DNA of 64,000 nucleotides from Kudoa neothunni (lineage: Eukaryota > Animalia > Cnidaria), in NCBI GenBank assembly GCA_964304625.1, contig OZ199840.1, positions 531,284-595,283 on the forward strand, written 5' to 3'. The notes beneath the pieces were generated by a model that was given only the letters and a program-made list of their open reading frames with translations, ran no database searches and was not told the origin of the DNA. This document shows, piece after piece, positions 1-64,000 of the stretch. Numbering within the stretch: the first letter of the stretch is position 1; every line of letters starts with the position of its first letter. The position numbers were made by a program, and so were the translations under genes.

Positions 1-558
1 TCAAGGCAACCCAAACAACCTCCAATAACACTCATTCTGTATATAAGACATTGGGAATTGAAGCTGCACGTTCCACAATAATGAACGAAGTTGTTTACAC
101 CATGAAAAATCACGGCATGTCCATCGATTCGAGACATGTGATGTTGTTGGCAGACCTAATGACATACAAGGTAGGTGGATATGTTCATTAGTAGTTTGAA
201 TAAATTTGACTTATTTTTTAACTGATTCTTAGGGTGAAGTTCTTGGTATCACACGTTATGGTCTCTCTAAAATGAAGGATAGTGTTCTTATGTTGGCATC
301 GTTTGAAAAAACCTCTGACCATCTTTTTGACGCCGCATACTTTGGTGATTGCGATGATATCAATGGAGTCAGTGAGTCTATCATCATGGGAAGACCTATA
401 AAGTTGGGCACTGGTCTTTTTAAAAACTGCTCTACAAACCGGAAACTGATATTATAGTTTCGCCTTCTGTTTCAACCAATCCAACCGATACAAACAAAAA
501 CACAATGAGATCCTCCTTCTTTGAAGAAACCTTCAAAAGTGTCTCCACTGCAATTTGA
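1..558 (+). CDS. POLR3A: RNA polymerase III largest subunit (RPC1), 3' end (partial)
   Basis: Exon 1-170 ([40 protein letters not shown]), GT-AG intron 171-232, then [57 protein letters not shown] frameshift in the A-run at 422-426 leads to LLYKPE...[16 protein letters not shown] (TGA 556-558). Confidence 0.95.
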
Positions 559-1536
559 CGTGTACTAATTAAACTCACACATCTTTATCATTTGTAACAC
601 TGATGTTTATATTAGTATGTGTATTTTTCACTGAAGTGCGTATACCTTTCTTCACTAAATATTTAATAATTAAGGTATTTTACACCCTTTATCCATTTAA
701 TCCTATCGTAAAATCAATCTTCTTCCACAAAATGTATAATTTACATCGGTTGGTTGAATCTTTACGACCAGAAATTTATATAACCATGAAAAAACTATTA
801 TCAGCAAAACTGGAGTATTTATGCCCCATATTTTTATTCAATTTATAAAAATTGTGTATTAATGCATATTAATAAAGAAAATATGCTGGATTAGAAATAG
901 TAATTTTATTATTATGTTCTATCTCTTTTAGTACATCAATATTCAACAGAGTTCGATAATTTATGTTAACAAAATTTGTAGGTTGATAAATTTTGTACTC
1001 GTCGAAAGTCTAAACACTGTACATGGAATTTTATTATAGGGATTAAATTAGTTAATTATTGTTCAGAGCAACAATAAAATGAGAAAATATTACAAATAAT
1101 CATTCAAGGGGAAAGTATTTTTAGATAGGATAGGCCAATTATTGGGACTATTGCAATTGGAATTATTCCAAAGACAAACTTATAAGATAAATCATTTTTA
1201 TTTGTTTGTAAGTCGTCCATGTAAGCAATAGCTTTTTCCAAGGTTAATGTTTCGATGGGGGAACTTACAGTTGGGTAAATTATACGGTCGGCGGTTGGTT
1301 CAGAATTCTTGTAATAACCATACAATTCGAATAATTGAAATTAAATTCGATTATAATATTTATCAAAATATTGATTCATACAATTTAGATCGAACCCTTT
1401 CGCGCCATAATATTTATTTTACTTCGAGAATTTTCTATATTAAGTTATATCGAAATTAATACAATTCAACAATTTTTCATTTCAAAAATAAACAATTTAA
1501 CAATAATATAGATTATTATTTTAATCTGTCCATTAA

Positions 1537-2708
1537 GGGGGGAAATGGACACTTATTTACATTAGCAGCTACGCGCGCTAAAACACAGAAATCGAAATTT
1601 AAACGTATTATCGTAGGTGGTTGTGAAAGTTGTATAAAAATTACATTATTTCTTGATAAAACAAAATGTAAGAAGAAATGGTATAAATATAATTATAATT
1701 TGCTCAAATAAATATTAGATATCAAATTAAAGAAAATAAAACTACAGAAGTGGATGAAATTGCTGAAACCTGCTTAACTAAGTAATTTACTAATGACTCG
1801 TCTTAAGACTTGTATAATATACAAGTCTTAAGACGAATGAGCGAAAAATTGACGATAAATTCAGAACTTAAATAATCATATCGAATTTTTTATTTATCTT
1901 ATGTAGATTTAAAATTTCTCTCTAAAGCAAGAACAATGAGGCGACCTAATGGTTGTGATCTAACGGTCATTAGATTACCTAAAAAGCGAAACGAGAAAAT
2001 TAAATTCATATAATTATAAATAAATAAACAATATCATGTTTTTCAAAATATACATCCATCATAATAATTTGGTTTTCATTTTTATAAAATAGAAAACCGG
2101 CTACAAATCACAATTATTTGATATTAAAAACGTCTATATCCACTTATATAATAAAAATAATCGAGAAAAATATTATTGTTTGTTTTTTGCCAACATTAAT
2201 CAGGAAAATAGGATAGGATTGACAGAAACAAAATGGAACGCATTAGGGTATTTTTAGCATGTGCGCTAACTCTTAGTAAGTTCAAGTTTCCTCGTAATTT
2301 CTTATAAAAACTACAATACGTCAAATCAGTGTTATTTAAAAACCAACACATATACAAATTCTTTAAGAAAGTTATAACTTGTTTCATGTATAACCGAGCA
2401 ACTTGGAGGTAGAAAGTCAATTGATTTATTTAATAATAGTTCTTTTAGTGTTATATGTATATATGGAATTAAACTTTTGCTCCGAGCATTATTGTAGTTG
2501 TTATTCTCATCCGTTGCAATAGTCAGTCCGGGCATGGAGATTAAACTGATCCGATTCAATAGTCAATGCCCTTATGAAAATTAACCTTTAAGTAATAATT
2601 TGTATAGGATATTGAAAAAAATAGTTTTTTCATTTTTGTCTCCGCCGAAATAATTGGATTTAAACTGTATAAATAGCAAAAATGCCACCCGAAGAAAAAT
2701 AGTCACCC
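1537..2708. mobile_element. Degenerate DNA-transposon remnant; TTAA-GG...CC-TTAA ends (possibly Kolobok-like)
   Basis: Segments 1700-1815 and 1935-1990 match 25330-25760 in reverse complement. Flanks are TTAA|GGGGGG (1533) and CCC|TTAA (2706-2712), but the TIR match is weak. Confidence 0.4.
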
Positions 2709-3506
2709 TTAAGAACTTTATTTACAGATAATTTTAGAAAATTACTAAGCAATGATAAATCATATCCGATATTGAAAACATTTTAGATGTGTATTAATTG
2801 ATAGAATTCGGTGAGATCAAATAACGAGGTAAATTATATAAGAATAAACTCTTTAACCTCATTAACAAGCACAAATGAGAGAACTTAAAATGCTCACTAT
2901 TAATAAAAATTTGTATTAACTGTAGCTTTTGATAATAACTATAAAAAATTAATATGTAATCTCACAAGATTTATTTATCATTAAAAAGATTTTTTTATTA
3001 ATTTGAGAATCTCAGCTTAGTAAACTCGTGATAAAAAATTAAATTAATAGGCAAATTAAGCTATTTTTAAAAAAAATAAACTAAGTAAATTGATTTTATT
3101 ATTCTATTTCAAAATCAGTCTCAATTCTAATAATCTCGCAATTAAAAACGAAAATATGATTTAGGTTTTATCTTGAAAAATTCATTTGGCAAAAATCTCA
3201 ATATTTTAGCAAAAAATTCATATAATGAGGGTATTAAATTTATATTAATAACAATTTCATGTTAACATTTCTAAGTGGTCAAGAAGTTTTAATTTAAGAT
3301 TTAGAAAGTTGCTAATGGAACAACTATTTTATTCAAATATTAATAACTATTGTTCAATCATTTTTATTGTTAATGTGACAAGATAAATAGATTAAATACA
3401 TAAACAAATGTTGGGATTATTGTATGTATACCCACGTACAAATAGTTGAAGATCAAGAATTTACCTAATCTGATAGTAGAACAGTGTTATCACAGAGAAG
3501 TTTGAA

Positions 3507-5038
3507 ATGAGCGTAAATTTGCAAATACCATCAAGCTGCGATACTTCGAAATTGGATGATCACTCCAGAATGTGTTTAAATGCGCCCCCCGCTTACCGAA
3601 TGTTATCAACAAGTTAAATGCCTACTTTTAAGTAGGACGTTCTCTAATTGGTTTCTTTTGTTGTAGTCGTATTATTTTGAAGCCGCTCCACCAAGGATGC
3701 CATCATTACTTCTAAACAGTGGTATATATGTCCACAAAAAACACCCCCACCTATTTGAGACAACGTAATTGAATGGGACTACTTTTTAGAATTATGATTA
3801 TGAATAGTTTTTGCAAGAAAGGTTATTTTTTCGACATCCTAATTAATATCAAACATCCATCTATAAATGGATATGTTAGGTTTTGATGATAATATTTTCT
3901 CAATTCGCCACTATCTTCTCAGCCACACTGATGTCAATTTTTATGTATTTTCTTTTGAACAATAAATGAATGTGAACAATATAAATATTTAAATTCAATA
4001 CAAATGTGTTTTCTTACACAAAAAGAGATTATAATGGAATAAAGTTTTAAAACTTCTCATAGTGACGAATTATACGAGGGATTGAAATCAAATATGTTAC
4101 TTTTGTGGACTTCACTGTACGCTATTATCGTTTTTACTGATAGTAATTAATTTTTAAAAATTCTCAATAAAGGGGCATCTATTTGGGATTAATCTTAGTT
4201 GGAATTATACTCCAAAGTTCACTGTATGATGGTTTTGATTGCGTCCCCGTTTGAAGCGGTTTTAATTATTTTTCCACACAGGAAGAAACCAGTAATCAGC
4301 ATATTCTACATAGGATTGTTGGTAAATTAAGCTCAACAATTATTTTTTGATTACATCTTAGACAGCAGCTCAATGTGGGATTTTAATGACACTTACAGCG
4401 TAATTCTATCACATAAACTACTTACTTTCGCCCAAATTATAATCCAATACATATGTAGTACATTCCAAATCGAATATCTCCCTTTTAAACTTGGAACCAC
4501 CGCCGTATATATTTATTTTTATGGAGGATATATTTCTGAGATAATTTAATCGATGAATTAGATAGTGTTGATGATTCTAGTGTTACTTACCTTCCAAGAT
4601 AAAGTAATAGTTGTTGAAAGCTGAACATTTACTTCTAATATTACTCTAGTATGACTTAATGGGTGTGATATCATACTGGGCCATTTTTGGGGTATCCGCC
4701 ATCATATTTCCAACGTTAACTGTGTTCTTCCCTGTGGAGGTAAATTACAGATTGATGCTTTTGTCGTTCTATGGGTTATATATTTTGTTTGTTATAGCCC
4801 GAAGCTTACACTCTTACAATAATTCTGACATTAGTGCTTTGTGGAGTATATTTCTTCGAATATTTACACAATTGCGTATATTATATTGTAGATGATCGTG
4901 TTGGATTTGAAGATGCTATTACGAGGAAAACGTTACCAACTTTCCCATAATGATTATGGATACAGCGCTTTAACTATCAACTTAGATGTGCTACAATGGA
5001 TAATCATGACTATATCTGAGTTGAAGCCCAAGCAATAA
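3507..5038 (+). CDS. TMBIM/lifeguard (Bax inhibitor-1 family) multi-pass membrane protein, ~11 exons
   Basis: Spliced exons give a Pro-rich N-terminus, SFCKK-VLMIIFSQF, RKKPVISIFYIGLL-TAAQCGILMTLTATFQ..LGTTA-IVLMILVLLTFQDK-YDLMG, and final exon MIVLDLKMLLRGKRYQLSHNDYGYSALTINLDVLQW, matching the lifeguard consensus (DTQ..GGRKYELSPEEYIFAAL.LYLD). Some 5' exon junctions appear to need an indel. Confidence 0.8.
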
Positions 5039-6018
5039 ATCTCTTCTTTTTTACGCAACTTCTTTATTCAGTCCTTATAAGCTAAAGACCTACTTTTTCT
5101 TTAAGATACTTCTTCCTGACTCTTTATACATTGTCTTATGGACCTTGCGTAGTGTTTATATTAGAGTAAGATATTCTAATATAGTTTTAAACTAATAAAA
5201 GCTATCTCTTTGTCTAAATTTTCTTAATTTTACGTATGTTTGGTATCGGTAAACTTAATTAATGTTTGTTAGTTGATTTTAATGAATGGTGACTTGCCAC
5301 ATTTGAGTGGTCATGGCTAGTGTAAATTTTCCCAATGGAAACATTCAATTAAGGATATTTCAGCCTAGGAAAATTTGAATATTTAAATTTGTTTGTAAAA
5401 ATTCTTCAAATGTAACCATTTATTGAAATATGTAAATATTTTCTCATAGTAACAGAATTTCACTTCATCTTTACAACACGTTATAAAATATATTTTTTTA
5501 TATAAAATCGCGCAACTTTTTATTCATGGAAAATTTAATATGCACATAGATTTCTAAAATCAATTCTACAATCTCCGTAGTAATTGAAGGAATATTTATC
5601 ATAGGAAACATAGAGTATAGCTTAATAAACTCTCAAATTTTAATTCTTATATTTTTAATATTGATTATTAGTCTTATTTAATGATTTTGTTTGTTGTCCC
5701 CCAATAATATCATCAACAACAATTTACAAGTTACTGATATTTGTTAATGTATTGCTTCCATATTCAATGCGACAAAGGTAAAATCTTTCTTTATTTATGA
5801 TTTTGCGCTGTTTATAGAGAATATGAAAAGAATTGCCGAATATTCTATTCTAAATACAAAAAGTTTAATTGAAACGTTTACACTAAATTTATTCAAATAT
5901 AACTCGTTCCTACCAAATATCAATGTCTTTCAATAACTCCGGCATTTAAAAGTAATTTATTCAAATAATGACTTGTTTTGCTTTTAATTTTTAAAAATTA
6001 ATGCTTAGGTATTCAATA

Positions 6019-7507
6019 CAGTCGTGTCTCGATATTGCATAGTTGCCCAATATCTTTCGAATTTTCTAACTTTTTATCAATATGGATACTACTAAATAAT
6101 AATTACATTATATCTCGTAAAATATATGTAAAATTATTTATGATTAAAAAAATCAACATGAAATTGTCCACTATTGAGAAGTAATTTTGTATTGCGTAAC
6201 AATTCTGAAATTCGGAAAACCCGTTTTGATCCAACATTGCGAAATAAATTGGACCTTGTCAAGATTACGTAGGGATGTTGAGGAAAAGTTTAAAATTATC
6301 AGTGGTTGTCATGCGGTCGAATCAATGAATTGTTCAAAAATGGACCGTGCCGAAATTAAGTCTTAATAATAGAATAATCATATGTTTTGTTAATAAATAT
6401 ATTTTAAATATAAAGAATATCCAAACCTCGATAGAATATATTAGATAAAACAAAAAATTTCCAGCTGAGACATTTCTAATAAAAGAGAACATAAATGAAG
6501 GGGTGACTATAGTAGTGGTCTAATGGAAGAGCGAGCTATGCGTCAGTAACTATGATGATGAATGTCAAAAGGAAAATTTATTCGTATAAGTGTCTACATC
6601 TAAAATTCAGGAAGTCTTATTAATTCTTAAATAAATCTTTATAAGCGAATATCCAGGTCTGATTTGCATCCTAATATGGATCGAAAATCATCTATTCTAA
6701 AAGAAAGAAAAATGCAGATAAAAATGTCAGACTATTTCTCCAAAGATGAAATAAAGATGGAAAACTCTTTTTTTAGTATATGAATGAATTTAAGTTTAAA
6801 AACTATTCAATAAATTGTTTAATCCTGGTGTTCTTAACCGTTTTTTCAAATTTACCCCCTTAACTTGGAAACCAAATTCTTATTTACCCCAAAGTTCTAT
6901 ACGGGTTTAGATATAGCAGAAGCTATTGAGGGGTAAATTCTGGTCCCCCAAAAGCACGTATGCTTGCATTATGACAATTTTTAATCCCATCAACTCGCCT
7001 ACAAGCTGTATACAGTTTTTTTTAGATTTTTCAAAATAAAATTAATTCTTTCCCAATACTTCGCTCTTAGGGACTAGAAATAATTTAAAATAGTCAAAAT
7101 TAACGACATTTGAATATTATTTACCTTTAAAATAGTCATTTTAATTATTATTAGGCTACACCACTAAAAGATAAACAAGGCACAAAAATGGAGACTGAGA
7201 ATAGTTTTATAAATAGTCGTTAAAAACTTATTCCTGAAAACATTTTAAGAATTTTCCCCAAATCTTATTGAATTTGATAGCCCTGAACAATATAATTCCT
7301 TGGAAATACATCACAAAACCATAATACAAAAATTCTCTCTATCTAATTTCGATATTATAAAATTTACTCTCTGTCATTTAAATTTTCCCCCCGGTTTAAT
7401 CGATTTTTTGTATAATGCGCAAGCGTTTAATTCGATATCTTGTTTTAATTTTAAATTTGCAGTAAGTTGGCTGTTCCAATTTACTACGCAATATCGAGAC
7501 ACGACCG
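6019..7507. mobile_element. Non-autonomous Tc1/pogo-type element, copy 1
   Basis: TA|CAGTCGTGTCTCGATATTGCATAGT ... ACTACGCAATATCGAGACACGACCG|TA (TIRs plus TA duplication). Body is homologous to 18426-20014. Confidence 0.85.
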
Positions 7508-8234
7508 TATGTATTTTTGTAAGGATATAGTAGAAAAATTGGTATTTTTAAACATTTTATTTTCAGTACTTCAAAAATTATTATAAACTACTACAAAATA
7601 TTACTCTTACACTAGTTTACCTTAATGAATGAATGAATGAATGAGTCATCACATCAACAAATAACACGCCATCTTGGTGTAGCATTGTTTGGTAGACATC
7701 TAATTTAATATAACTTTAATTATAGGAAGTGGCTATTGCAACGGGAGGAAATTATTCCTAATAAATGATTTTTTCGCTAAATAATTAAGCCATTATAAAA
7801 GAAATCTAAGACAACAAATTTTCTTATTTTACGGTAAATAATGCAATGTCTACATTACCCAAAAAATTTTATATTTTTACTCTTGCGAGTCTAATATTCT
7901 ACATATTGAATGATCTATCTTTTCGCTATATAACGATATATTATTTTTTCATATTGCAATTTATTTGGTTATTAATAACATTAATAACACTAAGGAAATT
8001 TTTTATTTCCAGTGAGAATCGTTATTTCATGCATATAATTAATTCTTTTTTCTCTTTATAGAATTACCAACAACTATTAATATGGACGCTCAACGCTCTT
8101 TACTTTAGATGGACAAGATAACATCAAATCATAATCAATTAGCTCACAATAATTTATACACACCCTAAGATTTCGAGACGTTTTTCTTGCTTACTAGGAA
8201 TTATTCTTCCAGAAATAGGTTATTTTAGTCTTAA

Positions 8235-10657
8235 CCCTTTCGACCCGAAAAAAAAAATAAAAATTGAGAAAAAATATTGACCATTATATATCATTTCTAG
8301 ATACAACATTAAAATGGAATGCACGATCTTTGATTTAAAAGGTATTATAACTAATCAAATGACTGCATGATGCCATATGGCATCATTCGGCGACTCAAAT
8401 TGTAAGATAGTTGCCATTACGCATGTGTTTATTTTAAGCGAATATAAAAAACACTGATTTTATCAAAATAACTTAAAATTTATATATTGAACAATGAACA
8501 TTTATTTAGTATGATATGAAAAAAAACAATTTCTGCCACTATTGAGACATAGATGCAAGTTACATTTAATGCAAAAGATTCTGCAATACATGCCACATAA
8601 TTTGCACCTTTTTTTGGTTTGATCCATGTCTGGAAAATGAAAATATCCATCAAAACGAGCGTTAGAGGTTATTCCACTCTCACTAGTTTTATACCTTCTA
8701 GCGACTAAGATTGGAGTACTTAAAATTTTAGTTGAAGCAGACGGTCGACCTCTCTTTGGGATTAAGCTGACATTTTGACCAAAAAAAAGCAAGTCTTCAC
8801 TTACTTCGATGCAAAACTCTTGCAAATCCATCATTTGTTTGGTTTTTACACCAAGCAAATTACATTGCCTTCGGTAGAGAAGCCATCCATTTAGAAGGCA
8901 CAGATTTAAACACCAAAAAATATTCGGTTATACCATTTGCATGATTTGTGGTCCAAACGATACAAGACCATTAGCATGTCAAATAAATCAACACCACCCA
9001 TGTGTTTGTTGTACATTTTGACCATGTTGGGGTAGGTTATCGTTATCATATTCTTTGCTTTCTTGTCGAATCTAGGTATAGATAAGAGAGGAAACGCAGA
9101 GTAATAATAGGTTGACGATATGTTAACAATAGACCCATCAAGCCACCTTAAAACGTTAATTTTGGTCCCATTCAAATGGTAGATTCCAAACATGAAACTT
9201 CCTCGCTCTAACTTTTTCATATGTTTGTCATCCTTGAAGGGGCATTTATCCATGTGATTTTTTCTGATGGTGGAGGTTGAGAAATAACCGCGTGTTAACA
9301 ATTTGTCATGTAGACTAAAACTTGAGAAATAATTATCATAATATATATGATATGTTTTGTCGGGTAGAGTCTCGCAGAGCTTCATAAACAATATCGGATG
9401 ATTTTCTCCCAGTGCTTGTTTGAGGAATAATTGCAGGCTCACCATCAAAAAAGAAATCATGGATTATTCCACCTGCGCCGTTTCTTGTGTAAACTTTGAA
9501 ACCCCATTTTGTAGGTTTTGATGGAAGGTAACGTTTTAAATTTGATTTACCTTTGAATGGGATCATCTGTTCGTCAATCGACTGGTTGTACTCAGGTTCA
9601 ACTTTCAAACATGCTCGTCTTATTATATTAAGGACAGGCTTTATTTTATAAAATCGGTCGCATCCAGAATGGTCCGGTGATGTTACGGCGTTGTTGTTAT
9701 CGCAAAAATGAAGATACCGTAGTAGTAGCAGCCAGAACCTATCTCTGGTCATTCGCTCAACTGTAGTATTGTAGCTCAGCTTTTTCGACCAATAATTTTT
9801 GTACCTTGGCATTTTTACAATTGACATACGTATGAAAATCCCGATGAGCAAACGAATTTCTTCAACCGCTGTTTTAAATGTTGAATTTAAGAGAGAAGAA
9901 TATTTATTTGTTTCATTAGTTCTCAACTCAAATAGCTCATCAGTAAAGAACCGATTAAAATAAGAATAAGAATATGAATCCATAATGGTATTGTCAATAT
10001 CTTTAAACGATAATTCAGATTCATTTAATTGTGGCATTTCGATGAACTCATTAAAAATCCATCCTGTCTCTGAGACGGTCTCTTCTGAGTCACTTTCGTT
10101 TTCAGACAAGGAGCAGTCACTTGAAGAAATATTGTTTTCATCATTATCAGATTGATTTTCGGCATCAGACTTGTCAGGGTCTGGAAGCAGCACCAATTGT
10201 TTTACTACTCTACCTGATTTTGTTTTTTTCACGACAAAATTGGCATCCATCCCGAATCTTCACCCGATATCGTATGCGCTCCGAATGATGCCATATGGCA
10301 TCATTCGTTGTTTCATCTCCCGAACCCGCTATACATCATTATTTTTAAAATTCGATCTAATTTTCAAAATTTATTTGCTTAATAATAAATGACTATATTT
10401 TTTAGAATAAAAAATATAGATTCACTATTTTCGTAAATATCGATACAATAATCTATTATTTGTTAACACCGTTCCCGCATTTTGTTTCGTATTTTTTAAT
10501 GAATAAACAACATAAAATTCTAAATTCTAAAATTTATTTAATAAAGCATGTGTTATATTTTTATACAGCGATAGATTTAAACTATACATACAAAAATGGA
10601 ATAGATATTCCGACATCAATCTAATGATGCCATATGGCATCATTCGGGTCGAAAGGG
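8235..10657 (-). mobile_element. Full-length piggyBac transposon
   Basis: TTAA|CCCTTTCGACCCGAA ... TTCGGGTCGAAAGGG|TTAA (perfect 15-bp TIRs); internal transposase; three copies of the palindrome ATGATGCCATATGGCATCAT. Confidence 0.97.
8502..10250 (-). CDS. piggyBac transposase (PGBD-like), split by two 1-nt frameshifts
   Basis: SIDEQMIPFKG, YLPSKPTKWGFK, YYDNYFSS, YNKHMGGVDLFD (DDD triad) and Cys-rich C-terminus KRCKLC..CIKCNLHLC..CF..YH. Confidence 0.93.
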
Positions 10658-12706
10658 TTAAGATCAAGCTGGTGGTTTGTCTGATGGGAGTTTAATAATG
10701 CTATTTTAATTTTATAAAAATGGGTTTCTATTTGATGAATCTAAATCTTCATTTACAAATAATACTCACTAATTGTAATAATGCTTACAGACTTATTGTT
10801 TGAGGATATTTCTTTTAACTGAATCTAATTTGTCTTGCTGAACTTATTAGGTACTAAACACGTACAAAGTTAAGTAAGTGATATTACGTCAATTGAAAAT
10901 TTCATCTAACTTTAATGTTTATTGTTTCTGAATAACTACAATAAGTTTAGCCGATAATAATTAATTTTCAAGATCTCTTGTTCAGCATAAATCAATCTGA
11001 ATCAAAATAAAAAATTATCGATTTTATTTATAAATTAAGTGAAACATTTCTTTAAATAGAAAGAGTTATGTATTAGTACAAATTATTCGTCTTATTAACT
11101 CTGAGGATAAATATTTAATAAATAAGGTTATAATTTTCAATAATAGAACTTATAAAATCGGAGAGATGTTAACCAATACCATCAGTTTACTAACTCTTAC
11201 AAAATAGCGCGTTCTCCTGCACTTGGTAATTCATATTACAGAAAGCATACGATATACAGTAAATTTTTTCAATTATAATAGTTTATTGTTTTTGAATGCT
11301 TATGTTATTATTTCTGTGATCTATCACCTCAAAATGACGTTATGTAATAGCTCAATTTCCAGTAACAGCCTTGAAAATTCCACCGTACTATCTTTCCCCA
11401 AAAATTAGAAATTATTTAACAAAAAAAAATCTATTAGGAAAATGAGATTGAAATTTTTATAAACATGTTAGTTTAGGAGTAATTTCCTCCCGTCGCAATA
11501 GATAGTCCGAGCATGCAGAATAAACGGATCCGTTTCAATAACCACTTCCTTAATTTTATTAGGAACTATTTAGTAATAATGGCTTTAATATGGGGGACAA
11601 AATTTATCTACAAATACAATTTTTTCAACCTTCTAAAGGCGCTAAAAGGCATCTTCGGAGGTTTTTTGGGGTCAATTTGAACCCAGATTATTATTTGTTA
11701 AACTAGTTACAAAAAATATTATCAATTCAATAATCTGGTGTTTTCTATTTTTGTCGACTAATTTTGCGAGAAAACAATGTGAAATATAACAATTAATCTT
11801 ATTAAATCGTTTACGTAATTATTCGTTAGTTATTAGGAAATGATCGTAAAATGTAAACTACTGTTTAATAGCTAATTTATTGTTTAAAATAATAATTTGG
11901 TTTTTTTTGCGAAAAATATCGTCAATTTTAATCTCATATTTTATAACTTTAACTTAATTATTAAATGATTTTCTTTTATCATAAATAGAATATTTTAAAA
12001 ATTTATTTGGTTTTTTATAAATAATACGACAGACATAATAAGAGGATGGTAACAAATATAAGTCCTAGCACGTGCAATACATTATCAAAATCTATTTATT
12101 ATAAATTGATATTGTTAACTAATAAAGTTCTCTCTTCCGTAGAATTTCAGATTATCAATGCTCTCAGTGTTTAGATTAGGGCTATTAATTCGACGAGCGA
12201 ACTGTAATGTTGTAAATATCTTCAAGTTTTAATAGCTAATTTTAATTTGACGTGTACTTTCTAAAAATGATAATTTCGTGTAAATATTTTTCATACACAA
12301 ATATTTATATATTAGATAATTAAAAATAAAAAAATTGATGGAGTTCAATCTCTCTGTACCACGTAATTAAACAGACTCAAGAAATAGATAAATGGATGTG
12401 TGTCTAAAATTTAGAGGTTAGAGAAATTCATTGGTATCTGTCAGATTTTTAAATTAAAGAATTTTTCATATGCAAGTTAACATATAAAAACCCAGGAATG
12501 AGCATTGCATGATTAGAACTCGTATTGATCATTTCTGGCCAGGTGACATAGTTAAGTATAATTTTTAACGTTTTTCGTCTTGAAATATGCTATGCTACTC
12601 ATAGCATAACAATATTTAACTTTAGTAAATATAAAATTTATACTAGATAAATATATGTCGAGTCTAAGAATTAAAAAGACCATTTAATCTCGAGGATTTC
12701 CTACAC

Positions 12707-12745
12707 GGCACAGGTGCGCGTTTTCCAGCACTGCCCAAAACTAGT
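12707..12745 (+). mobile_element. Possible Helitron 3' terminus
   Basis: GC-rich imperfect hairpin GGCA(CAG)GTGC...GCACTGCC followed by AAAA-CTAG|T. Confidence 0.4.
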
Positions 12746-12915
12746 CAAAAAATCAGTCATAACCAATGATTAATAAACACTGGTATAAACGATGATCATT
12801 GATGAATCCTTAATTCATGCATCACACGCACACAGATTCATGCACAGAGTCAACTAAGAATAGGATTTACATTGGAATCCAACTTCAACAATTTGTCTAA
12901 CTAATAATAATAAAA

Positions 12916-15010
12916 TTATGAAGCGCTTTCTTCAGCTGCCTGTAATTTGTCTCCTTTGGCAGCATTAGTGTTCATCTCAAGGGCCTGATCTTTCTCTTTG
13001 TTGGCGGCGATATCATGATAGGCCCAGGGTTGAAGCTCGCTGGTTCCAAATAATAAATATGGCACACCGGTAGCTATGGTGATGACACCAGTAGCAATGA
13101 ATGCGTTTCGCCATCCGACACTAGCTTCCTAACAACAAGTTTTTAATACCGACCTAGGTTTTTAAGAGGTTACTGCACTATTTTTGACGATATAGGAGAC
13201 AATTTCAGGATTTGCAACACCGGATACAGAACCCAGAGTGTTTGACAATCCCATAACCACACCAGCATATCTGGGGGCCATGTCAATGATTGAAGTGAAA
13301 TAGCCACTGGTGTTAGCGCCGTAACATGCCATGGAAAGTGAGACAAGCAACACAGCAACATTTGGATGATTACAGCTGACTAATCCAACCGTAGAAATAA
13401 ATATACCTGCAATTACGAAACCTAAATTTACAATTATATACATACTATATACATACTATATATATAAATAAGAAGAGGAAAAGAAGATGGATTAGTTATT
13501 GAGTTAAGTATCAAATTTATTAAATTCGCCGGAAGTAATTACCGATAAAAGAGCTAACTTTTCGGAAAAAAGTTTTCTTCTGAGGATTTCTTTTTATTAA
13601 ATAGTCTATCAATCTTGAGTAGCCCATTTGAACTACAAAACTCACAACGAAGGGAATCATAGAAAAGCTGCTTGCCTAAAAATAGCATGTCAATGATTGT
13701 TTAATAATTTCAACTTTATTATATACCTTTTTGGGTGTGAAACCATATACATCTTTAAGAAATTTAGGGTGACCAGTCAAAAGACCGTATAGAAGAAAGT
13801 TGTTAGCCATTTGACCAAAGTGGCAAGTCCAAGCGGGAACCGACTTGAAAATTTCCAGAAAAGGAACATCCTAAGAGTTGTTATTCATTGGAAACTTGCC
13901 GAAAGTAATTTGTATACTTTAAATCCGATGCGGCCAGAATTCTGCTTGTTTTTATCGCGGTTTCTAGGTTTTTTTGTTATAACAGTATACTCTGCGTCTG
14001 AGATATAGGGATGGTTGTCGGGGTTATCAAACCCAAGGAAAAACCACATCAGTAGAACAAACATGCCTAAACCACCTACGCACCCATATACATAGATTAA
14101 AAAGTGGTTAATTCAAACCAAAATCATAGAAAACATACCACAAACGTAAAAAAAGACACCCCAACCTCTTTCAGATGATTCAGCAATAAATCCGCCAATA
14201 CCATAGTTTACAATGAGACCAAAAACGTTACCTAAATAGTGTTTAGAAGAGGGCTCGGTTTACGATCATAACCAAATACCGGTATGAGTGAACACAGCTA
14301 AAGTGGTTCGTTCTTCCGGAGGACTCCATGTACTGACAATTTCGTGGATAACTGGTATGATAGGACCCTATAGAACGAGATCATAAAATCAGTGACATCC
14401 AAAAACTGGCAATCAATAAATAATGAAGAATGAATAGCGAGCTTACCGAAAAAAATCCAGATAACACTCTTGCGAAAATAAACGCATATACGCTCGTATC
14501 AGCTAACGGCACAGAGATGATCTGTGCCATGGAAGAACCAAACAACGTGAGAGCCATTGTTTTTCTAGCACCAATCTTAGACGAAAGTAGGCCACCAATA
14601 AGATGGGTAAATCCGTAACCATAAAAAAAACAACCCAAAACCGTTCCTAATATGTGTTTATGCAAAGAATCAATCAATCAATCAACACCGACTAATACTA
14701 ATGTATTTACCAATAAATTTAGAATCCCAATCAAATGCTACAGGTGTAGGTGCTTGATTTTTCTGGCAAATAATATCAGATTAATTATCATATGAGTATC
14801 GTAAAAACGAATGGAGCTAATATATGAATTAGCAATTACTGCTGAATTATCTGATTTTATGCAAAGTGAACCACCTTGTTTTTCTTCGGGTGCAATCATA
14901 GTCAGTACCGACACACTTATGTTACTACGATGCATATACAACACCAGTAAAGCTGCCCATGTCACAAAGCACACCAAATATCGAACTTTAATCATTGGAT
15001 GCAACTCCAT
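12916..15010 (-). CDS. SLC17-family MFS anion transporter (sialin/VGLUT-like), multi-exon
   Basis: YMHRSNISVSV, LGCFFYGYGFTHLIGGLLS, FARVLSG, WSPPEERTTL, GWGVFFY, DNPDNHPYISDAEY, IDMAPRYAGVVMGLSNTLG, GWRNAF, FGTSELQPWA; GT-AG introns; TAA 12916-12918. Confidence 0.95.
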
Positions 15011-18000
15011 TTTCTGATTCGAACAATGAAAAAATAGGTAACACGGATTCCAACAACTTAAACTGGTATTAGGTTCAACTCAACGACTGATCAAAGAGAT
15101 ATTTCGCTAAGAACCCTATCCGATTAGGGTTATTATCCAGTTGCACGTATGTTATTAGGTGAACTCGTTCTATTGTAAATTTAATAAATCGTTATGTTTA
15201 TATGTGCAGCATGCTTCTTGTGGCGTGAGTCACCTGATGGATGGAGCTGGAGCATGTATTATTAACCCTAATAGTTACACTCTATAATTTACAAAGTATT
15301 TTCATAATAAAGTATATGGGAATGTAATTAAAACCTCATTTAAAATTTCTTTATTAATATTTTGTCGAAAAAACGTTGTAAATATCTTTCTTTATAATAG
15401 TAGCATATTGTAATTTATTAAGCTGCATTAGATCTCTAAGAAAAACATCCTCTTTAGATAACCATAAATTAGAAATTTCAATCCTGTTTTAATACCATCA
15501 ATTGAATTTAATTATTCCACAGACTTATACTTCTTTCGCATACATTTTAGTATTTATTTGGTCTTCTCTGATGAAAATAAACTGCTTAATATTTTATATA
15601 ATAGTCTTAACGATTAAGTAATAAAGTTGACGACTGCAAGTCGTTATCCATTGTTATAAAAAACGTAACAATCGTGTAACCGAAAGTAATAATTTTATAA
15701 TTTTATCAATTGAGTAATTCAATTTTAATCAATATTTTGATGGAATAATAATTATATTTGCTCTATTATAAAAGAATCGAGCGACAACTCTTCCAAATTG
15801 TTATCTTGTTTCGAAAAATTCCACAATTTTCCATAAAGAAATATATTATCAATATGACCAAGTGTTTAAGATTTTTTAACCAACATATCATTCACTTAAT
15901 AGAAGGGAGATTATTTATTCATTCTTAAGTAAAACTGCATCAATTTGTTAAACAATAATTGTGAATAACTGCTAAACAACTATTCATTCGTATAATGATG
16001 AAACCAACTCAATTTCAGTCAATCTTTATGCATTGAGACTTTCACCTTAACCCTATTAGGATTTGAGCTTCTTCGGTAATGTAAATCATTAAATTTAAAT
16101 TTGGTCAGGCTGGTTAACTGCACCAAACACCCCACTCCCATTATTACAACGCAATATATTTACTACTAATGTAACCGCACACAATAAATTTTACATAATT
16201 GATTATATTTAATTTTAAGCAAATTTTGTGAGAATGAGTAAAGAATATTAAATTGTAATGATCTGTCGTCATGTTAAAGAGATAAAATTTTTTTCAACCT
16301 GTTACCGGTGTACTGTAAGTGCTTGGATTCATTGATTAAAATATATTTTTAAAAATAGAGTTTATTTTTAGTGCTAGACACAAGAGTTCAATTTTATCAT
16401 TAATCTTCCTAATCATTAAATCCCATGGAAGATATTAAAGAAAATTAGACATTCTAATAGGTGTCCAGGGTCAAAAAGTCACTACCCACTACCTTGATAG
16501 GATTCATAGCTCTATGAAGAGAAAAAATTAGGCAGTTATAACTTAACTTTTACCTTACAAAGCTAGAAGCCGATTTTGTTTTCAATTTCTTTGAATATCA
16601 TGAAAAAATAGAAGTAAGGTGGGTGGTGTTGGTTGGATATTTATTCTACTCTATTTCACGAAAAACTATTTTATCTTCTGCCAAAAGCAATGGCTATTAC
16701 CACGCTAGCGTATAATTCCATGTCGGGGCTGTCTATTGCCACGAAAACGAATTTCTCCTAATTCTGAGAATTCTTAAGTCTATAATTTTCTTGACTACTT
16801 AAACATATTTTTATCTATTAAATTTTAAATTTTCGCGTTAATATTTACCAAATAGATTTTACGATAAAAATCGGTGACTTAAAAATCTAAAATGTCAGTT
16901 TATTTATATACACAAAGTGACCGTGAATTAATTTTTTATTTTATACTATCACTATTGATTATTTCTAGACTGTTTGAGTCCTAATTCAATCTAACTACAT
17001 CAAATCTATTATAAGTACACAATTTGTATGTGCACCGAGCTTAACAGCTGAACGTTGAGAATTTTAATTTGTATTTTAAAAAGAATTGGTATTCAATTAG
17101 ATCACAGTTAATTAATGTATCAGACAATATAAAATCAACCAACTCTACTTGAATTCTAAGATTTTAGTTTTAGTGTATCTTCCTACATTTTTTTTCTGAT
17201 ATTACACTTCCTAAGAAGCCTAAAGCAGTATGAAGGTATGAAGACGGAGGGATTTTAGAATGATTGCAATCGGGAAGAAAAGAAAAAAAATAATAAACTA
17301 CATAGTTGAATTTTTAAAGAAGTTTACTCGTTTGTTGTCAATCATTCTTGCGTAAATTTTTCTATTTATCGTAAAATTAAAAAAATACTCGATGTTCAAT
17401 CAACGATTATATGATTACGAATTCGATGTTGTGTTTAAGATATCTATTAGATATTTTTTAAACTTTTCACGTAAGTAATTTTATCATAAAACATTTAATA
17501 ATAACTGAGTAACTATTACAACAAGTGTGAAAAATTCGTGGTTATATGCTGCAAATGCCAAATATTAGGTAAATGAAGTTCCATGTGAAAATGAGAAATT
17601 TTTTTTAACATAAAATTTCTCAATCAAAATATGTAAACAAAAATATATAATATTGTGTGGTTATGGAGAAATTCGTTTTAGTAACAATAGCCTTTGCTAA
17701 ATATTATGAGACCTGAATTTTAATATTATAGCTTGGTCTCTACAAGGTTGTCTCAAATTATTAAACTCAGAACGATTTAAAATGAGTAAATATTCATTTT
17801 AGATTAACGTGGTATGCTATCGGCTCGCGGTTTCTACGATCTATTGAATCAATGGAAAATGTGGACAATTAATCATTATCTTAAATATTTTCGGGTAAAT
17901 CCAGACCGGGCACCAGACATTTTATGCGATCAATGCTATAAAATAGCCGTGTAGGCTTAAATTGGTACCATTAAGATCAGCTCATATTTTTTACTAATAA

Positions 18001-18425
18001 AATAATGGAATTTAACTTTTGAGCGGAAAAAATTCCAAGTTATATTCAATATTTATTAATGCAATTATCATGCTTGAAAAAATTTGTACGGCGTGAGAAA
18101 AAAGTTGCAGTTAAAAGTGCTTTTATAAATTCATGATTATTAGACATTAGACATTAAACGTCAGGTTCGAAAAATTCTCTCCATTGGTTCGCATATTCGT
18201 TTCCAATCCTCTGTTCTATAATCGGAGGTATAATCAATCAGATTCTCATTATCTGGTATGGTGCACTCTAATTTAAATTAATCTAACGCCTCCTCTTGAG
18301 TTGTATTTTTATATGTCGCGGATGCTTTGAATCAAAGTCGACGAGACACGTTTGTTGATGCTTCTATAAGTCACTAAATAAATTTGTAAACACTAAAATG
18401 CAAAATATAATTAGTAGAATAAATA

Positions 18426-20014
18426 TAGATGTGCCTCGATATTGCGTAGTTGCCCCTTATCTCTTGAATTTTTTAACCATTTATAAATTTTGGTACTGAC
18501 AAGTAATACATAAATTATTATTTCGTAAAATATATATAAAATTATTTATGAATAAAAAATTAATAGTAAATTTCTCATTATTTAGCGGGAATTTTGTATT
18601 TCGCGGGAATTCTAGGTTCTGGAAAACACCTTTTGATTCGACATTGCGCAGTATATTTAACCATATCTCGAATATAGTGGGATATTGACGCGAAACCTAA
18701 TTTTATTTTGCGATATGATTCAGGTACGTAAACAAGAGGTTCAAAAAAAGGACAGAGCCAAATTTTGTTCGAATTAATAGAATAATTCTATATTTTCTGC
18801 CAAAAAGTATATTTTAAATATGAAGAACATTTAACATTCGGTAGAACAAAAAATTTCCAGCGGAGACAATTCTAACGAACGAAATATAAATTAAGGGGAG
18901 ACTTCATTAATGGTCAATTTAATAGCGAACCATGCGCCAGTAACTTTGATTATGAATACAAAAAGGTAAAATTAGCTGGAAAATTGTCTACATTTAAAAT
19001 TCCTGTAATTTTATGAACTATTAGGCAAACTTTTAAAAGCGAAGATCCAGAAGGTCTATGACAGTGTTTCCCAACCTTTTTTCTATCACGCCCCACCTTT
19101 TTCAAATGTATTGATTTTTTAACATAAACTACTTATAATTTGGAATCAAACCTCGTGCCAAATTAAAATTAGAAAATGACCTATATATATTTCTTCATTA
19201 GAATTCAAATGTATTTGATCGGATCTAATTTAATTTATAGATGGACTTTAAAAATTAACATTTTTACTTTTTCATTCAGTCAAAAACTGCATTAAGTAAA
19301 ACTTGTGGTAATCCAACCTATATCAGGCAAAACTTTTCTGTATTCGGGGCTTATAAACCGAAATTAAATAATTAAAATTAAAAATTAATCGATATTGTTT
19401 TTGGATAAGTCAAAAAAGAGGTGGTTACGATTATAAATGTGACAACATTGGACTTATAACCATTCCGATTCTAGTGAGCAAAAACCATGTTAAGCATTTT
19501 TATATTTTTTATATAAATTAATCAGTGCTTTGGTATTGTTTTGGGAGGTTCACATTCGCTTAAAAATAAACCAGATCAAAAGTCGAACCATTTATTTCAA
19601 TGTGCGCCACATATCCTAATTATCTCACCATTATCCGTGTCACATCAATGCCCAGGATTTTCCCCGTCCTACAAGAGCCGATCATTAAACGCTCAAAGAT
19701 TTCCATGCCCCACCAAAAATTTTCCACGCCCCATCCGTTGGGCGTTTCCCACACGTTGGGAAACACTGGTCTATGTGAGTTCACTCAATTATGGATCCAA
19801 AATCAGCTATACTAAAAGAAAGAAAATTGCGGCCAAAAATGTAACAACATTATTTTAATTATATCAATGAAATTGATGTTTAGAAACGAGTCAATAAATG
19901 GTTTTATCGTTTTTTGTATAATGCGCTCAGGCAAAACCCGATACTGCGTGTTAATTTTGCATGGCGTAGTAAGTTGGTGGTCCTAATTTACTACGCAATA
20001 CCGAGGCACGACTA
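18426..20014. mobile_element. Non-autonomous Tc1/pogo-type element, copy 2 (carries hAT MITE)
   Basis: GTGCCTCGATATTGCGTAGT ... ACTACGCAATACCGAGGCACGAC; co-linear with 6019-7507. Confidence 0.85.
19062..19768. mobile_element. hAT (Charlie/Buster-like) MITE
   Basis: CAGTGTTTCCCAAC ... GTTGGGAAACACTG TIRs; 8-bp TSD GTCTATGA/GTCTATGT; related partial copy at 48230-48736. Confidence 0.9.
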
Positions 20015-20080
20015 TAACAACTATTATCTGAATATTTTACACAAATTCTCAGTTAATTGAAAATTTCTTATTCCATGGTA

Positions 20081-20796
20081 CAATGGGTAACCGATAGTAC
20101 GCAATTTCATCAATATGACATATTCAAAGTTTATATTATGTGGCCCGTTTTATAATATTTTTATGAGTGTAAAAAAAGTCTTTAAATATTTTTGAATTAA
20201 ACTAGGAAATTACCAATCCGTTCTGGCAGGCTACCAACCGATAGTACGCACTTTTTTGGCTAAAAAATCTTATTTTTGTTTATTGAAAACGAGAGTAAAA
20301 TTAAAATTTTACTGGTTGAATTTTTGTAGAAATACTAGAAAATTATTCCAAAATATGTCTAAAATCGCAATAATAATCGTCATTAAACATTTTGCAGTAT
20401 ACGTCGTATCCAAATTAAATAATGTGAACTTTTTTAAAATTTTGAGTCAAAATATAATACTTTTTCCATATTGCACTAAAAATAGATAAGAAACAAATAA
20501 TATTTACAGTCTCACTGAACTGACTATTTACTAAATTTAATTAATCCTAATATAGAAGGATCTGAATATTTTATCAAAAATATGGTTAAAAACGAATTTT
20601 AAAATTATTTTCAGTCGAATAATTTTAATAATGTATTTTTGGTTATTCTAACCTAAAAATTAGTTGTAGTTCTTAAGGTGTAAAATAAAGAAAACAAAAA
20701 AAGCGCGCATATTTGAACTGCGTATTATCGGTTGTAACGTTTAGTAAGCATTTTTGGGTGGTCCCGAGGGGATTACGTATTGGCGGGTATCTACTG
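20081..20796. mobile_element. pogo/Tigger-like MITE
   Basis: TA|CAATGGGTAACCGATAGTACG ... CGTATTGGCGGGTATCTACTG|TA; right part matches 43512-43680 in reverse complement. Confidence 0.65.
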
Positions 20797-20809
20797 TATA
20801 TTGAGAGAA

Positions 20810-21044
20810 GGAAGTGGCTATTGGCACGAACATAATATCCAGGTAGGTATAGTTTTGACTGCATTTAATTATTGTTGGCTCTTCGCTACCGCTTCTAGAG
20901 ACCGAAAATAATTAAATACAGCAGATTCTAAAAAATTTGCTTTATACCTCAATTATAAATAGGAGCTACAGGGATTAAAATTGTGCACTGCGCAAGCGTA
21001 GTTGCCATTTTGGATTAAAAACTTCCATTCCAATAGCCAGTGCT
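20810..21044. mobile_element. Short element of the GGAAGTGGCTATTG-TIR family
   Basis: GGAAGTGGCTATTGG ... CCAATAGCCAGTGC; a further decayed neighbour at ~21056-21270. Confidence 0.6.
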
Positions 21045-21615
21045 TATTGAAAATAGGAAATGACTATTGGCGCGTTAACTAATAGATAATCAGAGTTCAT
21101 TAGTTTTGACTATATTTTAAAAACCTCTGGACCCCTATTTCTCTCGTAAGTATCATAAATGAATACATATAGCAGATTGTAAAAAGTTAAACTGTATACA
21201 ATTTGTAAAATATAATAATATTTAAACATTTTCAATGCGCAAGCGCAATCATTATTTAGGATTAAAACTCATCGCGGCAATGCCCTATCCAAACAAAATA
21301 TTTAACGAGAAAGAATTCTTCTACGGCGCACTCAGATACAATAGTAGATTAATTAAATTTCATTTAATAAACTTAACAGATTTTGGTTTAATATTGTTAA
21401 AAAATATATTCAAAATTGAAAAACTTTTTTCAACTTAATGAAAAGATCATCCAAGATTAAAAATTGCCAATGAAAAAAAAATTAATTGCTTCACCATCTC
21501 TTTATTAAAATCAACTAATAAGTACATATTAAGATATTTAAAAAAATCCACTAGCTCCAGCTAATACACCACACAATAGCCGTTATTTTATTCACAGAGA
21601 AAGCAATACACAAAT

Positions 21616-21618
<3 letters not shown>

Positions 21619-21648
<30 letters not shown>
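21619..21648. repeat. (AT)n microsatellite in SPT5 3' region
   Basis: Direct sequence. Confidence 0.9.
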
Positions 21649-21651
<3 letters not shown>

Positions 21652-21674
21652 AGAATATGATTATAAACATGTTG

Positions 21675-24600
21675 TTAGAAGCTATTGCAAATTTTGGCCA
21701 CACTGATAAATGGAACACGGGCGTTGCCTTTTTGGCCATCTGGATATGATATTTCAATGGAGTAATCACCTCCAGAGGAGGATATCAATTTTCCTTTTTT
21801 TCCCTGGTGGTCACCGGAAATAACTTCAATTTGGTCAAAGATCGAGGGAGCCACAAGCAACAACTGCCGAACATCGTTAACTGTGATCACTTCATTGTTG
21901 TTTTTGAGCAGAACAGAACAAGCACTAAGAGATTTTCTCAACACCTTGCCAACAGCATTCGGATATTTCGGATGGGTGGCAGTTAGTTTCACTTCGAAAT
22001 CTTTTCCAAGTGACATCAAGCTGGATACCGGGTTGGTGAGTACAGAACCTCCAAAGCTATTGTTGGAGTTAGGGGTGGTGTGACTATGGCTATCGGGTGA
22101 TTTTGGATTGTAGGGGTTTTTCACCTTGGAACTATTCATAGAGTTGTTATCGTTTGTTGTGCCATATTGTCGATGATGACTACTATCATCAACATTATTA
22201 AATTCATGTGAGCTTCCATAGTAGGCGCTAGTGGATGGAGTGGTGCTGCCATAGGCGGTAGGTGTGTTGGTGATAGTTTCCGAATGACGAGGTGTGGAAG
22301 GATGGTGAATGTAACTGCCAAATCCAACGTTAGAAAAACCTACCGCCGGTGTTTCAGATCCTTGTCCATGACTGGGAGTATGACAGAACGACTTGTTACC
22401 ACCGCCAACAGAAAATGGAGTATTGACCGATGAAATAGGAGTGTGAGCAGCCACCAAAGGACGCTCATCACCTTGACAAACAAACTCCGACACATTGACA
22501 GAGATGGTTTTGCTGTTGGTGTGCAACTCGATACGTGCCATCTGACCAGAACAATCACGTACAATACCATAGTATCCTTTGTATGGTCCGTGAACGATTC
22601 GAACAGTTTTACCGCGTAGATTTTTGATACTGGTGGTGTATGTTGTGATGTTGGATTGTGTGTTGAATCCAGGTCGTTGCGAGTTGGTATCATCATATTG
22701 CAACGAGGTGGTGCCGGTAATAGCAGAACTTGCTGGATTGTGGCTGGTGGCGAACCGAGGAGACATGACATACGACGGCGATCCAATGAACGGCGAGCCT
22801 ATATTTGTGCTACCACCACCGGCAATATTGACCGAATCCATTCCAGAACTCATTAGACCACTTCGGTTGACGGCATTATTTGGATTGTTTTGAGTGTTCT
22901 TTTCCACCACAAGATTTCTACTTTTACAGGTGAACATACCGCGTTCTCTTCTAATCATGGGACTGTACACAAACGCCCAATCATACACTAACATTTTAAT
23001 CTGTCCAACAACATCTTTATGTGTGTCCACTCCAACCACACGGACAGTATCTCCAATAGAGATAGGACTGTTGAATTTGTCGCGAAAAAAACCCCGCTTT
23101 GGGATGTATTTTTGAATGTTGTATATTTTGGAGGTGTTGGTTTTGCCCATTTGATTGAGAAATTCAATTGTGTCATTGTGTATCTTGGTGATACAACCGA
23201 CAGTGTTGGAATCGATACGGATAAACTCTCCCACTTGGAATTTGCCCGATGAATCCACACCTGAAAATCTGCTGGTGGATTTGTGAAGATTATACGAGAA
23301 AACTTTCATTTCGGAAAAGGAATCGTTCGAAAACACAATCACATATGGATGTTCCACACGGACAACCATCCCCACTTGACCTTGATGTTCACCAGAAATC
23401 ACTGCCACATTGTCTCCAATAGCAAAATGTTTGCGCAAATCGTCCAATAAAACATCAACAATGGGTGGTTTTTGGTTGGCCTCTTGTTTCTCCAATTGCA
23501 CTTGAATGGAATCGCCATCAACCGAAACAATACGTCCAACCGAATCCATAAGTTCACCATTCACCAACTGAACCAAATCACCAACTTTAAACGACTCGGT
23601 GGGGGTGGATTTAGGAATATCTTTCGAGATGGACAAACCACCTCCACCATTAATTTTTGAGACCGATTTGTTGAGAGTGACAGAGAACTCATTGGAATAT
23701 CTGTCATCGGTGGCTGCTTTGAATTTTTCCAATTCGTTCAACCGAGGCTCAACTCCTGACACTATTAGTGATTTGATGGGGAAACGTTTGTATAAAAGTC
23801 CCTCTTTGAAACGGTTTCCCGCAAACACATAAAATCCAGAGCTGTCTTGAGTTAGCACACCTCCCTCACGACGTACTCTATCAATGTTGAATAAAGCAGG
23901 CTCAGCTCGAAACAGCTTCCGTTCATTGTCTTTGTTGGTGTTATCGGTTGTGGTTGTTTTGTTGATTTGACGATAATCGATTCGAGGTATCAACTTCACA
24001 ACAACCGAATTTTTAACTTTATCCACCGATTCCACCTGAGCCAAATCGTTTCGATATTCACCCCGTTTGATTCGTATCCACGAATCCGGCTCCACAACCA
24101 CTGTCTCTTTGACCACCTTGAGCACTTGAGGCATCTCTGCCAGTGGAACCATCTTCTGTTTGTTGATACCGTAGGTGAAATATGAGAGACCTTGTAGAGC
24201 TGTCTTCACATGACTTTGTTTGTGAGCTTCCACATAGATAAAACCTTTTATTCCGTTCTGATAAACAGCAGACAGAATATCGATTGGATTGCCGTTCTTC
24301 TTGTGAAATAATGATTTTCTCATTAGCGCAAGAACTGCATTTGCTTCTTGACCCATTTGACATCGAACCATCCATAAACTCGGATCCCTAAATCCACAAA
24401 GTCTGGCTATTGATAAAACTCCAAACACTCACTTTATAGTTGGAAGTAAACGCTTCTTGTGAACGGAACTTGTTGATTGTTGGACAACTGATTCTTCTTC
24501 TGTATCAAGAAATTCGTCCCTTCAAATAGAACCATTTAGTTTGTAATCCACAACACTAACTATAAAAATGGACCAACCTTGATGTTGTTCCAGTCCAACG

Positions 24601-25060
24601 TTTAGCCAACTCCTCCAGTTGATCATTATCAGCATCTCTTATAGCGTAATCGATGCGAGATGATCTTCTTCTGTCGTACTCACCATAGGCTTCACGTTGT
24701 CGGATCATTTTCTCCATCTCTTTAAAACCATCTTCTGCAACCAAATTATCTTCTTCGTCCTCATCACCAGATACCTCCTCTACTTCTCGAAGAATTAGAT
24801 CGCCTGCATTGCGACGTTTCCTAGATTTTGTTTTTTGCTTTACGGGTGCCTCATCGATCGAACTGTCTGTTTCAAAGTCTTCTTCTTCAGATACATCGTC
24901 AAAAGAATCGCTTTCTAGCTCATCTTCTTCTTCCTCCACCTCAACATGACTGTATTCATTTTCACTCTTAATCAAAAAATCATAATGATTACAAAATTAG
25001 ATACACAAATGATCGGTTTACTTTAATATCGGTGTTTTCGTCAGTGGAACTGGTTGTCAT
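21675..25060 (-). CDS. SUPT5H: Transcription elongation factor SPT5
   Basis: Exon 1 MTTSSTDENTDIK; acidic N-terminus; LPTIK-DPSLWMVRC NGN domain (KGFIYVEA); multiple KOW motifs (GKTVRIVHGPYKGYYGIVRD, ARIELHT); S/T-P-rich CTR; three short 5' introns, then a ~2.7 kb terminal exon. Confidence 0.97.
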
Positions 25061-25329
25061 TTTTAACGAATAGGGACGAACTCATGCGATCGTTGATAAA
25101 ATGCGAGTCATGGATTGTTTTTTTTATGAATTCTGTGGCACAGGATTTGGATATTAAACATAAAATTATCAAAAATTTTAATCTCTTAAAATAAAGTATG
25201 CTAGGATTATAAATAGTCCACCATGTTATAATTTGATGCGCGCGTGAAAATATGTAACCATCTTATATACTCTGATTTAAGGAGCATCTGTGAGTTTCGA
25301 TTAAGAATATGAATTTAAACTGCTCATAC

Positions 25330-25760
25330 TTACTTTTTAGGTAATCTAATGAGTGTTAGATTTGAACAATTAGGTCGCCCCACTGTTTTTATTTTAGGGG
25401 GAAATTTTAAATCTATTTAAAACTAATACTATTTTCTATATGATTATTCAACTTTTGACATTGTTCTGCTCGCCATCCATAGCACGCATTAGTTTTGTTT
25501 TGTGCATATTGGTATGTTTTCACTGATACCTTATTTGTGAAAACCTAACAGACGTTATCGCCGGTTTTGCATCCATCTATCTGTTGGTCATTTTGCATAT
25601 TATACCAGTCTTAAGATGAGTCATTATTAGGTAACTTGGTTGGGGATGCTTCAGGAATTTCATTCATTTTTTTCTTTTCAGTTACTTGAAGTTTTATATC
25701 TAATATATTTCATTGAGAAACTTATACTTATAATAATACCACCTCTTCTTTCCTTTCATT
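25330..25760. mobile_element. Second copy of the 1537-2708 element (inverted)
   Basis: Reverse-complement matches such as TTTTAGGTAATCTAATGA..ATTAGGTCGCC and GTCTTAAGATGAGTCATTA. Confidence 0.65.
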
Positions 25761-26019
25761 TAGCTCGTTATTTTATACCTGATTATCGTACTTCCAATTA
25801 TTCTCGTTGATTTTACCTTGTGTTCAAAGTTGGTCACGCCATTTTAAATTAATATTTTATAATTATGTTCAATAATTTTCTAGTTATTGACATTATTATC
25901 TCTAATATAATTTCAATTCTCTTAGCAGCAATTAATAAGTTGAGGTTCGATTCATCGCAATATTCTACAGACGTTGACGTATGTTAGTTTGGGTAGACAT
26001 GCATTTTATAAGCGATTTG

Positions 26020-26522
26020 AACGGGTTTAAATTTATCTTAGGATATTTCTTGTAATTTCGCATTGTGACTATATTTAGCGTTATTATTAGATGGGAAATT
26101 ATTCTGTACATATTCACGGACAGGAAATATCTTTTTCAAAATAAAAAATGAAATATAAAAATAATTATTTTAATTGAAATCGTATCGTAGAACAGTTTAT
26201 TTACAATCACTGTTGCAAACAAACTAGAAATCAACACAAGCTCACGTATTCTTATCTAACTCATTGCATATATCAATACTTCTTGTTGTATAAAATCAAC
26301 ACAACATGATTTGAAAACCACCCATATATATTAACTTAAGTATGAATATATTGAAGAAAAATATTGATCAATGTTTGTATATTTGGCCAATTTATAGATG
26401 AAAAGTCAATTAGTTTGTTTTTCTTTGAAAATTTATTTATTAATATATGTATTTATTAAACTAAAATTTTGATACGAACATTATTCTATTAGGTATTCCC
26501 ATCAGTTGCAATAGCCATTGCC
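26020..26522. mobile_element. Right part of a GGCAGTGGCTATTGCAAC-TIR element
   Basis: Co-linear with 38985-39613; ends GTTGCAATAGCCATTGCC. Confidence 0.8.
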
Positions 26523-27329
26523 AATGTAATTTTTAAATACTGCATGATATAATCTGAGTAGGATACGTTATTAAAAATATAAATATTAATGCCGCACATA
26601 GAAAAATTTGTGTTATTATTCAATGTTTAGAGGCTTTGAATAAAAAACCAAGATTTTGTAAAAAATAGAAAAAATCCAAAGATCTTGGGGAAATGCCCAA
26701 GCCCTGATCACCTGATCTTAAACGCATGTTATCAATCTTATATTTAGATGGTAAATTAATTATTCGATTACAAAATTTTGATTATGAAGTATGTTTCGCT
26801 GATTTTTTTGCGCATAGTTTTATTGGGTACTGTCGGATTAAAAATAAACATCGATTTAAATGTCCGATTTTTGCTTAAATAAATGTCGAAGGCGGAAATT
26901 CCCAAATATAAGTTACCATGCAAATAATCTCTGCCTAATAATAAACATCATAGAAAAGTGTTAGATTCCAAACTATAATAATGAAGCTTAGACTTACGTT
27001 AACTCCTAAATTTGAACTATAGAAGTCATTCCTGAGATTAAGAATCTTTTATCGGAATAATTTAGGAAACATTTAATATGAATTTTTCATAGAGTTTTTT
27101 AAATTTTTAATGCAAAGAAAAGAAATTATGGATCTGTCGTCTAGTGATTGAGTGAGGTAATTTTTGCTGATTACACTAGTGTGTGTGTGTGGATTGTACG
27201 CAATTTTTAAATATTTACTTGTTTACTATTTATTTTGTTTTAATTAAAATTTAAATTGATAGTTAAATACAAAATAGATCATTTGTCAATAAATAATTGG
27301 TTTTCAACAAAATATTAGGATTGGAAATT

Positions 27330-28480
27330 TACTGTATGGATTTAATGTAAAAATCACTTGAGCGCCGCGCTTAATCTGAACTTTGAAAAAATAATGTATG
27401 AAGTGTCAATTTTCGCGAAACAAAACCACTTTACACTACCAACGAATTTGAAATTATAAGGTTTTGCGATTTCATATCATATAATAAAGATGCCAAGTTC
27501 CAAGCGATGGAAAAATATTTGCCAATAAAATAATAAAATAGCTCGATAATAAAAAGGTCTAAATGACCAGTTCCATTTTTGAGTCTTTTCTTGAAAAATA
27601 GAATAGGCAACTTATTATTCTTAAGCGAAAAATTTTATTATTTCTCGACTATTTCGTAAAGTACAACAAAATATTTATCGGATGTAACACTGCTACTTTT
27701 CTTCGAACACAACCAGTGTGCTACAGCCACTGGATCATGGAATTGTTAAAGTTTTAAAATGATGCATAGAAGAAATCTAATAACGTCATTCATATATCAG
27801 ATCGGATTTCAAAATATTGGCTACATTGTAACTAATGCCTTGGATATTATTCATTCGACAATCAAACTATGGGAATTCATTAAAACGGAAACCATAATTA
27901 ATTGGTTTAGGAAGTCATTGTTCCTCTCTGAAAATCCACCAAATGATGACTCCGACGATCGATTTAAACATAACATGACTGAACAGATTGAAGGAGAAAA
28001 ATCACTAGAATTAACAAATCCTATTGAAGAAACTCTTGAAAGCAACACAGTCGACATCTCTGATATTTTGACAACGCCATATTTTCCTGATTTTCCTGAT
28101 TTTGGCAGGATTGATGACCACTCCGATTATATTGATAAAGTTATTATATCAAACCAAGAGGAACTATATTAAATGACAAAATTTATAAAACTCTTTCTAA
28201 ATAAAATTTTGTCAATGCTTGACAATCTAAACCGAACTTGAAATGGCTGACTCAATATTTAAACATTTTTTTTCAGAATAAAAAATATAGAACGTTATCT
28301 TAATAAGAAAAAGTTTACGAGTTAATTTATGTTTCAAATTAATTTATTAATTATAAAATCGGTGGGAAACTGTTATTTTTGGCCGAAAGCACTCGCCATT
28401 CGAATGTGTCCAGCGCAAAAATGAATACAACGCAGTGGTTTTCATCTCCCCAATTTCTGCGTTACATCCATAAACTACTG
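27330..28480 (+). pseudogene. pogo/Tigger (DDE_1) transposase remnant
   Basis: NTTSVLQPLDHGIVK..MMHRRNL..ETIINWFRK motifs with frameshifts; terminal TACATCCATAAACTACTG|TA. Confidence 0.8.
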
Positions 28481-28841
28481 TATTTAACCTATTGAATAAG
28501 TTGAATCGCATTTTATTGAGTAAACTTACGGATCTTGTTAATTATTTTTGGATATTTAATGAGTTTCATTCATATTTATAGTAGTTAAGTCTATAAGAAT
28601 AGCAACTAGTAAAAAATTAGTATATTAATCAGTTATATTTAATATTAATGAATTTGTTACTAAATTTGAAGAATTTACAAAGAAATTTAATAAACAACTT
28701 TATAGAATAAAATTTTCATGATATAAACTTAGAATATTAGGAAGTTTTGATGAGTATCAGCTAAAAAGGACCAAAATATGTAATAAGGTGTTGGTATCGA
28801 GGCAGCCCCAATAACCCTGCAAGCAGCTCCGAATTGACAAT

Positions 28842-30144
28842 ACACCTGGCGTCTTTGAGGTCGAAAAAGACCCCGAGACAAAATTCCATAAAATCAACAA
28901 ATTTCAATCCCTATAATATTTTAATTAATCGTATAACATTTTTAATATTTATTAACGTTAATTTTATGTTAAAATATGCAAAACAATATGTTATATGACT
29001 AATTGTTCGATGATTTTTTCAATCCTTGCAGTGAACGTCGTTATTAATTTTCTTTAATGTAATATTCTTGTTAACAAATGTCATATGAAACGTAGAAAGT
29101 TATTAATGGTAGAGATTATAATAAAAATTATTTTTTTCCACTTTATAAGTAACATATGGAATTTTTATTTCTATATTTATTTTTGTTTATCGCTATTTTT
29201 GCGATTTTATAGAATAAAAACTTTTTTTTAAAGTGAAATTCTTCGAAAAATGGTCGTTATGTTTAACCACATCATCTATCTTTAGGAGAGTAATTTTTAA
29301 TATGTCGAAGAAAACAGAAAATAATCAATTAATGGATTTTTCTATCCAATGCTGTTAGCGCATCGTAGGCAAACTTTAATATGTGTGCTACAAGGCACAT
29401 ATGTTATCTTTTTATCTCCTTTCCGTCCATGCATCAAAATCGTCTAAGTAGAGGGAGTCTTTGATTTTTGTATATTCCTTCAGTGGTATAACTTATCTAA
29501 AAACCTCAGCAACGTTTATCAAGCATCCAAAAACTTCCTGGAGATTCAGTCTTCATTTTAAACATTGGCATATATATCAGTATGCTAAGTTACGCACGAA
29601 AATCATTCAAATCGGAATCTTCATGAGAAGATCATAGCGATAACGACCATATTTATTGGCCATGCGGATAATTGTAGATAACATATGACCAGTAAGGAAT
29701 AAGTTAAAATAATCTTGAACGGTTTTTATTGTTGACGAGTGTAGGCAGTTAAACACGGATATGGATCCAAAATGTTTTAATTTCGTACCTGTTTTTCTAG
29801 GAGAGATCTCGTTACATATGTTATTTTTGTGAGTTAGAAGGTTTGTTAATATAGTGCCAAACTCGTTAGATTCCGATGAAAATTGTTGATTCTAGATTAA
29901 TTATTCAATTTTACTTATGATGGAAGAGCTTTCAGTGTAATCATCTTAGCTAGCCATTATAATTCACAATTAAAAGTTGTCACAAGTTTTTCAACGTTTA
30001 CACACGCAAATTAGCGGAATTATGCCGTTATTTTTCCTTATAAAAATCTATACTCCAAATAAACTTATTTCTACAAATAAATTATTACATAATTTGTACG
30101 GAAAAACGTCTGGGGTCTTTTTCGACCACAAAGGTGCCAGGTGT
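28842..30144 (-). mobile_element. Deleted piggyBac-like element with transposase fragment
   Basis: ~37-bp TIRs ACACCTGGCGTCTTTGAGGTCGAAAAAGACCCC / GGGGTCTTTTTCGACCACAAAGGTGCCAGGTGT. Minus-strand remnant KIKDSLYLDDFDAWTERR*KDNICA resembles the piggyBac LRFDD..RIERR.TDKLAA segment. Confidence 0.75.
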
Positions 30145-30547
30145 AAGTATTTGAGAAATAACCTATTCCTTCTGTTAAATGAAAAAAAATTATTGTGCCT
30201 TCCAATACAATCTATTATTATAGAAGAATAGATAGGGTATCTAGAAAATTAGAGTAAGCTATGAGGGAGAAAATAACTGATTAAACCACCACTGGGGTCG
30301 AAAACGAAACGACCCCAAGACGCTCGGAGGGTTAAACCAAATAGTCTTAATAATTATGCGCATGTATGCACTCGTTGGGATTTGTTACGTTATTTATAAA
30401 TAATTTTAAGCTCTCCATCTATCAAAGTGAGCGAAATACAAGAGTAAAAATTTCACTATCTATTGAAGTTAAAATCAGCGCCATTTTTTCTGTTTGCACA
30501 TATCGTTACAAAGAGTCACTTTATCAATGAATAAGAAAGTTTATTTT

Positions 30548-32103
30548 TTATGGATTTTTGTATAAAATCTCATCTGATTTTAGTTGCATAGAAGTGTATC
30601 TTGCGAGAACAAATAAATAATCAGATAAACGGTTGAATATATGGTAGCTATGAGGATCTATTATTCCGTCCTTCATCAGGTCCACTAACCTAAATGCAGA
30701 CTTAATTATTTCATTTATAATTAAATCGAATAATAAAATAAAAAAGGTCTATATTTTCCCTTTAATTAAGTTTCCACATCAAAATTGCTTAATATTTGTA
30801 CAGATATTTACATTTTTATGTCGATATACGAATGGAATACGAAACTTATATCAAAATTAATTTCGAATAGAGAGGTTTGATTTAAGTTTAAAATTTAGCG
30901 ATTATTGAGTTGACTATAAATTTTGATTTCATTTTTTTAATTTCTTTAGACCATATTTTGAAATTCAATAGGTTCATTGATTCGAACGAAAGTCAGTATG
31001 AAACAATTATTTTAATGATAAAAAATGGGATTATTTAAAAATTACGTAAAATTAACCATTAATATACTGTTCTGGGGTCACATTCAAATGTTTACAACTT
31101 CCATTTTATCTTACTAATAATTAAAAGGCAATGATAAAATGTATTTTTATTTAATCATATTGTAAAATATACATTAACGGTGGGTCCCCTATTAAGTTTA
31201 ATAACCATAAGACTCAATAATAGAAGAAATATGACTTACGATCTTTCCGTGCGTCTACAGACACTTCTAGCTATGTGGATTTCACACACTTGTTTGGGAC
31301 CACCCTAAAAATGTTTATAATTAGTTCATAGTTACTGAATATTTTTAATTCAAAATAATTATACAGGAAGAATGAAGTTTGATAAAGGGGTTAATTGGGA
31401 TTGCATGTCATCAATAGACTGTTCCAATAAAGAAAGATGTTTTTGGTAGCGTGACACCGTTCCGATTTCGTCTACCATCGAAAAATCAACCTTCGCTTAA
31501 GCTTAATGAGTTAAATAAGATCAGAACCTATAAGTTTTTTCGATAATGATGAATTAGGAGCTGCAACGCTAGTGGCGATATCGTGAAGAAGACGCTGAGT
31601 CTAATGAGATAATCATCCAAAGTTTATTCTATTAATTTTAAATAAAAATATTTTAAATACTTCGATTAACGTCTGATGGTTGGTATGGAAAAAAGATAGT
31701 TTTGTAGCAGCATATAGTTCAATCAAGCTGGATCTTACGTTACTGGAAATAGTAATTTCAGTAAATTATCACTAACCACAAACGTACCCAAGATGTGAAG
31801 AGGTCTCGTCGATATTTCCTAGTGCTTCAAAGATAGGATCATTTTTTGGCCGGCTCTCACCTGTATACAACGAGGAATCCCCTGTAATCAATTGAGTTAC
31901 ACCTCAAATTGAATCTAACCTAGTTATACCTTGGTCACCTTTTTTTGTGTATATTTTTGGGGAATTTTTATTACAAATCCTTAAATATTATCACTCATAC
32001 CGACTCACTTCCAATCTAGAACTACATACGTTCGATACACTTGATAATATATTATGTTGCGAGCTTGTATGTATTTGACGACATTCCTTGTGTTGGAAAA
32101 CAT
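30548..32103 (-). CDS. MMAB: Mitochondrial cob(I)alamin adenosyltransferase (cblB, PduO-type)
   Basis: Presequence [16 protein letters not shown].., [78 protein letters not shown], last exon [14 protein letters not shown] (30548-30688). One homopolymer indel near 31483. Confidence 0.95.
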
Positions 32104-34030
32104 GAATACTCTAAACGTTCCCATGGATTACCTGTTCATATCTTATCCTATTAATTGTCTTGGAATTATCTTTAAATTAATGCTTCACTCATGTCTCTCG
32201 AGATGTCGAATATATCCCCTGAAGCTACGTACTCATCCTCACAAATTTAAAAATAATTAACTCCACAGAAAATACTAAATAAAGGAAAATTTTTAAATAT
32301 AAGCAATTGTCTGTAACTAGTTAGGATCTCCCAGGAGATTAACTCACGAAATAATGTACTAATACTTCGAGCCAAAGGTGTACAATTTACGGCGAACACC
32401 AAAATATATTATTCAAGCCGAAATTTTCAATGAAAATAACGAATATTATAGTACTCAACCTTTCAGTTAATTACCTCATCGGTTATTCATATTCGGAATT
32501 TGACAATAATATTGCTATGCAGATGCCGGGGAAAATTAATTTCTGAAAAATTACTTAAATATATATCTTAATAACAATTGACTAATTGATTGCAATAATG
32601 GATTTTAACATACAACTAATTAATATTACGTAATCGTTTTTGAAAAATGCACAAATTTTAGTCTTTTTGATCATCCGATAATCAAGGAATAATTATAATT
32701 CGTTATTTTATTTCTCTAGCAGTTTCTCGATAATAATTTAAATCTTACATGTCCTTAATGAAACGTCTAATAAACTCATGTGGTTTATGTGATCCCATTT
32801 GATTAGCTTAAAGCCAGGTTGGACGACTATCAAAGTTTGTCTTCTCTTTTGAAATCTCATTATATACTTCTCAATTTTGTGTAATATTATTTTAAAAATA
32901 ATATTGGAGGCAACTTTTCGAAATATTAATATTATACATAATTTTTTCGACGATTTAAAACAAACTATGATTCCTCATAACATACTGGGAATTGTATATT
33001 AGATATTTTTAGAAAAAAATCGATGGATCCCGACTTATTGACTTATTGTAAAGAACCAACAATAAAAATGATGCTAGAGTAAAATACATGAATTATATTT
33101 TTTTGGATGAGATAAATTAAAATTATTTGATTCGTTTTTTCGATTTCAGATAGTCTAATTTTATTTGAGGATTTAATATATTATGCACTTTTTAATATTA
33201 TTACATAAAATAATAAAGTGAAAAATTATAAAAAATGTATATCTTTTTTTTCCAATTGGATCCATAGAAATATTAGCGATAAATTGTTCATCGATGATAA
33301 TACACTAAAAGTACCTATGAATAAATGAATAATGCGTATTGTAAAATAAGATATGAATAATATATATGATTTTTATAAGACGTCAAATAAGAGAGAAATA
33401 ACCCAAAAAATTATAATTAGGAATCGTGGTTTTCGATTAAAATTGATTTTATTGGTCAAATTTTTAAAAAAGTTTTGACGTTTATTTCCCGTGAAAGTCC
33501 GAAATCTTCCGAATAACTTGAAATAGATAGTAACCGGAGAGAAATGGATTGTTTTCTGTTGAATAGATCGACATAGTGAAGGTGGAAAATGAATTAGTCT
33601 CTAAATATTGCAAAGTGAAATTAATTCTACAAAAAATAGAATTTACAAATAGACATACTTCAATAAACAAGCGTTGCTAGACACTTCTTTTCCAGTTATT
33701 TTTTTAGAGACCGAAAAAATGACCATATGGAGAAAACATTGGTTTTCTGTTATTATCCACGACGTTGTTTCGTTATCGCTATTTAACAAGATAAGTTTTT
33801 GTGGGGATCTGGTTCCAATTTGTTTTTAATTTAACCCTCTAAAAACATTGGGGTCAATATAACCTCAGAGTTTTATTTGATAAAATAGATTAATAAATCT
33901 TTATAATCACAATGGTGAAGTATTAAAAAGTCCTAAAGATGGAATTTCGAGTAAAACGAAACTAAGATATTATTTTAAGTAATCAGAAAAATTTTTTGCA
34001 TCATCAATAATTGACTCTTTCGGTCATATC

Positions 34031-34045
34031 GGTTGCCGACCCCTG
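34031..34045. mobile_element. Solo hAT terminal inverted repeat
   Basis: GGTTGCCGACCCCTG, the reverse complement of the typical hAT end CAGGGGTCGGCAACC. Confidence 0.5.
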
Positions 34046-35374
34046 CCCTGTGCATATTTGATTTGTTAGAGACTGTTGTATTTAATAATTTATTGCTATT
34101 AAAAGCTAAACTGTGGATCAAAAATAATTAAATATAATCAAAACTAAATAATATTTAGTATGAAAATGACCACATTCAATTGTTTATAGAGAGTGGTTAT
34201 TGACACGGAGCATATATCCATATATATATATATATATATATGGATATATAGTTTGGACTGTATATAATTATTGTTTGTCCGCAGTTTCGCTCTTAATAGG
34301 AATAAATAATTCAATGCAGCCGATTCTGAAAAAAAACTTTAAAGTCCAACAATAAATAAAAGTTTCCCATTAAAATTACAATTAGTTCGGGTATCAATCC
34401 TCCATTTTTAAATTTAATTAGTGTAATATTTGTTGAATATTAAATGATAGGAATGACTTGCTTTCGTGCAAAAAATTATTTTTTTAATTAAATTTATACA
34501 ATTAACCAACTAATGCAGGTATAAAATATTAAAAAAATTGTTTGCCGACATGAAATTAATAATAGGCGATTGCTAAGGATGAAATATGACAATCGATGAG
34601 AATCATAGTTGTCCCACTCATATTTTATGCTACAAAAAGCGTGTCTTACTCGATCAATTTTATGGTATGGCCTGTTGAAATAACCACTAGAGGCTGTCAA
34701 TTATTTCAGTAATAGATTACAACAATTTTTTTTAATATCAAATAAAGTTCCGAAATAAACCTACTGATTGCGAAAAACCGATAAATACAACAAATAAGAA
34801 TAAAAACAATCAACAGGGTCAGTTTGTATCAGACGTTGATTCGGATTACGGCCATTATTCTAGAGTTTAACCGATTTCAATTTTAAAATTTTTAGGATTC
34901 ACTTAATAACAAAAATAATGGCGGGAAAATCCGAATTTAAAATTTTTCCCCACCAGAATAAATTTCTGGGGATTTTGCTAGCGAGTAGTAGTAATTCTTA
35001 ACTTCGAAAAATGAGATAACTTCAAAATTCAAGATATAATTAAATTTGGTAAATATTTAATAAGTGAACTAAAGTAAAGATAGGTATTTAATAACTATCT
35101 AAATTGTCCGATTTCATAATATTTCATAATACCAATTAAAATCTTACTCTTATTCGCGGGCACACAATATAAACAAGAAAGTCATAAATCAAATTTGATC
35201 TAATTCCTTTTGCAATTAACTGACAAATAAACTTTAATATTAAAAAGTTAAATCAAAAGCAAATAAAAACATTATATTGGTAAAGCAAGGCTGAGGAACA
35301 ACAAATTTTAAACAAAATCAATATTACAATCTATAAGACGTGTGTTTCCATTACAGGAATTCACGTTAACATCC

Positions 35375-37247
35375 TTAGGAATTGTAGCCGTACAATGATG
35401 CGATCGAGGTACCAAAGTCAGCTACAATAAATCCTAATTCATTATCACCGTGAGAAGGAGATGTTTGAATAGCCCAATTGAGGATAAGTTCTTTGTAACC
35501 CTACCAACAAAGTGTTATTCAATTATTCCTCGAAAAAAATATGAAAATAAATAGGTTAATAAAAAATCTAGTTCATTACAGCCCCTGGGTCACACTTTGA
35601 CGGATCTTTTGGGTTGATAATTTTTTGATCAACAATCACACTGAACCGAATAAGAATGAGGGATGAGCTGGATTTTTCAACTTTTTTCATCGTGACAATC
35701 TAAATTATCACGTATGTTAGCACGCTTGCATTAAAAGTAGGCCCAACCACATACATCTGTATCATAGATATCCAGAATCACCGGTAAAACTTTACAGTTA
35801 TCAAAAAAATCTTTCGATGAAATAACCAGTTGATAACATTCGGGAGTGGTCCATTTTTTTACCAATTCCATGTCACGTTGAGTAACTATAGCCTAGAATA
35901 ACCGAAAAAATTTAAAAATAAAACAACCTAAAATCTTAGTTGTAGAAAATTACATCAATCAACCCGGGTATAACGGTATTTTCCCAGTTGTACAGGAATA
36001 ACTCTTTGTTGAAATTAGGATTGAAAAGATAGATACTTTTATAGGTATCAGTGGAATCTTTGTTAACGAAACAATTCTCTATTGAATATTGTTTAACTTG
36101 TAATTAATTGCATGATAAAGCGCGTTTAAACGTACGTAAAAATTGAGTGGTTGAATTGACCGAGTCGGCGACTACGCAATAAAGTGAATTGTCAGAATTC
36201 CGAAGGAAAAATTTAATACGATTAACCCCTGTAGAACAAATGAGAATCACATCCAACCACATCCAAAATTACAGCTGATATTTAACAAATAATCATTGAT
36301 CAAATAGTCTATGCCCCTTCGATGTTTGTGTACAATAGAAGTTCGTTCATCCCTATAGATTTTAAAATTTGGTTGTTTTCGCCGCTACACATGTTAACCA
36401 TTCAATAATAATTATACGGTATAACTATTTTGTGTTCAATTTCTTCGGTGAATAGTCGTAATTTTTCAGAACCTAAAAAATCATCAGAATGCATATACAC
36501 GATAAAATCTCAATTAGGTTGAACACTCACATCCAGCTGTGTAGGCAGAAGGCGCATTGCGAAGAAAAAATCCAGCAGCCTCCTCATAAAACCTATCACC
36601 AGCCTTGTAGATTTTACTGTCAGGGCTGATCGACGGTAATTTAGTTCTAACGTTCTGATCATAAACTTTATTGATTCTATCAAACGATTCTCCCACAAAT
36701 TTATATTTTGATTTCAAATTATCCATATGATCATTGCATTTGGTTATCTTTAACATTAATTGTAATCAACATAGTTGGTTATATACACTCAAAAAATTGA
36801 TTACATATTTGTTGGTGATTGAGTATAATTTGGAGGCGGATTTGGTCGACTCATCAACATACCTATTCTTTATAGTTTATAGAAGGTGTGAACATACAGA
36901 AAATTCAATTTCACCAGCGTATTGGAAAATAAACGTAAATTCTTTTTTAAGTTTTTAAATTGAGAACTTTTGTGGATATTCTGGAAATTTTTCTAACTCA
37001 AATCAACACATAAAAACACTAGAATAGTGTAAATCAATTCACATCTTCTTTTGCAGTTTCTTCATCGACGCGGCGTTTAAAATTAGTAAAAAAATCGTCG
37101 TTGGATGTATTTGTGTTGGATAAATTCCTGCTCTATAATGAAGGTTGATGTTATTAGTTGCAGAAACCATTATATTGGATTTTTTACTCTCCTTAAACGG
37201 TTTCTCAAAACAGTCGACCTACAAACTCCAAACGAGGCCCTAAACAT
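35375..37247 (-). CDS. TIMM44: Mitochondrial import inner membrane translocase subunit TIM44
   Basis: Arg-rich presequence MFRASFGVCRSTVLRNRLR; DFFTNFKRRVDEE; Tim44 domain FNPNFNKELFLYNWENTVIPGLID-AIVTQRDMELVKKWTTPECY..VILDIYDTD-IVTMKK..LILIRF..ELILNWAI; many short introns. Confidence 0.85.
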
Positions 37248-37678
37248 CTTTCGCAAGAATTACTCGATGCGCATGTGTACGCCAGAAGCGTGACCTTAAT
37301 CCTATTAATCGAATAACCTTTAAAAATGAAAATAATTATTATAATAATGAATAGTTTGATTCAATTAAAATAATAATTAGATGAAGAAGTTTAAATAATT
37401 TATCTCAACATTCAAATTGTTAATTTATTGTTTTGGATATGCGTTACGTAATCATATTTGAAAATTTTTAAGATTCGCGAACAACCGGCCACACATCTGA
37501 TTCCTTATTTTGAGGTATTACAAATGTATTTGTTAAATTTTTAAATTAGAATACTAAAACCTCGTACTAAGCGAAAACGAATTTTAAAAATCTTATGCTG
37601 ATTTAACTGCATTCTTTAACTTGAAAAGTCGGGACACATAATCCTATTCACATTAACGGAGGAATTAATGATAATTAA

Positions 37679-38809
37679 CCCTGTGACGATCATGAAAACC
37701 ACTTACCCCAGCGATCCAGTGATCCAGTGATCCAACGATCCAACGATCATTTGGGGTCGAATCGACCCCACATTTTTATTTTCGTTTTCTTTATTAAAAA
37801 TTATTTTGTTTCGGTCTACAAAATATGTAAGAAATCTATCGAGGAAGTTTTGAATAAATTAAAGATTACTAACCAATTAATCTTCGATAATCCGTTAATG
37901 CATGGATTCAGACAACTTCGCGACCATATCGTTAATATTACATAGTATTTCATACTGGGGAAACGGCGGCTACATTGTGAAACGAGATTCATCTACACAA
38001 ACTAATTTAATGCTGCTAGTTATTACAATTTTAACGAAATTTTACTAACATAAAAAGTAGCTTTATGACATTGTGCATTTAAAATAATAACACTAACTGT
38101 GTTATACATAATTTCTCTTGGATCAATTTTTTTAATTTTTTAAATTGTTGATCACCGAATGCAACATCTAGCTGAATTGTCACCGCAAAAATAAAAACAA
38201 TCAAACACTTATTTTACTCTCAACGTCATGTATATTGTTGAGCGTGGAGGAGAGTTCAAAAAATATTTTCAGCGCTTGTTCCTGATGTGGATCTTTTTTT
38301 AAGATTCTAAACTAACCCACATTCGCTAATAAATGAATTAGCATATATGTCAAAATCGTCGTCATCAGTTTCTTGAGAGATCCTCAATTATAATATCCTC
38401 ATATTCACTACCAGAGGATTAATCGTTATGGAATAAGAAATTTAATTCGGAATCCACAGATATTATCCGAATGCTAAATTAGTATTGAAGCAAAAAAATT
38501 ATTTCATATTATCTAGTGCTATCGATCGCCGAAACTATGCACAAGCAATGTTCGATTAGGTTGCGTATGATTATTTCAAGGATTAATTTTGATTTTCCTT
38601 AGAATTCTGTCGGTAAATTTTTTTAATATCTCACTTAACAAATTTAATGAAATTTAGGTACAGAATGATGGAATAAAAAGATGAGGTCGAATGCGCCCCA
38701 ATCATATAGAAGAATATATTTATAAGGAATAGCTTGAATTCTAGAATATTGGAACTAAGGGAGAAAAAGTTATACGTTATTCAGTTATACTATCAGTATC
38801 GTGAGAGGG
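37679..38809. mobile_element. Non-autonomous piggyBac-like element
   Basis: TTAA|CCCTGTGACGAT ... ATCGTGAGAGGG|TTAA; subterminal palindrome GGGGTCGAATCGACCCC; 8-bp tandem GATCCAGT/GATCCAAC at ~37713-37750. Confidence 0.85.
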
Positions 38810-38817
38810 TTAAAATA

Positions 38818-39613
38818 GGCACCGGCTATTGCAGCGGATGGATATATCTACTAAAATAACACTTATACAAAACTTCTAATTTCAAAAATGCATATAACAA
38901 TAAATGAACTATTATTATATAATTTTTTAAAAGAGAATGAGTTAATAGACTATAGTGTTATGCATTTCATAGGCGCTTTGAATAAGGTTTTAATTTTTCT
39001 TTTGGGATTTCTTGTAATTGTAGTGCATTGTGACTAGATTTAGCATTTTTATTAGATGAAAATTTATCCTGTATAAATATAAATATATATATATATATAT
39101 ATTCGCTGGCAAGAAATATCTTTATTAAAGTAAATGAAATAATAATGTTTCACATGATCGACATTAATGCTAAAAGTATAAATGGTGGTCTTCATCGATA
39201 AAACCCATAATAAAAATCATAACAACCAAATTAATATAAAATTAAATATTTAAATGGAAATTAAATCGTTAAGTAATTTGTTTCAATTATTGCTGCAAAC
39301 AAACCACATTAACACAAGCTCACATATTCTTAATTAACGTAGGGGGTATATCGATACTTTTTGTTAAATAAAATCAACACAACAAGATTTGAAAATCACT
39401 TACACATTAACTTCAATATGAATTTATTGAAGAAAAATAATAAAAAATGTTCGTATATTTGGCCGATTTAGAGGTAAAAAGTAAATTAACTTATTTTCTT
39501 CTGAAAACTCATATGGTAATAGTTAATTAATGGTTATATGCGATGTTTACACTAAAAATTTAATGTAAACGTTATTTTAGGAGATATACCCTTCCGTTGC
39601 AATAGCCACTGCC
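38818..39613. mobile_element. GGCAGTGGCTATTGCAAC-TIR family element
   Basis: GGCACCGGCTATTGCAGCGGATGGATATATCT ... AGATATACCCTTCCGTTGCAATAGCCACTGCC. Confidence 0.85.
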
Positions 39614-40741
39614 AGCCACGGCTTCAAAAAATCGAAAGTCGAGGGATTATCGTCTGGTTAGAAGAGATTAAGATTGTGCGATTCGTTCTATTCACCGTGG
39701 ATTTTTGTAATCAATCTTAGGCAAAAATTTTTTATCAAAATTCAGAATTGCATTATTTTTTGGAGTAAACCATATTATTTTTTTTAAATATATCGGCTAA
39801 ACTACAGTACTATAGTATCTCTGTACGAACTTCGGGCGATGTCGTATACAAAATCGGAAATTAAGTCGTATCCTACAATTCGTCCTGTTAATTCATTTTT
39901 TTTCAAAAGTTTTTTCATTTTTATCATAAAAAATTACATTAAGTAGTTAAATTCAGCTGAAAAAAATTAACCTATAAACTGGAAATAAATCTGAAGTCGA
40001 ATACATTCGGATTCACGTGGAATCTCTAGGTTGTTGATAAATACATCAAAAAAATTATTATTTCTCTACAATTATAACAAATTCAAAGTCGTTAATTGTT
40101 AACTGAATTTTTTATTCGTATCTGTTGGTAATAAGTTTATATATGTTCAATTTTGCCACTTTGTATTTTAAAAACGGAATTTTCTTATTTATTCTATTCA
40201 AACCTAGAATAAAGATGATTCAATTTAACTATTGCATTCCTTAATTTGGTTTTTAGTTTATAAATTTTTTTCAGTTATTTTATTAAGTTATATTTTTATT
40301 CATTAAATAACTAAAAACAAAAATATTAAATAATTATTTTTAATTAAAATCAACTTTTAAGTAAAATAATCGTCACAAATCAAAAAATACAATTTTTAAG
40401 CATTTGTATTAAATCACTTATGGATATGGGCAAATCAAATATTTAAGCTTTTGGCTAATATTTAATAAGCAAGTGATTCCACTTAATGGAATAAAAATGA
40501 ATTGAGCTATTATAAATTTATTATAGGCTTAAAAGATAATCTTTAAACTGTGATAAAGACCAAATTATTTAATTCAGTAGGAGTGCTAATAATAATTTGC
40601 CAAAGAACACACGATTCAAATCAAAGTTCAGCCATTTTTGACGTGATAATTATATTGGTTGTTCAAAAAATAATATTCTCCATCTTGCGGTGGCATCTGC
40701 AGATATAGTTATATAATTTCACCAGTAATTCATACATTAGG

Positions 40742-42151
40742 TTATATAAATGTGATAGAAATGCCAAATAGTTTAACACCTATTCCAAACCAAACTGTGT
40801 AAAGTGAAGCACCATATTTGCATGTACTGTCACCAAAGTGATGATAGAATAAATGATACGTCACATATAACACAACAATAAGTTGTAGTAACCCTATACG
40901 AAATAATTGGAAATTATTGAAAAGCCATGTGTACATGAAAGTAAAGCAACCAAAGATGGTAGTGTAGTTGTCAGTTTATTGTATATTTTTATCATATAAA
41001 ATATGTATGAGGCGATTGAAATAATAATCGCAAAAAATCCCACCGCATGAACTATTCTGTTTATAACGAGAATGTACTGGACTAAGAAAAAATTATGGAA
41101 TATTTAGTGTTACGTGATGCGAATTTACACATATTTGGAGGCATAACGGCGACAGTGAATTTAGGGGTGTAAAAAACTAAGTAAACAAATACAAATTAAT
41201 AGAGAATTTACTGCAAACTCAGTGACTTACTCACTCTCAACTCTAAAAATCCAAACATTAATTTAGATTACAATATAAAATCAGTACTCTCTATTTTCTT
41301 CGGTGGTCGAAACACTAAATAATAATAATATGTATAATATGAATCATTCATTATTTATTATATATATATATATCTATTAGAAAGTATTGTACTAAATTAT
41401 TATTGCTAGTTAACACTTAGAGTGTACTTAGAATTATAAATAAGGATTTTATACATTTAAATAATAATAACAAAATTCATCTTACCAACCATACCATTTT
41501 TCTTATAATACGAAATCTGTTCTCATAATATTTATGTTGAATACAGATATTAAGCATGATTTTACAAAAAAACACATCGCACATTATCAGGAAGTTCATT
41601 TCTTTGATTAAATATATTAAATAAAATATTACAGTATATTTGATTATCAAATTGATAATTCAATGTATTTTAAAAATAAAATTAATCAAAGGCTAATTGC
41701 ATGACTAATTTGCTTAGGCTGAGTCTGAAAACAATATTTAAATATATTACGTAATAGAATAAAAGTTGAAAAACATAATAAAACTTTAAAATTCTATTTT
41801 ACCTCCATTAATGGTATATTAAGTTGAATATAAAACTGTAAATAGATTAAATAATTGTATTTACATTCTCCACCATTATTAATTTAGGATAAAAAGTTGT
41901 GCAAAAGTGGTGCAACCCATGACACCAGAGACAACATTCCTCGAACAGCTTCCAAAAGTTCCTCTTGAGTAAACATATGGATATTGTTCGTATACCAAAA
42001 AGTTTTGACTAGCCATTCCCAGAAAGTAAACGATTTCGCCAACAAACACGATAGTGAAGCCAATAACTCCCCATACATTAAATCTTTTGAATATCTAAAA
42101 ATTTAAACCCACTAGAAAGTTTCTTAGAAAAACTACTGTTACCGTAATCAT
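40742..42151 (-). CDS. Claudin/PMP22/EMP-superfamily tetraspan membrane protein with micro-exons
   Basis: TM1 WGVIGFTIVFVGEIVYFLGMASQNF; loop SRGTFGSC..GC (degenerate W-GLW-C-C); TM2 HAVGFFAIIISIASYIF; TM3; KYGASLYTVW before TM4. Nine exons stay in frame after one base is added to the run at 41891-41895. Confidence 0.8.
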
Positions 42152-43511
42152 GTCAACAAATATTCTAAGGCGTCTATGGGATAATACCTACTTCCCTTAT
42201 AAGCACTAAGACAAATCCATCTCCATCATTAGTAAATAGATAGAAAAATTAGGTTTGGTATTATATTTTTATTTGAAACGTTAATTTTTCTATTTTTCAA
42301 AGATTTTTATACTTAAAAATTTATATTAAATTATTAAATCTGAAACGTGGTTCTATGTGCATAAGGTAACATTGGAGTATACAAATACATTAAAAATATG
42401 CCTTATCACTCCTTTTTTAACTATAGTTATTAACACTTTTAATATAAAATTAGTATATTACGTTTTTCCTAATTAAAAATCTCTTCTTTAAAATGACTTA
42501 TCATCTATTATTTAGGTTAATTAACATATATTATAATTTATTATGATAACCTAGATGTGAGAACAATCCTCATGCGACACATTCATTAGTTATTTAAATT
42601 GGTTGTGATCTCTAATATTTCAAAAAAATTAAGTTATGTATTGGGGCGATTTAAAGTTGGTTGATAAAAAAAATTTCAATATACACTTTCAAGCGATGCC
42701 TCGCAGGTTAAATGCGTCTACACTCTATAAATTATTATTTATGTGATTGGGCTTAAAAATCTTGTTTAATCATTATAATCGTATTATTTTTATGGTAAAC
42801 ATGTTTCCATAATCTGCTTATATATATTGATAGAAAGAAACTGTGTGTTTTTTATTTTCTTATAATTTTTGATAACCTTGTCTTAGTGTTATCCTCCTCT
42901 CACCTATTTGATTTAATAGCTCTCGATTAAAAAGTACACTAAAAAGCTAATTTTATGAAATAAATAATTATTAAACCAAAAGTTTATCGCAGGGTGACTG
43001 TAATTATTGCAATAAAAATCTTCCACGGTTCTATTGTTTAAAAAATACTGGGAGACGTAGTGTAATAGCTCTCCTTTCTACTAAAACTGATATATCAACG
43101 TTTATTAGATTATTCTAGGTAAATATTTACATACATACTTTTTATGAGGTTAATACCTTTTAATAAAAATCCTTACATTGGCTGGCGCATTAGAAGATAT
43201 ATCAACATTTTTATATTAATTTTGAAATTTCTATTATTTTAAACCAAAGTAAATTTATTTTTCTGTTATTTCATTGAATAAAAAAAATTTTTATTTTACA
43301 CATTGCGGAAGGTCTTACTAACACTTGTAGTTAATTTTTTGGTCATGATTTAATTCGATATTAATAATGGAGAAATAAATTTTTCGACAGTCGTTGTATT
43401 TGATGTATCATCATTCATCAATCATTCATCATTCATCATTAAAGAATTAAAATTTATTTTTATTATATTTTTAAAATAAGAATTTCATCGGCTTTAGCAT
43501 ATATATTATTA

Positions 43512-43818
43512 CAGTAGGCAAGCAATAATACGCACTAAAAACGCATGCGCATTTAAATTTTTGTTGTGTTTTCTTTATTTTTCAGCATGGGTATTATACC
43601 TTTTATTTAGTTAGAATAACAAAAAACATTATTAAGATTATTTGGACGAAAAATATTCCCAATTTTCGTTTTAAATATTGCATTGGTATATATGCAGCAT
43701 TGTATATGCCGCTCGGTGATGGTTGCTACGTTTATCTGCGCGTAATGTCAATAAAATCCAAATAAAATATAAAATTTCTTCCGGATAGCGAGATTTCCGG
43801 ATAATCGAGGTTCGACTG
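43512..43818. mobile_element. Composite pogo/Tigger MITE ends
   Basis: TA|CAGTAGG..; ..CCGGATAATCGAGGTTCGACTG|TA. Confidence 0.6.
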
Positions 43819-45859
43819 TATACATACAATTTTTAATTAAAATGAAAACCTTTCAAAATAATATCACTGTTATTTATTTAAACAAAATATAGTAATATTT
43901 TCTATTCTTTAATAGTTTAGCATATTAAAAATACTTTTAATATTTACAAAAATAACAAAAAATTCAGTAAATAAAATGGCGAAGATTGTTTAATTTAAAA
44001 AAATTGTTTAATTTAATTAATAACCAACCAATACATGAAATGTACAACACTAAATGCAAGCTCCATTCTTATTACTACGTTTCTTGCAAATTACCTGCAT
44101 AAAATAAGTTATATCGCACGTTAAATCATAATCAGATTTAAACTTATACAGATAAACAGCGATTTCAAATTATGCATTAAAATTACACTTTTCGTTATTT
44201 TTTACAACAATTCTAATTATTAACAATTTCAGCCTATATTGGAAGAAAAAATCTCCCGCAGACCGTACATTTAATTTTCTTCGAATTTACGCGCGCGCAG
44301 CCAGTTAACATAACGCTACTATTTATCGCAGAGCACTAGAATTTTTGTTGAAAAATAGCAATACATTTTTATTCTAAAGGCAATTTGACACATGGAAGAC
44401 GAATCGCACGAGAATACAAATGATAGTGCCAATCGTACAAATAATGAGGGAAATCTTTCAATTTTAGTTGATCTTGTTCAAAAATGTGACCAAATAGGAA
44501 ACAATTTGAACAATTTCAACATTCTGAATCAACACAGTTTCTATAATGATTTGTAAAATAGTTTAAACACAAACGTGATGGTTGATAGCTGTATAGAAAT
44601 GAGTTTATTGAGATGTTAAGCAAAACTAATCAATCATTGGATGACTTTCCTGATACTGAAATTCCACTAGATGCGATCGAGTAGAATACTGTTAGTTCTA
44701 CATGTCTGGATGATAGATGTGATTTAGTTTTGTTGAAAACTATGGAAATCCTGATGAGTATATATCTCGACTGAACAAAAACACCAAGCTATTTCATGAT
44801 ACATTGAAAAAACAGGTTTTTGCTGCAAATGTATTTTTGGTTGATTTTTCCAACGAGTTTTGTTAATGACAGTTGTTAGCGTTTCGAAAACAATCTGTTA
44901 CACGCACTGAGTGAGACCAATCCAGATTTCCTATCAAAATACTTACACCATCATCAGGATAATAATAATAAAGACGAAGAAGGTGGAAGTTAATCTCTAC
45001 AATCAACCGAATAATAATTATGCTATGGTTTTCATAATTGTGGTTGATCTATCTCAGCCTATCTTTTATTCCCTATAAAATTAAATATTTAGTGCACATT
45101 TGTAATATATGATTTTGATAATGATTTATGCAGATTTGTTTCTCATTGAACAATACATAATGGTTGAATTTTAATCTTTTTTCGTGTAGCAATTCTGCTC
45201 AACCCGGACATTCCAATTAATTCTAATTTAACACTCATACTGAGTTTGGGGTCATTTTTGACTCAAAAATAAATAATATATTATAACATTAACAATTCGA
45301 CGTAATAAATAAATTTAAATATTATTTTGGATATTAAGATCTTTCCAAGGTTTTCTAGAGGGATCCTGAATAGTGGTAGGCATAGCGTGGGCCGGAACTT
45401 GCTTCATAATGCTCCATTCGGCCATTGGGAGTGATAGCAAGTTTACTATAGAATTCATCTGTTTGTGATTTAATTCCTCTCTAAGCTATTTTAAAAACGA
45501 GACTAATATTAATTCATCCGTAAATGTAAAGTGTAAAGTTGCCATGTTTGTTATGCTCAAGTTTAATAACTGTTTACGTTGGACTTGCAATTAGAAACAT
45601 GAATAATTATTAAAGATGGCTAACAATATTTAGAAATTTTGAAGCAATAAAGCATATGAATTAACAGAAATATTCGGCGTCACACAACTTATGCAAACTA
45701 AAAAATAAATAAAATTACTCCGCTACAAACTACCTGATTCAATAATGTATACAAAAATTTATTGAAAAATGAGCCATTTAATTAATTTATTTGTTTGAGA
45801 AAAATCAATTAAATATGTAATTCCTTCACAAGATGTTTAATTTTAACCAAAGCGGATAC

Positions 45860-46074
45860 TGAAAAGAGAAAAATTGATAACAGGCGCCTTGTTTTTAATA
45901 AAGATTTTGTTGAAATGTATTTATTTGTACATATTAGCCCAACGCTGCTTGCCTTAATTACCACTATATCTGTGCAATACTCAAAAAATCAAATTTATAT
46001 TTTTTATTCAATTTATATTAATATTCAATTTTTTTATAATAATCCGTCCCCGCAAAAGTACAACTGTCCACCCC
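45860..46074 (+). pseudogene. hAT (GTF2IRD2/Charlie-like) transposase N-terminal remnant
   Basis: KRKIDNRRLVFNKDFVEMYLFV..ACL resembles the KRKVD.E.RVFN.EW..YFF..CLIC start of these transposases; hAT-like end CACCCCTG at ~46074. Confidence 0.6.
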
Positions 46075-46968
46075 TGAACAAGAAGAGAATATAATGTTAG
46101 TATCATTGAGGAAATTTCAAATGAATACGACATTGATAACGTAGCCAACTAGAGTCAAATTTCGTGGAAATGAGATTTAACTATAAGGGATAAGACTTCC
46201 CATTTGCCTAAGAGAGCGTAATAACAAACGTTCAACTTGTCCTTAAATTGCATTAATCCTATGTTTCACTCTCATATACCGACATTTTGTGAAAATTGTA
46301 TCAAAAATTATAACTAGACTATTATATTTTACAAATTATATTATTTTTGTCGTTGTCGATGAAGTAATTTATTCGTAAAACTACTATTTCTATCCTGGGG
46401 TCAAAAACTACCCTAAACTCATTTAAAGGTGCAAGCTGTCTATTATGTACGAGTGTAAATGAATAACTATCACTCCACTTTAACTCATATAAACTATTTA
46501 ACATTTTCTCGTATAAAAAGGGTCCAATGAACCCTGCTCATGATTGTTTCATAGATTGCAGCACTCTCAGTATAGTAAGAAAGACAAAAATCCGTCCAAC
46601 TGCTTACATATTTGTTTCATTATGTCCTTCTCATTTGGCATCCGATAGAATTAATAAGATTTCTTATTTCCGTACAAATAAACTACCTTGTATGCACATA
46701 TGCACATACATACGCACATACATACGCACATACATATGTTCATCAAGGTTCACTGGATACTGTTGTGCAGTAATGCAGTATTTTAAACCTCATATTTAAG
46801 ACATTACTAGGATTCGGCGCCAGAAATATTATTTAAATATTACCGGATTAGGATATTATTAAAATAATATCGAATTAAGCAGTACTTTAAACGCCAAGAA
46901 AAAAGTAGAAGCTGAATTAATAAGCACATTCTCACATGAAAAATACGAGAGAATTAACCGAATCAAGT

Positions 46969-47655
46969 TTAACCACTAGAATTATCGTTATTTGAATTGT
47001 TCTCCTCTGGAATGTAATGATAAGGATGATTGCGACGTCGTTTGTAAACAAATCCTATATCCATAGCGTATCTGTCGCATTCGATCGAATAGTGGTAGTC
47101 CAAATCCATCAATCTCAAATATTCATCTAATCCATGAAACATGACAAAGTAAACTAAATCACAATCATTAATCACACGAACGCTTGTACACAATCTCCCA
47201 TACAATAGTGCACTGGGCAAGCGAACATGTAAACGGTGAATATCATCATGAGAATAAGACCAAACATGTGTCTTGGTTGATCGTAATAATTCAGAGCAAG
47301 ATTTCTCACAAACAATGTCTCAGGATATATCTCATCATACACTAACCAGCCTTAGAACACAAACACCACAGGTGTAAATACATTTCCTAACTTGTAGGGG
47401 TGACAAATTTTTCCAATCTCCTTTCAACATCTGAATACTTTCTGGAGGACGATTCTTGTACCGATATATCGGTGGAATTTTGTATAACATTTTTTCTTCT
47501 TCTGACGCTTTATTTTTCTCGGTCAGCTCTTTCAATATAACGTTGGTGTAATATCTCCTTCCACCAGTCACAATGCTGAATCGGTTAAGGTTTATTTGGG
47601 GGTGAGTTGATGGATGTGATTTCAATGAAATAAAGACTCTAATAGTGAGCACCAT
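46969..47655 (-). CDS. Putative cytochrome c oxidase subunit 4-like protein (3 exons)
   Basis: Presequence-like N-terminus; LKGDWKNLSPLQVRK-LYDEIYPETLF (COX4 KGDWK.L...K.LY...F motif); single TM MFGLILMMIFTVYMFA; C-terminal RRRNHPY; splices in frame. Confidence 0.55.
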
Positions 47656-48229
47656 GGAACAGAATAGTGGCTATCGACGGTTCGTCGAAAAATTTAAATG
47701 TCGGGGTAAACGCCTCGCTAATCTTCGATTGATTGCGCGACGGACCAGCTGGAAATTCATCCATTCTTTAAAATATTTCTTCTATTTTAATATTCAGATG
47801 TATTAATAACGAACAATAGTTGTATCAAATTGTATATTTTGGTGCATGTGACTCTGAAATTACTGGTAATGCCAATGTAACATTTGATAATAGTCTTCAA
47901 TTGTGACCAAATTAATTGTACACAATTTTATATTAAATAATAATTTATAGTAAAAAAGTTAAGTATATTTTTGGAATATTCAAAATTTTACACGGACTTT
48001 AAAACGCTTGTTAACTATTATGTCACAATTACGGATGGTTCCGATGTGTGGGATATTAGTATTAGAGTTGATAAAACTGCTAATTATTCCATTCTCTCAG
48101 GCGGCAATGATTCTCAATCTTTTTCTATCGCGAAACTTTTTCTTGAAAAATATTTTTGTCCCGCTTTTTCCGAAAGTATTGATTTTTTTAAGTTAAGCTG
48201 TTTATAATTTTAAACTAGCTTCCTATCAT

Positions 48230-48736
48230 ATCAAAATTTGTATTTGATTAATATACACTTTTTTTAATTAAAACTAAAATGTAATGGATCAGATCTAACT
48301 TAGTTTATAGATGGACCCTAAAAATTAACATATTTAGTTCTTCATCCCTCCAAAAACAACATTAAGTGAAACTTGAGGTAATCTAGCGAAGCAATTAATC
48401 AATATTATACAAGGTTAAAGCAAAAACAGAGAGGAACACTATTACAAAAGAGAAAAGATTGGAATTATAACCATTCCGATTCTATTTGGGCAAAGATCAG
48501 GTTAAATGTTATTGTCTATTTTTATATAAAAGGTCGTTTTTTATTATAAGTCATCTAAAAATAAACGAGATCGAGAATCCTGGTATTGATTTCGAAGTGA
48601 ACCACACTGCTCAATTATTTCATCATATCTATGTCAAATCAATGATTAGGATTTTCCGCGTCCCACCAGAACCACTCATTAAACGTCCAAAAATGTCCAT
48701 GCCCCACCAAAATTCTTCCACATTGAGAAACACTGA
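48230..48736. mobile_element. Partial copy of the hAT MITE at 19062-19768
   Basis: Shared GATCTAA.TTAGTTTATAGATGGAC, TATAACCATTCCGATTCTA and CCATGCCCCACCAAAA; ends GAGAAACACTG. Confidence 0.8.
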
Positions 48737-48814
48737 TCTAATAAAGGCAAGATATATATAATGAAAATATATTTGAGGGGGAATTAATAATACAATTTTT
48801 TGTAAAATTTAATA

Positions 48815-49270
48815 CAGTGAAACCTTGAACTTCGACCATAACCTGTTCTATAAGTGTATTCGAACCCTTAATAATTTTTTCCTTTGCAAATTAATGAAAA
48901 TTGGTTTAATCCGTTATCACGAATCAAATAAATGACTATTTTTATTTTTCATTATGAAAAAACAAGCGCCCCTGATGTTTATAAAATATAAAATATAACA
49001 AATAAATAAATTTTAAATATAACAATTAAATATAATAAAAACGAAAACGAAATCTAGGAAAAATATTTGTCGGTTGTCATACGATAAAGTATAAAAGGTT
49101 CTCTTTCAATAACGGTCACGCAATTTGAATTAGCGACTCTTCTACTAGAATTTCTTTTCTTCTCTATTCCTTACTCCAACTGGATTTATTATGAATGCTT
49201 TTTCTATATGTATTCGAACTCAAAAGTGTTTCTGACTCAAAATTTTTGGTCTAACTCCGAGTTCGCACTG
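48815..49270. mobile_element. Tigger-like MITE
   Basis: TA|CAGTGAAACCTTGAACTTCGACC ... GGTCTAACTCCGAGTTCGCACTG|TA. Confidence 0.7.
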
Positions 49271-50537
49271 TATATTAGCAATAAATACCTTCTGTTAGCT
49301 AGGGGCGGCTAAAAAATATATTATAATTTATTTTATTTAGATATAAACAATTTCTTATAATGATTTGTGAGTGTCTATTTGTAACTGAAATAGTAAAGCA
49401 AAAACGATATTTCACTATTTTGTATTTTTATTCAGTACTACTTTTGAATTTAAAATTTCCCTTAGATTTTAATAATCATCACATCTAAAAGGTTCAACCG
49501 AAAACTTATTTACTATTGGCAATCTACAATATTTATCTAGCACATTTAAAAAATACGGGGCATACAACGAAATGTTTTATCGCTAAATGTTCTCGTATCA
49601 CCATAATTAAGCAACTGTGTTATTTGTATAATTTAACTGTTAGCAATGATCACTTTGTCAAATATACTACGTATAAGATAAGTGATGTAACCTCGTCATG
49701 AAAAACACTTTGTTTAAATAAATTTCCCTGCGTTTATTACATTAGCAAAGAACCCAATCTAGGATTATAAAATGATTTTGTTAATCTCACTAATTAACCC
49801 CCTTGATCCGATGAGCTCCGGGAGTCCAAGATTGTTATATAACTGTTAATAAACATTTGTCTGCAACATGTAAATTCTATATTTAGGTGCGAAATAAATA
49901 TAGTTGTCTATTGAAAATATTTTCAAAGTTTTTTTATCAAGAAAAGGTTTAGAATCTCGTTTAAACCAAAAATTTAGGGTTTCATTAATTTTACATGAAA
50001 TAATTAATAACGTCATAAATTTTGAACTTTTCTAATTATTTTGGAATTTTCAAGGACAATATAAGAGATTTTTTTTTGAATAAACAAAATATAAACGAGG
50101 ATTGATAATTCCAGTTGGAAAATATTCTTAAAATGTAACGCGCACGCAAGCACTAATTACGTTAGTTACAACTTTGGTGACTTTTAGAAAGCCTTAAAAT
50201 GACAACGATGATCGAATTCCCTCTAAAATGATTAACTGATAGAATAATTTTAAATATAGATCATTATATTAGAGATTTAAAAAATGGCACTTAATGTGTG
50301 ATTAAATATCGGAAACATTCGCGTATCGCGCTAACTACGTGATTTCTTGATTTATACATTTCCACCTTACGTTCCATCATTTCTATATGTATAATTTCTA
50401 AGCAATATATTTTTTTATTTAATCACATGCTCACGATTTGATAGCATTTGATCGTTAATCATAATTTTTCATTTTTTCATCCTTAAAACTTACTTTTCAA
50501 GGATAATTTCGCAGGATATTTTTTAGATTCAATAAAA

Positions 50538-51741
50538 ATGAAAAATTATGAATTCGATTTGACTCCATATGATCCAGAGGAGGTGGTTATATGCCCATAT
50601 TATGATCAACATCAAATGCCTGCCAAAAGATTACCTTATCATATGAAAAAATGTCATGAGGTGGAATAATAATGCACATGTAGTTTTTTTAATTGATTCG
50701 TTCTATTGTTAGCGATATGGAGGTGATGAATATACGAATTGTCCGATGAATCGTAGACATGTAATTCGTTCCTCTGAATTGAAATCACATTTATTAAACT
50801 GCCCCAACAAAGTAAAGTTCTTACTCTCTTATTTGCCGGACTATTTGTTGTTACATCTAATTTCGATTTAGAGTGTTATTATCAAATTAACAGAAGGTAT
50901 CTACAGTTGATTTTGTGTTGGTATACATTTTTTATTAGAGATACCGGAAGATTTTTATCTACAACAATCACAAAATAACGCCAAGTTTGAGTTGAATGAA
51001 GAAGATGAATGGGGAAATGGTAATTTTTCCGTTGATAATTGTAGGTGACGCTGTAACATCGAATTTAGAATCTTCCGCCAACAACCAAAACAACAACAAT
51101 GATACATCTCTATGTTCGGCCACAGATCCAATTGAAATACATCCGTCTTTGGTGTAAGCTATTCGTTTAACCAATTTTGGTCATAGTAATAGTGTTCTAA
51201 CGAGTTGTTAGCAATTCGCCAACTGCCTATGTATACCAACTTTCACAAGAGGTTCAAACAATGCTGTTGAATGCAGCGTATAAGTATTTGCCTGATGTAC
51301 CGTTAAATTTGAGACGTATTTTTTTGATACTTGTTGGAGTTGTTTGGAGGTTGACGTTATTTTTTGTAGGTGATTTCAAATCGCTACTAAATATGTATTG
51401 CCAGATGTCTCGCGTCAAAAGTCCCACCTATTTTGAAGTGAGCGACCCAAAAAAACGCTTTGGAAACTACGCTAGCAAATGTATCGCGTTCAATCGCAAT
51501 TTCTACAGTTCTGCAAGGTGCACCACGTTAATGCAGTCGCAACAAGATTCTGCAAAATGGGCGCTATTATTTGCCTTCATCAAAGCCGGTAGTAGTTTGA
51601 TGAGTAGAAATCAATTATAAACCAGTTACTTTAATAGCTCCAAAGGACATCTACGATGAATTTAATAAATTAGAAACAGCCAATCAAACATCTAACAAAT
51701 CAACTGAAGTTGGTGGGCCAGCGTTTAAAACAGCCCAATAA
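50538..51741 (+). CDS. GTSF1: GTSF1/Asterix-like double CHHC zinc-finger protein with C-terminal dsRBD (287 aa, 8 exons)
   Basis: Exons 50538-50660, 50713-50811, 50872-50896, 50939-51019, 51045-51153, 51212-51315, 51370-51588, 51638-51741 total 864 nt and are open. Motifs: CPYYDQH..RLPYHMKKC, CPMNRRH..ELKSHLLNC, EEDEW, DFKSLLNMYCQ..SPTY..QDSAKWAL. Confidence 0.9.
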
Positions 51742-52271
51742 TTATTGCTCTTTATTTTTTCAAAATTCATGTTTCATCACAAAACATTTAGACGATTTGT
51801 TTTTGTCAGCTTTGTATATAATTAATTACAGTTTTTGAAATTTATGTTAAAATTAAATGGGACCTATTATTATCGATTGAAACTTTGTTACGCTCGTAAA
51901 TAGTTGTTATGGTTTTTTGTCGTACTCTAGTTTTATTCTCCTTATTCTCCTTATTGTGAAAAATGATTTATATAATAATTTTTCAAACAAAAGTATCTCT
52001 GCTAATTCTACGTATTGTAAGAGTTACGTAATTTTTGAGCAACTGCTGATTAATCCAAGCGTAGATAAACATTGAGCTAACATGTTGCAATAAATTTCCT
52101 GGTGCATCTAATGTACACATAAATTTTTTTGTTTACAAGATAAACATGGAGTTGAGCTTGCTATTTCGGATAGATTATGGGGTTCTGGTTTGTTAAGCTG
52201 CTTTCACGGACGCTGTAAGTGCCGCATCCAGCTACATGTAGCTCCTTGCCCTATCATTTTCTATAGTATAA

Positions 52272-54053
52272 CAGTGTTTCCTAAACTTTTCTAGCCGTGA
52301 CCCATATTTTTTCAAACAATATCCGGTGGCCCACTTAGATATTGTGTTTACTGGAATTAAAAGTTATTTTTTAAATTATATTTATATCCAGTATTATATA
52401 TGATAATTTAAATTGTATGCATTATCATAAATATTTTTACTCTGTTAATCTAAAAATATTATTTGGCACTAATTTAACCAGACTTTTAAAACAATAATAT
52501 TTCACTTGAAACCAATATTATTAAACCATCATGTTACTCTACTCCTGTATCGATTTATCACTGGGCTTTTTAATGATTTTAATTATTTGCGTATAATTTT
52601 TCTGTTTATAATATTTTTCATTAGTTATTTTTACATAAATGGTTTTCGGACTCAATGATATCATCAATAAAAATTTAAATATTACTGGTATTTATTAACT
52701 TGTTGCCTCCATATTCAATGCAATCAACACAAAATATGTTTTTATATATATACATTTCTCTCTATCAATGTAAAATATTTAGCATCTTTAATTTTTTTTA
52801 TTTTAAATTAAATAAATAATAATGTTCCATGTCTTTCATAATAATCGGGAGTTCATTCTAATTCATGAAAAAGCGCATGGTGCATTTACAATATATTGGT
52901 TATTATCGTAAAATATGTTTTTGTTCGACGTGTGGTATATAAGAAATGCAATAGTTTGATCCAAAAACAAATTTCTTAGTTTGCAATTTTTTGAAATTAA
53001 TTTTGGAGTTAAAACGAAAATATAAATTCACTATTTTCCCGTCAATTGTCATAGTAATTTAATTTTCTTGATTTAATCCGTATGTAAAATTATTAATGGG
53101 TCTAAAATATGTGAAAAAATATACATGTAATTCAAATTATTTTAAAATAATTCGTTCCAATTTTCTTCGTCAATTAGAATTTGCATATATTCCACACTTT
53201 CTTTGTGATATTTTTAAGTAAATGCACATAATTCATCATAGTTGAATCTTTCATAACCTACGTCTAGTTCCATATAATTTTCTGTTAAATATAACATTTA
53301 AAAATTTATTTCGTTAATCATACATAATATGACTGACATATAAGGATCGTAAAAAATATCATTTGGATGGGCGGATTATATTTTGATGAATAGCTACAAG
53401 CACATTACTTCGTGTAATAAAAGTCTTTAATTTCATGTAAACTGATGTTATGAACTAACAAAATTCTTTCTTTAGAAAACTTTCAGATGGATAATCCTTA
53501 TAATTTCTAGATTTGAGATTTTAATAGCTTATTTTAATGTTCAGTATGTTCTCTCTCGAAATGCTCGCTTTACGTTAATATTTTTTGAATAGTTGCATTC
53601 AAGTATCAAATAAGTAAAAATTGAAAAATTTATGAACTCACACCGCTTTGGGTCATTAAATTAAATAGGTCAAAGAAATACGTGAATAGTTACGTGTCTA
53701 AAATTTAATGAATAGAAAAATTAACTCATATCTCCGTCTGATTTGTATCTAAATGAATTTTCGTTTGTAGCAAAAACAAACGAACGAATGAATATTGCCT
53801 ACTTAGGAAACGTGTCGACCGTTCCCCATCTTTATATATGCTCTGCTACTCATGAAACAACAATATGTAACTTAATTAAATATAGTATTTATATTATACC
53901 AATATATCTTAATTCCAAAAACTAAATAATACTCTCCATTTCAAGGACATCCAGTACAGCATGTGCCCGTATTTTTCTGCGCCCTCCAAATAAGTCAGAA
54001 AATTTTTCATGATCCACAAAAAATCTTTCATGACCCTAGGTTGGGAAACATTG
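52272..54053. mobile_element. hAT element, decayed
   Basis: CAGTGTTTCCTAAAC ... GGTTGGGAAACATTG. TTCTATAG follows the right end and also lies 5 nt before the left end. Internal 52550-52750 resembles 5640-5800. Confidence 0.75.
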
Positions 54054-55247
54054 TTCTATAGTAAAATAAAGGAATATAACCCATTAAACATCCTTTCTTA
54101 AACCTTACCCCTTTAAATGTATTGAATCCATGGATCGTAAGATTTTTATTACCCAATACGTCTCTAAATATTCAAGTGTCTAATCAGACTATCCTCGCTG
54201 GATCTAACTGTAATATCAGGGCATCACACACAGTTATAAACGGATGATACGGTGTTTCATCGAATATAAGACAAGTCATTTTTTTTATTTCCTAGGTAGC
54301 ATTTAGTCATATTTGTGCCGGACAAAATTTCAATATGCATTATTTAACTCATATAACCGAATAAATTTTTTTTCTTAAAATAAATAAAATAATATTTTTA
54401 TTTAATGAAATATGACATAGAATATATAATTTGACGAGTGTGTTTATCTTTTCCTTAAAATGAAGATTAGATGGTAATCGAATGTTAATATCCAGGTGTT
54501 TAATGATTTTTTCATCATTAAAATTCTTATTATTATTAACTATCAAAAAAATTATATTGTTAGGGATATTTTGTTATATAAGTTAGAATATCCAGATTTT
54601 GAGTATTTTACTAGGTTTTATACTTAAAATTAACTCAAAAATCCACTAGGTTTTATTCTTGAGGTAGGTCTTGCGTTAAAAGCTAGCTTAAGAATACAAC
54701 TAAGTTTTATTTTTTGTGATAGGCCTTATACTAAAGACTAACGCAAGACCACCATTGGGTCTTATAAACGAGGAATCATACTGTAGATTTGAAGAAATAA
54801 CGAAAGAAAAAATCGAGCCACTTTTTATTGAATATAACACTACAAATTAGAGCAAAAGCTTCAGCTTAATGCAATAATATGCATATTTAGCACTGAAAAA
54901 TTTCTTAACAATATTAAAATATATACATATAAACTCTCCAATTGATACATAGAAGTGAGGATTAAACTCACATTTTATTTAGACCATAACTCAATGACGC
55001 CCACATTAATATAAATTATTTTAAACAAAGCACAAAATATGGAAAAATCTATACAGTCATACTGAAAACTGTATTTATGAGAGTCTTTCAATTTCCTAAC
55101 TTAATTATTGATAATCTTAGCAAAAAGATGTGGTTCATAAAATTTAATGTTCTATTTTAATCCGTGGAACATATGACATACGTTTCAGAGGACACAAAAG
55201 TTTATTGTAAGTAAAATAAAATAAACTAAGTCCTAACAAATCATTAT

Positions 55248-58200
55248 CTATTTCCAGATGTCAGATTTTATCAGTCGTTTATCTTTCAAACTTTGAATAA
55301 GCGATGAAGCTTGGCTATCGTCCAAATTTCCGAATTTCATCATGACACGATGTATTGTGAAGTTCAATACGTAACTAAGTTTTGCCGCATCTCTATGCAG
55401 AAAATAGATGTATACTTAAATGAAAACCACTGTATAATTACCCACAAAGATAAATGCAAGCATTTTTTTGTATGAGATCCCATACAAGTGCACCTTGTTG
55501 TTCTATGAGATGATTGACATAGATTTTCTCATCCTAAAGAGGAAACTAAATAGTTTCTATTAGTAAGAAGCTTATTTACCTGATCTCTAGAAAAAGCTAC
55601 AAAAAGATCCGACAAAATGTTCTCTTTCACGAAATAATCAAGTTCTTTGGCATATAGGAATTCAGAGTGTTTAGAACGACAACCATAGAATAAGACAACT
55701 TGACCAACTTTGTTCTCATTGGCTATTTAATCAACCAAACCCTTGTAAAGTTCAAAACATTTTATTGATATTTATTACTGTTATTTTTTAAAAGTTCCAT
55801 TCTATGTTGCAAAAATCCTACGTACGGAGCTATACCAGTGCCAATTCCTATCCATATCATTTTTGTGTTGATATTGGTAGGCAGATGGAATGCGGGATTT
55901 TTTCGTATAAAAATAGCAACATTACTACCAACATCTAGTGGACATTGTGAGGTGAAGTGAAATGCACCGAAAAATACCCTTATCGCTGAGATAATTTGTG
56001 CAAAACGCCTCTATAATGTTTTTGAGTTTGTTCTATGGTAAAGTCCACAGTGAGGGCATCAATGTGGACAGTGTGGGGGTATTTCTATCCGATGTGTACA
56101 CACAATTAAAACCTTTTGCCGTTATCTCAGGAATTTACCAATGGTGATGATGCAATGGAATAATATCGACAACACAGTCTGGGCAAGGATTCAACAATAA
56201 GATTTAGTGGAGGTTTCAACGAGGGTATCTCTTCCAATAAATCCTTCAGAGTAATATGGCATTCAATGAAATATTTTTTATAAATTTCCTTAATACGAAA
56301 AGCTGTTAGAGCAAAGTTGCACTCTATCACAATTTACATAACATGAAGAACTCGTAGCGTATTCTATTAATTGTCTATGCTCAAGGTCACTAATGTAGGG
56401 AATCAGATCGATGAGTAGATCACGAGAAACTGGCTGACCGATATCTAGATAGTGGGTGAAAGCTGAGTGAAGTGTGGTTGGACAAGGAAATGGTTTTTTT
56501 GTGGGCATATTTTCTAAATGCATTTCAAAATTCAAATTTTATTTTAAATTAATTAACACAATTAATCATTAGATGTAAACTTTAACCCTTTCATGCCCAA
56601 TTTTTTTGCGGCCTAAAAATAATATATTATGCAAAAATGATTAGTTATAACGATTTAAAAAGTTAAAATGTTCGAAAGTATTTTTATCTATTATCATCAA
56701 ATGTCATCAAATTACAAGAAAAAAGAAAATTAAATAAAAATCATATTTACAAGCATCATAACCACGTACAAATTTCACGTTGCCTTTAAAATGCGCTGAA
56801 AATTTATTTTTTAATAGATTTGTAAACAATGGCTTAGTACAATCAATATGCTTACATCGATCAATTTTGTGCATACGCACCAAGAAAATATATTAACTTC
56901 TCATTTTCGAAACTGTTCCATATCAAAAAATATTTAAAGTCTTTAAAGAGATATACGAAATACTGAATTTTAGCATATAAAAATATCTAAAACCCTTTAA
57001 ATTAAGATAGAACAGATCAAGTTTTAGCACATAAAATTATTTAAGGCTGAAGCTCTTAAAAAGAGGTACAATAGACTGAGTTTTAGTCTATATATTTTTT
57101 TTATTGAAGTCGATATATTATACAATTAATAATAATGACTTATTATATAATACACAAAAATAATCCCTTCATAAACTTTTTTAAATATGAATATTTTGCG
57201 ATAATGACATATCGCATTCTAACAAAAATCTTTTATGGAATAAATTACGATTATGCATAAAAACAAATTATATTGTTTATAAAGGCGCCATTTAAAATTT
57301 TTAATTGCGTGTTCTCGTATTATAATTCATTAAAATAATTATTAATCTTTTTAGAAATAATTTATTTTAAAGATAATACAGAGAAAATAATTCAAATAAT
57401 GTGCTATGGAAATGCAATTTTTTCTCTTTTTCATTTAAAATTTAAATGAAGCATTGGACAGGAATGGATTAAATAACTACATTCAATCTCAGTGAGTACA
57501 CTGATGAATTGCGTTTGGGTAATTAGACAAAGACAACATTTACCATCATTCGACACCATATCTATTACTTGATCGAGGTCAACATCTAACAGTTCGGTCA
57601 GTCTTTTAACCATAAGAGTATCATTTGTTGGATAGATTCCAAGGTGATCACCAGGTGAATACCTAAAGAATAATTGCACACTTTATTTTATTCTACAACT
57701 AACCTAATTGAACTATTCTCGATGCTTAGTTCTACATGAAAGCAACATCGCGAACTGATTTTGGAATCGAAACAGTTTTCGAACGATACAACTCGCGCGA
57801 GTAAAGGGTTTTTCATATTGTAAGGTCTAGATTGGTTGAAATCGACGTGATAAAAATCTTGATACTACAGCCAAATAGTTACTTTCGTTGATTGTTCAAT
57901 GATCCGTTTTTGAATATTTCACCAGTGTAAATTTTCTCAGGAAGATTATTTTTACAAACTTCTAATGAATATTCGTATTCTATTCTACAAAAAAAAGCTC
58001 AAGCCAAACCGCACAAATATAAATATAATAAGAATAGCTAAAACATTTGTTGATCGATCGATCGATCATTCAAACATACAAGGACAACACTTGATTTGAT
58101 GTAATTGTGTAATCATTTTCGATTTTGGTCATAAGTTTGTTTTTCCACTCAATAAACGTTGCTTCTTGATCAGCGGATGCGTCACTATCCACTCGAGTAA

Positions 58201-59006
58201 GAATGTTTCTTGCGCCTAATTGTCGCATCATTTTATCGATACGTCGTGCGAATGCATTGAAGTGATCATAATTTCTATCCCCAAGTCCAAATATCTACAA
58301 TAGCAACATCAACTTATGAGATGTTCACCGTGTTCTGTCAAATTAACTACACAGTAATTCAGATTTCTTAATGTGATTGAATTCGAATTGCGCTTATAAG
58401 CATTTTCAAGCCATTTCTCCATGCCAATTCCACTGTCTGGAGCATCCCCCGCCCCTGTGGTCGATAAAATCAATATTAAAATATTCGAATCCAGCTCAAT
58501 CCAATCGTTCTATTTTAAAATAAAGGTCTCATTTCTGAACAACTACTTACAAAACTATAGTTGGATGCATCGAATAGCTCACAAAAAATGTTATTCAGCT
58601 GAAGTGTTCGTCGAGTGGATCTTGCGAATTTGGCTCCTGTATTTGTCTGTGAAGCGTATATAATGTGTAGTTTGTTGATATCCTGTTTAGAATGGTTGCT
58701 ATCGGACGTGTGGATTGTAATTTCTGTAATTCGTTCGGCAAGTGATTTCTCGTTGTTCCAATTTTTCACAATATTTTTCAAAACACTTAAATTATTATCA
58801 TTTTCTGAGACACGACGTGGTTGCCTTGTTTTCGTATCCATTGGAGGGAGTTTTTTCCATAAATTCTTATATAGTTTCCATACTGTAACTCCCACAACTA
58901 ATGTGCAACAACCGTATAACACTCTGAAAACAAACTATTAAATTTATTTCATGAGTATTCGATACATTTGAGAGGTTAATTTTTTTGAGCACCAAAATGA
59001 GTCCAT
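55248..59006 (-). CDS. POR: NADPH-cytochrome P450 reductase (diflavin reductase with N-terminal anchor)
   Basis: N-terminal TM; IIYASQTNTG, STTGAGDAPD, FGLGDRNYDHFN, PYNMKNPLLA, YSPGDHLGIYPTN, KKPFPCPTT..YLDI, RYYSIASS, GTGIAPYVGF, LFYGCR, AFSRDQ, IYLCGDA, SDIWK*. Confidence 0.92.
56586..57468. mobile_element. piggyBac-like MITE in the largest POR intron
   Basis: TTAA|CCCTTTCATGCCC ... GGACAGGAATGGA|TTAA (9/13 TIR match); accounts for a ~1 kb intron. Confidence 0.6.
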
Positions 59007-59017
59007 GGCGTGCTATC

Positions 59018-59115
59018 CATCACTGACTATTGATGCGGATATTTTTAATCCTAAATGGCATCTACGCTTGCGCGACTCCGTTTTTAATCGCGTCAATTCC
59101 TATTTATAGTTGATT
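59018..59115 (-). promoter_or_regulatory. Candidate POR promoter made from a transposon end
   Basis: Reverse complement aligns with 20948-21043, including TATAAATAGG, GCGCAAGCGTAG, GCCATTT and the TIR. Confidence 0.5.
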
Positions 59116-60699
59116 TATTTAACTCAAATTATAGAATTTGATGTATTTAATTATTTTTAACCTCTTACAGTGTCCGTGATGGGCCAACATTATTTTACTA
59201 TAGTAAAAACTCCACTCACGCGGATATTTTGATACGTCTCTAAATCTAAAGCCACTTTCGGGATGATTGTTCACATCTTGGCATGCGAAGATGAAAAAAT
59301 AATTTATGTTTAAAATTTTTGAAATGATAATTTTGTTGGTCAAGATAGTAATATTTTTTTATACATTTCTATGATGATTTCATCGTAGCTAAACTTGCAC
59401 TATAATTAATTATTGTGTGGATTTATGCAATTTTTAATCATGAATAATATTTGTTTTGTCGATTTTTTCAAATATAATTAAAAATGTTAGGTTTATTATA
59501 CTATAATGAAGATAGAAAATTTATAAGGAGCTATCTAATCTTTTTAAGAAAGTTATACATTTGACTGGGATTACTTTAATAACCAAGACTGATGTATAAA
59601 GGGGTTCAAACATCAATCATTAGAAAATCTAATAATTGAAATATTTTGAACTTTATGGCTTACTCATTATAATTCTCTAAATCAGCTGAGTGTGTTTTAA
59701 GGTAATTAATTCAATTTATAGTGGATTTTTTTACGCAGAATTTAATAAAAAAATAGTGGTAACTTTTGCATATTTTTCTATAGATTTGATAGTAGATAAA
59801 AATTATGTTATTCCTCCAATATAATATCCAAACATGAATAGATTTTCATAATAATTAAATGGATTTCAAGTAGAACATTAATAATATCTAGTTAGAGAGT
59901 AAATTTGAAGACGGATTGGATTATGTATTTCGAAGGGAGTTTTATAATACATATAATTTACTTGAATATATTGCTGCCCGGATTAAACATTTTTTTATGG
60001 CATGAATAAAGAATTTCTGCCACTTTGATGAGTTTTTCAAAAATAATACAAGTAAATCTTCTGCATCTCTCTGCAGAGGTAAACGAAAGTGACAGAACTG
60101 GATTAGGATATTTGTCACAATTTATGAATATTTTAATTGAAATTGGAATAAATATATTGCCGATTTCAATGTATGGACCTTTGTACAACACGGAGACGCC
60201 ATACGATTAGTTACCCAAATGCGGTATTAAACCTCGTTTTGTATTTGTGGAACACCAATTTATTCATCGTTCTCTGGAAAGTTAAACAACAATTATGTAA
60301 AAGAATTGTAATATGCCATTTGTCTACTGGAAGGCGAGGTTTTAATTAATATTTAAACAATTTTGACTATTTGTGGAGGCTAATAAAATTTCTAGACCTT
60401 AATAACGAATATTGATATGAGTAAATAACGATTAAGCGCATCAGATCAATAAGGGGCATGTTTAAATCATTATCTTTGCCATTTTAAATCTATTTTTAAT
60501 TGATTAATCTCATTAAAAAATATAATTAATAGAGAAGAATAAGAACAGAATAAAATGTTAAAATTTAAAAAGATTGTTACTCCAACCCTCTTAGAATTAT
60601 TTAATTTCTAACTATCAACACAATTCCGGTATTTCTATAGTTTTCTTTTCAATCATTTTTCTAAAATTAATTTTTCAATTACATAATTATGTTCAGTTT

Positions 60700-60830
60700 A
60701 CAAACTTCATTCACCATCCCTGTCCGGAGCGAGGTCCGCGTGGATCCCAGTTCGACTGGTTTGAATCTAATTTTCGATAGACAAATCTAAACTATCCGTA
60801 AATTTCGGAATTTCTCCAAAAATTTACAAC
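60700..60830 (-). pseudogene. Possible mariner transposase N-terminal remnant
   Basis: Frameshifted RFKP/RTGIHA/GPRSGQ resembles mariner RFK.GRTS..DEPRSGRP. Confidence 0.35.
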
Positions 60831-62398
60831 ACTTGGAATGACATAAAAATAATTCATTTCCAAAAATTATTATTATCGGCTAATTTTAATGATTTTTGAA
60901 CCTTAAGAGACAAAAATATGCTTCGTTTTTAAGGAAAACACATAGCATATACTGAGAAAAAATATTTTTCTCTTATAATTATAGATTTAAAGATTTTGGA
61001 TGTAATATTTAATTGAGTAAATGATGAATCTTGACTTAGTGTAGAATTTCATCGCGGATTACCGAGTCTTAATCCCAAAATAACTTATCTAATTTTCATA
61101 TTTATTTTTCGTTGCTATATGCTTGTCGCTAGAAGCATGTAAGTGGTTTCTCCGTTAAACTTTTACTTTTAATAATTTAGATTATAAGGAGAATCAATAA
61201 AGTAGTTTAAATGTAGTTTTCTTTTGTTTAAGTTAACTTCATGGTTATGAAAACATACGTCTTATATTATTAAATTTATAGGGGAAATTATTTTAAATAG
61301 AGCAATATAGTGAAAATTAAATATTACATAACAGAAATAACAAATTTGGCCTGAAAAAGATCGTATAAATCAAATATCAATGGTTAATTTAAACTATGCC
61401 TTTTATATATGCCTTAAAAATTACGGTAAATGACAAATTAGAGCCAAGACGCCTTAATTTATTCGATTTATTCGATTTATTCAATTTAATCCGTTTATTG
61501 TTAATTTGTTGTTTCCAATTTCATACGATAGTGTGGCCCCTGTACCTGTCCGTTCGGATCAATTTTACCTATGACTTCTTCTTTTGAGGTGATTTTCATT
61601 TTGCAAATTACTTCGTTTTCAGTTAAAGTATGTTTAATTTTAATTTTTGTACCATTGAATTCTTTCTTAATTTTAAATAGCCGATATTTGTGCATTATGG
61701 GTCTCTGTTTTGAAGCCTACTAACGATCCTTAATCAATTTAATTGCCTATTCACAACATCTTATAAATAGTTGAAAAATTGTTTAAAGTCTGATGCTAAG
61801 AAATTAAAGACCATTAAGACAATTTTTTTCTGGGGTCAATGCCCCATCGGAACGCGTGTGATTTTTTGGCGCGCAATACAGACAAGGCTAATGTGTTGAG
61901 ATAAATATTTTTAATTTCTCACGTAAGAAAATTATTCTTTACGCATTTTTTCCGTATTATAGAGAAGTTAAGGAAGATAATATTCAATTTGTTATATTAA
62001 ATTAATTGCAAGATGATGGTCCATTTGCTAAGTATGGTATTTGGATCGACGCCCCCCAAACTTTTATTAGAGTTAAACATATCTTAATACAAATAGCTAA
62101 TTTATTACTCAGAATTTGCGGTAATATAATTAAAATAGAAATTAAAATGAAAATGCCGATCTATATATGGTATTAATATATGATATAATATATGGTGTAA
62201 TTGGAATCTATTTAACATTTTATTTATTATATAACAAATCAAAATAGTGACAAGCTGTTCTTCTAAATTCAAAGCGTTATTTGGTGATAGATATTTTTAT
62301 GAAAAATTCATTCAATTAAATATGTATAACTATTACTGTATATGAAGTAAAAATTAGACAATCCATAAAGTTTTTTATTGAATTTTATTTGACTTTAA

Positions 62399-63559
62399 CC
62401 ATTACGGGACCACGCGGGGTCTACCGAGATCCCAAGATACGTTTTTTGATCATAACTCTAAAAATCGTTTTCTGTTAATGTTAAAATCTTAAGAATGATC
62501 ATAAAACACGTAAACCTATATATGGGGAAGAAAATCTGTTTTTCTCTTTTTTTAACTTTATAAGAAAACACAATATTTTGATTGCATGCAATTTTAAATG
62601 TTCTTAACTTCAATAAATTCTTTTATAAATATTAAAAAATATCTTTTTTTTAAACATTAAATGTGTTGGAAAATAACGACACAAATCTCAGAAGATTACC
62701 GATAACTAATCCGATTGATCTCCTACGTTTTGTTGCATTTACCAAAACATAGAATTCGTTGTTCTCAAAAAATAATTAAAACAATGATGAAAACTACATG
62801 GTTGATTATTCCAAGGGTGAGACAACATCAGAATATAACACGTCTGAATCAGGCCTGGAAAGCATGGATAAATGCGATGACCAATCAGGTCGCACTGAAT
62901 ATTTACATTAGCATGTCGAAAGTGTTTCAGTGTTTTTCCGATGAACTTCCAATATTTATAGGTTCATGAAGTGTTTTTCTTTAAATATTAATTACGCGGG
63001 TTATTAATCTCGAATGATATATCATTTGATTTTGCACATGATAATTTATAGTCTTGTTATAAACGAGTATTTAATTTTGAACAGAAAACCGCACTTAAAA
63101 ATACGATGAAATTTGTTTAATTTAAAAGATATGTTGAACCTCTTAATCTTAAGATCAGTATTTAATCTTAATGTGCCAGCCGAGTATTGCCGATAAAACC
63201 TGCAAGGGTTGTGTAATATTTTTCCTCATTTACTTTCCAATTATTGATTCCGTAATGTCTTCAGTTTCAATAAACCATTAAATTTTGTACGTACTATCAA
63301 TATATGTCCATATCAAAACATATAATGTGTTCATTCAGGTGTAACCTTCGTGAACTATCGAATCAAAATAATTTATAATTATTCGTTGACAGGAAAGAAG
63401 TTGCATAATAATTGTGACTTAATTCGATTTATTATAATTTATAATTTTAAATATACGAATTTGATGTAATTTAATTAAGTTTAGTTGAATTTTTACTCGG
63501 GTCTCGTGAGACCCCGCTTGGACACACACGGGTTTTTAAATCGGTTGGTCCCGGAGGGG
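62399..63559 (+). mobile_element. Non-autonomous piggyBac-like element
   Basis: TTAA|CCATTACGGGACCA ... TGGTCCCGGAGGGG|TATA; subterminal palindromes GGGGTCTACCGAGATCCC and GGGTCTCGTGAGACCCC; acidic transposase-like remnant at 62760-62960. Confidence 0.7.
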
Positions 63560-64000
63560 TATAATAATTTTTTTTAAATTTCATACTATTTTTAAGATAA
63601 TAACATTTAACTGTTATATTGTACCAAATTCAAAATTATATTCAACAATTGTTAATGAAATTAATATTTTTGAATACGATGATGCGCATTTCTTTTAATC
63701 ACGATAAATTCAGTCACTTGAAAAAGGGCTAAAAAAGTGTTTAACCCTCGAAAAACGAATTCGGAATAATTTACATTTCAGCCAAAGTTTAGATTTGCTT
63801 TAATCCTAAACATTGATTAGACCTTTATTTAGTTAATATTTTTTGGAAATTCCATTTTATTAGATAATACATTCTGTATTATTTATGTTAATCATTTTTA
63901 TTGCACACGAATTATAGTATCTGAAATATGAAACCAACAAAAAAATTATTTCCAATTATGCTTAACATTTCTATTACTTAAAAGTTTATTAACCTTAAGA

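Follow-up and report, generated by a model that had tools for sequence, protein, structure and literature searches.

GTSF1 is an essential activator of slicing by PIWI proteins, it is tiny and binds RNA weakly, and how it recognizes a target-engaged PIWI is still being worked out. GTSF1 is reported to speed PIWI slicing (PMC9385479), and the described GTSF1 homologues are, according to a review, smaller than 20 kDa and built from two fingers with no other folded domain (PMC9539491), which agrees with the preliminary description of the locus analysed here, where characterized GTSF1 proteins had been called small and free of a double-stranded RNA-binding domain (dsRBD). The PIWI-binding region with its critical aromatic residues has been assigned to residues 83–115 of fly Asterix (PMC9539491). 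The nematode GTSF-1 binds the RdRP RRF-3 and does not possess the positively charged region with which mouse GTSF1 binds RNA, and a possible role of GTSF1-like proteins in the service of RdRPs has been proposed for further lineages, with cnidarians being named (PMC13650160). Membership in the GTSF1 family therefore does not fix the partner. The stretch of 64,000 nucleotides that we analysed (the window) contains what is very probably a single gene encoding GTSF1-type fingers together with a dsRBD fold.

The gene is located on the forward strand at 50538-51741, and its eight exons (Table 1) join to 864 nt, corresponding to 287 codons and one terminal TAA, as determined by three-frame translation and a local script. 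Introns 1 to 7 have lengths of 52, 60, 42, 25, 58, 54, and 49 nt, and all seven start with GT and end with TAG. The surrounding DNA is AT-rich, with a G+C content of about 30%; that of the exons is 0.33–0.43, except for exon 3 with 0.24, and that of the introns 0.26–0.33. The joined frame was used for frame counting and for the alignment with the orthologue described below, and single exons of the window protein were used as queries in database and fold searches.

Table 1. Exons of the window gene and of its orthologue on contig L001
Exon	Position in window	Strand	Position in L001	Encoded features in window
1	50538..50660	+	3688-3822	start codon and first CHHC finger (C19-H25-H35-C39), basic residues AKRLPYHMKKC
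2	50713..50811	+	3855-3953	second CHHC finger; YGG motif ahead of finger
3	50872..50896	+	3999-4023	25-nt micro-exon, SVIIKLTE
4	50939..51019	+	4058-4141	central aromatic/acidic region: F88, Y89, F99, EEDEW (residues 103-107)
5	51045..51153	+	4177-4261	Asn-rich low-complexity linker, conserved HPSLV at end; preceded by 25-nt intron
6	51212..51315	+	4297-4400	fast-evolving linker, length conserved
7	51370..51588	+	4436-4654	dsRBD fold alpha1-beta1-beta2-beta3-alpha2; 72 in-frame residues; LMQSQ at KKxAK position
8	51638..51741	+	4685-4767	short C-terminal tail APKDIYDEFNKLE..., TAA stop

Some splicing choices are not dictated by the window itself. When exon 3 is skipped by use of an alternative acceptor two bases downstream (50940/50941), the frame is still maintained (278 aa), and it also stays open when intron 6 is retained; the window sequence alone therefore fixes neither point. 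A stronger-looking GT at 51284 was considered as the donor of intron 6 and rejected, as it breaks the frame (832 nt joined), and the 287-aa frame requires the weaker donor at 51316 (gac/GTATTT). It is solely the comparison with the orthologous contig L001 that argues for the use of exon 3, for the 25-nt intron 4, and for the weak intron 6 donor, the latter because exon 6 of L001 also comprises 104 nt and because intron 6 of L001 contains in-frame stops. A ciliate-type genetic code as the cause of the tiny introns was ruled out, as the two fingers are encoded in different frames and as the introns were confirmed by L001.

L001 is a 5.2-kb genomic contig of another, related species, on which P0002 is found, a 98-aa fragment with 50% identity. 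The joined L001 frame is uninterrupted and encodes 277 aa with 46% identity to the 287-aa window protein. Position and phase of all seven introns are the same in both species, with L001 introns of 30–45 nt, and exons 2, 3, 6, and 7 are identical in length (99, 25, 104, and 219 nt, respectively). The micro-exon in L001 has the same phase and encodes GVIKKLTE, the counterpart of the 25-nt intron 4 has 35 nt at the same codon position, and the start of exon 8, an exon for which no Pfam match was obtained, is conserved in the same phase (APKHLIDKFESFK). Nucleotide identities to L001 are 0.66–0.72 for exons 1–4, 6, and 7, and 0.46–0.60 for the introns; exon 5 has an identity of 51%, not above that of the introns, and differs in length (109 vs 85 nt) with conserved intron position and phase. 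A synteny comparison of the regions outside the gene gave noise-level matches only. The 287-aa reading frame of eight GT-AG exons given in the preliminary description thus held when its frame was recounted, and the same eight exons and phases recur in L001.

Selection differs along the protein. The finger part of exon 1 is 77% identical to L001 (pN 0.15, pS 0.68) and exon 2 is 70% identical (pN 0.24 and pS 0.83 for finger 2). Exon 7 has a pN of 0.28 at a pS of 0.83, a value at which synonymous positions are saturated, and its constraint is similar to that of finger 2; as judged by these substitutions, its fold is under purifying selection. The conserved exon 7 domain therefore does something. 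Exon 6, by contrast, appears to evolve nearly neutrally (pN 0.49, pS 0.52).

CHHC fingers and a dsRBD were also found within one open reading frame in six Hydra-type proteins. Two of these are the Hydra vulgaris proteins LOC100213388 (513 aa) and LOC136072005 (431 aa), which are listed as 'uncharacterized protein' and carry precomputed PF05253 and PF00035 domains. The other four are encoded on contigs of 1.2–1.9 kb that scarcely exceed the reading frame, namely P0006, a 382-aa frame that fills a 1242-nt contig and has a dsrm domain besides its two CHHC fingers and acidic Trp motif, and P0016, P0017, and P0020 with 515–538 aa on contigs of 1.8–1.9 kb. The window exons are collinear with Hydra P0019 (exon 1 with residues 37–64 and exon 7 with residues 270–332, E 1e-6), whereas exon 6 gave no BLASTP alignment with P0019; a resemblance between LNAAYKYL and LNAIKAAYPL in this comparison is not supported by BLASTP and was discarded. 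Like the window protein, the Hydra-type proteins have two CHHC fingers with YGG between them, an acidic Trp motif, and one dsRBD with SKC and AKWALL. Unlike the window protein, they are longer, keep KK(E/D)AK, and have a conserved, basic helical region ahead of the dsRBD; most of them also have a Q-rich tail with RG repeats at its end. Hydra P0018, as modelled with AlphaFold, consists of the finger module, a disordered acidic stretch, the helical basic region, the dsRBD, a further helix, and a disordered tail. The identity of the domains is only about 30–36%, and exon 6, the sole linker exon that was compared, shows no similarity. The window protein is a stripped-down version of the Hydra-type layout in which the basic region and the RG tail are missing.

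YGG, SKC, and AKWALL are shared by the window and Hydra-type proteins and are not general features of dsRBDs or of GTSF1. They therefore argue for a single GTSF1-dsRBD fusion event and not for two independent ones. Searches beyond these animals, with phmmer, with a profile of hydrozoan proteins and window exon rows (alignment A2, with the small flaw that MAFFT placed the exon 2 rows on finger 1), and by look-up of P0018 in the ESM Atlas, had a limited reach and revealed the architecture nowhere outside the window, L001, and the Hydra-type group: the A2 profile found nothing outside the Hydra-type group, and the ESM Atlas returned only arthropod CHHC clusters with scores below 0.8 and no two-domain cluster. 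The window gene is thus a member of a small unnamed family that includes LOC100213388 and LOC136072005, and the earlier supposition that the architecture may be shared with other lineages proved to be right, as these proteins and their relatives carry both domains. The assumption that it is undescribed was only partly borne out. No description of a GTSF1 protein with a dsRBD was found among the papers searched on GTSF1, CHHC fingers, Hydra and cnidaria, or LOC100213388, but novelty is reduced because PF05253 and PF00035 are already recorded on public Hydra proteins.

With these relatives at hand, it can be asked whether the locus rather encodes two products, a short GTSF1 from exons 1–4 with intron 4 retained and, beside it, a separate dsRBD protein initiated at an ATG at 51261. 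Retention of intron 4 stops the frame at about 116 aa, which is the canonical GTSF1 size, an ATG-initiated 119-aa frame spans exon 7, exons 5 and 6 are almost neutral, and the joined model is known from genomic sequence alone. Yet L001 agrees with the window gene in all seven intron phases and in the length of exons 6 and 7, and its joined frame is open, with stops in intron 6; exon 6 of L001 contains no ATG equivalent to the one that starts the exon 7 frame of the window; the gaps between the exons amount to only 25–60 nt; and six Hydra-type proteins contain both domains in one frame. We therefore regard such a gene-model artefact as highly improbable.

The two fingers fit the C-x5-H-x9-H-x3-C spacing, and exons 1 and 2 match the Pfam family PF05253 (zf-U11-48K) with 27.3 and 24.9 bits, both passing the cut-off of 21.1, so that the canonical CHHC fingers named in the preliminary description are confirmed; the acidic EEDEW motif and the Asn-rich linker noted there are present in the sequence as well. 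The Pfam family is named after U11-48K, and exon 1 also matches the solved U11/U12-48K finger (E 1e-4), which could point to a U11/U12-48K-like or TRMT1L-like CHHC protein with a role in the minor spliceosome or in tRNA modification. However, the best match of exon 1 among solved structures is finger 1 of mouse GTSF1 (6x46, E 3.6e-10), better by six orders of magnitude, the fingers are two and arranged in tandem at the N-terminus, and no further U11-48K part or methyltransferase region turned up, which leaves only a very remote chance for this assignment. In the acidic stretch of exon 4, the aromatic residues F88, Y89, F99, and W107 are largely conserved in L001, where the counterpart reads EFYY...EEEEW, and the Hydra-type proteins have DNW(E/D)DE. 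This exon lies at the place that corresponds to the PIWI-binding region in GTSF1 of fly and mouse, and a putative PIWI-binding function can be assigned to it by analogy.

Exon 7 matches the Pfam dsrm profile (PF00035) over positions 2–63 of 66, but with 17.4 bits (E 0.0067) it stays below the cut-off of 23 bits, which is exceeded by its homologues P0006 (29.6 bits) and P0007 (40.1 bits). A phmmer search with exon 7 against 1.84 billion representative proteins (full HMMER scan) resulted in eight hits, five of which score as Pfam dsrm. Among these five are tilapia proteins with 6–8 dsrm repeats, one of them also with a kinase domain, and a plant DRB-like protein; one of the eight hits is the L001 orthologue fragment P0002. 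The best relatives of exon 7 in this protein set are true dsrm domains. AlphaFold2, supplied with a 12-row alignment (A1), predicted the fold of exon 7 with a pLDDT of 88.7 and the elements H2-12, E19-23, E34-39, E42-45, and H53-71, and in a Foldseek search of the PDB with this model, all 50 matches listed are dsRBD-bearing entries, with query-normalised TM values of at most 0.78; HYL1, DRB2/3/4, RNase III, R2D2, Staufen, Loquacious, PACT, TRBP, and DUS2 are among the matches listed. The A1 profile strongly matches PKR, DRB4, and TRBP, which is partly circular as A1 includes three canonical dsRBDs. Despite the sub-threshold Pfam score, the assignment of a dsRBD fold to exon 7 is sound, and the alpha-beta-beta-beta-alpha order of elements that had been read from the sequence is the one that was predicted.

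Canonical dsRBDs have three RNA-contact signatures, a Glu in alpha1, GPxH in loop 2, and KKxAK at the start of alpha2. The window domain lacks all three in alignment A1, having LLNMYCQ (M for E), SDPKKRF (no loop-2 His), and TLMQSQQ at the respective positions, and the replacement of the basic motif by LMQSQ that had been seen before is thereby verified. Where alpha2 begins, KKEAK or KKDAK is found in the Hydra-type proteins and LKEAH in L001. The Hydra-type proteins conform to the third signature only: the alpha1 Glu is missing throughout the GTSF1-dsRBD group, with M, I, or V-type residues instead, and the loop-2 His is missing except for one His in L001. Because Hydra-type proteins keep KK(E/D)AK and L001 keeps LKEAH, the loss of KKxAK is a recent and lineage-specific event and not a property of the family. 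Judged by these motifs, canonical duplex binding is likely for the Hydra-type dsRBD and doubtful for the window domain.

The degenerate motifs raise the question of whether the window domain is purely a protein-protein module of type B, which would act without any RNA contact, by dimerizing the cofactor or by docking it to a partner. Known type-B dsRBDs are dsRBD3 of Loquacious, dsRBD3 of TRBP, D3 of PACT, and dsRBD5 of Staufen. All three KKxAK lysines are replaced in the window domain, the alpha1 Glu is absent family-wide, loop 2 has no His, and Loqs dsRBD3 (ranks 32–33) and the PACT D3 homodimer (rank 39) appear among the Foldseek matches listed; in the same set, however, the canonical RNA-binding dsRBDs of HYL1, DRB2/3/4, and RNase III outrank them. 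Moreover, the exon 7 domain carries a net charge of roughly +7 (manual count) with PKKR in loop 2, the region-2 position, and as it is still strongly basic, a purely protein-binding role is not established. KKxAK is kept in Hydra-type proteins and partly in L001, and the ancestral role of the dsRBD was therefore probably RNA binding. A pure type-B module is thus a serious but rather unlikely explanation. The preliminary suggestion of a protein-interaction type dsRBD stands as far as the loss of the canonical motifs is concerned and finds no backing in the net charge of +7 and in the motifs retained by the Hydra-type proteins (KK(E/D)AK) and L001 (LKEAH).

Which partners such a protein could have was addressed by a search of the genome (40.26 Mb, 4 contigs). 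It contains two PIWI-clade genes, one of which (L005) matches solved PIWI proteins with an E-value of 3e-185 and AGO2 with 1e-51, and the other (L006) solved PIWI proteins with 5e-64 and AGO with 1e-21. The catalytic DDH positions (GIDV, RDGV, YAHK) are visible in both. The domain search of the genome detected no PAZ outside these two genes and no AGO-clade gene, and six-frame searches detected neither RdRP (PF05183) nor RNase III (PF00636, PF14622). These negatives for RdRP, RNase III, and AGO carry little weight, as the six-frame searches behind them dealt with a very divergent genome with exons of about 100 nt; the same kind of search gave no dsrm match at E ≤ 0.001 at all, and its sensitivity is therefore doubtful. 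The divergence of the lineage can be seen from the SPT5 protein encoded in the window, which shares only 26–34% identity with SPT5 from the named animals listed. One minicollagen-like Cys pattern was seen as well. With the A1 dsRBD profile, the window locus alone was detected in the genome, as a single copy. A second tandem-CHHC gene (L003, at C2:1569378) has no dsRBD of the exon 7 type. The link to Dicer- or Hen1-type partners that the preliminary description considered is thus unsupported in this genome, in which the searches yielded neither RNase III nor RdRP nor an AGO-clade gene, with the weakness of these negatives kept in mind. Dicer and AGO2 have been reported from a Myxobolus transcriptome (PMC10454682).

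The genome content also bears on the idea that the protein serves a dsRNA machine with RdRP or Dicer instead of PIWI, with the dsRBD holding the dsRNA product. The nematode GTSF-1 binds RRF-3, cnidarians have been named as a possible RdRP case, and a GTSF1 protein with a dsRBD is an obvious candidate for the RdRP service outside nematodes that was proposed in 2026 (PMC13650160). A dsRBD suits a dsRNA pathway, and such a role could hold for the Hydra-type proteins with their intact KKxAK. Against it stand the weak negatives for PF05183, PF00636, PF14622, and PAZ outside the two PIWI genes, the PIWI-clade affiliation of both Argonaute-family genes, and the conservation of the aromatic/acidic region of the PIWI-binding type. 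Overall we consider an RdRP or Dicer role improbable; it is a live rival for the Hydra-type proteins and less likely in the window species because neither enzyme was detected there.

On balance, we lean towards a GTSF1-type PIWI cofactor that has gained an anchoring dsRBD. The protein would act as GTSF1 does and assist both slicer-type PIWI proteins of the organism as a cofactor: RNA would be contacted by finger 1 with its basic residues, the central aromatic region would dock onto PIWI, and the appended dsRBD may serve as an extra anchor that raises the affinity for the assembly of PIWI, guide, and target. An intact KKxAK as in the Hydra-type proteins points to contact with an A-form duplex, which may be the helix of piRNA and target or a structured RNA. 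In the window species, in which the three lysines are lost and the fold is under selection and basic, the anchor is probably non-canonical and could act either by a weaker RNA contact via the basic beta1-beta2 loop or by a protein contact. It has to be considered that L003, which lacks a dsRBD, could be the main PIWI cofactor, which would speak against a cofactor function of the window protein. A more far-reaching proposal, which we put forward as speculative and hold to be unlikely as a whole, is that the fusion proteins constitute a distinct, hitherto undescribed class of PIWI cofactors, conserved in Hydra-type animals and in a very divergent lineage, in which the dsRBD reads the piRNA:target helix or another helix and thereby licenses slicing; in the latter lineage, this would take place in a PIWI-only small-RNA system, as no Dicer, AGO, or RdRP was detected, and with the only dsRBD-like domain detected in the genome.

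A GTSF1 that is naturally fused to an RNA-duplex-binding fold represents a ready-made experiment, which is conserved in two distant lineages and is under purifying selection, and the presence of the added dsRBD suggests a benefit from further anchoring, be it to RNA or to a partner. One family holds a canonical form of the domain, in Hydra with KKxAK intact, and a degenerate form, in the window genome. PIWI biology and genetics are established in Hydra, which makes it an animal in which the idea can be tested directly.

With mouse GTSF1, fly Asterix, and silkworm Gtsf1 the window protein shares the two tandem N-terminal CHHC fingers with identical spacing, the basic finger 1, the aromatic/acidic centre at about residues 83–110, and PIWI-clade genes in the same genome, but with 287 aa and a C-terminal dsRBD it departs from the small size and the lack of further domains that are typical of these proteins. 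C. elegans GTSF-1 belongs to the same family and has a rewired partner, so the finger module serves more than one small-RNA machine; it differs from the window protein in having no dsRBD and an RdRP as partner, and no RdRP was detected in the window genome. TRBP, PACT, Loquacious, R2D2, and the HYL1/DRB proteins have the same dsRBD fold, and in the window protein, as in these, the dsRBD would join an Argonaute-family effector complex. They differ in that each is assembled from two or three dsRBDs and has no CHHC fingers, and in that their partners are Dicer and AGO-clade proteins.

Both Argonaute-family genes detected in the 40-Mb genome (2/2) belong to the PIWI clade. An AGO-clade gene, an RNase III domain (Dicer or Drosha), an RdRP and, at Pfam level, a dsrm domain were all looked for in the same 40-Mb genome and not detected, each of these being a weak negative, and if the absences are real, the small-RNA system of the organism is PIWI-only. 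Besides the window gene, the genome encodes another protein with a tandem pair of CHHC fingers, which read MDQLVYCPFDKNHKIKGKRITAHITKC..., then ...VCPYHALHYVSPENYAAHIFEC. No dsRBD of the GTSF1-dsRBD family was found near the gene for this second protein, which is probably a short, canonical GTSF1 paralogue.

Locations of further genes in the window and in the genome that contains it (G000, here its contigs C1 to C3 and loci L003, L005, L006 and L010)
Feature	Location	Strand	Structure
SPT5	window 21675-24428	-	single uninterrupted ORF, 917 aa
piggyBac-type transposase (DDE_Tnp_1_7)	window 8502-10250	-	two overlapping ORFs
PIWI-clade gene (L005)	G000:C3:4676539-4680411		
PIWI-clade gene (L006, L010)	G000:C1:896678-901827		
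Further tandem-CHHC gene	G000:C2:1569378-1569440 (L003 1483-1700)		

The introns of the GTSF1-dsRBD gene are extremely short, with 25-60 nt (window 50661-51637), and so are those of the orthologue on the sister-species contig L001 (30-45 nt, L001 3823-4684); in the two genes together, 14 of 14 introns have TAG at the 3' end. Within the second PIWI gene, a 51-nt in-frame intron splits the PAPCQ/YAHK motif. Should intron 4 of the GTSF1-dsRBD gene (25 nt, within window 51020-51047) be retained, the frame closes after about 116 aa, and the product would resemble a canonical short GTSF1 in size and layout. Retention could generate a second isoform, or the stop could be meaningless, since stops are present in nearly all AT-rich introns.

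The SPT5 gene appears to be intronless, whereas the other genes of the genome carry many tiny introns. Its ORF lies within a G+C island (43%), and the protein shares 26-34% identity with SPT5 of named animals among the matches listed, and 55% with a relative. This divergence points to a lineage that is evolving very fast. The piggyBac-type transposase ORFs, with 304 and 184 aa, correspond to DDE_Tnp_1_7 profile positions 3-162 and 194-338, respectively, and the copy is either frameshifted or intron-bearing. Elsewhere in the genome, at about position 1739 of locus L008 (G000:C3 near 7756100), the Cys pattern CPSDCSADSCKPECSFHCC was seen, which resembles a minicollagen-type Cys-rich domain and may hint that the organism is a cnidarian or a myxozoan.

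Exon 7 of the GTSF1-dsRBD gene matched 8 separate stretches of the metagenomic protein P0004 (861 aa) and 6 separate stretches of P0008 (585 aa), also metagenomic. Pfam found no dsrm in either protein, and the two may represent arrays in which the dsRBD-like repeats are very divergent.

RG repeats in the N-termini of PIWI proteins are typical arginine-methylation sites that bind Tudor domains. The Hydra-type GTSF1-dsRBD proteins (P0016-P0020) have a Q-rich tail that is followed by terminal RG repeats (GRGRGRG..MKL), and in this they differ from the window protein, which is without RG repeats.
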